Notes under the pieces: generated by a model
Database searches by the model: none
What the model saw: only the letters and a program-made list of their open reading frames with translations
Told to the model about the DNA's origin: nothing
Shown: positions 1 to 64,000 of the stretch, in pieces
Layout of the letters: each line of letters begins with the position of its first letter
How positions within the stretch are numbered: position 1 is the stretch's first letter
NCBI GenBank assembly: GCA_038060895.1
Contig: JBBTCT010000012.1
Location: 41,699 to 105,698, forward strand
DNA length: 64,000 nucleotides
Source of the DNA: Planctomycetota bacterium
GTDB lineage: Bacteria; Planctomycetota; MHYJ01; WSZJ01
Direction: 5' to 3'
Translations under genes and position numbers: made by a program

Positions 1-123
1 GCTGAGCCCGGTCTGGTCGAGCCCGGAGACCTCGAGGCCGTCGGAACGGGCCGGGATTTCTTCGTCCTGATCGACCCTGTCACCCGGAGGCAGGTCGCCC
101 GCTACGGAGACCCTTCGCGCTAA
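1..123 (+). CDS. 3' end of a gene entering the window (partial, unknown product)
   Basis: Frame 1 is open from base 1 to TAA 121-123 (AEPGLVEPGDLEAVGTGRDFFVLIDPVTRRQVARYGDPSR*), 10 nt before the next ATG. Confidence 0.5.
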   Translation, partial: AEPGLVEPGDLEAVGTGRDFFVLIDPVTRRQVARYGDPSR

Positions 124-133
124 CGCGCTCCCC

Positions 134-991
134 ATGTCCGACGCGGTCATCGAGACTCAGAATCTCTCGAAGGTCTTCACGAACTTCTGGGGCCGGAAGA
201 AACACAAGGCGGTGGACTGCCTGAATCTCCGGGTGGAACGCGGCGAGGTGTTCGGGTTTCTGGGCCCGAACGGAAGCGGCAAGACGACGACGATGAAAAT
301 GCTGCTGGGGCTGCTTTACCCGACGAGCGGGGCGGCGAGCGTGCTTGGTAAGGACCCGACGCACATCGGAACCAAGGAGCGGATCGGGTTTCTGCCCGAG
401 GAGTCCTACCTCTACAAGTTCCTCACCGCGGTTGAGACGCTTGATTTCTACGGCAAGCTCTTCGGAATGCCGCGGTCCCTTCGAAAGGAGCGCGCGGAGA
501 AGCTGCTCGACCAGGTCGGGCTGAAGGAAGCGAAGAACCGCCCCGTGCGCGAGTATTCAAAAGGAATGGCCCGGCGCGTCGGGCTGGCGCAAGCGCTGAT
601 CAACGATCCCGAGGTGATCTTCCTCGACGAGCCGACGTCGGGCCTCGACCCGATCGTGTCGCGCCAGGTGAAGGACCTGATCCTCGAGCTGAAGCGGCAG
701 GGAAAGACGGTGTTCATGTCGAGCCACCTGCTCGCGGACATCGAGGACGTCTGCGACCGCGTCGGGATCATGTACAACGGCCAGCTCCGCGCGATGGGAT
801 CGCTGAAGGAAATGATCAGGATCCCGGACAAGACGCAGTTCCTCGTTCACGGGCTTGAGAGCGAGAGGCGGCTTGAGGTCGCGCAGGCCATCGAGGCGGC
901 GGGTGGGCTGCTCGAGGACATCACGGAGCCGCGGAGGTCGCTGGAAGAGCTGTTCCTGTCGATCATCGGGAAGCGCAAGGAAGAGAATTAG
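134..991 (+). CDS. ABC-2 type transporter ATP-binding protein
   Basis: Walker A GPNGSGKT, signature YSKGM, Walker B IFLDEP, H-loop SSH. Confidence 0.95.
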   Translation: MSDAVIETQNLSKVFTNFWGRKKHKAVDCLNLRVERGEVFGFLGPNGSGKTTTMKMLLGLLYPTSGAASVLGKDPTHIGTKERIGFLPEESYLYKFLTAVETLDFYGKLFGMPRSLRKERAEKLLDQVGLKEAKNRPVREYSKGMARRVGLAQALINDPEVIFLDEPTSGLDPIVSRQVKDLILELKRQGKTVFMSSHLLADIEDVCDRVGIMYNGQLRAMGSLKEMIRIPDKTQFLVHGLESERRLEVAQAIEAAGGLLEDITEPRRSLEELFLSIIGKRKEEN

Positions 992-994
992 CGG

Positions 995-2446
995 ATGAAG
1001 CAGCGCCTCGCATCGCTTGCATTGGGCTTGCGGCGCTCGCCGCTCGGCGCGGTCGGGGCGCTGTCGGGCCTGACGATGCGCGAGTCGGTGAGGAAAAAAG
1101 TCTTCATTCTTCTCGTCGTGTTCACGCTGGTCATGCTCGGGGCCACCGCCCTGCTGCCGTCGATCCGCCCCGAGGACCGCGTTCTGCTGATCGAAACCTG
1201 GGCCCAGCGCGCCATCACATTCTTCGGCGTGCTCATCGCCGTCTTTCTCGCCGGCGTTTCGCTCCCCGACGACATCGAGGAACGGCGCGTCTTCACACTT
1301 CTCACGAAACCGCTCGCGCGCTGGCAGCTCCTCGCGGGCCGCTTCGCTGGGTTCGCCTCCCTTCTCGCCGTCTTCGCCATCGCCGCCTTCGCCATCTGCG
1401 CGGTCTTCGTCCGGATCGTCGCGCACGGCGGCAAGGGAACGCTCGCCTCGCACTCCGAGATCGAGGCCCGGGAAGTCCGCATCGAAGAGGAGGACGGGCA
1501 GTCAAAGGTCGAGGCGCGCTCGACCGAAGCGGATCCGCTGATCGGGATCGTGGCCGGAGGCGGCCAGACGATCGCTTTCTGGGCGTTCCGCGGCGTCGAT
1601 CTCACGGATCTTCCCGAGACCGTCACGGCGCGATGCACTCTCGAGGTCCAGGGACAGGCGATGATGAGCTTCGGAGAACTGGAGATATTCCTGCGTCCCC
1701 TGTCGCGCGACGTCCCCGCGGCCGAGGCCGCCGCCATGGGCTGGAACGTCCGCTTCGTCAAGGAGCCCGACCCCAACGCGAAGCCGGACGATCCCCTGCC
1801 GTTCCGTCTCGCCACGCGCAAGATCGTCGCCAAGCACATGGTCCCCTTCGAGATCCAGTTCCCGCGCGGCTGGTTCGGCGAAACGGGCGGCCTGGACATC
1901 GCGGTCAAACGCGCAAAGCCGAACCTGACGCTGAGCGTGCGGCCGAAAAGCGTCCTGGTGCGGTCCTCGCCGCACAATTTCGAGTGGAACTTCGCCAAGG
2001 CGATTGCCTTCACGTACCTGCTCTGGATGGTCGTGCTGGCCATCACCATCGCCGGGTCCACCGTCCTGTCCGCGCCCGTCAACCTCCTCTTCGGCCTCTC
2101 CGTGTTCGTCACCGGCTCAATGGTCGGCTACGTGCGCGAAAGCCTGCCGACCGTCGCGGAACGGATCAAAGTGGCGGAAGAGGCGGCCGTGGACGACGGG
2201 CACGGCCATGACCACGGCGGAGGCGGCGACTTCCCTGTCCCGGTCCTGCGCTTCTCCCAGTTCGTCTCGAAGATCTCCCTGCGGGCGATTCCCGACCTGA
2301 ACGAGTTCGACGCGGCGACGCCGATCCTCAAGGGCGTGGATATCGAAAGCGGCAAACTCTTCGAGGGATTCAAGTTCGCCCTCGTCTACGTCGTCGGCGC
2401 ACTACTCGCCGGTCTCGCCTTCCTGCGAATGAGGGAATTCCGATGA
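995..2446 (+). CDS. ABC-2 type transporter permease with large extracytoplasmic insert
   Basis: Several TM segments, DIEERRVFTLLTKPLARWQLLAGRF permease motif, directly follows the ATPase. Confidence 0.85.
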   Translation: MKQRLASLALGLRRSPLGAVGALSGLTMRESVRKKVFILLVVFTLVMLGATALLPSIRPEDRVLLIETWAQRAITFFGVLIAVFLAGVSLPDDIEERRVFTLLTKPLARWQLLAGRFAGFASLLAVFAIAAFAICAVFVRIVAHGGKGTLASHSEIEAREVRIEEEDGQSKVEARSTEADPLIGIVAGGGQTIAFWAFRGVDLTDLPETVTARCTLEVQGQAMMSFGELEIFLRPLSRDVPAAEAAAMGWNVRFVKEPDPNAKPDDPLPFRLATRKIVAKHMVPFEIQFPRGWFGETGGLDIAVKRAKPNLTLSVRPKSVLVRSSPHNFEWNFAKAIAFTYLLWMVVLAITIAGSTVLSAPVNLLFGLSVFVTGSMVGYVRESLPTVAERIKVAEEAAVDDGHGHDHGGGGDFPVPVLRFSQFVSKISLRAIPDLNEFDAATPILKGVDIESGKLFEGFKFALVYVVGALLAGLAFLRMREFR

Positions 2447-3705
2447 AGCGCTTCCTGACAATTCTCACCGCCGCCGCGCTGCTGGCCGCGGTGCACTTTT
2501 CACAGCAGAAGCTGGACGCGATGCCGGAGAAAAAGGAGCTCGCGGCGACGAACCCGTTCGGCAAGTTGCCTCCCGCGCAATACATGGCGGAGTACACGGC
2601 ATCGATGCTGATGGGCGGCATGCGCGCGGTCGCAATCGACTACCTGTGGATCCAGTACGGGAAGGCGGAGAAGGCGCGCAACTACGTCGAGGTGAACGCG
2701 ATCCTCGAGATGCTGCTTACGCTTCAGCCAAGTTTCGCCGAAATCTGGAACCACCTCGCGTGGGCGAAGGCCTACAACATCGCGGCGCAACAGGAGAACG
2801 AAGAAGACCGCTGGCGATGGGTGAAGAGCGGGCTGGAGGACTCGGACCAGGCCGTCCAGCGCAATCCCACGAGCGAGAAGCTGCTCTTCAACAAGGGCTA
2901 CATGCTCTACCACCGCCTCCCGCAGGAGCGGATGCTGATGGACCGCTATCGCGAGTGGAAAGGAAACGATTGTTTCGGAGACGCGGCGCACACGTTGCGC
3001 GACGCGATCCTGCTCGCGCAATCCAAGGGCATCAGCAACACGGTTCCTCCGTCGGACGGGATGATGCAGGACGCGTATTTGCGGTGGGCGCACACCTTGA
3101 TGAAGCGAGGCGAGTTCGCCCGGGCGCGGGAGACGCTCGGCGAGGGCCTGGACATGTGCGAGAAACTCATGGCCCGGAGTGCGAACACGGACATCAACAA
3201 GAAAATGAACGGCCTGTTCAGCGACCTGGTCCAGCCGTACACGCTCGAGGAGGAATTCGCGCTCCGCCTGCGCGAAGGTCGGGACATCGACGAAGTCCGT
3301 GTGAGCCTCCTGGAAACCTATGTCCTGCTGGAGAAGAAGTACTCCCTGGCCAAGGGAATCGAGGAGCGGATCGTTGACCTGACGGACGGGCCCGTCTCCA
3401 GGGCATTCCGCCTGGCGGAAGACGGGAAAGCCTCGGACGGCGCCGACTTCCTCGGGAAGACCCTGCTCCCGCTGTATTCCGACCTGGCCGTCCGCGACGA
3501 CCAGAGCGAGAACATCTTCTGGTCGCAGATGGTCCGCTTCGTCCAGCAGATCCAGGCGGGACTGCGCTTCGAGGGCGACGGCAAGAAGGAGGAAGCGCTG
3601 AAGAAGTATGACGACATCATGGAGGAATTCCGCTACAACCTGCCCGGTGAGGCGCCGCAATGGCCGCTGATCGAGCGGCATGCCGGGCGGCTCCGGGGAC
3701 GCTGA
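2443..3705 (+). CDS. Membrane-anchored helical/TPR-like protein (planctomycete 'IRE'-like family usually next to ABC permeases)
   Basis: N-terminal hydrophobic anchor; GGMRAVAIDYLW...LQPSF..IW...AYNI...RWRWVKSG pattern; ATGA overlap with the permease. Confidence 0.65.
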   Translation: MKRFLTILTAAALLAAVHFSQQKLDAMPEKKELAATNPFGKLPPAQYMAEYTASMLMGGMRAVAIDYLWIQYGKAEKARNYVEVNAILEMLLTLQPSFAEIWNHLAWAKAYNIAAQQENEEDRWRWVKSGLEDSDQAVQRNPTSEKLLFNKGYMLYHRLPQERMLMDRYREWKGNDCFGDAAHTLRDAILLAQSKGISNTVPPSDGMMQDAYLRWAHTLMKRGEFARARETLGEGLDMCEKLMARSANTDINKKMNGLFSDLVQPYTLEEEFALRLREGRDIDEVRVSLLETYVLLEKKYSLAKGIEERIVDLTDGPVSRAFRLAEDGKASDGADFLGKTLLPLYSDLAVRDDQSENIFWSQMVRFVQQIQAGLRFEGDGKKEEALKKYDDIMEEFRYNLPGEAPQWPLIERHAGRLRGR

Positions 3706-3750
3706 GAGGAGGTCAAGATTCCGAGGAAGGACGAAGCCCGCGAGACGGCC

Positions 3751-4086
3751 GTGGAGTGTGCGCGGATCGCTGAGGCGAAAAAGGCGACGGACATCCTGGT
3801 TCTGGACATCAGGAAGATCGCATTCATTGCGGACTATTTTGTCATTGCGAGCGGCAACAACAGCAAGCAGCTGCAGGCGATCGCGGACGACATTTCAAAG
3901 ACGCTGAAGGGGCAGGGCCGGAAGCGCGTCGGGCTGGCGGGGTACGACGCGGGAGCGTGGGTCCTGGTTGACTTTGGCGACGTGGTGATTCACCTGTTCC
4001 ACGAGGAGATGCGCCGCTACTACGAGCTGGAGAATTTCTGGGCGGATGCCGCGCGCGTGCGCTGGCATGGAAAGGAAGAAAGCTAA
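3751..4086 (+). CDS. rsfS: Ribosome silencing factor RsfS (Iojap)
   Basis: KKATDILVLD..DYFVIASG..WVLVDFGDVVIHLF..RRYYELENFW motif set. Confidence 0.95.
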   Translation: MECARIAEAKKATDILVLDIRKIAFIADYFVIASGNNSKQLQAIADDISKTLKGQGRKRVGLAGYDAGAWVLVDFGDVVIHLFHEEMRRYYELENFWADAARVRWHGKEES

Positions 4087-4087
4087 G

Positions 4088-4115
4088 CCCTTTGACGCGC
4101 TTCGCTCGCCCAGGG
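4088..4115. repeat. Short REP-like hairpin (CCCT...GCTTCGCTCGC...AGGG)
   Basis: CCCT/AGGG termini around a GCTTCGCTCGC core just after the rsfS stop; the core resembles the GAGCGAGCGAAG motif of the 15128 element. Confidence 0.3.
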
Positions 4116-4166
4116 TGGACGGGCGCTGGCTGCGGCGGGATTTCGCAATTCCGGTAGAATCGGGGC

Positions 4167-4784
4167 GTGACGCTCTTCTCCTCGCGCCTTCTTGCGCTTG
4201 GCGCGTGCCTCCTCTTCACGGGGTGCGGCTACGTCCGCGATCGCGTACGCGACGCCGAGGACCTGTTCCATTTCGACGTGTCCCTGGGCCCGCAGATCGG
4301 GGGAAGCATCCGTCTGACGCACCTTCTCCAGGCGGGGATCCAGTTCGAGGGAGCGAAGACGGGACAGGGGCCGGAGGACGCGGAGTTCGAAACGGGGCAC
4401 ATCGCCTGGAACGGCCGCTGGGCGGGCATCTACAAGCGGCGCGGGTGGGAGCGCGGGATCGGTCCGGAGTCGATCGGGCCGAAGCTATACAAGCGCGAGT
4501 ACACGGCCGAGTACGAAGAGGAATACCGCGACCAGCCACGCACGGCGGACGAGATCGGGATCTCGCTGGCCATCGTCGTCGTCGGATTCGAAATCGGGAT
4601 TCGCCCGGTCGAGATGTTCGACTTCATCACCGGATTTTTCGGGGTCGACATCCTGAAGGACGACGGGCGCCCCGAAGTACGCGAAGATGCGGAGACGTGG
4701 CTGAAGGAAGAGGAGAAGCGGGACGGGAGCGAGGAAGAAGAAATCTGGAGGCCGCGGCCGAAGCCGGACGCGCCGGCGAAATAA
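4167..4784 (+). CDS. Putative lipoprotein, unknown function
   Basis: Lipobox-like FTGC after a hydrophobic stretch; GTG start 6 nt after TAGAAT. Confidence 0.7.
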   Translation: MTLFSSRLLALGACLLFTGCGYVRDRVRDAEDLFHFDVSLGPQIGGSIRLTHLLQAGIQFEGAKTGQGPEDAEFETGHIAWNGRWAGIYKRRGWERGIGPESIGPKLYKREYTAEYEEEYRDQPRTADEIGISLAIVVVGFEIGIRPVEMFDFITGFFGVDILKDDGRPEVREDAETWLKEEEKRDGSEEEEIWRPRPKPDAPAK

Positions 4785-4844
4785 ACGCCGGTTCCGACCC
4801 CCCGCCTTGCGCATCCCCCTTCACCGGATACCATCTCCCCTCCC

Positions 4845-5204
4845 ATGGTGGAACCCGTCGCACCCATTGCTCCCGAGCCCGCCCCGCCCGTCAGCAAAAT
4901 CACGCTCGCGGGTGTCGGCCTCTTCGTCCTGGCTCTCGTCGTGCTGCTGCTCGTGATCCCCGACGCGCAGCCGGCCGTGCTTCCGCAGGAGACCGACCCG
5001 GGAAAAATGTACGCGGTGAGCTGCGCGGCCTGCCACGGCGCGGCCGGGGAAGGAAAGGGACCGTTTCCGAAGATCACCGGCACGTTGAAAACGGAGCCGG
5101 AAATCCTGCAACTCCTCGAAAACGGCAAGGACAAAATGCCGCGCTTCGACGCAACTCCGGAACAGCGCGCGGCGATGGCGAGATTCGTCAAGGGGCTGAA
5201 ATAG
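4845..5204 (+). CDS. Membrane-anchored mono-heme c-type cytochrome
   Basis: TM helix, CAACH heme motif, distal KMP Met ligand. Confidence 0.85.
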   Translation: MVEPVAPIAPEPAPPVSKITLAGVGLFVLALVVLLLVIPDAQPAVLPQETDPGKMYAVSCAACHGAAGEGKGPFPKITGTLKTEPEILQLLENGKDKMPRFDATPEQRAAMARFVKGLK

Positions 5205-5264
5205 CCTCATCGAAGTTCTTTCCGCGTCGCGCTGCCTCGCGTATCTTGCCGCGCCTCAACCCTC

Positions 5265-5960
5265 ATGTTCGGAGCGCGCCGCATGCCGAAGTTCCTCCTG
5301 GTCTGCTCGACGGTCCTCGCTTCCCTCCTCGCGGCCGGCTGCAGCTCTTCGGCGCCGCGAGCCTCTGCCGCGAACGGTCCGGCGGTGGGTCCCAATGCGA
5401 CGGCGGCGCTTGTGGGAGGACCCGGGGGACAAATCCGGGTGGGCGGAAAGTACTGGGCGCGGACGAATCTCCGGATCGTGGGAGGGAAGCAGATTGACCA
5501 TGAATCCTGGGTGACTGGGGATCTCGTGACCATGGGGACGGCGATGACGGTGATGGAGACGGCGAAGGACGACACGCGGTGGCGCGTGAAGTTTGACGAC
5601 GGGCGCGAAGTCTGGATCTTTGTGGGCTACGGCGCGGGATTCAAGGACCAGTACCAGGAGATCCAGAAGTTCCTGGCGGCGCAGGACCCGAAGGCCGATT
5701 TCGACGCGGGATCAGGGGACATCGCCGACGGAATCAAGTTCGGCCGGCCGGTCGTGGGAATGTCGCGCGCCCAGGTGCTGGCCGCCTGCGGCTTCCCGCC
5801 GAAAGTTACCGACCCGGCGACGTCGGACCAGTGGCGCTATCCCCAGCTCGGCGCCGGGTGGCGGACTCATGGCTGGTTCCGTGGGTACAACCAGCACAAC
5901 GTGACGCTGGAGTTCTCCGGGGAAAAGGTCGTGCGCGTTCTTGGACTGGAGCTCGAGTAA
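5265..5960 (+). CDS. Lipoprotein with C-terminal SmpA/OmlA(BamE)-like domain
   Basis: AAGC lipobox; GMSRAQVLAACGFP...QWRY...LEFSGEKVVRV pattern; start may be ATG 5283. Confidence 0.65.
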   Translation: MFGARRMPKFLLVCSTVLASLLAAGCSSSAPRASAANGPAVGPNATAALVGGPGGQIRVGGKYWARTNLRIVGGKQIDHESWVTGDLVTMGTAMTVMETAKDDTRWRVKFDDGREVWIFVGYGAGFKDQYQEIQKFLAAQDPKADFDAGSGDIADGIKFGRPVVGMSRAQVLAACGFPPKVTDPATSDQWRYPQLGAGWRTHGWFRGYNQHNVTLEFSGEKVVRVLGLELE

Positions 5961-5967
5961 GACGGAA

Positions 5968-6066
5968 GCGGGCCGGCGGGCGAGCGGGCCGGCGGGCGAA
6001 CGACAAGACTGCGATGCGCGGCTCGATGGAGTATTCTCTTGCCCGCACGCCCGCCTGCCCGCGCGC
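5968..6066. repeat. Inverted element of 8-nt tandem units (GCGGGCNN / NNGCCCGC)
   Basis: gcgggccggcgggcgagcgggccggcgggcga, then a ~36-nt spacer, then ttgcccgcacgcccgcctgcccgc. Confidence 0.7.
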
Positions 6067-6084
6067 GCGAAGCGCGCTGGTTTC

Positions 6085-6112
6085 TTGACACGCATTCGAC
6101 CCCGGTTATCCT
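6085..6112 (+). promoter_or_regulatory. sigma70-type promoter of the atp operon
   Basis: TTGACA-N16-TATCCT, 26 nt upstream of the atpZ start. Confidence 0.65.
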
Positions 6113-6138
6113 TCGCGCGACTCCAAGGCGGCGAGAGA

Positions 6139-6357
6139 ATGAACGACTGGACCCGCGAGTCTCTCAAGGTCATGGGGTTGATGTCGGGGGCGACCGTGAC
6201 GCTCGCTGTCACGACCGGCCTCGGGTACTGGGTCGGGCACCGCGCCGGTGTTAAGTGGGGCTTCGAGCCCTGGGGAACAGCAGCGGGCGTCCTTCTCGGC
6301 CTCGCCGCGGGGTTCGCGCAGATCTGGGACATCTATCGCCGGTTCCTGAAGCGATGA
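6139..6357 (+). CDS. atpZ: AtpZ/AtpI family (putative F0F1-ATPase subunit) membrane protein
   Basis: Two TM helices, GLGYW...PWG...GVLLGLAAGF pattern, first gene of the atp operon. Confidence 0.8.
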   Translation: MNDWTRESLKVMGLMSGATVTLAVTTGLGYWVGHRAGVKWGFEPWGTAAGVLLGLAAGFAQIWDIYRRFLKR

Positions 6358-6710
6358 TCGACCCCCTGATCCGCCGGATCTACACCACGGCCGCCGGGAT
6401 CGCGCTCGCCGCCACCGCGCTCTCCCTGATCTGGCTGGACCCGAGGGTTACCGCCGGGGTCGCTTCAGGCGTCGCCGTCAGCGTCGTCCCGCTCGTGACG
6501 TGGCACCTGATCGTGAGCCACGCCTCCGAGGACAGGGCGCGCCGCCGGCCGCTCGTGATCGCGCTGGTGCTGGTGAAGTACGCCGTTCTTGCGGGGGCGA
6601 TGTGGGCGCTGTTCCGGTTCCGGCTCGTCAACGAGTACGGTTTCGGCGCGGGGCTCGTCGCGGGGTCCATGGCCGTGCTGGGCGCTTTCACCGTGCGAAG
6701 GACACACTGA
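6354..6710 (+). CDS. atpI: ATP synthase protein I
   Basis: Four TM helices, KY motif, lies between atpZ and atpB, ATGA overlap. Confidence 0.8.
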   Translation: MIDPLIRRIYTTAAGIALAATALSLIWLDPRVTAGVASGVAVSVVPLVTWHLIVSHASEDRARRRPLVIALVLVKYAVLAGAMWALFRFRLVNEYGFGAGLVAGSMAVLGAFTVRRTH

Positions 6711-7574
6711 ATGGCAGGCGGCGTCGACCACCCCCCAAGCCTTTTCCATCCGGTCTGGGAAGCGATCACAGATCACGGCGAGCACGTGCCGGGGTGGCTG
6801 TCGTTCGGGGGCATGTTCGACTCGCATCAGTCAGAGATCTTTTTCGACGCGCTCCTGTGCAGCGCGATTGCGATTTCCGCGCTCATCGCCCTGGTCATGG
6901 CCGGGCGAAGCAGGCTAGAAAAAGTGCCGGGAAAAATGCAGAACGTCCTGGAGTGGGCGATCGAAAGCCTGCGCGGGCTGACCGTCGATCTGCTGGGGCC
7001 CGATGGGCCGCGCTACCTGCCCCTCATGGGCACCCTCTTCCTCTATATCTTCTTCAACAACCTCATCGGCCTCGTCCCCGGCCTCAAGTCGCCCACGATG
7101 ACCGTCTCCACGACCTTCGCCCTCGGCATCACGACCTTCATCTGCGTGCAGTCCATCGCCATCAAGGTCAACGGCCTTGCCGGTTACCTCAAGCACTTCA
7201 TGGGCGACATCCTCGCTCTCGCCCCGCTCATGTTCGTCATCCACATCGCGGGTGAAGTCGCCAAGCCGATGTCCCTCTCGCTGCGCCTCTTCGGCAACAT
7301 CTACGGCGAGGACAACATCATCGCCGTCCTGTTCAAGATGGGGTTCCCCGTCTGGCTCCCCGTCCACCTGCCGATGCTCGCCTTCGGCATTTTCACCGCC
7401 TTCCTTCAGGCCTTCATTTTCACCAGCCTGTCGTGCATCTACGTGCAGGGCTTCACCGAGCACGCGGGGCACGAGGAGCACGGACACGACCACGAACACG
7501 GCCATGATCACGGACACGCGCACGGGCAGGGGCACGGGCACGACCACGATCACGGAGTCGCTCACTCCCACTGA
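6711..7574 (+). CDS. atpB: F0F1 ATP synthase subunit a, with His-rich C-terminal tail
   Basis: NLIGLVPG, SLSLRLFGNI (essential Arg), LQAFIF motifs. Confidence 0.97.
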   Translation: MAGGVDHPPSLFHPVWEAITDHGEHVPGWLSFGGMFDSHQSEIFFDALLCSAIAISALIALVMAGRSRLEKVPGKMQNVLEWAIESLRGLTVDLLGPDGPRYLPLMGTLFLYIFFNNLIGLVPGLKSPTMTVSTTFALGITTFICVQSIAIKVNGLAGYLKHFMGDILALAPLMFVIHIAGEVAKPMSLSLRLFGNIYGEDNIIAVLFKMGFPVWLPVHLPMLAFGIFTAFLQAFIFTSLSCIYVQGFTEHAGHEEHGHDHEHGHDHGHAHGQGHGHDHDHGVAHSH

Positions 7575-7616
7575 AACTTTTCCGCCCCTTCGGGACACGC
7601 ATAGAGGAGACGCAGG

Positions 7617-7979
7617 ATGAAGAAGCTCGCGATGTTCGGTCTGGTGGTTTTCGCCGTTCTGCTGGTGGCCGCGCCGGCTTTTGCCGAGAGCGCTGAAGCG
7701 GGAGTCATGAAGCTCGACCCGAACGGCGAGGCGAAGGCGAAGTACGGCGGGTACGTGGCCATCGCCATGGGTTTCGGCCTCGCGATTGCCGCGGCGTTCG
7801 GCGCGCTCGGTCAGGCCAAGGCCATTGCGGCCGCGGTCGAGTCGATCGCCCGCCAGCCTGAGAAGGCCGGCGACATCCGCGGCGCCCTCATCATCGGGCT
7901 CGCGCTGATCGAGACGCTCGTGATCTACGTGCTGCTCATCTGCTTCTTCCTCAACGGCAAACTCCCCACGATCGCCTAG
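7617..7979 (+). CDS. atpE: F0F1 ATP synthase subunit c, with N-terminal signal-like extension
   Basis: ARQPE loop, IETLVIY ion-binding Glu; AGGAG RBS. Confidence 0.97.
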   Translation: MKKLAMFGLVVFAVLLVAAPAFAESAEAGVMKLDPNGEAKAKYGGYVAIAMGFGLAIAAAFGALGQAKAIAAAVESIARQPEKAGDIRGALIIGLALIETLVIYVLLICFFLNGKLPTIA

Positions 7980-7985
7980 AAGTCC

Positions 7986-8441
7986 ATGGACATCCTCAAG
8001 GACCTCGCAAAAGCGCTCGGCGTCAACCCCATCGTCGTCCTCATACAGATGGCGGGGTTCTGGGCGCTCTATTTCGTCCTCAAAAACCTGCTCTGGAAGC
8101 CGGTCGGCGACGTCATTGACGGTCGCGCCGGGGACTGGAAGCGGTCCGAGACGGAGATCGAGGCCTCGAGGGACATCCGTGGAAAGCTGGAAGCGGACTA
8201 CACGGGGAAGATGGCCGTGATCGAGCGGCAGGCGTACGAGAAGCTCACCGGGATCGTGAAGGAAGGCGTCGCCGGACGGGCCGACAGCCTCGTGAAAGCC
8301 CAGGACGAAGCGACGAAGTCCGTGTCCGAGGCGCAGGCCGCGATCCGCGGCGAGCGCGACAAGGCGATTCGTGAAGCGGGCCCGCAGGTGGATTCCCTTG
8401 CGAAGGAAGCGGCGGCCCGGGTGCTGGGGGTGAAGCTGTGA
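7986..8441 (+). CDS. atpF: F0F1 ATP synthase subunit b'
   Basis: N-terminal TM (LLWKPV) followed by coiled coil; operon position. Confidence 0.85.
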   Translation: MDILKDLAKALGVNPIVVLIQMAGFWALYFVLKNLLWKPVGDVIDGRAGDWKRSETEIEASRDIRGKLEADYTGKMAVIERQAYEKLTGIVKEGVAGRADSLVKAQDEATKSVSEAQAAIRGERDKAIREAGPQVDSLAKEAAARVLGVKL

Positions 8442-9070
8442 ACCGGAAATGGCTGCTGGCTGCGCTGCTCGTCCTTCCGCTCTTCGCGGCGCGGGGGCTT
8501 CCCGTGTCGGCGGAGCACTCGGACGCGGCGACACCGGTCGAGCAGCACGACAACATCCACCACGCCGGCTATTTCGAATTGAACGGCGGCCTGGTGAAAG
8601 TTCTGATCGTCCAGGTCATCGCCTTCGTTCTGCTTTATCTCGCGCTCAAGAAGTGGGCCTTCCCGGTCCTGGCCGGGATGTTGAAAGCCCGGGCGGACAA
8701 GATCCGTGACACGTATGCGAAGCTCGAGAAGGAAAAGGAAGAGCTCTCGCGCCTGACAAAGATGGCCCAGGAAAAACTGGCCGGGATCGAAAAGGAAGCG
8801 CAGGCCAAGGTCGATGCGGCGATCCGCGACGGGAACGCGCAGAAGGCGGCGATTCTCGAAGAGGCCGGCACGGCTGCGGCGCGCATCCTGGCGAAAGCGA
8901 AGTCGGAAATCGAGATGGAGCGCGCGAAGGCGATCGAGGAGATCCGGCAGGAAATGGTGCGGCTCTCGCTCGAGGCAGCCGAGCGGCTCGTGAAACAACA
9001 GCTGACTGCGTCGAAGCAGGAGGAGCTTGTCGAGCGCTTCATCGCCGGGATCGAGAAGGTGCGCGCATGA
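8438..9070 (+). CDS. atpF: F0F1 ATP synthase subunit b
   Basis: TM (LYLALKKWAFP) followed by a long coiled coil ending EELVERFI; signal-like N-terminus. Confidence 0.9.
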   Translation: MNRKWLLAALLVLPLFAARGLPVSAEHSDAATPVEQHDNIHHAGYFELNGGLVKVLIVQVIAFVLLYLALKKWAFPVLAGMLKARADKIRDTYAKLEKEKEELSRLTKMAQEKLAGIEKEAQAKVDAAIRDGNAQKAAILEEAGTAAARILAKAKSEIEMERAKAIEEIRQEMVRLSLEAAERLVKQQLTASKQEELVERFIAGIEKVRA

Positions 9071-9612
9071 ACGAACGCACCGTCGCCCGCCGATACGCCA
9101 TGGCGCTCATCAGTCTCGCCGACCAGGGCAAGGCCGTGGAAGCGATCGAGACGGAGATCCTGCAGATCGCGGATTCGTGGCGCGGATCGCTGGACCTTCG
9201 CCGGGCGATGACCCATCCGCTGATCACGACCAAGGCCAAGAAGGACCTGTTCCGCCAGGCGTTTCCCGGGCTCTCGAAGTTGATGGGAGACTTCCTGGAC
9301 AGGCTGATCGAGAAGAAGCGCACTTCCTGCATCCCCGACATTGCCGAGATTTTCGACGACCTGGCGGACCGGTACGCGGGCGTCGTGAGGATGACGGTCG
9401 AAAGCGCGGTGCCGCTCTCCGACGCACAGAAAACGAAGCTTCACGGCAAGCTCGTGACGCTTTCGCAGGGACGCAAGGTCGAGCTGGACGCGAAGGTGAA
9501 TCCGGCGCTCCTGGGCGGCGTCCGCCTGAGGGTCCGGGATTCGGTCGTCGACGATACGGTGGCCGGCCGGTTGAAAGGGCTGAAGGAACTTCTGACGTCC
9601 ACGATGAGGTAG
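9067..9612 (+). CDS. atpH: F1 ATP synthase subunit delta
   Basis: VARRYAMAL, VNPALLGG, D.TV..RL motifs. Confidence 0.95.
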   Translation: MNERTVARRYAMALISLADQGKAVEAIETEILQIADSWRGSLDLRRAMTHPLITTKAKKDLFRQAFPGLSKLMGDFLDRLIEKKRTSCIPDIAEIFDDLADRYAGVVRMTVESAVPLSDAQKTKLHGKLVTLSQGRKVELDAKVNPALLGGVRLRVRDSVVDDTVAGRLKGLKELLTSTMR

Positions 9613-11175
<1,563 letters not shown>

Positions 11176-11190
11176 AAGGAACCTGAACCG

Positions 11191-12063
11191 ATGGCCGTAG
11201 GGAACATCAAGACGATCCGGACGAAAATCCGGTCGATCGGCAACATCAAGAAGATCACGCGCGCCATGGAAATGGTGAGCGCGGCGAAGCTCCGCAAGGT
11301 CCAGGAGCGCCTGATGGCCGTCCGCCCCTACGCTTCCAGGATCGCCGAATTCCTCACGGGCCTCGCCGGCCGCGTCCAGAACCTCGACTTCCCGCTCTTC
11401 AAGGCCCGCGAAACGGTCAAGCGCATCGGCGTGGTTCTGGTGATGGGCGAGAAGGGCCTCTGCGGCTCGTTCAACTCGAACATGCTGCGGTTCTTCAACG
11501 ATTTCCAGAAGAAGCACCCGCAACCGATGGACATGACGGCGATCTGCAAGAAGTCGGTGGATACGGCGAGGAAGATCCCGCTGACGCCCGTGGATGCGTA
11601 CGTCGCGCTCAAGACCGACGTGACGTTTGGCGAAATCCAGGGATGGACGAACAAGCTGATCGCGTCGTTCATCGAAGGCAAGGTCGATGAAGTCTGGGTG
11701 CTGTACACGGAATACGTCAACGCGGTGACGTTCCGGCCGCGCGCCGTCAAGTTCCTGCCGGTGCAGACGGAGAAGAAGGAAGGCGTAAAGGAAGAGGGCC
11801 CGAGCGAGTACGAGTTCGAGCCGGATCCCGCGAAGATCCTCGCCACCCTCATTCCGCGCTACGTCCAGACCACGTTCCACCGGCTGCTGCTCGAGTCGAT
11901 GTCGAGCGAGCACGCCGCCCGCATGAACGCGATGCACAACGCGACGGACAACGCCAAGGACCTCGTCACGTCGCTCACACTCATCTACAACAAGGCGCGC
12001 CAGGCGTCGATCACCAAGGAGCTGCTCGATATCGTGGGCGGCGCCGAGGCATTGAAGGGATAG
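11191..12063 (+). CDS. atpG: F1 ATP synthase subunit gamma
   Basis: KITRAMEMVSAAK, KGLCGSFN, YNKARQASITKEL. Confidence 0.98.
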   Translation: MAVGNIKTIRTKIRSIGNIKKITRAMEMVSAAKLRKVQERLMAVRPYASRIAEFLTGLAGRVQNLDFPLFKARETVKRIGVVLVMGEKGLCGSFNSNMLRFFNDFQKKHPQPMDMTAICKKSVDTARKIPLTPVDAYVALKTDVTFGEIQGWTNKLIASFIEGKVDEVWVLYTEYVNAVTFRPRAVKFLPVQTEKKEGVKEEGPSEYEFEPDPAKILATLIPRYVQTTFHRLLLESMSSEHAARMNAMHNATDNAKDLVTSLTLIYNKARQASITKELLDIVGGAEALKG

Positions 12064-13467
<1,404 letters not shown>

Positions 13468-13469
13468 CC

Positions 13470-13883
13470 GTGGCGAAGGAATTCCAGTTCGAGGTCGTGA
13501 CGCCCGAGCGCACCGTGTTCTCCAAAGCGGTGACAAGCGTCATCATGCCCGCGCACGAAGGCTACCTCGGCGTGATGGCCGGCCACGCGCCGCTCCTCGC
13601 GCTCATCCGCCCCGGCGAGATCGTCATCCGCGGTGCCGACGGCAAGCAGGAGGAGATCGTCGTCGCGGGAGGTTTCGCGGACGTCCGCCCGGAAAAATGC
13701 CTCATCCTCGCCGACGCCGCCGAAACGCCGGACCAGCTCAACGTCGAACGCGCTCGCAAAGCGCTGGAGAAGGCGAAGCAGGCCTTGGCGGAAAGACGGC
13801 CTGGCACTTCGCAGGAGGAGCTGGACGCCGCCGTCGCCCGTGCGGAAAACCGGGTGAGATTTGCGGAGCGGCGGAAGAAGTAA
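13470..13883 (+). CDS. atpC: F1 ATP synthase subunit epsilon
   Basis: VVTPER, GYLGVMAGHAP, GGFADV, C-terminal helical hairpin. Confidence 0.96.
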   Translation: MAKEFQFEVVTPERTVFSKAVTSVIMPAHEGYLGVMAGHAPLLALIRPGEIVIRGADGKQEEIVVAGGFADVRPEKCLILADAAETPDQLNVERARKALEKAKQALAERRPGTSQEELDAAVARAENRVRFAERRKK

Positions 13884-13887
13884 GGCC

Positions 13888-13930
13888 GGAGGCTGGCAGA
13901 GGCTGGCGGACGCTGGCGAAGGCTAACGAC
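13888..13930 (+). repeat. Degenerate 10-nt tandem repeat (GGCTGGCAGA) after atpC
   Basis: ggctggcaga ggctggcgga cgctggcgaa ggctaacga; the same unit occurs reversed at 45008-45028. Confidence 0.6.
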
Positions 13931-13952
13931 TTCAGGCGCTTCAGATTTCGCA

Positions 13953-14447
13953 TTGCCCTCAACCTCCCGGATCGGTGAGACTCCCTTCGTGGACGTCATC
14001 ACCGGATGGAACTTCAGCCAGCCTCGCGAAAAGATGTGGCCGCTTCTCTGCAACTCGCGCATGGAGCCCGTCTGCTCCTGCCTCTTCGGGCTCGGGGTCC
14101 CGCGCCCCGAGGAATGCCGACTTCCCGAGGGGCACGGCGGCGAAGGAAGCGCCCGCCAGTGCGTTTCCAACCAGGGGACGATCGAGCAGCGGATCCTGGA
14201 ATGGCGCGAGCCGCAGCGGCTGAGGTTCCGGATGGAAGAAACGGACATGTTTTTCCGTCGCTGGGTTTCGGGAATTGAGGATTCGTTCGACCTCGAATCG
14301 ACCGCAACCGGCGGGACGCGGATCGTGCGCACGACCCGCCTGGTGTTGAAGGGTCGCTGCCGTGCAGCCAAATCAGTCGCTCTGTGGATCGCCCTCAAGC
14401 GCATCCATCGATTCGTGTTCCGCAACTGGCAGCGGACCGCGGCCTAA
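13953..14447 (+). CDS. SRPBCC/START-like (polyketide cyclase) family protein
   Basis: G.G..RQC...G...E.I.EWREP.RL.F...GGTRI.RTT fold pattern; start uncertain (TTG 13953 or GTG 13989). Confidence 0.7.
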   Translation: MPSTSRIGETPFVDVITGWNFSQPREKMWPLLCNSRMEPVCSCLFGLGVPRPEECRLPEGHGGEGSARQCVSNQGTIEQRILEWREPQRLRFRMEETDMFFRRWVSGIEDSFDLESTATGGTRIVRTTRLVLKGRCRAAKSVALWIALKRIHRFVFRNWQRTAA

Positions 14448-14448
14448 C

Positions 14449-15117
14449 GTGCGCCGCCTCTTCAACTCCGTTCCGGCAGCGATCGCCTGGCGCTATGCGG
14501 CGCATTCCGCGATGGTCGGCATCGCAATCTGGAACGAAGCTCGGCCGGCGCCGGCGGTACCGGACCTGCTTTTGCCGCACATCCCGAAGGTCGCGTGGAT
14601 CGCGAACCACAACTACCACATCTGGCTGCTCTGCTACATCCCGCTGGCCTTGTGGCTCTGGCGCGTCGACCGGCGCGCGTTCCTGCATTTCCTCTGGCTG
14701 GGCGGCTTGCTCAGCCTCGTTCGGGGCCTTTGCATCCCGCTCGCGGGGCTCGGGCCGCCGGAAGGGCCGGACGTGAACGCCGGGATAAGCGCCTCCACGA
14801 TGTGGCACAGCTGGCTTGCCATTGTCAATCCCTTCACGGCCCTGACCACCAACGCCGCGCACGTCGGCCTCACGAAGGACATGTTCTTTTCCGGCCACGT
14901 CGCGACGACGTTCCTCCTCTGGCTCTACTGCCGTCCGCATCGCCACCTGGGCCAGCTCGCCCTGGTAGGCCACATCGTCGTTACCGCCTCCATATTCCTC
15001 GCCCACCTCCACTACACGATCGACGTCGTGGGTGCGTGGGCGATCTCGGGGGCGATCTTCGCCTGGGCTGCCCAACGCTGGCCCGTGCGAGAGCACGTCG
15101 CAGCAGATCTAAAATAG
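14449..15117 (+). CDS. PAP2-related (sphingomyelin-synthase-like, PAP2_C) membrane phosphotransferase
   Basis: DMFFSGH and HYTIDV catalytic motifs, PDLLL N-terminal motif, several TMs; GTG start chosen after the upstream stop. Confidence 0.85.
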   Translation: MRRLFNSVPAAIAWRYAAHSAMVGIAIWNEARPAPAVPDLLLPHIPKVAWIANHNYHIWLLCYIPLALWLWRVDRRAFLHFLWLGGLLSLVRGLCIPLAGLGPPEGPDVNAGISASTMWHSWLAIVNPFTALTTNAAHVGLTKDMFFSGHVATTFLLWLYCRPHRHLGQLALVGHIVVTASIFLAHLHYTIDVVGAWAISGAIFAWAAQRWPVREHVAADLK

Positions 15118-15127
15118 GTCGTTTTCG

Positions 15128-15273
15128 TCAGCCGCTCAGGTGACGGCGGGCGGAGCGAGCGAAGGAGGGGCCGGGGGCGCGCCTCGCTCAACCGTTCGAA
15201 AACCCTGCCTGTCCGTGGCGCGCTCCCGTGCCCCTCCGAAGCGAGCGCAGCCCGCCGTCACCTGAGCGGCTGA
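15128..15273. repeat. 146-bp MITE/REPIN-like palindromic element with perfect 24-bp terminal inverted repeats
   Basis: tcagccgctcaggtgacggcgggc (15128-15151) is the exact reverse complement of 15250-15273; inner imperfect stem at about 15164-15183 / 15218-15237. Confidence 0.85.
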
Positions 15274-16184
15274 GGGTAGTACTCCGGCTTCACCGGCTTG
15301 GGCTTGTCCACAGGTTTGGCACCCGTGAAGTCCGCCTCGCCCAGCTTCACGGCCGTGCGCCACTCGAGAGTCAGGTCGATCTTCAATTTCGACTCACCCT
15401 GTTGCACCTTCACATCCAGATCGCCCTTGATCTTTCCATCGGCCTTGACGTTCACCACGATCCCGGAGTCCAGCCCCCAGAAGACGTCGCCCTTCAGCGT
15501 GATCGTCACTTCGCTCGAAGGGGCGCCCTGAACGGCGATCTTTCCCTTTGCCGTCAAGTCGATCTCGACACGGGCGCATTTCAGGCCGTCCTTGTCACGG
15601 ATCTCGCCGAGCTTGCACTGCATCTCGACTTCCGTCGCTTCGAATCCCGGGAATTCCGTCTCGAGCCACACCTTCGTCTTGTCCTTGTCGCCGTCCCAGG
15701 TGTTCCCGACCGAGACGACCTTTCCGCTCGCGATCGCGGCCGTCAGCGGATCGCCCAGCGGCTCCTTCTTGAGGAGATCTTCGTCGAGCTTCGAGCCCGC
15801 GTTCGTCGCGCCTCGCGTGTCCCCGGGCCCGAGAGTGATGTCCGCTCCCTCGAGCGGGTGATTCTGCGTCTGCTCTCCGCCAAACATCGGCCCGAGATTG
15901 AAGTCCGCGCGACGCTCCGGGTACCAGCGACGCAAGTGAACGGGCGCACCCGACTTCGCGTCGAGGATCTCCTCGACCGACTTCAAGGAGGCCGCCATCT
16001 TGATGTCGAAGGAGAGCGCAAATCCCCCTCCGCCGCCCCCGAGCATGCACTTCCCTTCCGCGGTCGCGCTGGACGTGCGCGTGAACTTGAGCCCCTTCTT
16101 CACGTTGACTTTGATCTCGGCCTTGTCTTCGGCGAGGGCAGGAAGAGCCGCGAGCGCGGCGAGGGCGAAGGCGACGAGGCGCAT
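15258..16184 (-). CDS. Secreted hypothetical protein (beta-rich)
   Basis: Signal peptide MRLVAFALAALAALPALA-ED at ATG 16184; Lys-rich beta-strand pattern. Confidence 0.8.
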   Translation of the reverse strand: MRLVAFALAALAALPALAEDKAEIKVNVKKGLKFTRTSSATAEGKCMLGGGGGGFALSFDIKMAASLKSVEEILDAKSGAPVHLRRWYPERRADFNLGPMFGGEQTQNHPLEGADITLGPGDTRGATNAGSKLDEDLLKKEPLGDPLTAAIASGKVVSVGNTWDGDKDKTKVWLETEFPGFEATEVEMQCKLGEIRDKDGLKCARVEIDLTAKGKIAVQGAPSSEVTITLKGDVFWGLDSGIVVNVKADGKIKGDLDVKVQQGESKLKIDLTLEWRTAVKLGEADFTGAKPVDKPKPVKPEYYPQPLR

Positions 16185-16273
16185 GGAGGGGCTCCGGAAC
16201 GAGGGCACACGGCGAAAGGCGAACGCTCCGCGACACGATATCGCGGCGCGGGTGGATGGCGAAGCGCGAATTA

Positions 16274-16987
16274 CTACATCCGGCGGCGCATCCGTCTCGT
16301 CTCCTGCGACAACAGCGGCCGGTTCGTGAGCATTTCGAGCCGCGCGCCCGGGGGCAGAGACTTCGGGATGTCTTCCTGGTCGAGGCGGTAGACGGGGTCG
16401 CCGTGAGGTGAGGTGTGATAGATAACCGGGATGCACGACACCTTGCCGAGCGACGAAATCCATTTCCGGAAGGCGTTGCCGTGGTTTCGGTCGCCCATGG
16501 CGAGGTACGGCGGGTAGACGACGATGTCCGGCTTGACGTCCTTCTCGAGGTAGGTCCAACCCTCGTTGTCCATCAGCGAATCGCCCAGGAACACGATCGT
16601 TTCGCTTCCCTGCAGGATGTACACGATGCCGGGTTCGAATCCCTCGCGCGTCTTCACGCAGCGGATCTTCATGTGCTCGCCGATGGCGTACGTCTCGTCG
16701 GCCTTCGCGATCGCCCACTGGATGTCGGTACGGCGGGTGCGGAGAAGGGCCTTCATGGCGGACTTGGGAGCGATGACGCGTCCGCGCAGCTCGGCGACGG
16801 CCTTCACAGTTTCGGGTTCGCAGTGGTCGCCCTTGTCGGTCGTGATGAGGACGACGGAGGCCTGGGGACCGGCGTCGGGCTGGAGGGTCGTGCAGAGCTT
16901 CGCGTTGGCGCGAAGCGGATCGACGAGGATGGTCTGGCCGAACATGAAGACACGGACGGTGCCGTGGCCGAACCAGGAGAGTTCCAT
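16274..16987 (-). CDS. MBL-fold (UlaG-like) protein with degenerate metal site
   Basis: LSWFGHG, ILVDP, LGDS fold motifs; HxHxDH replaced by TDKGDH. Confidence 0.8.
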   Translation of the reverse strand: MELSWFGHGTVRVFMFGQTILVDPLRANAKLCTTLQPDAGPQASVVLITTDKGDHCEPETVKAVAELRGRVIAPKSAMKALLRTRRTDIQWAIAKADETYAIGEHMKIRCVKTREGFEPGIVYILQGSETIVFLGDSLMDNEGWTYLEKDVKPDIVVYPPYLAMGDRNHGNAFRKWISSLGKVSCIPVIYHTSPHGDPVYRLDQEDIPKSLPPGARLEMLTNRPLLSQETRRMRRRM

Positions 16988-17054
16988 GCGAGATCCTGTA
17001 GGGGGGTGGAGGGGGCGGGATGATAGCAGCGGGGGTTGGGAGGTGGGGGGGGGA

Positions 17055-17191
17055 AAACGGCAACAACGAAACGAAAAACTAAAAACGAAAAACTAAAAAC
17101 GAAAACCAATCCGAAACTCGGGCGTGGATTTTTCGCGGCTGTTCTTTTCGTTTTTCGTTTTTTCTTTTTCGTTTTTCGTTTTCTTGCTGCC
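17055..17191. repeat. AT-rich inverted element of 7-nt units (AAAAACG / CGTTTTT), copy 1
   Basis: Left arm 17055-17105, 39-nt spacer, right arm 17145-17191; the left arm is 49/51 identical to the reverse complement of 54997-55047. Confidence 0.9.
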
Positions 17192-17266
17192 CTTTTTCTC
17201 TCCCGCGGATTCCTCCTTCGCCAAGCCCCACATAATCGGTATTGTGCCGCCATTCCGGAGGACTCG

Positions 17267-20110
17267 ATGGCCGACAAAAAACTTCACGTCACTTGTGCCT
17301 GTGGCCAGACCCTTGCTTTCCGCCCCGAGCAGGCAGGCGGGCGCTTCCGCTGTCCCGCTTGCAAGGAACCGCTCGACCTGACGGCTCCGGGCGACCGCGA
17401 GACGGATCCCGAACCTCCGCGGTCGGCGGCGCGGGGAGCGACGCCGAAGAGGCCGGGGTCGGGATTTACAGCACGTCCTCCGGCGGGCGCCCCCTCGCGT
17501 CCGGGCGCGGGATCGGGACTGACGTCGCGGCGAAGGCCGCCGGCAGAGGAAGAGGCGGCGGAGGAAGAAGCGCCGGCCAGCTCGAGGGGAAGAAGCGGGA
17601 TGTCCACGCGCGGCCGCGGAACGCCGGCGGCGCAAGCCGTGCCGGCGGAGCCTGTGTCGCCGGAAGCGGCCCGCAAGAAGAAGATCATGATCATCGCGGG
17701 AGGCGGCGGGGTGCTCGTGCTCCTTCTCGTCATCGTCGGCGTCATCGCTCTGAAGGGCCCGGGAAAACCCGAGAACGCGGGAAAGATCAGCGAGGGTACG
17801 GAAGTCTGGAAGACTCTGGCGGACGGTTTTCGAATCGCGGAGAAGCAGGATGAGATTCCGGCGCGCGATGCGGCTTACAAGAAGTCCCTCGACGCGATCG
17901 AGGGGACGCGGACGCTTCACGACTACGGCTGGCCCGACTTCTTCAAGGGCCGCGCGCTGTCGCGCATGGGAAAGTATGACGACGCCAAGGCGGCGTTCGC
18001 GGCCGCGATCGAAAAGCTCGACAAGGGCGCGCAGAATTACGCGAAGATCGAGCGCGGCCTGATCGCCGGACGCCGGCAGCTCGAAAGCCTGCTCCGCTCA
18101 CGGCGCTTCCGCGCCGGCGGCGTCTCGCTCGCGCCCGACGCAGCGGCGGAGGAAGCCGGGAAGGCCGCGATCCCGGACCTGAAACTGGCGGACTCGACCA
18201 AGGAAACGGCGTTCTTCCCGTCGTCGCTCCTCGCGCTCGCGCAGGCGGAGGCCGACCGGATCGACGGCCGTCCTTCCGCGGCGATCGGAAGGTACGAAAC
18301 GGCGTCGAGCTCGCAGTCGGTGGCCGGCTACGCGCAGGCGGCGATCGGCGGGCTGTACTACGAACTCGACAAGTGGGAACTCGGGATGAAGTCGATGGAA
18401 GCGGCGCTCGAAGCGGATCACGGGTCGGGTCTCGCGCGGCTCTCGACGGCGTGGGGTCTGCGGCGGCGGGCGCTGGCCGACATGACGAACAAGGACGCGC
18501 TCGCGTGGCTCGACCGCGCCATTGAAAATGCAGACAAGGCTGCATCGGAAGGGCATCCCGCAGGACCGGCGGCGTCGGCGTGCCTCCGGCTCGACCGCGC
18601 GACGGTGAAATTCGAAACCGGCGGCGATGGTCAGGCAGACCTCGACGACGCCTCGGCGAAGGCCGACGAAGCCGTTTCGAAGGACGCGGGCGACATCTCG
18701 GCGCAGGAAATCAAGGCGATGGCGGCGTTCCTGAAGGCGACGCGCGACGAGCGCGCCGGCAAGGACGTGTGTGCCGCGCTCGACGGCGCCATCAACGTGC
18801 TCAGTTCCATCGCGGGTGACGGCAAGGACTTCCCCGCCCTTCTCAATCGAGGCCGTGTGCTGCTGAAGCGCGCCCGCGCCGAGGCCGCGAAAAACCGCGA
18901 TGCGGGACCTTTCTACGAACGCGCGGCCAAGGACTTTGAATCCGTGCGCGGCAATGACGGGCCCAGCGGAGGCACGATCGAGCCGTTGCTCGGAAGCGCG
19001 ACGGCGCGTGTCGAGAAGGCGATCGAGGACTCGAAGAAAGGCACGGATTCGAGCGCCGTGTTCGAAAAGGTCATCAAGGAAATGACCGCGGTCATCAACC
19101 AGTACCCGAACCGCCTGCAGGCGCTGGAAGCGCGCGGCCTCGCGAGGTGGGCGCTGAGCGACGCGTACAACAAGCAGGGGAAAACCGCCGAGGCCAACAA
19201 AGCCCTGGACGAGGCGCTCACCGATCTCGACCAGCTCTTCACCAAAATCCCGTCTTACCGGGTCGGTGAAATCCTCGTTGATGCCTGGATCGCGCAGGGC
19301 GAGGCCAACATCAAGGCCGACATCAGCCCGCGCGGGCCGTTCGACAACGCGTCGCGCCACATCGAGACGCTTCTCAAGATGTCCCCCAGCCTGCCGCTTC
19401 AGATGCGCCGCGGGAAGGCGCTCGTCCGCTCCGCCGATTTCTCGCTGAAGAAGAAGGAAGACCCCCGCATCCAGCTGACGACCGCGGTCGGCGACTTCAG
19501 CGCGGTCCTGAACGCCCAGCCCGACAACATCGACGCCCTCTGGGAACGCGGACGTGCACTCTTCCTCATCGGCAAGGCCGAACAGGCGGCGCAGCAGGAT
19601 TCGCGCATCAACCTGAACGGGGCCATCCGCGACCTCGAGTCGCTCCTGAAGAAGGATCCCAGTCACAAGCAGGCGGCCTTCACCTGCGCCGACGCGGTCT
19701 TCTACATGGCCCAGGTTGACTTCCTGCGCGGAAACGACCCGCTCGACACCCTGAGCCGGGCGGTCGGGATGTTCGAAATGGCCGTGAAGCTCGACGACAA
19801 GAACCCGGAGACCTGGAACGGGCTGGGGAACGCCTGGCTGGTGACTGCGGAAGCGTCGCGACGGGCCGCGAAAGAGTACTCGCTGGCGCTGGAAAAGTCG
19901 GAGGAGGCCTACACGAAGTCGATCAGCATGGAGTACTGGAAGTCACTGATGAACATGGGGATTGTGAAGGCGTATCAGCTCAAGTTTGCCGAGGCTGAGG
20001 CCTTGTGGGACGACGCCGCGGCCAAGTGCCCCGAGAAAGCAGCGGAAATCGAGGGCACGAGGAAGTGGTACCGGGAGATGAAAGACCGTCTGAAGGATCC
20101 CGCGAAATAG
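17267..20110 (+). CDS. Zn-ribbon / linker / TM / long TPR-repeat protein
   Basis: GGAGG RBS before ATG 17267; CACG...CPAC zinc knuckle, Pro/Arg/Gly linker, one TM, ~750 aa of TPR-like helices. Confidence 0.85.
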   Translation: MADKKLHVTCACGQTLAFRPEQAGGRFRCPACKEPLDLTAPGDRETDPEPPRSAARGATPKRPGSGFTARPPAGAPSRPGAGSGLTSRRRPPAEEEAAEEEAPASSRGRSGMSTRGRGTPAAQAVPAEPVSPEAARKKKIMIIAGGGGVLVLLLVIVGVIALKGPGKPENAGKISEGTEVWKTLADGFRIAEKQDEIPARDAAYKKSLDAIEGTRTLHDYGWPDFFKGRALSRMGKYDDAKAAFAAAIEKLDKGAQNYAKIERGLIAGRRQLESLLRSRRFRAGGVSLAPDAAAEEAGKAAIPDLKLADSTKETAFFPSSLLALAQAEADRIDGRPSAAIGRYETASSSQSVAGYAQAAIGGLYYELDKWELGMKSMEAALEADHGSGLARLSTAWGLRRRALADMTNKDALAWLDRAIENADKAASEGHPAGPAASACLRLDRATVKFETGGDGQADLDDASAKADEAVSKDAGDISAQEIKAMAAFLKATRDERAGKDVCAALDGAINVLSSIAGDGKDFPALLNRGRVLLKRARAEAAKNRDAGPFYERAAKDFESVRGNDGPSGGTIEPLLGSATARVEKAIEDSKKGTDSSAVFEKVIKEMTAVINQYPNRLQALEARGLARWALSDAYNKQGKTAEANKALDEALTDLDQLFTKIPSYRVGEILVDAWIAQGEANIKADISPRGPFDNASRHIETLLKMSPSLPLQMRRGKALVRSADFSLKKKEDPRIQLTTAVGDFSAVLNAQPDNIDALWERGRALFLIGKAEQAAQQDSRINLNGAIRDLESLLKKDPSHKQAAFTCADAVFYMAQVDFLRGNDPLDTLSRAVGMFEMAVKLDDKNPETWNGLGNAWLVTAEASRRAAKEYSLALEKSEEAYTKSISMEYWKSLMNMGIVKAYQLKFAEAEALWDDAAAKCPEKAAEIEGTRKWYREMKDRLKDPAK

Positions 20111-21394
20111 CTAGAGAGCGCGAAAGGCAGCCGAGGCAGAGCGCACGACGTCGCCGAGCATTCGGCTCGTGTGGGCGGTTGAAATGAACGCCGCCTCGAA
20201 CTGCGACGGGGCGAGCATGACGCCGCGGTCGAGCATGGCGTGGAAGAAGCGCGCGTAGCGTTTCGTGTCGCTTCGGGCCGCGGAGGCCCAGTCGGTGACG
20301 GGGCCGTCCTGGAAAAATGCGGTGGCCATGGAGCCGACGGCGTTGATGACGAGCGGGACCCGGGCGCTTCGTGCGGCGTCCCCGAGCGCATCGCCGAACG
20401 CGCGCATCCGCGACGCGAGGTCGCGGTAGAGGCCCTTCCTGCGGAGAAGGCGGATCGTCGCGAGCCCGGCGGCGACGGCGCACGGGTTTCCCGAGAGCGT
20501 CCCGGCCTGGTAGACCGGGCCATCGGGGGCAACGAGCGCCATGATGTCCGCGCGACCGCCGTAGGCCGCGAGCGGGAGGCCGCCGCCGACGATCTTGCCC
20601 AGCGTTGTCAGGTCGGGCCGGACGCCGAAGAGCGCCTGCGCGCCGCCGATGCCGACGCGGAATCCGGTGATGACCTCGTCGAAGACGAGGAGTGCTCCCC
20701 AGCTGTCGCAGAGCCGGCGAAGGCCGGGCAGGAAATTGGGCTCGGGTGGGACGACGCCCATGTTGCCCGCGACCGGTTCGATGACGACGGCCGCGATGCG
20801 CTTCCCGCGTCTGCGGAACAGCGTCTCCACGCTCTTCAGGCTGTTGTACTGCGCCGTGAGCGTCAGCGCCGCGACCGCGCTCGGCACGCCGGCGCTCGCC
20901 GGGATCCCGAGCGTCGCGAGCCCGCTCCCGCCCTTCGAAAGAAACCCGTCTGCATGCCCGTGATACCCGCCCTCGAACTTCACGATCAGGTCGCGCTTCG
21001 TGAACCCTCGCGCCACGCGCACCGCGCTCATCACCGCTTCCGTCCCGCTCGACACCAGCCGCAGCTTCTGCATCGAAGGCATCGAAAGCCGGATTTCTTC
21101 CGCGAGTTCCGTCTCCGCCGCCGTCGGTGCGCCGAACGTCGAGCCGTTCGCGGCCGCGCGCGCGATTGCACGGACGACCTTCGGGTGCGCGTGCCCCAGG
21201 ATCAGCGGGCCCCACGACCCCACGAAGTCCACGTAGCGGTTGCCGTCCGCGTCCCAGACGTGCGGGCCGCGGCCGCGGGCGAGGAAGCGGGGCGTTCCGC
21301 CGACGGAACGGAAGGCGCGCACCGGCGAATTCACGCCTCCGGGAAGCATGCGGCGGGCGAGGGCGAAGAGGGCGACGCTGGTCTTCGTTTTCAT
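20111..21394 (-). CDS. hemL: Glutamate-1-semialdehyde 2,1-aminomutase
   Basis: PGGVNSPVRAF, SSGTEA, FDEVITGFR, LGKIVGGGLP, YQAGTLSGNP, PSQFEA. Confidence 0.97.
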   Translation of the reverse strand: MKTKTSVALFALARRMLPGGVNSPVRAFRSVGGTPRFLARGRGPHVWDADGNRYVDFVGSWGPLILGHAHPKVVRAIARAAANGSTFGAPTAAETELAEEIRLSMPSMQKLRLVSSGTEAVMSAVRVARGFTKRDLIVKFEGGYHGHADGFLSKGGSGLATLGIPASAGVPSAVAALTLTAQYNSLKSVETLFRRRGKRIAAVVIEPVAGNMGVVPPEPNFLPGLRRLCDSWGALLVFDEVITGFRVGIGGAQALFGVRPDLTTLGKIVGGGLPLAAYGGRADIMALVAPDGPVYQAGTLSGNPCAVAAGLATIRLLRRKGLYRDLASRMRAFGDALGDAARSARVPLVINAVGSMATAFFQDGPVTDWASAARSDTKRYARFFHAMLDRGVMLAPSQFEAAFISTAHTSRMLGDVVRSASAAFRAL

Positions 21395-21450
21395 CGGGCG
21401 CGGAGTCTAGGCCGGGCTTCGAGCGGAGTCGAGAATCCCGATCTCCCGCT

Positions 21451-22428
21451 TCAACGCACGATCGCCGCAACCAGGAGGAAGTAGATGAGAATGCTCAGGA
21501 TGTCCTGAATGACGGTCGCGAAGGGACCCGAGCCGTACGCGGGGTCGCGGCCGGCTTTCGCGAGTCCCCACGGGAGGAGGAGTCCGACCGACGCTGCGAC
21601 GGTGCTGGCGCACGCGAGGCTCAGGGAAACGGCGGCGGCAAGCCGGAGATCTTTCCACAGCATCGCCACGAGGCCGAAGGCCAGGCCGCCGAGGACCGCC
21701 CCGATGATGGCGCCGGACATGATTTCGCCCATGAGCAGGCGGCGGAGCCCGATTCGCGAAAGCGACAACCCGCGCACCGCAATCGCCTCGGCCTGCGTCC
21801 CGATCGCATCCGCGAGGTAGACGATCGCGGGGACGAAAAAGGCGATGACGACGCGCGTATCCAGGGTTTTCTCAAAGCGCGACATCACGAAGGTCGCCAG
21901 GACGCTCCCGGCGAAACCGACGAGAAGCCACGGCAGGCGGTGCCAGACTTGCCGGGTCGGAGGCTCTTCCAGCGCATCCCTGGCATGCATGACTTCCCTG
22001 TTGATGCCGGCGAGCCTGTGCAGGTCTTCCGCGTGCTCGCGGTAGAGAATCTCCATCAGCGTGCCGGCGGGCACGACTCCGGCGAGACGGCCGTCAGGTT
22101 CGAGAACGGGAGTCGAAGCCAGGCCGTGGCGAAGAGCGGCGTGGGCCAGGCGCTCCTGGTCGGTGCCACGCCCCGCCTTGGGGATGTCGCGGGTCATGAG
22201 GTCGGAGATTCGGGTCCCTGCCCGGGCAGAGAGAAGGGTGTGCATCGGCACGACACCCTCAAGCAGGTCGCCGGTGCTGACGACGTAAACGGCGTCGGCC
22301 AGTTCCCACGAGCCTCCTGCCAGCCGATGCGCAACGGCGAGGGCGTCTTCGGTCCCGGCCGCCCTGGGGACGGAAGTCACCATGTGGGACTCGGCGCGTT
22401 CCCGGCGCAAAACGTGATTCGGGGTCAA
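21451..22428 (-). CDS. mgtE: Magnesium transporter MgtE (CBS pair plus TM domain, no N domain)
   Basis: CBS pair, RLPWLLVG, GTQ, DPAYGSGPFATVIQD. Confidence 0.9.
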   Translation of the reverse strand: MTPNHVLRRERAESHMVTSVPRAAGTEDALAVAHRLAGGSWELADAVYVVSTGDLLEGVVPMHTLLSARAGTRISDLMTRDIPKAGRGTDQERLAHAALRHGLASTPVLEPDGRLAGVVPAGTLMEILYREHAEDLHRLAGINREVMHARDALEEPPTRQVWHRLPWLLVGFAGSVLATFVMSRFEKTLDTRVVIAFFVPAIVYLADAIGTQAEAIAVRGLSLSRIGLRRLLMGEIMSGAIIGAVLGGLAFGLVAMLWKDLRLAAAVSLSLACASTVAASVGLLLPWGLAKAGRDPAYGSGPFATVIQDILSILIYFLLVAAIVR

Positions 22429-22528
22429 GGGTCGGCTCCCAGAGAGGAAAGTGGAAAGCAGAGTATCCGCGCGGATACGGCAGGGACGTGAAGGATTCGC
22501 TTCCTCGCGGATTCCCCCCGGGCGCGCG

Positions 22529-22544
22529 CGGCACGTCCGTTGCG
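22529..22544 (+). promoter_or_regulatory. sigma54 (-24/-12) promoter of the VIT-vWA gene
   Basis: cGGCACgtccgTTGCg: GG 22530-31 and GC 22542-43 with the canonical 10-nt spacing; predicted +1 about 22555, two nt before ATG 22557. Confidence 0.7.
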
Positions 22545-22556
22545 TTCCGGCACTTC

Positions 22557-24686
22557 ATGCGAAACCACACCCTCATCCTGTTGGCTGCCGTTGCCGCCTC
22601 CCTCCTCTTCCCGCGCACCGCCCATTCCTGATGGGTCTACACGGAGCGACCCGGGGAGGTCGAGTTGCGCGAGACGCACGCGAAGATGTCGATCCGGGAG
22701 GACGTTGCGGAGAAGAGGCTCCGGATGAAGTTTCACAACACGGGGAGCGGGGCGAACACGGAAGCGACGTTCTTCATGGAGCTGGAGCCGGACCAGCGGG
22801 TGGAGAGCTTTTCGGTGACGATCGACGGGAAAACGGCCGAGGGAGAGATCCTGGACGCGGAAAAAGCGCGCAAAATCTACGAGGGAATCGTCGCGAAGCA
22901 GAAGGACCCGGCGCTTCTCGAGTATTACGGAGCGCGTCTCCTGCGTGTACGCATCTTTCCTGTCCCTGCGAACGCGGACTTCGAGGTCGAGATCAGGACG
23001 ATCGAAGCGCTGCGGTCCCAGGGCGGCCTGGTGCGCGTGAACACGCTCAACGCGGTTCCGGCTTCGTTCCGCAAGCCGCTGAAAACGATGACGGTCGAAG
23101 CGACGATCGAGTCTTCGAAGCCGCTGAAGGCGGTTTTCTCGCCGACGCACGACATCGTGGCCGCGCGCACGGGGCCGCGCGCGATGAAGCTGACCTACTC
23201 GCGGCAGGACTACTTTCCCGCGGGGCCGTTCGTCTTCTATTACCAGGCGAGCGAGGAAGCGTTCGGCGCGGCGGTGCTGGCGTTCGAGGAGCCTGGCGAG
23301 GATGGCGCGTTCATGATCACGATCGCGCCTCCCGCCGACGGAACGGCCGGCGAGCGCCTTCCGCGCGACATCGTCTTCGCGCTCGACACGTCGGGGAGCA
23401 TGCTGCAGGGCGACAAGATCGGGCAGGTGCGCAAAGCCCTCGCGGCCTTCGTCGAGACGCTGACCGACAAGGACCGCTTCAATATCATCACGTTCTCCAC
23501 GGAAGCCCGGGCCTGGCGCGAATCCCTGGTGACGGCGACTGCGGAAGCAAAAGCGGCCGGCGTCTCGGCGGCCAACTCGCTCAACGCGCGCGGCGGAGCG
23601 GCGATCGAGGACGCGCTCAAGCTGGCGCTCGCGCAATCGTTCCGGCCTGACGCGACGAAGATCGTGGTCTTCCTGACAGACGGCACGCCGACCATCGGCG
23701 AGCGGGACGACGAAGCGCTCCTGAAGATCGCCCGCGGGCGCGGCGTCCGCGTCTTCGCCTTCGGCGCGGGATTCGACCTGAACACTCGCCTCCTTGACCG
23801 CCTCGCGATCGAGAACGGAGGCGACCGGCAGTACATCCATCCCAACGAGAATGCAACCGAGGTCCTTGCCAGCTTCGCAAAACGAATCGATGCGCCGCTT
23901 CTGGCCGACCCCGTTCTGAAATTTGCGGGCGTCGAAGGAAGCGCGGAAGTGACCGACGTGCAGCCGAAGAAGCTCCCCGATATTTTCCAGGGTGGCTCGG
24001 TCGTGGTCACAGGACGCTTCAAGGGAAAAGGGGCGCGTCGGATCGAGCTGAGCGGAACGGCGGGTCGGGAGACCCGGTCCGTGTCCTACACGCTCGATTT
24101 CGCTTCCGAACCGCGAAACGACTTCGTGCCGCGCCTGTGGGCGATCCAGCGGATCGACTTCCTGCTCGACGAAATCCGGACAAGGGGCGCTTCGAAGGAA
24201 CTTGCCGAGGAGATCGTGCGTCTCTCGAAGAGATACGGGGTCGTCACGCCGTACACGGCGGGGCTGATCACGGAGGATGTTCCGGTGACGGCGGCGGGGA
24301 TCGAGAGGCGTGTGGGGCAGTCGGCCGGCGCGAACTACAACGGGCAGCAGGAGTGGGAGCTGGGGCGCAACCAGCAGGAGTGGCGTGGAGCGTACAACCA
24401 GGAGCGGCAGCAGCTGGCCGCCAACGGAGCGCTGGGCCGCGGGAACGACGCGAACGCGCAGGCCGAGCTGATGAACCGGCAGCGCAACGTGGGCAACCGG
24501 GCGTTCTACAACCGGGGCGGGGCGTGGCAGGAGAGCGGCTACGAGGCGCAGGTCGCGCGGACGCTGAAGTTCGGGACGGAGGAGTACTTCGAATTCCTGA
24601 GAAACAACGACGGCGCAGGCGCTGTGCTCGCGCTCGGTCGCAACATTACGTTCAGGCTCGGGTCCGAATGGATCCGGGTCGAGTGA
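22557..24686 (+). CDS. Secreted VIT + vWA domain protein (ITIH-like) with in-frame TGA at codon 25; candidate selenoprotein
   Basis: ATG 22557 gives signal peptide MRNHTLILLAAVAASLLFPRTAHS, then TGA, then WVYTERPGEVEL in frame with the 22665 ORF; VIT (DPALLEY) and vWA (DTSGS, LTDG) motifs are intact. The CDS is well supported; the Sec reading is inference. Confidence 0.8.
22632..22678 (+). promoter_or_regulatory. Candidate bacterial SECIS hairpin
   Basis: Upper stem CGACC/GGTCG (22647-51/22658-62), loop CGGGGA starting 21 nt after the UGA, possible lower pairing GTCT/AGAC. Confidence 0.5.
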
Positions 24687-24697
24687 GGAGAAGAGTC

Positions 24698-25804
24698 ATG
24701 AAAAGGTTCCTGGCAGTGGCACTGGCGCTCGCGGCGGCCATCCCGGCGCGCGCCGAAGAGAAGGTCAAGCTCGGCGAAGTCGACGTCGTTTTCTGCATCG
24801 ACAGGTCCGGCAGCATGGACCAGGTGATCGACACGGCAAAACAGAAGATCTGGGGGATCGTCAACGACATCGCGAAAGTCCGGCCGACGCCAGTGCTCCG
24901 CATCGGGCTCATCGGTTACGGCTCGGGCAACACCGATTTCCGCTTCTTCGACCTGACCGATGACCTCGACACCGTCTATTCCAATCTCATGACGTTCAGG
25001 ACGGACATGGGCGGCGACGAATGGGTCGGCGCTGTGATCCAGAAGGCGACGAAAGAAATGAAGTGGAGCAAGAACAAGGAGGCGCTTCGCATGATCTTCG
25101 CCGTCGGAAACGAGACGGCGATGCAGGGGCGCGAGGATCTGCTCTATCCGAAGACGGTTCCCGAAGCGATCAAGGCTGACATCGTCGTGAACGCCATCTA
25201 CTGCGGACAACCGAATGCCGACGAAGAGCGGACATGGCGCGAGGTCGCGAAGCTCGCCGACGGCTCTTACACGGTCATCGACATCACCGGCGGCGCGATC
25301 ACGATCGCAACGCCGATGGACGAGGAGATGTCGAAGCTCAACGAGGCGCTCAACAAGACGTACATCGCCTACGGCCACAAGGGCAAAGACGGGCTCAGAC
25401 AGCAGGAAGAACAGGACAGAAACTCCTCGGATAACGGCGGCGCTTCCAATGGCGCCCAGCGTGCCGAGGCGAAGTCATCCGGGGTCTACAACAACTCGAG
25501 CTGGGACATGGTGGATGCGTGCAAGGGCAAAGACTTCAAGATCGAGGACGTCAAGGACGAAGACCTGCCCGAGAACATGCGGAAGATGACGCTCGACGAG
25601 AAAAAGGCCTACATCGCCACCATGAAGGCCGAGCGCGAGAAGATCCAGAAGGAAGTCCAGGCGAAGGCGGTCGAGCGGCAGAAGTACATCGACGCCGAGA
25701 TCAAGAGCAAGGGGCTGACGCAGGACAAGGCGTTCGACGAGGCCGTGCGCAAGATGGTGCGGGAGCAGGCGGAGAAGAAGGGGTTTGAAGTGGGTAAGGA
25801 GTAA
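24698..25804 (+). CDS. Secreted vWA domain protein, paralog 1
   Basis: Signal peptide ARA-EE; MIDAS DRSGS; C-terminal coiled coil; GAGGAG RBS. Confidence 0.9.
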   Translation: MKRFLAVALALAAAIPARAEEKVKLGEVDVVFCIDRSGSMDQVIDTAKQKIWGIVNDIAKVRPTPVLRIGLIGYGSGNTDFRFFDLTDDLDTVYSNLMTFRTDMGGDEWVGAVIQKATKEMKWSKNKEALRMIFAVGNETAMQGREDLLYPKTVPEAIKADIVVNAIYCGQPNADEERTWREVAKLADGSYTVIDITGGAITIATPMDEEMSKLNEALNKTYIAYGHKGKDGLRQQEEQDRNSSDNGGASNGAQRAEAKSSGVYNNSSWDMVDACKGKDFKIEDVKDEDLPENMRKMTLDEKKAYIATMKAEREKIQKEVQAKAVERQKYIDAEIKSKGLTQDKAFDEAVRKMVREQAEKKGFEVGKE

Positions 25805-25840
25805 GGGCAGTGGGTAGGTGGTAGTCGGTAGTGGGCAGCA
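25805..25840 (+). repeat. 7-nt tandem unit (GGTAGTG-like), single arm
   Basis: gggcagtgggtaggtggtagtcggtagtgggcagca; the same unit occurs reversed at 31226-31280. Confidence 0.6.
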
Positions 25841-25845
25841 CACTT

Positions 25846-25880
25846 CGGGCGCGGGTTTTCTACCGCGCCCGTTTTTGTTT
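25846..25880 (+). terminator. Intrinsic terminator
   Basis: cgggcgcgg/ccgcgcccg stem followed by TTTTTGTTT. Confidence 0.75.
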
Positions 25881-25889
25881 GATCCCGGT

Positions 25890-25917
25890 GGAACTCTCAT
25901 CGGCGAACGTGCGTCTC
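25890..25917 (+). promoter_or_regulatory. Possible ECF-sigma promoter of vWA paralog 2
   Basis: GGAACT-N16-CGTCT, downstream of the terminator and upstream of ATG 25978. Confidence 0.4.
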
Positions 25918-25977
25918 AGTTGCAGACGCGACGTGGTGACGCCGCGCAAAACTTCCGACGTCCAGAGGAGAATTGCC

Positions 25978-27090
25978 ATGAAGACGAAGATGTTTGCAGC
26001 CATCGCCCTTGCGCTCGCGGCCGGACTTCCGGCCCGTGCCGAAGAGGAAAAGAAACCTGGCGAGGTCGACGTGGTCATCTGCATCGACCGCTCCGGAAGC
26101 ATGCAGCAGGTCATCGACACGGCCAAGCAGAAGGTCTGGTCGATCGTCAACGACATCGCCAAGGTCCGGCCGACGCCCGTGCTGCGGATCGGCCTCGTTG
26201 GGTACGGCTCCGGCGACCGCGAGTTCCGCTTCTTCGACCTCACCGACGACCTCGACACCGTTTACAAGAACCTCATGACCTTCAAGACGGACATGGGCGG
26301 CGACGAGTGGGTCGGCGCCACGGTCCGCAAGGCCACGAAGGACATGACGTGGAGCAAGAACAAGGAAGCGCTTCGGGTGATCTTCATGGTCGGCAACGAG
26401 ACCGCGCACCAGGGAACGGAAGAGAACATGTACACGAAGACGGTCCCGGAGGCGATCAAGGCGGACATCATCGTGAACGCGATCTACTGCGGGAAGCCGA
26501 ACGCGGATGAGGAGCGGACGTGGCGCGAGGTGGCGAAGCTCGCCGACGGCTCCTTCACGACGATCGACATCTCCGGCGGCGCAGTCGCGATCGCGACGCC
26601 GATGGACGCCGACATGGCGAAGATGAACGAGGAGCTGAACAAGACCTACGTCGCGTTCGGCGAACGCGGCCGAGAGAAGAAGGACAACCAGAAGGCGCAG
26701 GACGCTGCGGCGGGCGAAGCGGGCGGTGGCGGCGTGGTCGCCGAGCGCGCGGCCGCGAAGGCCTCGGGCGCCTACAACAACAGCGGCTGGGACCTCGTGG
26801 ACGCGTCGAAGAACAAGGACTTCAAGCTCGAGGACGTGAAGGACGAAAACCTTCCCGAGGAGATGCGCAAGATGTCCCTCGAGGAGAAGAAGGCTCACGT
26901 CGCGAAGATGGCCGCCGAGCGCGAGAAGATCCAGAAGGAGCTGCAGGCCAAGGCCGCCGAGCGCGCGAAGTTCATCGAGGACGAAATGAAAAAGCAGGGC
27001 CTGAACCAGGACAAGGCGTTCGACGAAGCCATGCGCAAGATGATCCGCGAGCAGGCGGCGAAGAAGGGGATGGAGATCGGTAAGGAGTAG
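25978..27090 (+). CDS. Secreted vWA domain protein, paralog 2
   Basis: Signal peptide ARA-EE; DRSGS MIDAS; colinear with and highly similar to 24698-25804; GAGGAG RBS. Confidence 0.9.
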   Translation: MKTKMFAAIALALAAGLPARAEEEKKPGEVDVVICIDRSGSMQQVIDTAKQKVWSIVNDIAKVRPTPVLRIGLVGYGSGDREFRFFDLTDDLDTVYKNLMTFKTDMGGDEWVGATVRKATKDMTWSKNKEALRVIFMVGNETAHQGTEENMYTKTVPEAIKADIIVNAIYCGKPNADEERTWREVAKLADGSFTTIDISGGAVAIATPMDADMAKMNEELNKTYVAFGERGREKKDNQKAQDAAAGEAGGGGVVAERAAAKASGAYNNSGWDLVDASKNKDFKLEDVKDENLPEEMRKMSLEEKKAHVAKMAAEREKIQKELQAKAAERAKFIEDEMKKQGLNQDKAFDEAMRKMIREQAAKKGMEIGKE

Positions 27091-27120
27091 GAACCGTCGG
27101 AAGTCGAGAAAACCAGGAAT

Positions 27121-27157
27121 CGGGCGCGGAGATTATCCTCCGCGCCCGCCTTGTTTT
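27121..27157 (+). terminator. Intrinsic terminator, similar to the one after paralog 1
   Basis: cgggcgcggag/ctccgcgcccg stem followed by TTGTTTT. Confidence 0.7.
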
Positions 27158-27172
27158 CGGACCGCCGCGCGT

Positions 27173-27823
27173 TCAATGTGTGACGGCGGCCCTCCGCGGG
27201 CCCTTGCGTCCCGTCTCCCTGCGCAGCAGCCGGAACGCTGCGTTCCGCGGAATGCGCTTCCATCCCCGGAGGTTCCGCCCCACGCCCGAAATCCGGGGGT
27301 GCGTCATGAGGCAGACGACCTCATCTGCCAGCGGTTGCAGAAGCTCGACGGCCCGGTCGGTCCCGGCCATCGCGACGGCAACGAGCCGCACCGCGCCGCG
27401 GTCACGCAGACTGGTCAAGGCAGCCCGCATACGGGCGCCTGAAGAGACGACGTCCGCGACGACGATGACGACCCTCCCCAGCACTTCGGGAAGAGCGCAC
27501 CCGGGCAGGAACTGGACCCGCTGCGCCAGCATGTAGGACAGGCACTGGACGATCCGGCCGGCGAATTCTTGCTCCGCCCCGTCGTCCGCGCTTCCGGAAT
27601 CGAGCACGATCTCGCCGGTCTCAGCGACGGCACCGCGATAGCCGCCAGAGACAAGGCTCTCGGCCTGGACGATGTCGAACCCGCCGCCGAGCCACTGCGC
27701 GATGGCTTGGGCAATCGGGACGCCCCCCGGCGTAAGCCCGAGAACGATCGGATGCTCCGCCCGGTATTTCGCCAGCCGGACGCCGAGGGCACGGCCGATT
27801 TCTTCGACGTGGCGGGTGTCCAT
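27173..27823 (-). CDS. Phosphoribosyltransferase-like protein with degenerate PRPP motif
   Basis: PIVLGL..GGVPIA, GAVAE, ADEVVCL family motifs; VIVVADVVSSGA in place of VxxVDDGxATG. Confidence 0.75.
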   Translation of the reverse strand: MDTRHVEEIGRALGVRLAKYRAEHPIVLGLTPGGVPIAQAIAQWLGGGFDIVQAESLVSGGYRGAVAETGEIVLDSGSADDGAEQEFAGRIVQCLSYMLAQRVQFLPGCALPEVLGRVVIVVADVVSSGARMRAALTSLRDRGAVRLVAVAMAGTDRAVELLQPLADEVVCLMTHPRISGVGRNLRGWKRIPRNAAFRLLRRETGRKGPRRAAVTH

Positions 27824-27868
27824 GAGGGATGCCTTTCGAAAAGCGAGGGAAGCGGGCGCAACGTTCTT

Positions 27869-27884
27869 TGCAAGCCTGATGCCG
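27869..27884 (-). promoter_or_regulatory. sigma54 promoter for the PRT-like gene
   Basis: Minus strand cGGCATcaggcTTGCa with GG-N10-GC spacing, about 45 nt upstream of the start. Confidence 0.55.
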
Positions 27885-28148
27885 AGTGCATCGCCGGAGG
27901 CAAGCCCGGAACCTGCGTGAAATTCCCCGCGTGCCGGGCGGATTCTCCCGCCGGGAAAGTCATGGTGCACCACGAGCGTTTGCTTCTTGCGAAGACCCTG
28001 CAAAGGTCTGCCGAATTCGGACGCGTCATTTCAGCCGCGACCCTGCGCTGGATTTGCCGCCTGTTGACCCGAAGTTCATGCAAGCCGAACAGTCGTGTCG
28101 CAGACTTCCCTCGAAACGAATCGGAGACCCCACGTGGGCAACAGACTC

Positions 28149-30035
28149 ATGGAAGAAGAACTGGCCGTGTCCACATCGCATCCTGAACCCGCCGAGATCG
28201 CCACCCTCCTCAACGACCTCGAGCGGACCCGACTGGAACTGGTCGACCTGGAAATCCGTGAGAAGAACCTAGTCGAGGAAGTGCATCCCGCCCACCGGCG
28301 CTCGGCCAGGAACCTGCTTCACTATCTCGGGTTCCGTCGCCGGGACGCCCGACACTTCCAGCCGCGGCTGGCCGAACTCGGGCTGTCGTCGCTGGGGAGG
28401 GCGGAAGCGCACGTCCTGGCGACGATCGACGCGGTCCTTGCAAACCTGCACCGGCTCGCCGGCTCCGTGTCGTGCCCCTCGGCACCGCCTTCGACGCCCG
28501 TCGGGTACCGGGAAGGGACAGCCCTTCTGGAATTGCACGCGGATCAACTCTTCGGCCCCTGCGCCGGGCGCACGGTGCGGATCATGGTGACGATGCCCTC
28601 GGAAGCGGCGGAGGACTACCCTCTTGTGCGCGACCTGGTCGCGGGCGGGATGGACGTCATGCGGATCAATTGCGCGCACGATGGACCGAGGGAATGGGAA
28701 CGGATGGTGGTCCATCTTCACCGCGCGCGTCGCGAACTCGGTCGCGTTTGCCGCATCCTCATGGACCTGGGCGGCCCGAAACTGCGCACGGGGTCGATCG
28801 CGCGTGGGCCTGAGGTTCTCAAGTGGCGCCCGCAGCGCGATGTCTTCGGGCGCGTGACCATGCCCGCGCGCGTATGGCTCACCTCCCAGGAAGCACCCGC
28901 GCCCCCCCTGCCGGGCACGGACGCGACGCTTCCGGTACCGGCCGATTGGCTCAAGACCCTCAAGAAGGGCAACCGGGTGACCTTCAAGGACGCGCGTGGC
29001 GCGAGCCGCGCCCTGAGAATCGTGTCGGAGGTCGGCGAAGGCCGCTGGGCGGAATGCGGTGAGACGGCCTACGTGGTGTCGGGCACCCAGCTGAAAATCG
29101 CGAGCGGGAAGCGCGGCGGCGAAGCGGCGGTTGGCCGCCTCCCGGCAGTTGAGCAGGCGCTTCAACTCCGCCGTGGCGACACCCTGGTCGTCACCCGGCG
29201 GGATGACCCGGGGCTGCCTGCCGAACGCGACGCGCGCGGCGTGCTGGTCAGCCCGGCGACGATCTCCTGCACTCTTCCCGAGGTCTTCGCCGACGTGCGG
29301 CCCGGGGAACGGATCTGGTTCGACGACGGGCGGATCGGAGGCATCGTGAGATTCGTGAACTCCGACCAGATGCACGTCGAGATCGTCCAGGCGCGCCTGC
29401 GCGGCGAGACGCTGAAAGCGGACAAGGGGATCAACCTGCCCGACAGCACGCTCCGCCTGCCCTCCCTCACGGCACGCGATATCGAGGACCTCCCGTTCGT
29501 CGCCCGCCGCGCGGACATGGTGGGCTATTCCTTCGTTCGGGAACCGTCGGACGTGGCGACCCTTCAGGAGCACCTCGCGAAAGCCGGCGGCGAGAATCTC
29601 GGCCTCGTCCTCAAGATCGAGACCCGCGCGGCCTTCGAGAAACTCCCCCACCTGCTCCTTGCCGCCATGCGCAGTCCCAGCGTCGCCGTCATGATCGCCC
29701 GCGGCGACCTCGCCGTGGAAATGGGGTACGAGCGGCTGGCGGAGGTGCAGGAAGAGATCCTCTGGATCTGCGAGGCCGCGCACGTCCCCGTCATCTGGGC
29801 GACGCAGGTCCTTGAGTCGCTCGCAAAGGACGGCGTCCCCTCACGTGCCGAGATCACCGACGCCGCCATGGGGGAGCGCGCCGAGTGCGTCATGCTCAAC
29901 AAGGGCGCCCACGTGCTCGAGGCGCTTCGCGTCCTCAACGACATCCTCCTGCGCATGCAGGGGCACCTGAACAAGAAGAGCCCGGTGCTGCGTCAGCTCC
30001 GGCTTGCCCGGGACGTCCTGGCGACAAAGGAATGA
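28149..30035 (+). CDS. pyk: Pyruvate kinase (long variant)
   Basis: RINCAH, DLGGPKLRTG, KGINLP, LKIET, ARGDL, WATQVLE, SRAEITD, CVMLNKG; start ATG 28149 or GTG 28167. Confidence 0.92.
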   Translation: MEEELAVSTSHPEPAEIATLLNDLERTRLELVDLEIREKNLVEEVHPAHRRSARNLLHYLGFRRRDARHFQPRLAELGLSSLGRAEAHVLATIDAVLANLHRLAGSVSCPSAPPSTPVGYREGTALLELHADQLFGPCAGRTVRIMVTMPSEAAEDYPLVRDLVAGGMDVMRINCAHDGPREWERMVVHLHRARRELGRVCRILMDLGGPKLRTGSIARGPEVLKWRPQRDVFGRVTMPARVWLTSQEAPAPPLPGTDATLPVPADWLKTLKKGNRVTFKDARGASRALRIVSEVGEGRWAECGETAYVVSGTQLKIASGKRGGEAAVGRLPAVEQALQLRRGDTLVVTRRDDPGLPAERDARGVLVSPATISCTLPEVFADVRPGERIWFDDGRIGGIVRFVNSDQMHVEIVQARLRGETLKADKGINLPDSTLRLPSLTARDIEDLPFVARRADMVGYSFVREPSDVATLQEHLAKAGGENLGLVLKIETRAAFEKLPHLLLAAMRSPSVAVMIARGDLAVEMGYERLAEVQEEILWICEAAHVPVIWATQVLESLAKDGVPSRAEITDAAMGERAECVMLNKGAHVLEALRVLNDILLRMQGHLNKKSPVLRQLRLARDVLATKE

Positions 30036-30126
30036 CGCCCATGAGCGGACGCGAGGAGTTCCTCCAGGAACGGCTGGTCGGAAGAGGCGGCGGTACGCGA
30101 CGAAAGCACGCTTGCGGCAGGCAGGG

Positions 30127-31188
30127 CTATTCCTTCACCTGGTAGTCGTAAACCTGCGCCCACTCCTTCAGCGCTTTTGCCTGTGCGTCGGTCATCCGGA
30201 CCGTCTCGCCGATCCGCTTCTGCATCTCCATCGACAGCGCCAGCTTCGCCGCGATGTCGTCGTAAGGCTCCCCCGCCTGCTTCTTCAGCGCCGCTTCCTT
30301 CGCGATCGCCTCGTAGGAGCGCATGTAGTCGTCGATGGCCGGCGAGAGCGACGTCATCTGGTTCCCGTCGAACCCGAGCGACTTCGCCATGTTGTTCGAG
30401 ATGTTCGTCTTGCAGGCCGCCCGCGGGCCGGCGCCGTTCCAGACGCCCTGGTACGGGGCGTTCGGCGGCGGGAGGTTCAGGGAAGCGATGTACGCCCGCT
30501 GTTCCTCGCTGCCGATCTGCCCGAGACCCCCGAACATCTCGAACTGGAGGTCGCGAAGCGCGGCGGCGCGCTCGAGCGGCGACATGGCCTCGCGCCCCGC
30601 CATGTACGCGTCCCAGTCCTCGCGTGATCCTGCGAGGACCTTGTCGAACGCGGCGCGCTGCTGCTCCGACATCGGGAACGGAGACGAGTCGAGCATGGAC
30701 TGCGCGAACATCGGGTACCAGTCCGGCGACATCGCCGCTTCCTGGATCGGAATTCCCAGGTCGTCCGCCACCAGCCCGATCAGCGCGAGCAGCGGCCCGA
30801 AGTACTTGTCGCCCTTGATCGGCGTTCCGGAAGCGTCGGCGTCCTTCCTGGCCTGCGCGATGAGCGAAGCCAGTTCCTTCCACTTCGCGGCGCGGTCCGG
30901 GCGCGACCTTGAACCACCGCCCGCCAGTTTCTTCGCCTCGGCAAGCTGCAACTTCAATTCCGCAACCTCGGCGCGCAGCTTTTCCGACTCGGCGCGCGCG
31001 GAGGCAATCTCGTTGGAAGCGGCCTCTCTGGTGCCTTCGCCCGAAGTGCTCGCGCCTTTTTCCCCGGCCCTTTCTCGAGTGCCTGCCCCGCCGTCGGCGC
31101 TCCCGCCGTCCCGGGACAGGAGCAGCTTGAACGCGATCCCGGCGAGGAGAGCGCCGGCGAGGAATCCGATGAGGAGGCCGCGAGCCAT
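30127..31188 (-). CDS. Hypothetical single-pass membrane protein with coiled coil
   Basis: N-terminal TM, coiled coil, normal codon usage; TAGAAT 6 nt upstream of ATG. Confidence 0.75.
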   Translation of the reverse strand: MARGLLIGFLAGALLAGIAFKLLLSRDGGSADGGAGTRERAGEKGASTSGEGTREAASNEIASARAESEKLRAEVAELKLQLAEAKKLAGGGSRSRPDRAAKWKELASLIAQARKDADASGTPIKGDKYFGPLLALIGLVADDLGIPIQEAAMSPDWYPMFAQSMLDSSPFPMSEQQRAAFDKVLAGSREDWDAYMAGREAMSPLERAAALRDLQFEMFGGLGQIGSEEQRAYIASLNLPPPNAPYQGVWNGAGPRAACKTNISNNMAKSLGFDGNQMTSLSPAIDDYMRSYEAIAKEAALKKQAGEPYDDIAAKLALSMEMQKRIGETVRMTDAQAKALKEWAQVYDYQVKE

Positions 31189-31225
31189 GCGCGGATTCTA
31201 TCCGCGAGTCGCTTTCGATGCCGTT

Positions 31226-31280
31226 CCTACCCACTACCTCCTGCCGACTCCCCACTGCCTTAGCACTTTCCTTACTCCCG
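31226..31280 (-). repeat. 7-nt tandem unit single arm (reverse of the 25805 unit)
   Basis: cctacccactacctcctgccgactccccactgccttagcactttccttactccc. Confidence 0.55.
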
Positions 31281-31310
31281 CTCACAGGCGATCCGTAGAA
31301 TGCCCCGCCA

Positions 31311-32408
31311 ATGACCCGGAAGAACATTTTCTACTACGTGAGCGGCCACGGCTTCGGACACGCGACCCGCTCCTGTGTCGTGATGAACGCCCTCCACGCG
31401 ATCGACCCCACGGTTTTCTTCCACATCCGCTCGAACGCCCCGCGCTGGCTCTTCGCCAAGAATGTGGTAGCGCCGTTCGAGTACTGCTTCGTCGAGGTCG
31501 ACGTCGGCGTCGTGCAGCGGACGATCTTCAACATCGACAAGATGCGGACGCTGAGGAACTGCGAAGAGGCTCTCGAGCGCGGGCCGAAGGTGCTGAAGCA
31601 GGAGTTGAAGTTCGCGCAGGCGAACCCGCCCGCGCTGATCATCTCGGACATCGCGCCGATGGCGTTTGACGTCGCGCACAAGATCGGCGTCCCCTCGGTG
31701 GCGATCGCGAACTTTTCATGGGACTGGATCTACGAGGGGTACCTGGGGGAGATGAAGCCGTTCCGGGGGATTATCGACGCGACGCGCGAGTCGTACGCGA
31801 AGGCTGATCTGCTGCTGAAGCTGCCGCTCTGCGGCGAGTTCCCGGCGTTCCGGAAGACGAAGGCGATTCCGTTCATCGCGCGCAAGTCAACCGCGGACAA
31901 GGCCGAGGTATTCGACACGCTGGGGATCCCGAAGACGAAGCAGAAGGTGATCCTGCTGGCGTTCGGCGGCGTCGACGGCGCGGGGTTCATGATCGACGGG
32001 ATCGAGCGCAACCCGCAATACCTCTTCGTGATCCCGACCGACCAGGCCCTGCCGCGGCTGGCGAATGCCGTCAAGGTCCCTGAGATCGTCCACGTACGCT
32101 TCCAGGACCTCGTCAAGTCGTGCGACCTGGTCGTTTCGAAGCCCGGCTACGGGATCGTCAGCGAATGCGTCGCGAACCGGACACCGTTCCTCTACACGAG
32201 CCGCGACGATTTCGTCGAGTACGACGTGATGGTCAAGGGCATGAAAAAGTGCCTCCCGACGGCGTTCATCCCGAGGATGTACCTCGTCATGGGCGACTGG
32301 GACGTGCACCTCGAAGGGTTCATCGGGGCGAAGCACGAGTGGAAGGACGTCGCCACGGACGGGGGTGAAGTTGCGGCTGGAGTGCTGAAGAAGTACCTGA
32401 AGGGGTGA
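31311..32408 (+). CDS. GT-B glycosyltransferase-like protein (arabinokinase N-terminal-like family)
   Basis: YYVSGHGFGHATR, NFSWDWIY, VVSKPGYGIVSEC motifs. Confidence 0.8.
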   Translation: MTRKNIFYYVSGHGFGHATRSCVVMNALHAIDPTVFFHIRSNAPRWLFAKNVVAPFEYCFVEVDVGVVQRTIFNIDKMRTLRNCEEALERGPKVLKQELKFAQANPPALIISDIAPMAFDVAHKIGVPSVAIANFSWDWIYEGYLGEMKPFRGIIDATRESYAKADLLLKLPLCGEFPAFRKTKAIPFIARKSTADKAEVFDTLGIPKTKQKVILLAFGGVDGAGFMIDGIERNPQYLFVIPTDQALPRLANAVKVPEIVHVRFQDLVKSCDLVVSKPGYGIVSECVANRTPFLYTSRDDFVEYDVMVKGMKKCLPTAFIPRMYLVMGDWDVHLEGFIGAKHEWKDVATDGGEVAAGVLKKYLKG

Positions 32409-32430
32409 TGGGCAAGGTGCCGGGGTTACC

Positions 32431-32498
32431 GGTCGAGGGTTCAAGGTCGAAAGTCGAAGGTCAAGGCCGTGTCACGAGGGCCGTTTCCTTCGACCTCG
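32431..32498. repeat. 7-nt unit element (AAGGTCG-like) with short inverted arm
   Basis: ggtcgagggttcaaggtcgaaagtcgaaggtcaagg ... ccttcgacctcg. Confidence 0.55.
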
Positions 32499-32538
32499 GA
32501 GCCGCAGAACCGACCCGGCAATTTCACGCACAATCCTC

Positions 32539-32566
32539 TTGACTCAGATTCACCCCGTCCTAAGAT
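32539..32566 (+). promoter_or_regulatory. sigma70 promoter of the small lipoprotein gene
   Basis: TTGACT-N16-TAAGAT. Confidence 0.6.
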
Positions 32567-32644
32567 GACTAGCCGTAACTTGAACGCCGGGCATCCCGCC
32601 CGGGCATCAAGAGGGGGGCCTAAGGCCCAGCTTGGAGGAATCAG

Positions 32645-32827
32645 ATGTTTAAGAAGCTTCTCCTTGTCGCATTGCTGATCTCGGGCGCGGCCCTCGTCGG
32701 CTGCACGTTCGATGGCGAGCACAACAAGCATCACTGGTGGGCATTCCGGCAGGACGTCCACGAGATGCACCGCTTCATCGACCGGCACTTCCTGAACTAC
32801 GACGAACGGGATCCCGCCCGGTACTAG
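32645..32827 (+). CDS. 60-aa His/Trp-rich small lipoprotein
   Basis: GGAGG RBS, LVGC lipobox, own promoter and terminator. Confidence 0.8.
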   Translation: MFKKLLLVALLISGAALVGCTFDGEHNKHHWWAFRQDVHEMHRFIDRHFLNYDERDPARY

Positions 32828-32849
32828 TCGTTCCGCAGGTCGCAGACCC

Positions 32850-32883
32850 AAGCCGCCTCGCTCTCGAGCGAGGCGGCTTTTGT
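32850..32883 (+). terminator. Intrinsic terminator (possibly bidirectional)
   Basis: 13-bp stem aagccgcctcgct/agcgaggcggctt followed by a T-rich tail. Confidence 0.8.
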
Positions 32884-32893
32884 CGTTTGGTGA

Positions 32894-33418
32894 CTAGGAC
32901 TTTGAAGTGAGAAGGCGCGGCAGGAAAAGCCTTCGGCAGGCGGCGAGGAACTCAAGCGTCTCCGGGCGACGGAAGTCCGGGTAGGTCCAGTGCAGGAGCT
33001 GGAAAGCGCCGTCGCGGTAGACGACGGTGATTTCGGCCCAGATCCCTTCCCCGATCCAGACGCGGTGACCGGCTCTCTTGGTGGACGCGAGCGTCAGGCT
33101 GTGCTCGCTCAGCAGTCCGGGGTCGATATTTACCGGGCGATCCACCTTAGCGCCCGCCTTCCAGGTTTCCTCGAGCGCGACCGAGCGCTGCTTCAGCGAG
33201 GCCAGCCGGTCCACACCGACGAGCCGCTCGAAGGCCAGGAACTGGCGCAGCAGCCCCTTCCCCATCTCCGCTTCGTAATAGTCCGTTTCCGTCCAGGGCC
33301 GCGCGGCGCTGGCCAGGGCTATCGGACCCCAATCGGCTTCGAGGGAAGCGCGAACGTTGGCGAGGAGGGGCTCGGAGGTGGCGAGGAGACCGGTGAAGAG
33401 CACGGCGACGGGGGGCAT
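32894..33418 (-). CDS. DUF4416 family protein
   Basis: TDYYEAEMG, RPVNIDPG, LASTK..HR, WTYPDF motifs. Confidence 0.9.
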   Translation of the reverse strand: MPPVAVLFTGLLATSEPLLANVRASLEADWGPIALASAARPWTETDYYEAEMGKGLLRQFLAFERLVGVDRLASLKQRSVALEETWKAGAKVDRPVNIDPGLLSEHSLTLASTKRAGHRVWIGEGIWAEITVVYRDGAFQLLHWTYPDFRRPETLEFLAACRRLFLPRLLTSKS

Positions 33419-33427
33419 GCCGCCACT

Positions 33428-33688
33428 CTAGCCGAGTTCCGCGAGGAACCGCTTTACGGCCTCGCTCATCACGGCGCCTTCGTCGTACGCTCCGTTCTGG
33501 ATGCGGCGGCGGAGGTCGGCGACGCGATCGCCCCGGATGTCTGGGGCGGCGCGGAGCTGGTCGCGGAGGCGTGCCTGCGGAGAGATGGACAAGTGATCCG
33601 CGGGCAGTTCTGAAGGGGCGACCGGGTAGAGATCGCGAGCGCGAGCGGGTCGAATGGGGAACGAAGGATCGACCCTGTTGATTTCCAT
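33428..33688 (-). CDS. flgM: Anti-sigma-28 factor FlgM
   Basis: D.LSIS..AR and PDIRGDRVADLRRRIQNGAY C-terminal FlgM motif; sigma28 promoter upstream. Confidence 0.85.
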   Translation of the reverse strand: MEINRVDPSFPIRPARARDLYPVAPSELPADHLSISPQARLRDQLRAAPDIRGDRVADLRRRIQNGAYDEGAVMSEAVKRFLAELG

Positions 33689-33723
33689 GGAGTGGGGTTC
33701 CTTGGAAGGAGAGGGTAATAGAG

Positions 33724-33751
33724 AGATCGGCTGGAAAGTGAGAATGCTTGA
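33724..33751 (-). promoter_or_regulatory. sigma28-type promoter of flgM
   Basis: Minus strand TCAAG-N15-GCCGATCT. Confidence 0.7.
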
Positions 33752-33754
33752 GCC

Positions 33755-33789
33755 TATTTCAAATTGAAATACTATTTCATTTTGAAATT
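33755..33789. promoter_or_regulatory. Tandem palindromic operator (TATTTCA-N3-TGAAAT) x2
   Basis: Perfect 8-1-8 palindrome tatttcaaAttgaaata at 33755-33771 and a near copy at 33773-33789 (18-bp period), very AT-rich in 66% GC DNA. Confidence 0.6.
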
Positions 33790-33845
33790 CTGCCCCCCGA
33801 ATCGCCTTTCCCGACTCCCCCGCTTACCTCGTATACTCCGCTCCC

Positions 33846-35846
33846 ATGCATCGCTTCCTGGCCCTGCTCGCCGCTTTGCTGCCGCTTCCGGTCACGGCGG
33901 ATGACCTCCTGATCCTTCGCAACCAGCACGAAATCACGGGCACCATCGTGCAGGACGATGGCGACACCATCGTCATCCAAACGGGCGGCGCCGAAGGTCG
34001 CCTGTCCTGCCGATATGAAGATCTCGCTTTCATCAACGGGCTCGCGGCCCCTCGCGTCCGCGAGCTTCGCCTGGAGGTCCGCAGGGCGGAGGCGACCTTT
34101 GCGAAGCGAGGGATTGCGGCGCCGATCGCGCTTGCGATTCGAGGCCGGGACAGCGCGCGGTTTTCGGACGATCAGCGCGCTTCGAAATCTCCGCCTCCGC
34201 CGCTGGCGGCACTGGCCGCGTTCGGCCTGGCCGCGCGGGACGTTGCCGCAGGAGAGGCCGTTGCCGCCTGGCGCGCCGCGCGCCGCCACGCAGCCGCCGA
34301 TCTCGCTTCCGGAGAACTCGCTCTTCTCGTCCCCGCCGACGAAAGCCCTGACCCGTTCGCCCCCTTCTGGATCGCCGCCGGCGCCCGCCCGCCGGCCTAT
34401 GCCGTGACGCGCGAATTCGGCGCGGCCGCGCTCGACGCCGCCGCTCCTGCAGCCCAGGCCGCAGCCCGGCGTCTCGCCGGCTCATGGTCCGACGCCGAGC
34501 TCGCCCTCGAGGCCGCGCGCACCGGCACCGCCGCCGCCGTCGCCCTCGACGCTCTTCTCGACCCGCCCGGCCTCTCGCCCGACCAGGGTGAAGGCGCGCT
34601 CGCGCTCACGGGGCTCGGCGATGTCCCGGCGTCGCCCGACACGCCGCCGTTCCTCGCCGCGTGGCGCGTTTTCGCGCAGCGAGACGGCGCCCGCTTCGCC
34701 ATCACCGCGAAACTCGCCGGAGGGTGGCGACTCGCATTCCAAGTCCTCGACGACCCGCCTGCCTCGACCGAGCAGATCCTCCACCCCGAAAAGTACTTCG
34801 TCGATCGCGACCCGCCCGCCCGGGTCCAGCTCGCGGACCTCCCGCTCCCGCGCGGGGCCGAGTCGTTCGGGTTCGTGGCGCGCGGGACGATGGGGGAAGC
34901 CATGATGGTTGAGTCGTTCCGGCGCGCCGGAGGCCCGGGTGGCGCGGGGTTGGACGAGCAGCCCGCCCGTCGCGCCGCCGCCGGATGGGACGGCGATGCA
35001 TGGATCGTCTACGCGTCCAGGGACGGCACCCTCGCCCTCGTCTGGCTTTCCACCTGGGATACCCCCGAGGACGCGCGCGAATTCGCGGAGGCTGCCGCGG
35101 CCGCCGGCGTCCTGCGCAGGGGAAGGGGAAAGTCCGCCACCGACGGCACTCGCATCCGCTTCGAGTCCGCCGGCGCGCGCGGAGTCGCGGAGTGGAAAGA
35201 CAGGGACTGCGTCGTCGTCGAAGGATTGCCGACCGACGAAGCCGCGGCTGCGCTCGCCGAATCGGCGTGGGCGGGGCGATCCGTCAGGGAAGAACCCTCC
35301 GCGCCGCTGGTCCTCGCTCCCAGGGAGGCCGTCGCCGCCGCGCTCGCGACCTCGGATGCCCTCGCAAAGGGATGGGTATCGGACCCGCCGAATGCCGTGC
35401 CTCTCGGCGGCCGCATCGACCAGGACCCGAACTCGGGCGCCCGCACCTTCCGCGCGGCAGGCGCTTTCACGCTCGAAATCCCTGACGGTTGGGAAGCGCG
35501 GGCCGAGCCCTCCGCGCTCGTCCTGACCCCCGCTTCCGGTCTCCTCGTGACCGCGACTTTCCACCGCCTCGCGGCCGAAGCCCCCCCCGCCCTCGTTTTC
35601 GCCCGCGCGCGCGCACTCGCAAGTCCCCGGGGCGACGCCCCGTTCCTGCCCTACCCGTCCCGGACCGCCGACGGCCGCGCCTGGTGCCAGTTCGTCATCC
35701 CTCACGCTGAACGGCGCACGCACCACGCATGGACGGTCGCAGGGAAAAATGCGATCCGGCTGGAAGCCGTCGCGCCTGCCGCCGGCGCAACGGACGACCT
35801 GAAAAAGGAACTGCAGGCGATGCTCGCAACCGTGAGGTTTGAATAG
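33846..35846 (+). CDS. Secreted zinc-peptidase-like paralog lacking HExxH
   Basis: Shares STEQILHPEK, GTMGE, AAGWDGD, STWD..EDA.EF with the downstream gene; no HExxH; Ala-rich. Confidence 0.75.
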   Translation: MHRFLALLAALLPLPVTADDLLILRNQHEITGTIVQDDGDTIVIQTGGAEGRLSCRYEDLAFINGLAAPRVRELRLEVRRAEATFAKRGIAAPIALAIRGRDSARFSDDQRASKSPPPPLAALAAFGLAARDVAAGEAVAAWRAARRHAAADLASGELALLVPADESPDPFAPFWIAAGARPPAYAVTREFGAAALDAAAPAAQAAARRLAGSWSDAELALEAARTGTAAAVALDALLDPPGLSPDQGEGALALTGLGDVPASPDTPPFLAAWRVFAQRDGARFAITAKLAGGWRLAFQVLDDPPASTEQILHPEKYFVDRDPPARVQLADLPLPRGAESFGFVARGTMGEAMMVESFRRAGGPGGAGLDEQPARRAAAGWDGDAWIVYASRDGTLALVWLSTWDTPEDAREFAEAAAAAGVLRRGRGKSATDGTRIRFESAGARGVAEWKDRDCVVVEGLPTDEAAAALAESAWAGRSVREEPSAPLVLAPREAVAAALATSDALAKGWVSDPPNAVPLGGRIDQDPNSGARTFRAAGAFTLEIPDGWEARAEPSALVLTPASGLLVTATFHRLAAEAPPALVFARARALASPRGDAPFLPYPSRTADGRAWCQFVIPHAERRTHHAWTVAGKNAIRLEAVAPAAGATDDLKKELQAMLATVRFE

Positions 35847-35930
35847 CACCTCGAACTCACGCGTTCCATTCCCCGCCCGTACACTTCCCGTCCTGAAATC
35901 CCGTTCCTATCACCACCCCAGGAGTCACTC

Positions 35931-37697
35931 ATGAAGCCGATGCTGTTGCTCGCCGCTCTTCTCCTCCCCCTGGCCGCGCTCGCGCAGGACGATGAGAAGA
36001 AACCCCTCGATTCCAAGGCCGTGAAGAAGCTGCAGAAGATCGTCGAGGAGGGGCGCGGGCTGAAGTTCAAAAAGGCGGTCAAGGTGCAGGTGCAGGACGA
36101 GGATGATCTGAAGGCGATGGTCGAGAAGAGCTTCGACGAAGAATGGCCGAGGGAGAAAGCCGAGAAGGCGGCGGCGGGCTACAAGAAACTCGGGCTCATC
36201 CCGCAAGACATGGAACTGCGCAGCTTCATGGTCGAGTTGCTCGCCGACTCGATTGGCGGATACTACGACCCGAAGACCAAGCAGCTCTTCCTCATCCGCC
36301 GCAAAGCAGGCGGGAACGACAAGATGAACGAGATGACGAAGCAGATGTACGGGACCGACTGGGACACCATGGCCACCATCCACGAGCTGACGCACGCGCT
36401 TCAGGACCAGCACTACGACCTCCAGACGATTCCGACCGACATGGAGGGCGAGGACGACATGACGAAGGCGATGCAGTGCTTGTTTGAGGGCGAAGCGAAC
36501 TACGTCATGTACGAGCATGTGCTCGGCAACCGCGGGATGAACCTGCGGAGCATGCCCAGTCTCAAGATGTTCCTGGCGGGTGGCGCGCAGGGCTCGGACA
36601 AGATGAATGCGGCGCCCGAATTCCTGAAGCGCGGGCTGGTGTTCCCCTACATGGAGGGGATGGTGTTCGTGCACGCGGTGATGATCAAGGGGGAGGAGTG
36701 GTCGAAGGTTGAGGAGATGTACAACAAGCTGCCGTTGTCCACGGAGCAGATCCTCCACCCGGAGAAGTTCATCGACGGCGACTGGCCGCAGCGGGTGCGC
36801 CTTCCCGACCTGGCGAAATCGCTCGGCAAGGGCTGGGAGCTGGTCGACGAGAACACCCTGGGCGAGCTGAATTTCCAGATCATGCTGGGAGAATTCATCA
36901 GCCGGAAGAAATCCCCGAAGACGATTGCGAAGTCGGCCGCTGGCTGGGATGGGGACAGGTACGCGGTCTACCGCAAGGGCGAAGCGGTGGCGATGGCTCT
37001 CTTCAGCACCTGGGACTCGGAAGAGGACGCGCAGGAGTTCGTGAAGTCGGCGAAAAGGGTATTGAACAAGAAACTCGGCGCAGAGGGCACGGACGACGGC
37101 GAGGACCTGACGCGCTGGGACGGCGGCACGGTGCTCGAGCGCAAGGGAAGCGACGTTCTCTGGATGGAGACCGCGAGCAAAGGCTGCGACAAGGCGCGCT
37201 CGGCGGTCTGGGAGGGCGTCGAGAAGAAGGAGGTTTCCAAGGTCGAACGCAAGAAACCCGCGGAGGTCGAGGCGAAAGAGGCTGCGCTCGCCGAGAACGA
37301 GCTCTACCGCCTGACAAAGGCTCCGAAAACCGCGTGGAAGGTCCAGGAAGACGGAACGGACGTCACGATCACCTGGAAAGGCATGGACGGCGCCGCGTCA
37401 TTTCACGCCGTCTCGAAGAAAGGCCGGGACGCCGAGGAGGCGCTTCAGGAGGCGGTCGACAGCGCCAAGGCCGAGCTGGAGAACGGGAAGCAGCGCTCGT
37501 GGAGCATCGAGGGGCTTGAATCTCCTGCCGGCGGCGTGGTCGGCACGAGCGAAGACCTGGGCGAAATCAAGATGGGGATCATCGTCCTGGACGCCGGAAA
37601 GCGCTGGGTCGTCGCGCGCCTCGCGTGCGGGGAGAAGGACTGGGAGAAAGCGTCGAAGGAGTTCGAAAAAATCGTGAGGGGGTTCGAGGGAAAGTAA
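35931..37697 (+). CDS. Secreted zinc metallopeptidase-like protein (HELTHALQDQH family)
   Basis: Signal peptide; GGYYDP, HELTHALQDQH, EGEA, FPYMEG, STEQILHPEK, AAGWDGD. Confidence 0.85.
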   Translation: MKPMLLLAALLLPLAALAQDDEKKPLDSKAVKKLQKIVEEGRGLKFKKAVKVQVQDEDDLKAMVEKSFDEEWPREKAEKAAAGYKKLGLIPQDMELRSFMVELLADSIGGYYDPKTKQLFLIRRKAGGNDKMNEMTKQMYGTDWDTMATIHELTHALQDQHYDLQTIPTDMEGEDDMTKAMQCLFEGEANYVMYEHVLGNRGMNLRSMPSLKMFLAGGAQGSDKMNAAPEFLKRGLVFPYMEGMVFVHAVMIKGEEWSKVEEMYNKLPLSTEQILHPEKFIDGDWPQRVRLPDLAKSLGKGWELVDENTLGELNFQIMLGEFISRKKSPKTIAKSAAGWDGDRYAVYRKGEAVAMALFSTWDSEEDAQEFVKSAKRVLNKKLGAEGTDDGEDLTRWDGGTVLERKGSDVLWMETASKGCDKARSAVWEGVEKKEVSKVERKKPAEVEAKEAALAENELYRLTKAPKTAWKVQEDGTDVTITWKGMDGAASFHAVSKKGRDAEEALQEAVDSAKAELENGKQRSWSIEGLESPAGGVVGTSEDLGEIKMGIIVLDAGKRWVVARLACGEKDWEKASKEFEKIVRGFEGK

Positions 37698-37747
37698 GGG
37701 TTGGCTGGCGTTGGCTTCGCAGGCCGAGCGCCGGCAGACCGCGCCCG

Positions 37748-38479
37748 CTACTTCTGTTCCTCAGCCGCCGGACGCATGTGCTCCGCGGTCAGCGCGCGGT
37801 TCCTTTGCATCAGGAACGCGATGAGGAAGATCACGGTCGTCAGCGCGAATCCAGCGGCGACGCTCATGAGGATCAGTCGCTGATTCTGGAGCGCGCGCAC
37901 CTGGTCCTTGAGCACCCGGACCTTGAGCTCGACCTGGTCGACCTTGATCTTGATGCCGCCGTCAGGCGCGGGAGCGTGCGCGGGCGCAGTGGCGGGCGCG
38001 GCCTTTTCAGCAGGCTTATCGGCCGCCCGGGCGGCAGGGGCCTGGAAGGGCGCCATCGTGTGCCCGAACGCCTGCGGCGGCGCGGGGGCTTTTTCCATCT
38101 CGATCGCAGCGGCCTTCGGCGCCGCAGCCGCACTCACCGCCGGCGCCGCCGTCCCGCCCTTCCCCTCCGCCTTTCCGCCCTTGACGTCTTCTGCCTCGTC
38201 CAGCTCGAACGAGACCTGGATTTTCCCGAAGCGGACGCTGTCTCCCGGCTTGAGCTTGCCGACCTTTGTTTCGGCGTCATTAATGCGCGTGCCGTTGCGG
38301 CTCTCGAGGTCGTACAAAGTCCACGCTCCGTCTGCCAGCTCGACCTTCGCGTGGGTGGAAGAGACGCTGCCGTCGTCGAGCGAAACCTGGTTGCGGCGCG
38401 ACCTGCCGACCATCGCGACGCCGGTGAAGGAGAAAATCTCTATGTTGCCGTTCTCGTGGCGCCGGACGAAGCGAGGCAC
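37748..38479 (-). CDS. FHA domain protein with C-terminal coiled coil and TM anchor
   Basis: GR, VSSTHA, DLESRNGT FHA motifs. Confidence 0.88.
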   Translation of the reverse strand: MPRFVRRHENGNIEIFSFTGVAMVGRSRRNQVSLDDGSVSSTHAKVELADGAWTLYDLESRNGTRINDAETKVGKLKPGDSVRFGKIQVSFELDEAEDVKGGKAEGKGGTAAPAVSAAAAPKAAAIEMEKAPAPPQAFGHTMAPFQAPAARAADKPAEKAAPATAPAHAPAPDGGIKIKVDQVELKVRVLKDQVRALQNQRLILMSVAAGFALTTVIFLIAFLMQRNRALTAEHMRPAAEEQK

Positions 38480-38613
38480 GTTGAACTCCTGTTAGTTGGA
38501 CGGACTAGGATATCAGATGAGGACATCGGCGGGCACCAGCTGGAGTTCCCGTGAACAAACGGTAACTTGAAAGCGTTAAAACCTATGGAGGGGATAAAAG
38601 GAGCCCCCCGACC

Positions 38614-39717
38614 ATGCGCGTTCTCGCACTGCTGTTCGCAGTTGCTCCTGCGCTCTTCGCGCAGACGCCTCCCGTTGAACCTTCGACCGCGATCGAGCCC
38701 GCCGCGCCGGTCGCCTCCGTCGCGCCAGACAAATCGGATGAAGTCCCCGGCGACGAACTCTCCCGGGAAGGCAAGAAGGGCGCTTCCGCCGGCCTCAACT
38801 GGCTCCTCCAGGCGCAGAACGAGGACGGCTCGTGGGGTGAGGATGCGAAGTGCGAGGCCGAGGTCGCCTGCACGGCCATGGCGGGGCTCGCGCTCCTCAG
38901 CTCCGGCGAAACGGGACGCGACGGAAAGCACCGCGCCGCCGTCGCGCGGGCGGTCAAATGGATCACGAAGCGCGCCCTTGCTTCCGGTCGCCAGATGCGC
39001 GGCGCTCCCTCGTCCATCGAGACTTACCTGGGCGAACACATCGGCGACTACCTGGCGTGCGCGTTCCTGGCAGAGGCGCTGGGCATGGTCCCCGAGGCCG
39101 CGACCGACGAGTCCACCGGAGCGGCGCTTCGCAAACTCGTCCGCCGCGTCCAGTCCTGGCAGCGGGAGGACGGCTCGTGGAACGACGGCGTGGAACCGCT
39201 CACGACGACGGCCATCGCGTACGTCGCCCTCCGCGCTGCCCACAACGCCGGCGTCACCGTCGAGGACGCGTCGCTCGAGCGCGTCGTCAAGTACGTCGAG
39301 TCGCGCATCGACACGAACAAAAAGGTCGTCGTCGATCCCGTCCACGGCGACCGCCCGCGCTTCACCGGCACCGCTGGCTCGCTCCGGGTCCTCCTCGGAG
39401 TGGGGCACGACCAGACTCCCGAGGGGCGGGTCGCTTCCGGCATTCTCGTGAAGCTGCCGTTCGGGCGCGACTACGGCGACGAGGTCAGCGGCGAGGACTT
39501 CTTCGGCGGCGTCCTCGCGGCGCACGCGATGATCCACGAGGACGGAAAAGCGTGGCGGGGCGTGTTTGCAAAGATCCAGAAGGTGCTCACTTCGTGCCAG
39601 AACCTCGACGGTTCCTGGACCGGACACCACTGCATCTCGGCTCGGACCTTCTGCACCGCCTCCGCGGTCACGACCCTGCTGACGCCGCTGCGGTTCCTGC
39701 CGATGATCCAGATGTAG
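38614..39717 (+). CDS. Secreted prenyltransferase/squalene-oxidase (QW) repeat protein
   Basis: Signal peptide; QNEDGSW, QREDGSW, QNLDGSW repeats; GHHCI motif. Confidence 0.85.
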   Translation: MRVLALLFAVAPALFAQTPPVEPSTAIEPAAPVASVAPDKSDEVPGDELSREGKKGASAGLNWLLQAQNEDGSWGEDAKCEAEVACTAMAGLALLSSGETGRDGKHRAAVARAVKWITKRALASGRQMRGAPSSIETYLGEHIGDYLACAFLAEALGMVPEAATDESTGAALRKLVRRVQSWQREDGSWNDGVEPLTTTAIAYVALRAAHNAGVTVEDASLERVVKYVESRIDTNKKVVVDPVHGDRPRFTGTAGSLRVLLGVGHDQTPEGRVASGILVKLPFGRDYGDEVSGEDFFGGVLAAHAMIHEDGKAWRGVFAKIQKVLTSCQNLDGSWTGHHCISARTFCTASAVTTLLTPLRFLPMIQM

Positions 39718-39734
39718 GTTAAAGTGCGGGCCGA

Positions 39735-40742
39735 ATGCGCCGTCTCCCCCTCGCTGCCTTCGCCGTCCTGCTCGCGGCCTGTTCCTCGGATCCCCCTCCC
39801 CCGCGGCCCACGCGCAACGTGGCCGCGCTCGAAATCGCGATCCGGCACGCCTCCGACTGGCTCGCGCGGCAGCAGCGCCCGGACGGAAGCTGGGCGAGCG
39901 GGACGTACGGCTTCATGAAGAGCGGACAGTCGATGACGCCCTTCGTGGGGCGGACGATGAGGCTGGCGGACCGGCCGGTGGAAGCGGAGCGGGCGGTGAA
40001 GTGGATCCGGGCGCACGCGGGGCCGGACGGGTCGCTGGGAAATGAAGGAGAGACGGCGGATTACCCGTCATACGCGACGGCGCTGGCCCTGGGACTGGAC
40101 GCGACGATCCCGGGGGCGCGGCGCTACCTTGTTTCCTGCCAGGTGACGAAAGCCGATCACACCGAGCGCGGCGGATTCGCCTTCGGCGCGCGGGCCGCGG
40201 AACTCGCAGACGCGCCGCACACCGCGGAGATCTCGCGCACGGCCTGGGTGGCGGAAGCGCTGGGCGCGTTCCCGGGGGCGCCTGCGGCGATCGATTTCGT
40301 CACGAGGTGCCAGTCGGCGGACGGAGGTTTTTATTTCACGCCGGCCGGCGACGGCAACAAGGCCGGCCCCGGCCGTAGTTACGGAAGCGCCACCTGCGAC
40401 GGGATCCGCGCCCTGCGGCGCTTCGGCGTCGCCGCGGACGACGAGCGCATCCAGCGGGGGCTGGCCTGGCTGGAGGCCCACGAAGCGTACGACCGCAACC
40501 CGGGATTCACCGGCGAAGGGCGGCACTGGGAGACTGGAATCTGGTACTACTACCTTGCTGCCCTCGCCACGGTCCACGCCGACCTCGGCGGCCCGCAGGG
40601 CTGGCGCGACCGGCTCGCCGCCGAACTCCTGAAACGGCAGCGCGAGGACGGGTCATTCGCGAATGGCAACGCCACGATGCGCGAAGACGACCCCCTGATT
40701 GCGACGGCTCTGGCGCTCGAGGCCCTGGTGAAGTGCCGCTGA
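39735..40742 (+). CDS. Prenyltransferase/squalene-oxidase repeat lipoprotein
   Basis: LAAC lipobox; QRPDGSW, QSADGGF, QREDGSF repeats; SYGSAT, EDDP motifs. Confidence 0.85.
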   Translation: MRRLPLAAFAVLLAACSSDPPPPRPTRNVAALEIAIRHASDWLARQQRPDGSWASGTYGFMKSGQSMTPFVGRTMRLADRPVEAERAVKWIRAHAGPDGSLGNEGETADYPSYATALALGLDATIPGARRYLVSCQVTKADHTERGGFAFGARAAELADAPHTAEISRTAWVAEALGAFPGAPAAIDFVTRCQSADGGFYFTPAGDGNKAGPGRSYGSATCDGIRALRRFGVAADDERIQRGLAWLEAHEAYDRNPGFTGEGRHWETGIWYYYLAALATVHADLGGPQGWRDRLAAELLKRQREDGSFANGNATMREDDPLIATALALEALVKCR

Positions 40743-40749
40743 GAAGTGT

Positions 40750-41541
40750 TCAGGCTTTCTTCGCTTCGTTCCAGAGCGCATCCATCTCCTCGAGCGTTGC
40801 GGTCTCCGGCTGCTTCCCCTTCTCCCGTAGCTTCGCCTCGACGTAGCGGAACCGCTTCACGAACTTCTCGTTCGTCCTGCGCAGCGCGCCCTCCGGATCG
40901 ACGCTCAGCTGCCGGGCGACATTGGCCAGCGTGAAGAGGATGTCGCCCAGTTCGTCTTCGACCCGGGCCGGATCGCCGCCTTTCGCCGCCTCCTTGAATT
41001 CGCCGACTTCCTCGTCGAGTTTCGCCAGGACACCGGAGAGGTCGGGCCACTCGAAGCCGACGCGGGCGGCCTTGGAGGAGAGGCGGAACGCCTTCGCCAG
41101 CGCGGGCAGCCCGTCGGGGACTCCGTCGAGGACGCTGGCTTTCTTCTTTTCGCGCTCAAGGGATTTCAGTCGCTCCCAGTTGCGGAGGGCTTCTTCGGGC
41201 GAAGCGACTTTCTCGTTCCCGAAGACCCAGGGGTGGCGGCGGGTGAGCTTGTCGGCGATGCCGTCGATGACGCCTGAGAGATCGAAGGCGCCCCGGCGGT
41301 GGAACAGTTCAGAGAGGAAGACGATCTGGTAGAGCAGGTCGCCGAGCTCTTCCTTCAGGTTCGGCGCGTCGCACGCGTCGAGCGCCGCGAGGGCCTCATG
41401 GGTTTCCTCGAGGAGGAACGCGCGAAGCGTGTCGGCCGTCTGGGCGCGGTCCCAGGGGCAGCCGCCGTCGCCGAGGAGGGATCGCATCACGTCGATGAGG
41501 CGGCGCAGGGAAACCGCCGGATCGCGGGGAAGAGGAGTCAC
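40750..41541 (-). CDS. mazG: Nucleoside triphosphate pyrophosphohydrolase MazG
   Basis: GCPWDRAQT, EETHE, EELGDLL, RRHPWVF, DELGDILF, KFVKRF. Confidence 0.96.
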   Translation of the reverse strand: MTPLPRDPAVSLRRLIDVMRSLLGDGGCPWDRAQTADTLRAFLLEETHEALAALDACDAPNLKEELGDLLYQIVFLSELFHRRGAFDLSGVIDGIADKLTRRHPWVFGNEKVASPEEALRNWERLKSLEREKKKASVLDGVPDGLPALAKAFRLSSKAARVGFEWPDLSGVLAKLDEEVGEFKEAAKGGDPARVEDELGDILFTLANVARQLSVDPEGALRRTNEKFVKRFRYVEAKLREKGKQPETATLEEMDALWNEAKKA

Positions 41542-44012
41542 CGCTTCTCGACTTTGACGCGCCTGCAGCCGATCGCGTCTTCTTTCCCGTCCCCTGCATA
41601 CACCTTTACCAGATAGTCCCCCTCCGGAATCTCCGCGGGCACCTTCACCTCGGTCTTGAAGTTGCCGCCCTTCATCTCCACCTCGACCCGCAGCGCGACC
41701 GCCTCATTCATCCGCTTCCAGTTCCGCTTCATCGCTTCCTCGGCCCCTTCTGCCTTGGCGTCGATTTTCTCCACCGGCTCGATCGATTTCAGCCGCGCCG
41801 CCTCCAGCGTCACGATCGCGGTCCCGTCGCCCAGTTCGCAACTGCCCTCGACCTCCAGGACGACGCCGGGTTTCGACTCCTTCGCGCATTCGACCTTCAT
41901 TTTGCCGGGCCAGGGAATGCGCGTGGCCGGATCTCCGAAGAGGTTATAGGCCAGGCTTCCGTCCAGGCGGTAGCGCTCCTGGGCGTCGAGTCCGCCGACC
42001 GCGCCGGCGGCCATGCCGTCGATGAAGAGTCGCATCGCATCGCCTTCGGCGGGCTTGAGGCACCGGCGCTTGGCGGCGAGCACGCCCTGGCCGATCGTCG
42101 GCGCCCGCTTCGCAAACATCACGGTCATGAGTTCCTTCGCGAAGATTATGTCGGCGTACGGGTGGGAGATGGCGGAGGAACCAATCGCGGCGACGGGGCC
42201 GCCGGGATTGCGCACGAGCGCCTCGCAGAGGCAGTCTTCCTTTTCGTCGAAGGAGCCTGTGAGGCAGGCGAAGAGAAAGGCCATCGGCAGGCCGTTTTTC
42301 GAGTCGAAGTTTTTCGCCAGCCCGACGTCCAGGATCGGGTAGCGCTTGCCGTCCCACTTCAGCGACTGGAGACCGTGCTCCCAGCCGTGGCCGCTGTAGG
42401 CGAAGACCATGCAGCCGTCGTTGACGCGCTGCGTCAAAAAAGCGTTGTAGTCGCGCGGCGGGTAGGTGAAGGGCAGGTCGAGTTCCAGCGTCGATTGCAC
42501 GCGGAACGCGTACGAGTCAGGAACCAGGTCCCCCGCAATCTTCATCCCGCCCGACTTCAGCATGTTGTCCATCCCGTCCCCGAATCCGGCTGTCCCGAGC
42601 ACGAGATGCACGTTCCGCCGCCACTCGCCGGGCGCCGAGTCCTCGAAGCGCTTCACTTTCGCCAGCAGCGCCCCCGCTTCCTCTGCAGTCCGCGCCGGCC
42701 ATCGACCGACCGCGAGGTCGGGGAGTTCGTCGTCGTCCACGCGCGCGTACCAGCCGTCGGTTGCCGTCCAGCCCGCGCCGAGGGCGTCGCGCGCGCCGGC
42801 CGGGATCCCGGTGTGACTGCCGCGCTCCGCGTCGCCGGCCAGCAGCACGAATTTCAGCTTCGGCTCGGGCCACGCGGTCGCGGCGTGCCGGATGAAGCGG
42901 GCGATCGCGTCATGAGCGGGGAGATCCCCACCCCCGGCCGCAATCGCTTCCTCGACGCTGACGAACTCCGCGGACAATCCCTGTTCGCGGCGCCTGTTGA
43001 CGAGCGGCGCGAGGGATTCGCGGAAAGCCGCGGGCGCGATGACGATCCACTCGACGCCTTTTTCAGGATCGCGCGCTGCGGTGACACACGTCACCGCCTT
43101 GGGACGAATGAGGGCTCCCTTTGCGGCCGCGAAGACCGGTCCGTCGACCGCCAGCGCGTCGCCCTGGTCCTTCAGGCGCTTCTTGAGAAGCATCGAGAAT
43201 ACGTACTCGAGCCGAACGCCCTTGAGGTCGCGCAGATACGCGGCCTGGGTGAGCTCGCCGATCCACGACGCCTGCGCAGAATCGATGACGCGCGGGCCGT
43301 CGATCTCGATCCAATCGAGGTAGAGCGGCCCCTCGCCCATCGGGCCGCTGGCGATGACGCGGGGAGAAGGACCGTCCTTTGTGCGGAACTCAAGTGTCTG
43401 CGGCTTGCCGCCGGAGACCGCTTCAACCCGGAACTCTGCTGTATGGGCCGCTCCGCCTTCCCAGTTTGCGTCCGCCAACTTGTGACCGTTCCACCAGAGC
43501 TCCACCGCGTGGGGAACTTTCGGCGTCCTCATCGGCTGGAAACGGACCCTCACGGTTACGGTTTTGCGCCATTCGCTCCAGGGGATCTCCAGCTTCGCGC
43601 CGTCCGTGACCGGCATCCAAAACCATCCGTCTCCGCCCCCGTCCATCAGCCTCATCGTCACCGACTCGAGACGGTCAAAAACCAGGTTTTTCTCGAGCCG
43701 CTCCACCGACCGAGGCACACGGGTACGGGGCGAATCCTGGTGTGAGAGGATCGTGCCTCCGTACAGCCCGCCACCTTCCGGGACCAGGCGAACGACTCCC
43801 GCATGCGGCACCGGCAGGATGACGAGATCTCCTTCGATGCTCCACGGAAGCTCTTCTCCGTCCTGCGTCGCGAGCATGGTCTCGTGGCCTTGGTGCCCGA
43901 AGGGAATGTCCTTGAGCGGGATAGCGGCGACGCCAGCACGGTCGAATGTCGCCTCAACGGGGTCAGCGAAGACGGCCGTCGAGAGGCTCAAGGCGAGCAG
44001 GATGCGTTTCAT
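41538..44012 (-). CDS. Secreted C25 (gingipain-family) cysteine peptidase
   Basis: Signal peptide; LLAGDA, PDLAVGRWP, YSGHG and FACLTG His/Cys dyad, YNLFGDP. Confidence 0.88.
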   Translation of the reverse strand: MKRILLALSLSTAVFADPVEATFDRAGVAAIPLKDIPFGHQGHETMLATQDGEELPWSIEGDLVILPVPHAGVVRLVPEGGGLYGGTILSHQDSPRTRVPRSVERLEKNLVFDRLESVTMRLMDGGGDGWFWMPVTDGAKLEIPWSEWRKTVTVRVRFQPMRTPKVPHAVELWWNGHKLADANWEGGAAHTAEFRVEAVSGGKPQTLEFRTKDGPSPRVIASGPMGEGPLYLDWIEIDGPRVIDSAQASWIGELTQAAYLRDLKGVRLEYVFSMLLKKRLKDQGDALAVDGPVFAAAKGALIRPKAVTCVTAARDPEKGVEWIVIAPAAFRESLAPLVNRRREQGLSAEFVSVEEAIAAGGGDLPAHDAIARFIRHAATAWPEPKLKFVLLAGDAERGSHTGIPAGARDALGAGWTATDGWYARVDDDELPDLAVGRWPARTAEEAGALLAKVKRFEDSAPGEWRRNVHLVLGTAGFGDGMDNMLKSGGMKIAGDLVPDSYAFRVQSTLELDLPFTYPPRDYNAFLTQRVNDGCMVFAYSGHGWEHGLQSLKWDGKRYPILDVGLAKNFDSKNGLPMAFLFACLTGSFDEKEDCLCEALVRNPGGPVAAIGSSAISHPYADIIFAKELMTVMFAKRAPTIGQGVLAAKRRCLKPAEGDAMRLFIDGMAAGAVGGLDAQERYRLDGSLAYNLFGDPATRIPWPGKMKVECAKESKPGVVLEVEGSCELGDGTAIVTLEAARLKSIEPVEKIDAKAEGAEEAMKRNWKRMNEAVALRVEVEMKGGNFKTEVKVPAEIPEGDYLVKVYAGDGKEDAIGCRRVKVEKR

Positions 44013-44069
44013 TGAGAAGATGATACGGAAGCGCGACGTCGGCGTCAGTGAACAGTGCAAGATTGAGCT

Positions 44070-44933
44070 TCAGCGCGTGACCTTGAGATTGTCGAACGTC
44101 GCTTCCGACGTCCAGCAGCCGAACCCGATGCGTCCTGCGTCGGCGGGCACGTTCGCTTCGCCGACAAATGTGCCGTCGATCCAGACCTTGACCTGCGAGC
44201 CGTTTACTTCGAGTTTCGCGTGCACCGCCTTTCCCGCCACGGTCGGGACTTGCCAATTCGCGACGGCGGTGTTCTTCCAGTCCGGGTTCGCGTAGACGCC
44301 GGCGATACCCGGCGTGAGCCAGAGCGCCGCCGCGTTTGACGCGTCCTCGCTGTGGAACATGATGGCGGCCCAGCTGCCGCAGGTCACATCGGCCTCGATC
44401 GTGAACTCGCCATCGAATGTCGGCGCGAGCAGGATCATGTCCCCGCCCATCGGGGTGGGCTTCACCTTCAACACTCCGCCAGCAACCTCCCACACGCTCG
44501 CCCCGGTCGGCGCCCAGCCTCCGAGCTTTCCGTCCGAGAAATCGCAGGTGAGGTCTCTCCCCGGCCGTCGGAATCGCGCACCCTTCAGGTCCGCAGCCGG
44601 GATCTCGAGAACCCCGTAGCCGGTGTCGATCTCGAAGTCGGGCATGTCCGTCGTCCACCCCTCCACGACGCCCTCCGAAGTCACCACGCGGTCCGCTTCC
44701 TCCCTTTTCACGACACCGATCGAGAGCGACCAGGTGTCGTCGAAGGAAACTGTTTTCTTCCCGCCCTTCACTTTGAGCGTGACCTCGCGCGGCGCCCTGA
44801 GCATTCCCTTGATGACCGAACCGTTCTGAAGCCGCAGCTCGCAGGTCTCGCCGTCGGGCCTTTTCTCGGGCCCATCGGAGAAGCAGACGGAAGCGAAGAC
44901 CAGCAGAACTGCGGCGATGGCGAACCGAGGCAT
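44070..44933 (-). CDS. Secreted protein with C-terminal DUF1080/ConA-like domain
   Basis: Signal peptide; W.V..G.L, V.G..VKVWIDG, GRIGF, FDNLKV patterns. Confidence 0.7.
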   Translation of the reverse strand: MPRFAIAAVLLVFASVCFSDGPEKRPDGETCELRLQNGSVIKGMLRAPREVTLKVKGGKKTVSFDDTWSLSIGVVKREEADRVVTSEGVVEGWTTDMPDFEIDTGYGVLEIPAADLKGARFRRPGRDLTCDFSDGKLGGWAPTGASVWEVAGGVLKVKPTPMGGDMILLAPTFDGEFTIEADVTCGSWAAIMFHSEDASNAAALWLTPGIAGVYANPDWKNTAVANWQVPTVAGKAVHAKLEVNGSQVKVWIDGTFVGEANVPADAGRIGFGCWTSEATFDNLKVTR

Positions 44934-45092
44934 GGGAACAGGCTCCGAATCAGGACAATCCCTGTTCTCCTTGGACGCCGCGCATGCTTCATGGTTCCAC
45001 ACGCGTTTCTGCCAGCCTCTGCCAGCCTATTTCTAAACCTGCCGGAACTCGCGTGTTATCCTTTCCAGGTCCCTCCACGCGGAGAAATCGAC

Positions 45093-46310
45093 GTGGCTAC
45101 GAAGGAAGAAGTCGAGCTCGCGGTCAAGGCCATCAAGGCCGGCTTCCTCACCAAGGAACAGCTCGGCCCGGCCATGATGCGCCAGGACGCGTTGGCCAAG
45201 GCCGGGACTCCGGCCAGGCTCTTCAATATTCTCGTCGAACTGAAGGCGATGACGCCGCAGCAGTACCAGCTTCTCGTTGGCGAAGTCGGCGGCCCGGCGA
45301 CGAAGTCGATGCCGGCCGACCCGGTCCCCGGGTTCAAGATCACGGGGAAACTCGGCACCGGCGGCATGGCGCTCGTCTACCGCGCAACCGACACGATGGA
45401 AGGCGACCAGGTCGCGCTCAAGGTCATGAAACCCGCGCACATGGCCAACCCGCGCTTCGTGGCGCAATTCCACCGCGAAGCGGACCTGCTGGAGAAATAC
45501 GATCACCCGCACCTCGTAAAGGGATTCCAGCACGGCAAGGTGAACGGAATCGAGTACTTCGCGATGGAGATGGTGGACGGGCCGTCGATGCGCGAGATCG
45601 TCGAAAAAGAAGGGCCGCTGACGGAAGACCGCGCGCTGAAGTACACGATCCAGGTGGCGGAAGCGGTGCAGTACACGCACAAGCAGGGGATCGTGCACCG
45701 CGACATCAAGCCGGAAAACATCCTGCTCGACCCGGAGGACAACGTGAAGCTGATCGACCTGGGCTTCGCGAAGCCGATCGGCTCGCAGGAAGAGCCGGAA
45801 GGCACGACGTCCGGAACGCCGCAGTACATGTCGCCGGAGCAGGCGCAGGGGCAGGCGTCGATCGACGTCCGCAGCGACCTCTACTCGCTCGGCGCAACTC
45901 TCTACCACATGGTGCTCGGGGACGTGCCCTTCAAGGGCGGCGACAATATGGAAGTCATGGCCGCCCAGGTCCTGAACGAGCTTCAGTCCAGTGAAACGAA
46001 GGGCGGCAAGATCTCGAAGATGATGCACTACTTCCTCGAGCGCGCGATGGCGAAGGACAAGGAAATCCGCTACCAGACGCCAAAGGAGATGATCGACGAC
46101 ATGAAAGCGCAGTGGGAGGGGATGAAGTCGCTCGAGTTCAACCCCGACGCCGTCGAGCGGCGCAATATCGATCCGGACCGCGAGGCCAAGCCGCCGCCCC
46201 GCGGAACAACCCGACCGCCCCAGGCCAAGGGCAACACCTCGATCTCCGACCGCCTGCGCCGCAACAACCCCCCCACGGGGCGCTTCGGCCGGCCTTTCCG
46301 CAAGGACTAG
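45093..46310 (+). CDS. Cytoplasmic Hanks-type Ser/Thr protein kinase
   Basis: GTGGM, ALK, HRDIKPEN, DLG, GTPQYMSPE; GGAG RBS before GTG 45093. Confidence 0.93.
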   Translation: MATKEEVELAVKAIKAGFLTKEQLGPAMMRQDALAKAGTPARLFNILVELKAMTPQQYQLLVGEVGGPATKSMPADPVPGFKITGKLGTGGMALVYRATDTMEGDQVALKVMKPAHMANPRFVAQFHREADLLEKYDHPHLVKGFQHGKVNGIEYFAMEMVDGPSMREIVEKEGPLTEDRALKYTIQVAEAVQYTHKQGIVHRDIKPENILLDPEDNVKLIDLGFAKPIGSQEEPEGTTSGTPQYMSPEQAQGQASIDVRSDLYSLGATLYHMVLGDVPFKGGDNMEVMAAQVLNELQSSETKGGKISKMMHYFLERAMAKDKEIRYQTPKEMIDDMKAQWEGMKSLEFNPDAVERRNIDPDREAKPPPRGTTRPPQAKGNTSISDRLRRNNPPTGRFGRPFRKD

Positions 46311-46318
46311 CCCGCGTC

Positions 46319-46987
46319 ATGCCCGATAAACCCCTCACCGAGCGTCGCGCGTTCGACGCGCGCGTAGAGAATCCCTGGAACGACGAGCAGGTGTCGCAGG
46401 ACACCGGCTTCTTCGGCCTTCGCAAGGGCAAGAAGAAGATGGAGAAACTCGTCGAGAGCGTCTCCAAGGCGCTGACAGCGGCGGGCCTCGAGGCGCCGTG
46501 GTGGCCGGAGGTGAAAGGCGCGAAGCCGGCGGCGCACATCCGGATCGACCGGATGGGGGTGTTGAAGGACCTGAAGCACTACGCGGCGGAGCTGGAGGGA
46601 ACGGATGTCGCGGAAGTGATGAAGGGCAAGGGGGTGCCTACGCAGTTCCCGAATCTGCTGCGCCATCGCGAAAAGAACGCGTACTACTGGCCGGTGGATT
46701 TCGTGGAGCCGATGTGGATCAACGTTGACGGCGAGGAATCGGTGCCGGTCGGCTCGAGCGGAGGGCTGCTGAAGGAACTCGACAAGGTGAACGAGATGCT
46801 GAAGGTCGAGAAAACGTTCCGGATGCAGAAGATGGTGGATTACATGGATGCGGATGAGCGGGAGATCGCGAAGATCGAGACGTACATGGATGTGAGCGGG
46901 AAGTTCTGGCTGAAGTTCGGGTTTCTTGTGATGCGCAAGCTGGCGCAGAAAAGCGTCGAGACGAATCTGCCGATTGTATTCGGGTAA
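46319..46987 (+). CDS. Hypothetical protein co-transcribed with the kinase
   Basis: ATG 8 nt after the kinase stop; YWPVDF..P, GSS..LLKEL, terminal IVFG; normal codon usage. Confidence 0.75.
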   Translation: MPDKPLTERRAFDARVENPWNDEQVSQDTGFFGLRKGKKKMEKLVESVSKALTAAGLEAPWWPEVKGAKPAAHIRIDRMGVLKDLKHYAAELEGTDVAEVMKGKGVPTQFPNLLRHREKNAYYWPVDFVEPMWINVDGEESVPVGSSGGLLKELDKVNEMLKVEKTFRMQKMVDYMDADEREIAKIETYMDVSGKFWLKFGFLVMRKLAQKSVETNLPIVFG

Positions 46988-46988
46988 C

Positions 46989-47249
46989 GAGTTGCGGGTT
47001 GGGAGTTGCGAGCGGTTGAGGGGTTTGGAGTTGCGAGTTCCGGAAGTTGTGTTCCGGGTTCCGAGTTCCGCGTGGGGTTTGGAGTTGTCGGTTCGGGGAT
47101 TTCAGCGAGCGAGGACGCGCGCGGGGCGACAACTCGAAACACACAACCCCGAACCCCACCCGGAACGCGGAACTCCGAACCCGGAACACAACTTCCGGAA
47201 CTCCAAACTCGAAACACCCCGACAACCCGAAACCAGCAACCCGCAACTC
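46989..47249. repeat. 261-bp inverted element of 7-nt units (GAGTTCC/GGGTTGC) between convergent genes
   Basis: Perfect 12-bp outer IR (46989-47000 / 47238-47249) and a 39-bp IR with one mismatch (47035-47073 / 47165-47203). Confidence 0.9.
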
Positions 47250-48282
47250 AGCGCTGTTCGCGCGACTCGAGCAGTTTCTTACCGATAGCTTTCACTTCGA
47301 GCACTTTGAGAAGTCGCGCGATCATCTCTTCCGCAACCGCCGGCGCGCCCGCCCCCCCGCTGATCACCGTAATCCGCCCTCCCGCCATCGTCTCGTGCCC
47401 TCCCGCCGTCCCTCGCTTCCCAACCACCCGCTGCGCAATCGCCCCGGCGTTCAGCCCGCCTTCGGTCGTCCGCAGCGAGAACACCACCTGCCCGTTGTGG
47501 TACCCGCAGACGATGCTCCAGTGCACTTCCTCCAGCCGCAGCAGCATGTCCGCGATCTCCGGGATCATGTCCGGGTTGTGCACCGCCCCCACCGGACACG
47601 CCGCGACGCTCCCGTAAAGCGTCGTCGCCCCAATCCCGCGGTGCCACACCTCAAAATAGTCCACCGCGATCCGCGCCCGCTCGATCCCGCCGACCAGCTC
47701 CAGGTCCGCAATCGGGAACAACTCCATGTACGCATCCACGTCCGCCTTCGACGCTTCACGCCCCAGCTCCTGCGTCTCCGTCCGGATCGCGTAGAACATC
47801 AGCGTCGCCAGCGGCCCCGGGATCTCGACCTCCGCCTGCGTCAGGTACTCCACCACCATCGTGCAAGTCGCGCCGTAGTTGGTCCTCACGTCGATGAACG
47901 GCACCGCTTTGGTCGCCTTCCGGATCCCGTGATGGTCGATCACCGCGTCGGGAACGCGGTCGTGCGGAAGCGAGTTGTTCCCGCCTCGCGGCTGCGTATC
48001 GACGAGAACCACGCGCGGATACTCGGAAAACTCGATCTGGTCGACGTGCCGGAGCCGCAGCCCCAGTTTTTCTATCAGCGCTTTATTGGAAGCGCGCCCG
48101 ATGACGCCGCCGTACGCGACCGTGGCCTTGACCCCCGCCACCCGCTCGAACAGGTGCCGCAGCCCCCACGCGCTCGCAAAACAGTCCGGGTCCGGGTTGT
48201 CGTGCATCAGGATCAGCACCGGCCCCGGCGACAGCGCGTCCATCAATTTGCGCAGGCGCGAGTCGGCGGTGCGGACAGGCAA
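47248..48282 (-). CDS. DHH family phosphoesterase (NrnA/Pde2-like)
   Basis: HDNPDPD, VLVDTQP, IDHH, SLRT, GGH..MAGG; start uncertain (TTG 48282 or ATG 48243). Confidence 0.9.
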   Translation of the reverse strand: MPVRTADSRLRKLMDALSPGPVLILMHDNPDPDCFASAWGLRHLFERVAGVKATVAYGGVIGRASNKALIEKLGLRLRHVDQIEFSEYPRVVLVDTQPRGGNNSLPHDRVPDAVIDHHGIRKATKAVPFIDVRTNYGATCTMVVEYLTQAEVEIPGPLATLMFYAIRTETQELGREASKADVDAYMELFPIADLELVGGIERARIAVDYFEVWHRGIGATTLYGSVAACPVGAVHNPDMIPEIADMLLRLEEVHWSIVCGYHNGQVVFSLRTTEGGLNAGAIAQRVVGKRGTAGGHETMAGGRITVISGGAGAPAVAEEMIARLLKVLEVKAIGKKLLESREQR

Positions 48283-48425
48283 GGTGAGGGCTCCCCGGGG
48301 GTGAGGCGAAATTCTATGCTCGGCGGGGGGAAGAAGGGAACAACAGGCTGCGTCCGTGCGGCGGAGACTCCAACCCGGCATTTCTGCGTGACCCCCTTTC
48401 CCGCCCGCGCTATCCTCGTTCCCTG

Positions 48426-49313
48426 ATGTCCCTCAAACCCAGCTGGCTCAAGGTCAAGGCCCCCGGCGGCGAGACGCACGCGCGGCTGAAGAAGCTGCTG
48501 CGGGAGAACGACCTGCACACCGTGTGCGAGGAAGCCAACTGCCCGAACATCGGGGAGTGCTGGGGAAGCGGGACGGCGACGTTTATGCTGCTGGGAAGCG
48601 TGTGCACGCGGGGCTGCAAATTCTGCAACGTGCAGACGGGCAATCCCAAGGGCCTGATCGACGAGCGGGAGCCCGAGAAAACGGCGGCGGCGATCGCTTC
48701 GCTCGGCCTCGAGTACATCGTCATGACCATGGTCAACCGGGACGACCTGCCGGACCAGGGCGCTGGGCATGTGGCGCGCACAATCCGGCTGATCAAAATC
48801 GCGGCGCCGGCGCTTCTCCTCGAAACGCTCGTCGGCGACTTCCGCGGCGACCTTTCCTGCGTCGAGGCCGTCGTCGATTCCTCGCCTCACGTGTTCGCGC
48901 ACAACATCGAGACCACCGAGCCGCTTCAGCGCCGCGTCCGCGACCCGCGTGCCGGGTACGCGCAGTCGCTGGCCGTGCTCGAGCACGCGAAAAAGCTCGC
49001 GCCGGAACGTTTCACCAAGTCGTCGATCATGATGGGCCTCGGGGAAACGGATGCGGACCTGGAAAAGTGTTTCCGCGACCTGCGCGGGGTCGGCGTCGAT
49101 TTCCTGACGCTCGGCCAGTATCTCCAGCCGTCGGCCGCGCACCTCCCCGTCGAGAAGTTCGTGACGCCGATGGAGTTCGACGAGTGGCGCGAGCGCGCGC
49201 TCTCGGCCGGGTTCAAGTACGTCGCCAGCGGGCCATTGGTCCGCTCGAGCTACAAGGCCGGTGAGTTCTACCTGTCGAGCCTGATTCGCGAAGGCTCGGG
49301 AGAAAAGAAATGA
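48426..49313 (+). CDS. lipA: Lipoyl synthase
   Basis: CEEANCPNIGEC, CTRGCKFC, RDDL, HNIET, GQYLQP, VRSSY. Confidence 0.98.
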   Translation: MSLKPSWLKVKAPGGETHARLKKLLRENDLHTVCEEANCPNIGECWGSGTATFMLLGSVCTRGCKFCNVQTGNPKGLIDEREPEKTAAAIASLGLEYIVMTMVNRDDLPDQGAGHVARTIRLIKIAAPALLLETLVGDFRGDLSCVEAVVDSSPHVFAHNIETTEPLQRRVRDPRAGYAQSLAVLEHAKKLAPERFTKSSIMMGLGETDADLEKCFRDLRGVGVDFLTLGQYLQPSAAHLPVEKFVTPMEFDEWRERALSAGFKYVASGPLVRSSYKAGEFYLSSLIREGSGEKK

Positions 49314-50422
49314 CCACGGAGATGCTCCAGGTGATCCGCACTGACGGGACCGTCGCTGGAAAAGCCGAGCCGCCGCTTCCCGAAGAATTGCTCCGGCGCT
49401 TTTACCGCACGATGGTCCAGGTCCGCGCGCTCGACGAAAAAGGGATGCTGCTTCAGCGCACGGGGCGCATCGGATTTTACGTTCCGAGCGGGGGGCAGGA
49501 AGCGGCGCAGGTCGGCGCGGCGGCGGCGCTGGAGGCGCAGGACTGGATCTTCCCGACGTACCGGGACCCGGGGATGGCGATCTGGAAGGGCGCGAGCCTG
49601 ACGGAGATGCTGGCGCACGAGTTCGGCTTCGCGACGGACCGCTGCAAAGGGCGGCAGATGCCGAACCACTACGCGTTCAAGGAGCTGAACTACGTGTCGA
49701 TCAGCTCGCCGATCGCGACGCAGCTCCCGCAGGCCGAGGGGTGCGCGATGGCGATCAAGATCAAGGGCACGAGCGAAGTCGTGCTCGGCTGCATGGGAGA
49801 CGGAGGGACGAGCGAGGGCGATTTCCACGTCGCGATGAATTTCGCGGGCGTCTACAAGTCCCCGATCGTTTTCTACTGCCAGAACAACCAGTGGGCGATC
49901 AGCGTCCCGCTGAAGGGCCAGACCGCGAGCGAGACGATTGCGATCAAGGCGAAGGCGTACGGCTTCCCCGGCGTGCAGTGCGACGGGAACGACGTCCTGG
50001 CGGTGTACAAGGCGGTCAAGGACGCGGTGGACCGCGCGCGGAGCGGTGGCGGGCCGAGTTTCGTCGAAGCGCTGACTTACCGCATGGGCCCGCACAGCTC
50101 GAGCGACGACCCGAAGCGGTATCGCCCGGCAGCGGAAGAAGAAGAGTGGAAAAGGAAGGACCCGATCGACCGCTTCCGGAAGTACCTGCAGAAGCAGGGG
50201 ATCTGGACGGAGGCGTTCGAGAAAGAGACCTGGGACAGGGCGCGCGAGGCGGTGAACGAGGCGGTGAAGGAAGTCGAGAAGGCCGGACCGCCGGCGGTGC
50301 ACACGATGTTCGAAGAGGTGTACAAGGAGATGCCCGCGGAGCTGGCGGAACAGCGGGATGGGTTGATCGAGTATTTGAAGACAGGCGAGATCAAGGACAG
50401 CGGCGAGGCGTTTCCGCTGTAA
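49310..50422 (+). CDS. pdhA: 2-oxoacid (pyruvate/branched-chain) dehydrogenase E1 alpha, copy 1
   Basis: GQEA, GDGGTSEG...NN ThDP motif, HSSSDDP..YR; substrate specificity not determinable from sequence alone. Confidence 0.88.
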   Translation: MTTEMLQVIRTDGTVAGKAEPPLPEELLRRFYRTMVQVRALDEKGMLLQRTGRIGFYVPSGGQEAAQVGAAAALEAQDWIFPTYRDPGMAIWKGASLTEMLAHEFGFATDRCKGRQMPNHYAFKELNYVSISSPIATQLPQAEGCAMAIKIKGTSEVVLGCMGDGGTSEGDFHVAMNFAGVYKSPIVFYCQNNQWAISVPLKGQTASETIAIKAKAYGFPGVQCDGNDVLAVYKAVKDAVDRARSGGGPSFVEALTYRMGPHSSSDDPKRYRPAAEEEEWKRKDPIDRFRKYLQKQGIWTEAFEKETWDRAREAVNEAVKEVEKAGPPAVHTMFEEVYKEMPAELAEQRDGLIEYLKTGEIKDSGEAFPL

Positions 50423-50432
50423 GTCGCTGTGA

Positions 50433-50492
50433 CCCTTAACCTTAACCTTCCGTTCCGCTCGAAGAACGACAGGTTAAGGGTAAGGTTAAGGG
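50433..50492. repeat. Inverted element of 6-nt units (CCTTAA / TTAAGG)
   Basis: cccttaaccttaacctt ... aggttaagggtaaggttaaggg between E1 alpha and E1 beta. Confidence 0.8.
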
Positions 50493-50520
50493 AAAGACTC
50501 TCACTCTACTGAGGTTTCGC

Positions 50521-51498
50521 ATGGCCACGCTGACCCTGCTTCAGGCCGTCAACGACTGCTTGAAGACCGAAATGCGCCGCGACGCCAATGTCGTCGTCCT
50601 TGGCGAAGACGTCGGCATCAACGGCGGCGTCTTCCGCGCGACCGAAGGCCTCCAGGCCGAGTTCGGCGGCGACCGCGTGATCGACACCCCGCTCGCCGAA
50701 TCGGGCATCATCGGCGCGGCCATCGGCATGGCGCTTTACGGCCTCCGCCCCGTCCCCGAGATCCAGTTCATGGACTTCATCTATCCCGCCTTCGACCAGA
50801 TCGTCAGCGAAGCCGCGAAACTCCGCTACCGCTCCGGCGGCCAGTTCCCCTGCCCCATGGTCATCCGCACCCCTTACGGCGGCGGCATCAAGGGCGGCCA
50901 CTACCACTCCCAGTCCAGCGAAGCCTACTTCTGCCACACCCCCGGCCTCCAGGTCGTGGTTCCATCGACGCCTTACGACACCAAGGGCCTGCTCGCGTCG
51001 TGCATCCGCGGCGAGGACCCGGTGCTTTTCCTGGAGCCGAAGCGCGTCTATCGCAGCGTGAAGGGCGAGGTTCCCGAGGGCGAGTACACGGTGCCGATCG
51101 GCAAGCTCGCGATTCCGCGGGAAGGCACGCAGGTCACGATCGTCGCATGGGGTTCGATGACGCACATCGCGCTCGAAGCGGCGGAGAAGGCGCAGACGGA
51201 GAAGGGCATTTCGTGCGAAGTCCTCGACCTGCGCTCGCTGGTGCCGCTGGACAAGCAGGCGCTTCTTGCAAGCGTGAAGAAAACCGGAAGAGTTGTCGTG
51301 ATCGGTGAAGCGCCCCGGACAGGCGGCTACGCGGGCGAGATCAGCGCGATCATCGCGGAAGAAGCGATTGAGTACATGGAAGCTCCGATCGTGCGGGTCA
51401 CGGGATTCGACACGCCGTTTCCGTACACCCTGGAGCATGCGTACATGCCGAATGCAGGGAGAGTGCTGAAGGCGATCGAGACGGTGGTCAACTTCTAG
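50521..51498 (+). CDS. pdhB: 2-oxoacid dehydrogenase E1 beta
   Basis: GEDVG..GGVFR, DTPLAE, EIQF.DF, HSQS.E, FLEPK. Confidence 0.92.
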   Translation: MATLTLLQAVNDCLKTEMRRDANVVVLGEDVGINGGVFRATEGLQAEFGGDRVIDTPLAESGIIGAAIGMALYGLRPVPEIQFMDFIYPAFDQIVSEAAKLRYRSGGQFPCPMVIRTPYGGGIKGGHYHSQSSEAYFCHTPGLQVVVPSTPYDTKGLLASCIRGEDPVLFLEPKRVYRSVKGEVPEGEYTVPIGKLAIPREGTQVTIVAWGSMTHIALEAAEKAQTEKGISCEVLDLRSLVPLDKQALLASVKKTGRVVVIGEAPRTGGYAGEISAIIAEEAIEYMEAPIVRVTGFDTPFPYTLEHAYMPNAGRVLKAIETVVNF

Positions 51499-51507
51499 GC
51501 TTGGTCG

Positions 51508-51623
51508 TATCCGCGCGTTATCCGCCGGTATCAGCTTTTATCAGCGAAAGTCTTTCTTTTTTTCCGAAAAAAAGAACAGCCTTTCGCGGATAAGAGCTGA
51601 TGAAGGCTTATAACGCGCGGATA
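51508..51623. repeat. 116-bp long palindrome built from TATC(C/A)GC-containing ~10-nt units
   Basis: tatccgcgcgttat/ataacgcgcggata outer stem, atcagct/agctgat, gcgaaag/ctttcgc, central ttctttttttc/gaaaaaaagaa. Confidence 0.88.
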
Positions 51624-51655
51624 AGGCTCCCTTAACAGGACTGAGACGAGGAAAC

Positions 51656-52954
51656 ATGGACTTCAAGCTCCCCGACATCGGCGAAGGCATTCACGAAGGC
51701 GAAGTCGTCAAGTGGCTCGTCAAGGAAGGCGACGCCGTCAAGGAAGACCAGCCGATCGTGCAGGTCATGACCGACAAGGCGACCGTCGAGATCCCTTCTC
51801 CCACCACGGGTCGGATCGGGAAGATCATGGCGGCCGAGGGGAAAGTTGCGCTCGTCGGAAGCGTGCTCGTCACCATCGAGACCGGAGTCGCCGTGGCGGG
51901 CAAGCCTGCGGCCACAAAGGTCGCTCCCGCCAATGGTCCCGGTCATGCAGCTGCGGGGGGCGGCCCTCCGAAGATCGGCACCGACACCATGATCACGCGA
52001 GAAGTCGTCCGCGCCGCCGTCGAAGCGCAGGCCGCGGTGATCGCGCCGGTCGCGCGCAGGGTGAACGGCAAAGTCCTTGCCGCTCCCGCCACGCGCAAGC
52101 TGGCCCGCGAAATGGGCGTCGATCTCGGCACCGTTTCAGGCTCCGGTCCCAACGGCCGCGTCACGAAGGACGACCTCAAGACCTTCGTCAGCGCACCGAC
52201 GAAAGTCATCTCAGCCCCGGCCGCCGCCTTCGCGCCGATGGCCATCGCTTCCTCGGCAGGCGACGAACGCGTCCCCCTCCGCGGCCTCCGCAAAATCATC
52301 GCGGAAGCCATGCACCGCTCGAAGTCCACCGCCGCCCATTACACCTACGTCGAGGAGGTGGACGTCACGGAGCTCGTCAACTTCCGCGCTTCCGCCAAGA
52401 AAGCCGCCGAACAGCGCGGCGCGCGGCTGACCTACTTGCCGTTCATCATCAAGGCGGTCGTCGCGGGGCTTAAGGAATCCCCCTACGTCAACGCGTCGCT
52501 CGACGACGCTGCCGGCGAGATCGTGCTCAAGAAGTCCTACAACATCGGCGTCGCCGCCGCGACCGACGAGGGGCTCATGGTCCCGGTCGTGAAAGACGCG
52601 GACAAGAAGTCGCTCCTCACGATTGCGAAGGAGCTCGACGACCTCGCCAACCGCACCCGGGCCAAGCGCGCGACGCGCGACGAGCTGCGCGGGTCGACGT
52701 TCACGATCACGTCGCTCGGGTCGCTCGGCGGACTCTTCGCCACACCGATCATTAACTTCCCCGAAGTCGCGATCATGGGGGTGCACAAGATCGTGAAGCG
52801 CCCCTGGGTGATCGACGACAAGATCGTCATCCGGGACATCATGCTGCTCTCGCTGTCGCTCGACCACCGCGTGGTCGACGGCGCGGTCGGCGCGCAGTTC
52901 ATGAACCGCGTCGTCGAGATTCTGCAGGATCCGAAGCTCCTGCTGCTCGAGTAG
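51656..52954 (+). CDS. pdhC: Dihydrolipoamide acyltransferase E2 (single lipoyl domain)
   Basis: VMTDKAT lipoyl Lys, PATRKLARE E3-binding domain, DHRVVDG. Confidence 0.92.
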   Translation: MDFKLPDIGEGIHEGEVVKWLVKEGDAVKEDQPIVQVMTDKATVEIPSPTTGRIGKIMAAEGKVALVGSVLVTIETGVAVAGKPAATKVAPANGPGHAAAGGGPPKIGTDTMITREVVRAAVEAQAAVIAPVARRVNGKVLAAPATRKLAREMGVDLGTVSGSGPNGRVTKDDLKTFVSAPTKVISAPAAAFAPMAIASSAGDERVPLRGLRKIIAEAMHRSKSTAAHYTYVEEVDVTELVNFRASAKKAAEQRGARLTYLPFIIKAVVAGLKESPYVNASLDDAAGEIVLKKSYNIGVAAATDEGLMVPVVKDADKKSLLTIAKELDDLANRTRAKRATRDELRGSTFTITSLGSLGGLFATPIINFPEVAIMGVHKIVKRPWVIDDKIVIRDIMLLSLSLDHRVVDGAVGAQFMNRVVEILQDPKLLLLE

Positions 52955-52957
52955 CGG

Positions 52958-54109
52958 ATGGCCGTGATCACGAAAAATCCGGGCGCGACCGCGAAGCCGC
53001 CGGCCGGCGAGCCCGCGATGCTGCAGATCCTGCGCGAGGACGGAAGCGCGAACGAGGCGCTCGATCCGAAGCTGCCGGCCGCGGAGCTGAAGACGCTGTA
53101 CCGCTTCATGCTCCAGCTGCGCATCTTCGACACGCGCATGCTGCTGCTGCAGCGGAGCGGCCGCATCGGGTTTTACGGGACGGCGACGGGGCAGGAAGCG
53201 AGCACGATCGGGACGGCGTACCCGCTGAAGGACGAGGACTGGATTTTCCCGGCGCTGCGCGAGGGCGGGACGCTGGCGCTTCGCAGGTACCCGATCCGCC
53301 TGATGGTGGCGCAGCTGATCGGGAACGCGATCGACGCGTGCAAGGGGCGGCAGATGCCGTGCCATTACACGGACACGGAGCGCCATTACGTCGCGATGTC
53401 CTCGGTGATCGCGACGCAGTTCCCGCAGGCGGTGGGCGCGGCAATGGCGGCGAAGATCAGGGGGGACAAGGTCGTCGTGATGGGCTACATCGGCGACGGC
53501 GGGACGAGCGCCGCGGACTTCCACGTCGCCATGAATTTCGCGGGTGTTTACAAGCCGCCGGTCGTCCTCGTCTGCCAGAACAACCACTGGGCGATTTCGG
53601 TGCCCCTGTGCGCGCAGACGGCGAGCGAGACGATCGCGCAGAAGGCGGTCGCGTACGGCATGGAAGGGGTCCGCGTCGACGGGAACGACATCCTGGCCGT
53701 GGTGACCGCTTCACGGAAGGCGATCGAAAAGGCGCGTGCCGGCAAGGGACCGACGTTCCTGGAATGCGTCACTTACCGGAGGCTGGGTCACTCTTCTTCC
53801 GACGACCCCACCCGGTACCGCGACGCCGCCGAGGTCAAGGCCTGGGAGGAGAAGGACCCGATCGAACGCTTCAGGAAATACCTCTCAAATAAAAACATCT
53901 GGACCGACGCCTGGCAGAAGCAGCTCGAAACGGAAATCAACGGCGAAATCACGGCCGGCGTGCGCGAAGGAGAGGCCGCCGGCCCGCCGCCGGTTTCCAC
54001 GATGTTCGACGACGTCTTCAAGGAAGTCCCGCCGGTTCTCGAAGAACAGCGGCAGGATCTGCTGCGGCAGGATGAGGCGAAGAAGGGGGATGGGGCGTTC
54101 CCTCTGTAG
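52958..54109 (+). CDS. 2-oxoacid dehydrogenase E1 alpha, copy 2
   Basis: GQEA, GDGGTS...NN, HSSSDDP..YR; paralog of 49310-50422. Confidence 0.88.
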   Translation: MAVITKNPGATAKPPAGEPAMLQILREDGSANEALDPKLPAAELKTLYRFMLQLRIFDTRMLLLQRSGRIGFYGTATGQEASTIGTAYPLKDEDWIFPALREGGTLALRRYPIRLMVAQLIGNAIDACKGRQMPCHYTDTERHYVAMSSVIATQFPQAVGAAMAAKIRGDKVVVMGYIGDGGTSAADFHVAMNFAGVYKPPVVLVCQNNHWAISVPLCAQTASETIAQKAVAYGMEGVRVDGNDILAVVTASRKAIEKARAGKGPTFLECVTYRRLGHSSSDDPTRYRDAAEVKAWEEKDPIERFRKYLSNKNIWTDAWQKQLETEINGEITAGVREGEAAGPPPVSTMFDDVFKEVPPVLEEQRQDLLRQDEAKKGDGAFPL

Positions 54110-54129
54110 GCCGTGGCTAGAATGTCGAG

Positions 54130-54966
54130 GTGCTCAGCCTCCTCCTGGCCCTCGCCCTCTTCGCCGGCTTCTTCGCGCTCGGCTCCTGGGTCGGAATCCG
54201 CCGGGCGAAAGCCGCGCCCTGGTGCGTGGGGGCGGCAGTAATCCTGATCTTCCTGAGGATCTTCTGGCGACTCTACCCGCAGTTCGAATATCCGCTCTTC
54301 CCTTTCGACTGGTACGTCGACGTGCGGCCATGGTGGGTGTTCGCGCCGGCGCAGTTCGCGGTCGGAGTCGGGGCGGCGAAGATGTCGACGAAGGGCGCGC
54401 GGGTGGGTGTGGGGATGCTGGGACTGCTTCTCTGGGTCGTGTCGGGGCAGCGGATGTTCCTGTCGTACATGCTGCCGCAGGACGAGATGAAGGGCCTGCC
54501 GGACGACAAGGGGGTGGTGCGGCAGACGACGGACTACACGTGCGGGTCGGCGGCGGCGGCGACGGTGCTGACACAGATGGGAGTGCCGTCGACCGAACGG
54601 GAGATGGCGGGCTTGTGCGGGACGAACGCGTTCACGGGGACGGATGAATTCGGGGTGGCGAAGGGGTTGCGGGCGAAGTTGCCGGGGCGAAGAGTGCGCG
54701 TCGAAGGCGGGGACTGGGAGGATCTGAAGAAGGCGCCGATGCCGGCGGCGGTGACGATCCGGTTTGTGCCGTGGATCGACCATTGGGTGGTGGTGCTGGA
54801 AGTGCAGGAGGGAGGGGTGATCGTGGGGGACCCGGTGGGGGGAAGGAAGGCGATGGGGAAGGACATCTTCGTGAGGAAATGGAGGGGGGTGATGGTTACC
54901 GTGGAAGACGACAACAACGAAGGGAAAAACGAAAAACAAAAAACGAAAAACGAAAAGGACCGCTGA
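54130..54966 (+). CDS. Membrane protein with C39 peptidase domain
   Basis: About 4 N-terminal TMs; QTTDYTCG, HWVVV, GDP (Cys-His-Asp) motifs; last ~18 codons come from the repeat arm. Confidence 0.88.
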   Translation: MLSLLLALALFAGFFALGSWVGIRRAKAAPWCVGAAVILIFLRIFWRLYPQFEYPLFPFDWYVDVRPWWVFAPAQFAVGVGAAKMSTKGARVGVGMLGLLLWVVSGQRMFLSYMLPQDEMKGLPDDKGVVRQTTDYTCGSAAAATVLTQMGVPSTEREMAGLCGTNAFTGTDEFGVAKGLRAKLPGRRVRVEGGDWEDLKKAPMPAAVTIRFVPWIDHWVVVLEVQEGGVIVGDPVGGRKAMGKDIFVRKWRGVMVTVEDDNNEGKNEKQKTKNEKDR

Positions 54967-55047
54967 ACACAGGCTTCGGCCGCAGGGTGGCTGCACTTTT
55001 CGTTTTTTGTTTTTCGTTTTTCGTTTTTCGTTTCGTTGTTGCCGTTT
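54910..55047. repeat. AT-rich inverted element of 7-nt units, copy 2 (opposite orientation to 17055-17191)
   Basis: Arms about 54910-54956 and 54997-55047 around a 40-nt spacer. Confidence 0.9.
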
Positions 55048-55090
55048 GTCGCAGCAGCCATCTCCGCCCGCTAGAATCCCCACCTTCACC

Positions 55091-58000
55091 ATGAGTCTCC
55101 CCCCCGATGACCGCGCTCTGGTCGGCACCGTGGTCCGTGACCGATATGAAGTCCTTCGCCTCCTCGGCCAGGGCGGCATGGGCTCCGTCTATGCGGTCAA
55201 GGACCGCCAGTCCGGCGCCGAACGCGCGCTGAAAGTCCTCGGCACCACGCAGGGCGGCCTCCGCATCGCCCAGCACCGCTTCAAGCGCGAATTCAGCACC
55301 ATCTCGCGCGTGTCCCACCCCGGGATTGTCGCCGTGTACGACTTCGGCGAACTCAACGGCGTGCTCTTCTATGTGATGGAACTCCTCACCAACGCCACTA
55401 TCGCCGAGCGGATCCCGAAGCCTCCCGAACTGCCCGACCGCGCGAAGATCACCGCCTCTCTCAAGATGATGTCGGAGGTGATCGACGCGCTGGCGTACGT
55501 TCACCAGCACCACCTCATCCACCGCGACCTCAAACCTTCGAACCTGATCTTCGGCGCCGATGGGAAGCCGCGTATCACGGACTTCGGGCTCGCGAAGGAT
55601 TTCGACAACGCGATCACGCTCACGGAGTCGGGGTCAATCCTGGGCACGCTGTCGCACATGGCGCCGGAGCAGCTCCAGGGCCGCAAGATCGACCATCGCG
55701 CGGACCTCTACGCGACCGGGATCATCCTCTACCAGCTCGTCTGCGGGCGGCTTCCCTTCTCCGAGACCAACCCTCTCGCCCTGATGCGCCAGCAGGTCAC
55801 CCAGGCGCCGCTCGCGCCGTCGAAGCACAACCCGGCGGTGCCGCGCGAGCTGGACGACGTGATCATGAAGCTGCTCGCGCGTGATCCTGTCGACCGATAC
55901 CCGAACGCGAACCTTCTCGCGGCGGACGTCGCCGCCGTCATCAAGGGCGACAAGCCGGCAGCTTCTGCTGCGGGCGCCCAATCCACCGACCAGCGCACCA
56001 CGATCGCGACGGCGGCGGGGTACGTCGGGCGGCAGGAGGATCTCCAGAAGATGCAGAGCGTGCTCGAGCAGGCCGGGGCCGGAGAAGGCGGGACGGCGGT
56101 GATCCTGGGCGAAGCGGGGATCGGCAAGACGCGCTTCGTCGAGGAGTTCTGCGCGCGGGCCCTGATGTACGGCGTGACGTTCCTGAAGGGTCGCGCGGAC
56201 CGGCGGGCCGGCGTCTTTTACCGGCCGTTCATCGAGATGATCGAGGCGTACAGCGCGCGGATCGGGCAGTACGACGCCGATCTCGAGGTCGCGCTGTTCT
56301 CGGACATCGGCCGGGTCCTGTCGCGGCTGGTGCCGCGGCTCCTCGAAAGAAAGAGCATCGCCGAGGCCCCGGAACCCAGCGCGCTCGAGCCCGGAGAGAA
56401 CAAAGTCCGCCTCTTCGACGCCGTCACGCGGTTTTTCCTGCGCATCGCACAGCAGGAAACGCTGGTGCTCTTCTTCGACGACTTCCAGCAGGTTGACGAA
56501 CTCTCCCTGGAGCTGTTCCAGTACCTCGGCCGCAACGCCCGCACCGCCCGGCTCGTGCTCGTCGCCGCATGCCGCGGCGAGGACCTCGCGCCGCGCGGCG
56601 GAAAGGCGCACCCGGTGGACGCGACCCTTACGGCGCTGAAGCGCGAAGGGGTGAAGTGCGAGACGATCACGCTGAAGCGGCTGTCCGAGGCGGACACGGC
56701 GCGGCTCGCGGCTGCGCTCGCGCCGGGCGTGGAGCTGTCGAAGCTGTTCGTGGAGAGGCTGCACGGGCGGACGGCGGGCGTCCCCTACTTCGTGGAGGAA
56801 CTCCTCCGCTGGCTGCGTGAACAGGGCGCGCTGGAAAAGGGGCAGTGGCCCGAGGAAGTCCCCGAGACCGTGGAGGCGGTGCTGCGCGAGCGGCTCGAGG
56901 GGATCGACGAGAAGGTGCTCGGCGCGCTGCGCGGCGCCGCCGTCGTCGGCGAGGAATTCGAATTCGAGGTCCTTCTGCGCGCGACAGGCGAGGACGAGGG
57001 AGCTCTTCTCGAGGCCATCGACTCCGGGGTCCGCGCCAAAGTCCTCAAGGAACGCCCCGGCGAGCGCTACGCGTTCGTGCACCCGCTTCTACGCATGATG
57101 CTGTACTCGAAGATGCTGCCGCGGCGGCGGAAGCTGCTTCACAGCGCGATCGCAAAGGCGCTCGAGGAGCGCAGCGGTGACACGGGCACGCGAGAGGCGG
57201 CCGAGGCGCTGGCGTACCACTGGACGAATGCAGGCGACCGCGAGAAGGCAACGGGGTACGCGATCGAGGCGGCGCGCAAGGCGTTCGGCGTGTACGCGAA
57301 TGAGGCGGCGCGCGGGCACGCCGAGGCGGCGGTGCGCGGGCTGGAGGACAAGAGCGACCCCGCAACCATGCAGCGGATGTACGACACGCTGGACCTGCTC
57401 TACGACATCCTGATGGTCTCGGGCTCGAGCGTGGACGGGACCGCCGCGGCCAATCGAATGGTCCTCATCGCCGGGCAACTCGCCGATCCCGAGCGCCGCG
57501 CGAAGGCCCACTACAAGCTCGCGCGCGCCGAGCAGCAGGCCGGGCACTACCAGGCGACGATTGCACACCTCGGGGAAGCGCTTCGCGAGACGCAGTCCCC
57601 CGCGCTTCGCGTCATCTCAATGGGCGTCCTCGCGTTCACGCTCGCGGAAAAACTCGGGAAGCCGCACGAAGGCCTGGCGATGGCCGAGGAGGCCGTGAAG
57701 CTCTCCGAGGGAATCACCGACAATGTCGCGCGCTTCCAGGCCATGAATTCCCTCGGCGTCGCGCGCCTGCGCGGCGGGCAGCTCGCGGCGGCGGCGGACC
57801 AGATGCGCAAGAACGTGGAGTTCGCGCGCGAGAAGGGGATGAAGCTGCAGGAGTGCGGCGCGCTGAACAACCTGTCGGTCGCGTTCGAGTCGATGAACCG
57901 GCACGACGAACAGCTGGTGACGCTGAAAGAAGCGCTGGACCGCGCGCGGCAGATCGGGTTCCTGGCGGGCGAATGCCTGTACCTCGTCGGCCTCGCGAGC

Positions 58001-61000
58001 GTGCTCTCCGACGCGGAGTCGCCGGACGCGGAGCCGCTGGCCCGGCAGGCGCGGGAACTATCGAAGCGCGCGGGGTTCCTGTCCTCGTACCAGAGCGCGT
58101 GCAATCTCCTGGCGCGGCTGGCGTCGAAGCGGGCGGAGTTCGAGGAGTGCCGGAAGATCCTCTCCGAAATCCTCGCGGACAAGGAGACGAACATCGGCGT
58201 CCTGGTGGACTCCCAGCTCGCGGACACGGATGCCGCCATTCGCCTGGGGAAAGGCGAAGAGGGAATGGCGGGGCTCGCCGCCCTCGCCGCGCGGCTGAAG
58301 GACCTGCCGCCGTCGACGTGGGTCATCGGATTCCAGGTCGACCGCGCGGGAATCCTGATCCAGGCGGGCCACCTGCTCGACGCAAAGTACTTCGACGAGG
58401 CCGCCGCCGTCCTCGACGCCGTCGCGGCTCCGCTGGCAACGATCGACGCTCCCGGGATGGCGAATTACTTCCGCTTCTGCCTCGGCCGCGTCGCCGCAGC
58501 GCGCGGCGACGGCGCGAAATCCGAAGAGCATTTCCGGGCGTGCATTCCTTTCCTCCTTTCCCAGCCCTCCCAGGTCAGCCGGGCGACGACGCGGGCGTGG
58601 CTCGCCGTTTCCCAGGAGGCGATGGGCCGGCTGCCGCAGGCGAGGGAGCTTTGGGTGCAAGCCGAAGAGGACATGCTGCGCGCCGGACTCCAGCCGCTCT
58701 GGCAAAGCTACATCCGGGCGCTTCCCCGGATGGCCGCGCTGGCCGCTTCAGAAGCGAGCGAAGCGCGGACCGAGGTCCGGCCTGCGCCGCCGTCGGGGCT
58801 TCTGCTGGACATCCCGCCGTTCGTGGGGCGGGAAGCGGAGATGGAGTGGCTGCGCGAGCGGATGAAGGAAACGCTCGAGAAGAAATCGGGCGGGCTCGTC
58901 GTCTTCCGGGGCCCGACGGGGATCGGGAAAACTCGGCTGCTGCGCGAATTCGGCGCGGTCGCCGCGCGCGACGGCATCGCGGTGCTGACGGGCGTGGCGC
59001 GCGAGGAGAACCGGGCGGTCGCCCACGGCCCGTGGATCCCGATTGCGAGGCAGGCGCTCGAACTTCTCCCCGAAAACCGCGTCGCCCCCGACCTTGCGGC
59101 CGCTCTTCGCGCCGGAGTCCCGGAGCTGGCCGATCTCCCGCGGCTGGCCCGCATTGCCCCGGGGGAAGTTCGCGTCCCGAAAGGAGAACTGACTCCCGAA
59201 ATCGAGCGCCTGCGGGTTCACGACGCCATCGCACGGCTGGTGGAGGGCGTGGCGGCCGGCGCCGGAAAGGACAAGCCGGGGCTGGTCCTCATCCTCGACG
59301 ATGCCAGCGCGGCCGACGAGTCTTCCCTCGACCTGCTCGCCTTCCTCGCCCGCTCCGTCCGCCGCCACCCCGTGCTCTTCCTCGCCAACTTCAACACGGA
59401 GGACGCCGGCGAGGCCCATCCGCTCTCGCGCCGCCTCGCCGCCCTGGTTCGCGACCGGGAAGCGGTCCTTCGCGAGCTCGATCCGCTGCGTGCCTCCGAC
59501 ATCGTCACGCTCGTCACCGCCCTGGTCGGCCAGCGTCGCGACGCCGCCGACCTGGCCGCCGTCGTCGCGGAAAAATCGGGAGGCAACCCGCTCTTCGCGC
59601 GTGAACTCCTCCTCGCAATTTTCCGCGGCGGGCTCGTCGAGGAAAACGACGAGCGGTACAAGCTGAAGACGCAGTCGATCCGTCTTCCCGACACCATCGC
59701 GGGACTCCTCCGCCACCAGCTCGAGGGTCTCAACCCCGACGTCCTGCGCGTCCTCTCAGGCGCCTCCGTCATCGGGCGCGAGTTCGACTTCGAGACGCTC
59801 ATGGACATCTCCTCGGCGCAGGAAAAGCAGCTCGTCGATTGGCTCGAAGGCCTCGTCAAGATCGGCATCCTCGAGTCCGTCCCGGAAGACCCCCTCGGCC
59901 GCGACCTGTACCGCTTCCAGGCACCCCAGATGCGCGAAGTCATCTACAGCGGCGTCCCGAAAGTCGAACGCGAGGTCCTCCACCGGCGCGTCGCCGAGTC
60001 GCTCGAACGCGCGAGCCTCGCCCGCAAGGGCGTGAGCGCGGGCGAACTGGCGCACCACTTCGTGCTGGGCGGCGGCGGCCGGAAGGCGCGCGACTATTCG
60101 CTGGAGGCCGGCATCAAGGCGTCCAAGGTGTGCGCCAACGGCGAGGCCAAGTCGCACCTCGAGAACGCCTTGAGGGTCATGAAGTCCGACGCGGCGCTCC
60201 AGGATCGCGGCAAGTCCTTCGACGCGCTCAGCGAACTCGCGCAGGTCCAGATGCGTGTCGGTGAAAACGCCGAGGCACGGCGCCTTTGCGACGAAGCGGT
60301 CGCCGTCGCCGAGACGCCGGTCCAGCGCGCCCGCCTCGGCCGGGCGCTGGCGCAGGCGATGCACCGCGCCGGCGACCTCAAGGAGGCCGCGCGCATCTGC
60401 GACGAGACCCTCCGCCGTCTCGCCCTCGACCTCTCCGGCAAGGGCGCCCAGGATTTCCGCACGTCGCTTCCCCGCCCCGCTGACATTCCCCAGGACGCCG
60501 CGGAGCATGCCGCGGGGCTCCTCGGGACACTGTCGTTCGAGCACAGCTACCTCGGCAACCGGGTGCTGTCGCAGGAACTCTGCGTCCTGTCACGCCAGTA
60601 CGCGGAGCGCACCCAGAAGCCGGAAGCCATCGCCAACGCCCTCAAGACCGAAGCGTTCGTGCTGCAGGACGACGGCAAGCACGAGCAGGCACGGGCCGCC
60701 TACGAACAGGCGCTTCGCCTCCAGCGCGCCCAGGGGAACAGGTGGGCCGAAGCGGCGCTTCTGAACAATCTTGCCGGCGTGGACACCTCCTCCGGCCACG
60801 TCCGGGAAGGGCTCGACCGGTACATCGCTTCCGCCCGGCTTTTCGCCGAGGTCGGCGACCTAGTAGAGCACGGCCGCCAGCTCACCAACATCGGCCGCGC
60901 GCAGCTCGACCTGGGCGACTGGAAGGACGCCGAGGTCACCCTCGTGCAGGCGCTCGACCTCAACGTCCGCCTGCGCGAGCGCCGCTCGATGTGCTTCGTC

Positions 61001-61636
61001 CACTCCGACCTCGCCCGCCTCTACCTCGACCGCGACGAGCGCGAAAAGGCCCGCGGCCACGCCCAGAAAGCCCTCGAGCTCGCCGAGGACCTCGGCTACA
61101 TCGCCCTCCAGCTCGGCGCCCTTCACCTCCTCAGCGCCGTCGCGATCCGTGCCGGCAATTTCGCCGGGTCCCGCGAGTTCACGCGCCGGGCCCTCGCGCT
61201 CGCCCGCGAAAGGCAGATCCCCGGATCCGTCGTCGTCGCTTCCATCGACGCCCTCGAAACCGAAGCGGGCGCCGGCGAGCTGGCGGAAGCGGCGCGCCTG
61301 CTCCAGGAAGCGCGCGCCGCGGCGGGCGCCGAGAGCGGCCCCGCGCTCGACCGCGCCGAGGGAGTCCTTGCGGAGGCGAAGGGCGACTTCGGTCCCGCCG
61401 CGAGCGCCTACTCCCGGTCTCTCGCGAGCGTCGAGAAAGGCGAGAATCCGTTCGCAAGCGCGGCCGCCCGCCTCGATGTCGCAAGGGCCCTCGATTCCAT
61501 GCTCAAGCGCGACAACGGCATGAACGCCGCGGAAGCGCGCGCAGCGCTGGAATCCGCGTTGCCGATCTTCGTGAGGCTCGGAGCGAAGTGGCATGAAGCC
61601 TGCGCGAAAGGCCTCCTGGCCGGCCTTCCCGCGTGA
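55091..61636 (+). CDS. 2181-aa Ser/Thr kinase - STAND(AAA) - TPR - STAND(AAA) - TPR protein
   Basis: Kinase GQGGMG/HRDLKPSN/DFG/APE; Walker A GEAGIGKT (~56108) and GPTGIGKT (~58909), each with a Walker B DD motif, a GxP motif and downstream TPRs. Confidence 0.9.
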   Translation: MSLPPDDRALVGTVVRDRYEVLRLLGQGGMGSVYAVKDRQSGAERALKVLGTTQGGLRIAQHRFKREFSTISRVSHPGIVAVYDFGELNGVLFYVMELLTNATIAERIPKPPELPDRAKITASLKMMSEVIDALAYVHQHHLIHRDLKPSNLIFGADGKPRITDFGLAKDFDNAITLTESGSILGTLSHMAPEQLQGRKIDHRADLYATGIILYQLVCGRLPFSETNPLALMRQQVTQAPLAPSKHNPAVPRELDDVIMKLLARDPVDRYPNANLLAADVAAVIKGDKPAASAAGAQSTDQRTTIATAAGYVGRQEDLQKMQSVLEQAGAGEGGTAVILGEAGIGKTRFVEEFCARALMYGVTFLKGRADRRAGVFYRPFIEMIEAYSARIGQYDADLEVALFSDIGRVLSRLVPRLLERKSIAEAPEPSALEPGENKVRLFDAVTRFFLRIAQQETLVLFFDDFQQVDELSLELFQYLGRNARTARLVLVAACRGEDLAPRGGKAHPVDATLTALKREGVKCETITLKRLSEADTARLAAALAPGVELSKLFVERLHGRTAGVPYFVEELLRWLREQGALEKGQWPEEVPETVEAVLRERLEGIDEKVLGALRGAAVVGEEFEFEVLLRATGEDEGALLEAIDSGVRAKVLKERPGERYAFVHPLLRMMLYSKMLPRRRKLLHSAIAKALEERSGDTGTREAAEALAYHWTNAGDREKATGYAIEAARKAFGVYANEAARGHAEAAVRGLEDKSDPATMQRMYDTLDLLYDILMVSGSSVDGTAAANRMVLIAGQLADPERRAKAHYKLARAEQQAGHYQATIAHLGEALRETQSPALRVISMGVLAFTLAEKLGKPHEGLAMAEEAVKLSEGITDNVARFQAMNSLGVARLRGGQLAAAADQMRKNVEFAREKGMKLQECGALNNLSVAFESMNRHDEQLVTLKEALDRARQIGFLAGECLYLVGLASVLSDAESPDAEPLARQARELSKRAGFLSSYQSACNLLARLASKRAEFEECRKILSEILADKETNIGVLVDSQLADTDAAIRLGKGEEGMAGLAALAARLKDLPPSTWVIGFQVDRAGILIQAGHLLDAKYFDEAAAVLDAVAAPLATIDAPGMANYFRFCLGRVAAARGDGAKSEEHFRACIPFLLSQPSQVSRATTRAWLAVSQEAMGRLPQARELWVQAEEDMLRAGLQPLWQSYIRALPRMAALAASEASEARTEVRPAPPSGLLLDIPPFVGREAEMEWLRERMKETLEKKSGGLVVFRGPTGIGKTRLLREFGAVAARDGIAVLTGVAREENRAVAHGPWIPIARQALELLPENRVAPDLAAALRAGVPELADLPRLARIAPGEVRVPKGELTPEIERLRVHDAIARLVEGVAAGAGKDKPGLVLILDDASAADESSLDLLAFLARSVRRHPVLFLANFNTEDAGEAHPLSRRLAALVRDREAVLRELDPLRASDIVTLVTALVGQRRDAADLAAVVAEKSGGNPLFARELLLAIFRGGLVEENDERYKLKTQSIRLPDTIAGLLRHQLEGLNPDVLRVLSGASVIGREFDFETLMDISSAQEKQLVDWLEGLVKIGILESVPEDPLGRDLYRFQAPQMREVIYSGVPKVEREVLHRRVAESLERASLARKGVSAGELAHHFVLGGGGRKARDYSLEAGIKASKVCANGEAKSHLENALRVMKSDAALQDRGKSFDALSELAQVQMRVGENAEARRLCDEAVAVAETPVQRARLGRALAQAMHRAGDLKEAARICDETLRRLALDLSGKGAQDFRTSLPRPADIPQDAAEHAAGLLGTLSFEHSYLGNRVLSQELCVLSRQYAERTQKPEAIANALKTEAFVLQDDGKHEQARAAYEQALRLQRAQGNRWAEAALLNNLAGVDTSSGHVREGLDRYIASARLFAEVGDLVEHGRQLTNIGRAQLDLGDWKDAEVTLVQALDLNVRLRERRSMCFVHSDLARLYLDRDEREKARGHAQKALELAEDLGYIALQLGALHLLSAVAIRAGNFAGSREFTRRALALARERQIPGSVVVASIDALETEAGAGELAEAARLLQEARAAAGAESGPALDRAEGVLAEAKGDFGPAASAYSRSLASVEKGENPFASAAARLDVARALDSMLKRDNGMNAAEARAALESALPIFVRLGAKWHEACAKGLLAGLPA

Positions 61637-61671
61637 CCCGCCCCCTCGCCACACCCCAACTTTTCCCATAA

Positions 61672-61701
61672 GATTGGAGCTGGGGCTGGAGTTGGAGTTG
61701 G
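61672..61701 (+). repeat. 6-nt tandem unit (GGAGTT-like), single arm
   Basis: attggagctggggctggagttggagttgg upstream of lpdA. Confidence 0.5.
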
Positions 61702-61743
61702 CCTTTTCCACGCCGTTCCCCCCTACCCACCCGGAGACTTCCC

Positions 61744-63138
61744 ATGCGCAAGACCGACACCCTGGTCATCGGCTCCGGCCCCGGCGGCTATGTCGCCGCG
61801 ATCCGCCTGGCCCAGCTCGGAAAGCCGACCACGATCGTCGAGCGCGAAGACCTGGGCGGCGTCTGCCTGAACTGGGGGTGCATTCCCTCGAAAGCTCTCA
61901 TCCATATGTCCACGGAGTACGAGCGTGCGCTTCACGGCTCCGCCATCGGCATCGAGACCACGGGGGTGAGGGCGGATCTCAAGAAGTTCCAGGTCTTCAA
62001 GAAGGGCGTCGTGGACAAGCTCACCGGCGGCGTCGGGATGCTGCTCAAGGGGTACAAGGTCGATGTCGTGAAGGGCCAGGCGAAGTTCACGGGGCCGAAT
62101 ACGGTGGAAGTCGTCGGCAAGAAAGAGACTGACACCGTCGAGTTCAAGAACTGCATCATCGGCACGGGCGCAAGGCCGATCGAGATCCCCGGCTTTGCCT
62201 ACGACGGCAAGAACGTGATCGGCGCCAAGGGAGCGCTCGAGCTCGACGTCCTGCCGCCGCGCCTCGTCGTCATCGGGGGCGGCGTCATCGGCCTCGAGCT
62301 CGGGACGGCGTACGCAAAACTGGGCTCGAAGGTGACGGTCGTCGAGGCCCTGGACCAGCTCCTCCCCGGGCAGGATCCGTCGCTCGTGAAGATCGTCGAG
62401 AAGGGGCTGAAGAAGCGCGGCGTCGAGTGGATGCTGAAGGCGAAGGCGAAGGGCTACAAGGCGGCGGCCGGCGGCCTGGAAGTCGAAGTAGAGACGGAAA
62501 AGGGCCCGGCGAGTATCGCGTGCGACAAGATTCTCGTCGCCGTCGGGTTCCGTCCGATCACGGACATCCTCGACCTCCCGAAGGCGGGCGTGAAAACCAG
62601 CGAGCGCGGTTTCATCGCGACGGACAAGTTCTGCCGCACGAATGTCGCTCACATCTACGCGATCGGCGACGTGAGCGGCCCGCCCTTCCTCGCCCACAAA
62701 GCCTCGAAGGAAGGCATCGTCGCAGCGGAGGTCATCGCGGGGCACAAGAGCGAAAAGGACTTCATCGTTCCCGGCGCCATCTTCACCGACCCGGAAATCG
62801 CGACGGTCGGCATGACAGAAGCGGAGGCCGAGAAGGCCGGCATCCAGGTCAAGGTTGGCAAGTTCGCGTTCATCGCGAACGGCCGTGCTCTGTCGATGAA
62901 CGAGACCGACGGCTTCGTCAAGGTGGTGAGCGACGCGAAGAACGACATCCTGCTGGGCGTGCAGCTGGTCGGGGTGGAGGCCTCGAACCTGATCGGCGAA
63001 GCGACGCTGGCGATCGAGATGAGTGCGAGCGCGGAGGATCTTGCGCTGACGGTTCACGCGCACCCGACGCTGTCGGAGGTCATCATGGAAGCGGCGGAAG
63101 GGGTCTATGGCCGATCGATTCACGGCGTGAACAGGTAG
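61744..63138 (+). CDS. lpdA: Dihydrolipoyl dehydrogenase E3
   Basis: GSGPGGY, GGVCLNWGCIPSK, GGGVIGLE, HAHPTLSE. Confidence 0.97.
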   Translation: MRKTDTLVIGSGPGGYVAAIRLAQLGKPTTIVEREDLGGVCLNWGCIPSKALIHMSTEYERALHGSAIGIETTGVRADLKKFQVFKKGVVDKLTGGVGMLLKGYKVDVVKGQAKFTGPNTVEVVGKKETDTVEFKNCIIGTGARPIEIPGFAYDGKNVIGAKGALELDVLPPRLVVIGGGVIGLELGTAYAKLGSKVTVVEALDQLLPGQDPSLVKIVEKGLKKRGVEWMLKAKAKGYKAAAGGLEVEVETEKGPASIACDKILVAVGFRPITDILDLPKAGVKTSERGFIATDKFCRTNVAHIYAIGDVSGPPFLAHKASKEGIVAAEVIAGHKSEKDFIVPGAIFTDPEIATVGMTEAEAEKAGIQVKVGKFAFIANGRALSMNETDGFVKVVSDAKNDILLGVQLVGVEASNLIGEATLAIEMSASAEDLALTVHAHPTLSEVIMEAAEGVYGRSIHGVNR

Positions 63139-63142
63139 CCCC

Positions 63143-64000
63143 CTACGCCCTGAAACTCGCCGGCCGCACCGAGTGATGCTTCGCGTACTCCATCCACAAA
63201 ACCCAGTACGCCAGGTTCAGCGGCTGGTCCGGCCGCGCGCTTTTCCACGACGCCAGCACCGACCGCGACATCAGCGCGAACCGCTCCCCTGCGGTCGCGC
63301 CCGGCGGCACCTGCACCGGAAAAGCGTGCTGCGCAAAACGGGTCGACAACAGCCCGACCACCTTTTCCGGGAACACCGTCTGCAGGAGAAGGCTCGGGAA
63401 CACGGTCGAGCGACCAATCCCCTTGAACGCGAACTCCCCCTGCATCGCCCCGTCCACCCGTGCTTCAAGCGGCTCGTCCGACCAGAGTAGTTTCTCCAGG
63501 CACTCCGCTAGATGCGGCGTCGATGCGACCTTTCGTCGCTGCGCCCCGAACAGTCCCAGCGGCCACCGCATCGTCGCCCGGTGCGTCTCCTCCGAGAGAA
63601 AACCCAGGACGTTTTCCCCCGTCACCCGGTCGAGCCGCTTCTGGCTCGTCAGCCAGGGGTACTTCGCCCGCAGTTCCTTCGTCCGCTGCGCCCACCATTT
63701 GTGCCACTCGTGGACCCGCGGATTGTCCCCCCACCGCTGGATCAGGCGCTCAAACTGCGGCTCCGCCCTTTCCTCCACCTCGCGGCGGTTTTCCTCAAAC
63801 AACTGAATCCCGCCGTGGGCGATCGCAAAGATCACGCACGGCTCCCCCTCCATCGCCACCGGGTGGTGCACCGACCCACCCTTGTGACAGTGGTAGTCGC
63901 CCTTCCGATACGTCCCCGCGTTGTCGCGGTATCCCCCCGCCAGCACGAGAACCTCTTCGTCGCCGACATGCCGGTGCTGCGGATACCCGCACCCCGCGTC
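63143..64000 (-). CDS. Partial (5' end outside window): ChrR-like cupin fused to a helical domain resembling McrB/restriction N-terminal domains
   Basis: Frame is open to the window end: YPQHRHVGDEEVLVLAGGY...GSVH cupin motif, then LEKLLWSDEPLEARVD...KGIG...SLLL...FPEK. Confidence 0.7.
   Translation of the reverse strand, partial: DAGCGYPQHRHVGDEEVLVLAGGYRDNAGTYRKGDYHCHKGGSVHHPVAMEGEPCVIFAIAHGGIQLFEENRREVEERAEPQFERLIQRWGDNPRVHEWHKWWAQRTKELRAKYPWLTSQKRLDRVTGENVLGFLSEETHRATMRWPLGLFGAQRRKVASTPHLAECLEKLLWSDEPLEARVDGAMQGEFAFKGIGRSTVFPSLLLQTVFPEKVVGLLSTRFAQHAFPVQVPPGATAGERFALMSRSVLASWKSARPDQPLNLAYWVLWMEYAKHHSVRPASFRA

Follow-up and report, generated by a model that had tools for sequence, protein, structure and literature searches.

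Can a UGA codon at the very beginning of an exported mature protein specify selenocysteine (Sec)? This question is raised by one gene in the window, i.e., the whole stretch of 64,000 nucleotides analyzed here, which belongs to a groundwater Planctomycetota MAG (86.5% complete). In the ORF list, this gene begins at TTG 22665. A previous sequence-only reading had proposed that its frame extends back to ATG 22557 via a single TGA (22629-22631), and re-reading of the sequence bore this out. We put at roughly 0.8 the probability that the gene (22557-24686) codes for an exported ITIH-like VIT-vWA protein whose codon 25, UGA, is read as Sec by SelA, SelB, SelD and tRNA-Sec, aided by a stem-loop 20-27 nt downstream. 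The features of the locus, in window coordinates, are as follows.

22530..22543, + strand: sigma54-type -24/-12 element, GGCACG-N4-TTGC, 13 nt before ATG 22557
22557-22559, + strand: start codon ATG, from the sequence, the frame being continuous back from the gene in the ORF list
22557..22628, + strand: predicted 24-codon Sec-pathway signal peptide including the start codon, read from the sequence, with an MRNH... start and a P-R-T-A-H-S c-region
22629-22631, + strand: in-frame TGA, proposed Sec codon; precursor residue 25, predicted mature residue 1
22632..24683, + strand: rest of the mature chain, 684 codons (flexible N-terminal tail, VIT, VWA and C-terminal domains)
22647..22662, + strand: candidate bSECIS hairpin, CGACC-CGGGGA-GGTCG; 5 bp, 6-nt loop, loop start 20 nt after the UGA
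22665..22997, + strand: VIT domain (PF08487), residues 37-147; 75.3 bits, above cut-off
23367..23855, + strand: VWA domain (PF00092), residues 271-433; 76.1 bits, above cut-off
23385-23399, + strand: intact D-x-S-x-S metal-site motif, residues 277-281, from the sequence
24684..24686, + strand: ordinary TGA stop of the gene, same frame
24698..25804, + strand: downstream operon partner 1, a secreted VWA protein (368 aa) whose C-terminus is helical and charged; begins 12 nt beyond the stop
25978..27090, + strand: downstream operon partner 2, VWA gene, tandem paralog of partner 1 (74% identity)

A lone in-frame stop near the 5′ end of a gene looks like a fresh nonsense mutation, and such a change in a Cys or Trp codon had been named as the alternative to Sec. 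However, TGA occupied the aligned position in all ten distinct orthologs with DNA, down to 53% identity (range 53-84%), and TAA or TAG was never found there. These ten Sec forms are G000, G002, G006, G009/L050, L051 (= G433), L060, L061, L062, G432 and G430; the count leaves out, as lacking DNA, 15 N-truncated clusters, in which the TGA is deduced only from truncated gene calls, as well as P0018, P0019, P0029-P0031 and P0033. Such conservation is beyond chance and excludes a recent nonsense mutation.

The remainder of the gene, previously described as free of decay, was indeed intact. The frame is open to TGA 24684-24686, both domains are present, and no disruption other than TGA 22629-22631 was found within 22557-24683. 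Between the window gene (G000) and its closest ortholog (G002), dN/dS was 0.148 over the mature chain and 0.113 over the first 40 codons of this chain. Independent assemblies were inspected for a sequencing or assembly error: the same TGA was present in a 9193-nt contig of run X2 (another sample) and in a 246-nt contig of run X3 (another study), and therefore is not an assembly error. With these data, a pseudogene, a recent nonsense mutation or a sequencing error has a negligible probability. Contigs from two RNA libraries of one sample matched only 23069-23272 and 24038-24280, and none reached the TGA; these matches are no proof of transcription of the gene.

The 24 codons ahead of the TGA translate as MRNHTLILLAAVAASLLFPRTAHS, which begins with basic residues, continues with a hydrophobic core and has A-x-S at positions -3/-1. 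These features, on which the proposal of a signal peptide had been based, were intact, though diverged, in all orthologs with DNA: each of the ten Sec orthologs had an in-frame signal-peptide-like ORF of 21-25 codons with small residues at -3/-1, and the frame was retained while the sequences diverged. Signal peptides and cleavage sites were judged by eye from the -3/-1 rule in all ten; by this rule, Sec is predicted to be the first residue of the mature chain.

Could the UGA instead be a true stop? The 24-codon ORF would then encode an independent leader peptide, and translation of the VIT-vWA protein would start at TTG 22665 or ATG 22686, with no signal peptide. In 21 of 29 ortholog clusters, gene callers place the start beyond the UGA position, and Met at residue 44 (ATG 22686) is common, as this model would have it. 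However, TTG 22665 corresponds to CTG or CTC in orthologs and thus is not a conserved start, and P0013 and P0019 have a residue other than Met at position 44. The annotated TTG is also the first residue of the VIT domain (residue 37, where the PF08487 match begins), and the domain begins before the next ATG. The 18 codons that separate the UGA from Met44 show conservation at the protein level and form part of this domain. Moreover, the non-Sec orthologs are single continuous ORFs that include the same signal peptide, and all paralogs are exported proteins. Diverged in-frame signal peptides, the non-conserved TTG, the position of the VIT domain, the dN/dS values and a conserved sigma54 element (see below) all argue that the upstream ORF belongs to the gene, and we regard termination at the UGA as very unlikely.

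The cleavage site itself raises another alternative. Cys or Sec right after a signal peptide is a hallmark of bacterial lipoproteins, whose lipobox consensus, L-[AS]-[GA]-C, lies at the end of the hydrophobic core. Sec might then be inserted in place of the lipidated Cys, giving a "seleno-lipoprotein" anchored in the membrane via a diacylglyceryl selenoether; in agreement with this, residue -1 is S, A or G in 10/10 Sec orthologs. On the other hand, residues -2 to -4 are polar or charged in all ten Sec forms and in most Cys relatives, which suits the -3/-1 rule and the c-region of a signal peptidase I substrate, not a lipobox. In the Sec forms, H, F, E, D, R or P-R occurred at these positions; across Sec forms and Cys relatives, the c-regions ended in A-H-S, A-F-A, A-E-G, A-D-A, S-R-A or S-D-A, with P-R or D upstream. 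A lipid anchor therefore appears unlikely, and we favor cleavage by signal peptidase I.

The sequence-only reading had also placed a GG-N10-GC sigma54 element ahead of the ATG. This element was found at 22530-22543, and it was conserved in 8/10 Sec orthologs overall; its distance from the ATG was 13-14 nt in seven of eight orthologs and also in L076. The genome contains rpoN (334 bits). If transcription starts as this element predicts, about 2 nt before ATG 22557, the mRNA would be leaderless or nearly so.

As for the neighboring vWA genes, signal-peptide-like starts could be recognized in both (24698-25804 and 25978-27090), as had been claimed; both lie downstream of the VIT-vWA gene, and the upstream neighbor is an MgtE-like gene on the opposite strand. 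A partner homolog was located directly downstream in all eight orthologous loci examined, with the second partner gene used as query. No other copy of partner 1 was detected in the genome. The possibility that the downstream VWA partner supplies a conserved free Cys as an Se-S partner was considered and rejected: only two Cys residues are invariant, both located in strands of the VWA fold, and conservation does not extend to a third.

The genome has the means to decode UGA as Sec. A search for selA, selB, selC and selD, suggested as a check of the proposal, detected all four above curated cut-offs: selA (541 bits), selB (310.7 bits, plus a C-terminal piece), tRNA-Sec (selC; 71.7 bits, ARAGORN call SeC/tca) and selD (364 bits), the last carrying its own in-frame TGA, i.e., Sec-containing. 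At least 10 other TGA-interrupted redox genes were found in the genome; 9 of 30 AhpC/TSA matches and one FdhA-like gene had TGA at redox-motif positions. Two other hits with a single TGA (G022:C82 and G034:C6) turned out to be normal termination codons where the genes end. Among the seven searchable genomes that carry Sec orthologs, tRNA-Sec occurred in all, and selA scored above cut-off in six; in the seventh, G430, selA is a fragment at a contig end.

Evidence from the candidate SECIS element was different for the window gene and for its orthologs. The hairpin described previously, CGACC/CGGGGA/GGTCG with G as the second loop position, is present at 22647-22662, its loop beginning 20 nt past the UGA. 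The bSECIS model given in PMC13188914 has a loop of 3-9 nt, a stem of 4-16 bp, G in the first two loop positions, a spacing of 16-37 nt from the UGA and an MFE of -7.5 kcal/mol or lower. The loop, stem, G position and spacing of the window hairpin lie within these ranges, but its energy (-5.9 kcal/mol bare, -7.2 with flanking bases) is weaker. A simple hairpin as good was obtained at 16% of random genome positions, and the 52-nt fold of 22629-22680 had a z of -0.86 (35 of 200 shuffled sequences folded equally well); thus, the window hairpin alone is no better than chance.

In eight of the ten Sec orthologs, an ungapped-stem scan detected hairpins for which every parameter agreed with the bSECIS model. 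These have a stem of at least 7 bp, a loop (GUC, GUA or GUG) located 27 nt past the UGA, and energies of -9.4 to -17.6 kcal/mol; only 1.6% of random genome positions reached -11.8 kcal/mol. Their common form, GGGGCUC-GUN-GAGCUCC, is a G+C stem with a GUN triloop, and it resembles the hairpins of other Sec genes in the same genome, in that 3 of 11 other candidate Sec genes also had a G+C stem capped by GUC. A Leu-to-Glu change in the window gene and in G002 destroyed the hairpin common to the other orthologs. A hairpin of -5.9 kcal/mol or better was found in only 1 of 15 Cys-codon homologs, and the Gln ortholog G425 had none. Synonymous sites in the first 17 codons after the UGA were not unusually conserved (rank 51 of 200 windows), no compensatory changes in the hairpin stems were seen across orthologs, and an Rfam scan of 22450-22850 (E up to 10) returned no SECIS family, only a chance lncRNA match.

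The relatives provide a further line of evidence. In a quick tree (SH-aLRT support, midpoint root), the crown clade comprised 26 rows, including the eight Sec forms known by then and 15 N-truncated gene calls. In P0029 and P0030, which are basal in the clade, the sequence is A|C-W-V-H, and in all ten rows of the sister clade it is A|C-F-M; in both groups, Cys aligns with the UGA and follows A-x-A. The comparison proposed earlier, of whether homologs keep TGA plus hairpin or have Cys at this site, thus came out as follows: the orthologs keep TGA (10/10) and a hairpin of -9.4 kcal/mol or better (8/10), and Cys occupies the site in the closest relatives that lack Sec. The clade is small, with a patchy distribution: within the class, 8 of 56 genomes contain it, and within the phylum, 4 of 401 sampled.

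Other members of the ortholog clade have Q, I, G, S or D in place of Sec, and G425 has Gln even though it retains selA and tRNA-Sec. These replacements imply that the Sec residue is dispensable, which is unusual for a catalytic Sec. They also bear on a further alternative, that the UGA is read through by a non-Sec tRNA (a near-cognate Trp or Cys tRNA, or a suppressor) to give an ordinary residue, as relatives tolerate many residues here and the window hairpin is weak. Yet the genome has a full Sec system and many other Sec genes, the codon in the ten orthologs is always TGA and never another stop, and the hairpin of eight of them is of the SECIS type of this lineage. In addition, the normal stop of the same gene is TGA, indicating that this codon is not reassigned genome-wide. 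Read-through by a non-Sec tRNA is accordingly improbable. The sel genes, the invariant TGA, the Cys relatives and the ortholog hairpins instead support the original proposal that this UGA is read as Sec, and from them we infer actual Sec insertion.

Regarding the protein itself, it has the VIT-then-VWA order of ITIH heavy chains with an intact D-x-S-x-S site, and D277, S279 and S281 were invariant in four aligned orthologs. The best PDB matches by sequence were ITIH4 (E 2.8e-44) and ITIH1 (4e-24), and ITIH1 (6fpy) was also the top fold match (E 3e-34 over ~590 columns). The AlphaFold2 model had a mean pLDDT of 86.7, with residues 1-5 below 50. Unlike ITIH1 and ITIH4, the window protein is bacterial, with a Cys-free mature chain, a proposed N-terminal Sec and a different C-terminal region. 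The best NCBIfam match was TIGR03788, a marine proteobacterial sortase target with VIT-vWA and an LPXTG-type signal (208 bits, residues 170-584); membership in this family was rejected, as the score is far under the curated cut-off of 551.65 bits; the phylum also differs.

Genes for known bacterial selenoproteins (fdhF, selD, and Sec-containing peroxiredoxin- and thioredoxin-like genes) share with the VIT-vWA gene a conserved UGA, Cys relatives, a complete sel set and a stem-loop 16-37 nt downstream with G early in a small loop (criteria as given in PMC13188914). The VIT-vWA gene differs from them in several ways. Its product has no thioredoxin fold and no UxxC or CxxU motif; the 684-codon chain after the UGA contains no Cys and no redox motif. 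Its proposed Sec is at the predicted +1 of a signal-peptidase site, on a flexible tail, and relatives replace it by Q, I, G, S or D besides Cys.

Sec is, as far as known, internal in other exported selenoprotein families, whereas in the window protein the proposed Sec adjoins the predicted cleavage site. A signal peptide together with Sec also occurs in the exported SaoB and SaoX substrate-binding proteins, periplasmic formate dehydrogenase and FCYXU-type TonB receptors (bioRxiv 10.1101/2022.07.06.499078; PMC13188914), and Table 1 of the latter lists only a Sec motif for the other exported families. The same table, from a 2026 catalogue of 119 prokaryotic selenoprotein families and subfamilies, has no VIT or VWA entry. 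Nor was a VIT/VWA selenoprotein found in the literature searched, including PMC13188914 and PMC12013277, in agreement with the earlier statement that no described example was known; the supplements of the review and of the deep-Sep paper could list one. The UGA is most likely read as Sec, and the VIT-vWA protein would then represent a selenoprotein family outside the current catalogue.

The following sequence of events is proposed. The sigma54 promoter would yield an mRNA that begins almost at the AUG, and translation would first produce the 24-residue signal peptide. The hairpin would then recruit SelB-GTP-Sec-tRNA, so that Sec is inserted at the UGA. After export, signal peptidase I would cut after A-x-S, leaving Sec at the N-terminus of the mature protein, where a flexible stretch of ~10 residues precedes the VIT domain. 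Our best guess is that the N-terminal selenol serves as a handle, either reactive or metal-binding, and acts together with the VWA partner, a MIDAS protein encoded by the next gene. A more specific version is tentative and rather doubtful: cleavage may expose a free N-terminal Sec (a 1,2-aminoselenol) on the tail of an extracellular ITIH-like scaffold, where it would act as a non-redox handle, offering a soft-metal ligand to the MIDAS of the same protein or of the co-transcribed VWA partner, or providing a nucleophile for covalent attachment.

A conserved Sec at the extreme N-terminus of an exported, Cys-free VIT-vWA scaffold would widen the known uses of Sec. N-terminal Sec chemistry is otherwise made synthetically for ligation, and the window protein would provide a natural N-terminal Sec. 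If the free N-terminal handle is real, this would be the first adhesion- or matrix-type selenoprotein, as well as the first whose Sec becomes functional on removal of a signal peptide. The annotation error at this locus is systematic, as 21 of 29 ortholog clusters are called without a signal peptide. The natural replacements of U by C, Q, I and G make the clade a good comparative system. Finally, with the UGA as early as codon 25 in a leaderless sigma54 transcript, the output of the whole operon would be tied to selenium supply, at near-zero cost when decoding fails.

The gene for a secreted ITIH-like VIT-vWA protein (window 22557-24686, + strand) was found to have the layout described by the sequence-only reading: ATG 22557 and 24 codons (MRNHTLILLAAVAASLLFPRTAHS) are followed by a TGA at 22629-22631, the proposed selenocysteine (Sec) codon, after which the frame is open as far as TGA 24684-24686. 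A mechanical ORF list starts this gene at TTG 22665, a codon that is CTG or CTC in other orthologs. No Cys is present in the mature chain. The gene is a member of the ITIH-like VIT-vWA family, and its product reached the cut-off of no NCBIfam model. Features are listed by window position, or by residue for the Pfam domains.

17036-20110, + strand, TPR protein
20111-21394, - strand, class-III aminotransferase
21451-22428, - strand, MgtE-like divalent-cation transporter with CBS domain, divergent from the Sec gene
22530-22543, sigma54-type element GGCACG-N4-TTGC in the window sequence
22530-22559, stretch from the sigma54 -24/-12 element through the ATG; element at the same place in ortholog loci L052, L058, L050, L060, L061, L062 and L076
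22647-22662, hairpin CGACC/CGGGGA/GGTCG in the window sequence
Residues 37-147, VIT domain (Pfam)
Residues 271-433, VWA domain (Pfam)
24698-25804 and 25978-27090, + strand, tandem paralogs of the partner VWA gene (74% identity)
27173-28003, - strand, phosphoribosyltransferase
28095-30035, + strand, protein with pyruvate-kinase barrel domain

Related genomes, a species-genome collection and metagenome contigs yielded ten distinct orthologs with DNA (53-84% identity), namely those of the genome under study (G000), G002, G006, G009 (= L050), L051 (= G433), L060, L061, L062, G432 and G430. All ten had TGA at the Sec position and none had TAA or TAG. In each, a signal-peptide-like ORF of 21-25 in-frame codons preceded the TGA, and [W/R/I]-x-x-x-E-x-[P/A]-G-x-V-E-L-[R/L]-E-T-H followed it. 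The signal peptides were strongly diverged, yet all retained basic residues at the start, then a hydrophobic core, with small -3/-1 residues (A-H-S, A-F-A, A-E-G, A-D-A, S-R-A and S-D-A at -3 to -1). Between G000 and G002, dN/dS was 0.148 for the mature chain and 0.113 for its first 40 codons. The same TGA was present in a contig from another sample (run X2; 9193 nt, with a single mismatch, at 22709) and in a 246-nt contig from another study (run X3; 22422-22667, no differences). Conservation of the TGA in these ten orthologs, dN/dS and these independent contigs therefore exclude a nonsense mutation, pseudogene or assembly error.

Genes for Sec decoding were also present. In G000 (5.4 Mb, 47 contigs, 86.5% complete; the window lies on contig C12), a search for selA, selB, selC and selD found all four above curated cut-offs: tRNA-Sec scored 71.7 bits (ARAGORN call SeC, anticodon tca), selA 541, selB 310.7 with an additional C-terminal piece, and selD 364. 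tRNA-Sec was detected in all seven searchable ortholog-bearing genomes and selA exceeded its cut-off in six; G430 had a selA fragment at a contig end. Sec looks to be in wide use in G000, an apparently selenoprotein-rich genome: selD itself is a Sec gene with an in-frame TGA, in 9 of 30 AhpC/TSA-family matches a single in-frame TGA fell within the redox motif (e.g., W-U-G-P-C), and a molybdopterin oxidoreductase contained R-T-U-H-A-P-S. Examples of candidate Sec genes outside the window are C35:63339-63698, C1:336891-337241, C15:157690-158046, C12:129596-129952 and C2:208314-208889. In addition, two near-identical W-U-G-G-C thioredoxin-fold candidate selenoproteins with the same hairpin lie 8 kb apart (C34:53368-53550 and C34:61242-61412).

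Candidate SECIS hairpins with ungapped stems were sought by the published bSECIS rules, as given in section 5 of PMC13188914. Eight of the ten Sec forms contained GGGGCUC-GUN-GAGCUCC (7-10 bp; loop GUC, GUA or GUG) 27 nt past the UGA, with energies of -9.4 to -17.6 kcal/mol; among about 4000 random G000 positions, 1.6% reached -11.8 and 16% reached -5.9 kcal/mol. A hairpin of -5.9 or better occurred at this place in just 1 of 15 Cys-codon homologs, and the Gln form (L075, genome G425) has lost it. Of the 11 further Sec candidates in G000, three have a G+C stem with a GUC cap and two more have GGUC(U). The GUN-loop stems were invariant and showed no covariation, synonymous-site conservation after the UGA was unremarkable, and an Rfam scan gave no SECIS match. 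The hairpin common to the other orthologs is broken in G000 and G002, where Glu replaces Leu (CUC to GAG). This leaves the 5-bp hairpin originally proposed, which reaches only -5.9 kcal/mol (-7.2 with flanks) and has a z-score of -0.86. Its strength is similar to that of the weakest hairpins in the other G000 Sec candidates, those of a peroxiredoxin-like gene (-5.6) and selD (-7.4). Since dN/dS between G000 and G002 is low, the gene probably still functions in this lineage despite the broken shared hairpin.

In 8 of 10 Sec orthologs, the proposed sigma54 promoter was recovered as GGCACG-N4-[T/C]TGC, 13-14 nt ahead of the ATG, and rpoN is present in G000. With the usual sigma54 spacing between the -24/-12 element and the transcript start, transcription is predicted to begin about 2 nt ahead of the AUG; the mRNA would then be leaderless or nearly so, with this AUG the sole available start codon. 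In the two orthologs without the element, the gene lies close behind another ORF, with GGAGG 6-10 nt ahead of the ATG in the flank read by eye. The Gln form has its sigma54 element further upstream and a 5' UTR with a Shine-Dalgarno sequence.

Relatives without Sec were examined among the best 120 of 1215 protein matches, where the ortholog group comprised 29 clusters at >=45% identity. In 21 of these 29, the gene call starts 3' of the Sec position; six of the 21 are contained in DNA-verified genes. Full-length orthologs had Q (P0017 = G425, CAG), I, G, C (P0029, P0030), S or D at this position; the residue in P0032 was ambiguous. L075 (G425:C61) is a natural Sec-loss variant, with CAG (Gln) for TGA in a genome that retains selA and tRNA-Sec. 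A quick maximum-likelihood tree (50 rows, midpoint root, SH-aLRT support) gave a 26-row clade with 100% support that contained the 8 Sec forms then known and 15 N-truncated calls, with the Q/I/G forms nested inside; outside it were the S and D forms and next the two Cys forms. The junction reads A then C-F-M in all ten rows of the sister clade, and A-x-A then C also in paralogs from G000 and related genomes (15 loci); more distant subfamilies start D-G or A-G, then hydrophobic residues. Under midpoint rooting, this distribution suggests that Cys may be ancestral, followed by a gain of Sec in the crown clade and then by a few replacements.

Each of the 8 loci examined has a gene for a secreted VWA protein (~365 aa) immediately 3'. 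In G000 this gene is duplicated and has no further copy; the paralogs have a D-R-S-G-S metal site, a long charged helical C-terminus and weak Pfam VWA matches. An MgtE query had no match in the 7 other ortholog loci (1.5 kb flank each). By sequence, the top PDB matches of the Sec protein were ITIH4 and ITIH1, and by fold ITIH1 (E 3e-34). In the AlphaFold2 model (38-row alignment; mean pLDDT 86.7, pTM 0.88), mature-chain residues 1-5 have pLDDT <50, which may be partly due to the few alignment rows covering the tail, and the first strand begins at residue 11; the proposed Sec would therefore lie on a flexible tail preceding the VIT domain.

The gene shows the features usually required computationally of a bacterial selenoprotein, except that its own hairpin falls short of the energy threshold. 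The sequence-only reading knew of no described VIT-vWA selenoprotein, and a literature search of main texts likewise found none. Table 1 of PMC13188914, a 2026 review, lists 119 prokaryotic selenoprotein families or subfamilies, with no VIT/VWA entry in parts 1-2 of section 7; neither that review nor the deep-Sep paper (PMC12013277) mentions Willebrand, VWA, inter-alpha or signal peptide in its text. We consider decoding ordinary; Sec placement and protein context are unusual. Because Q, I or G replaces Sec in some orthologs and Asp is found in related subfamilies, an indispensable catalytic role of Sec appears unlikely. The replacement pattern is compatible with a role of Sec as a ligand or handle.
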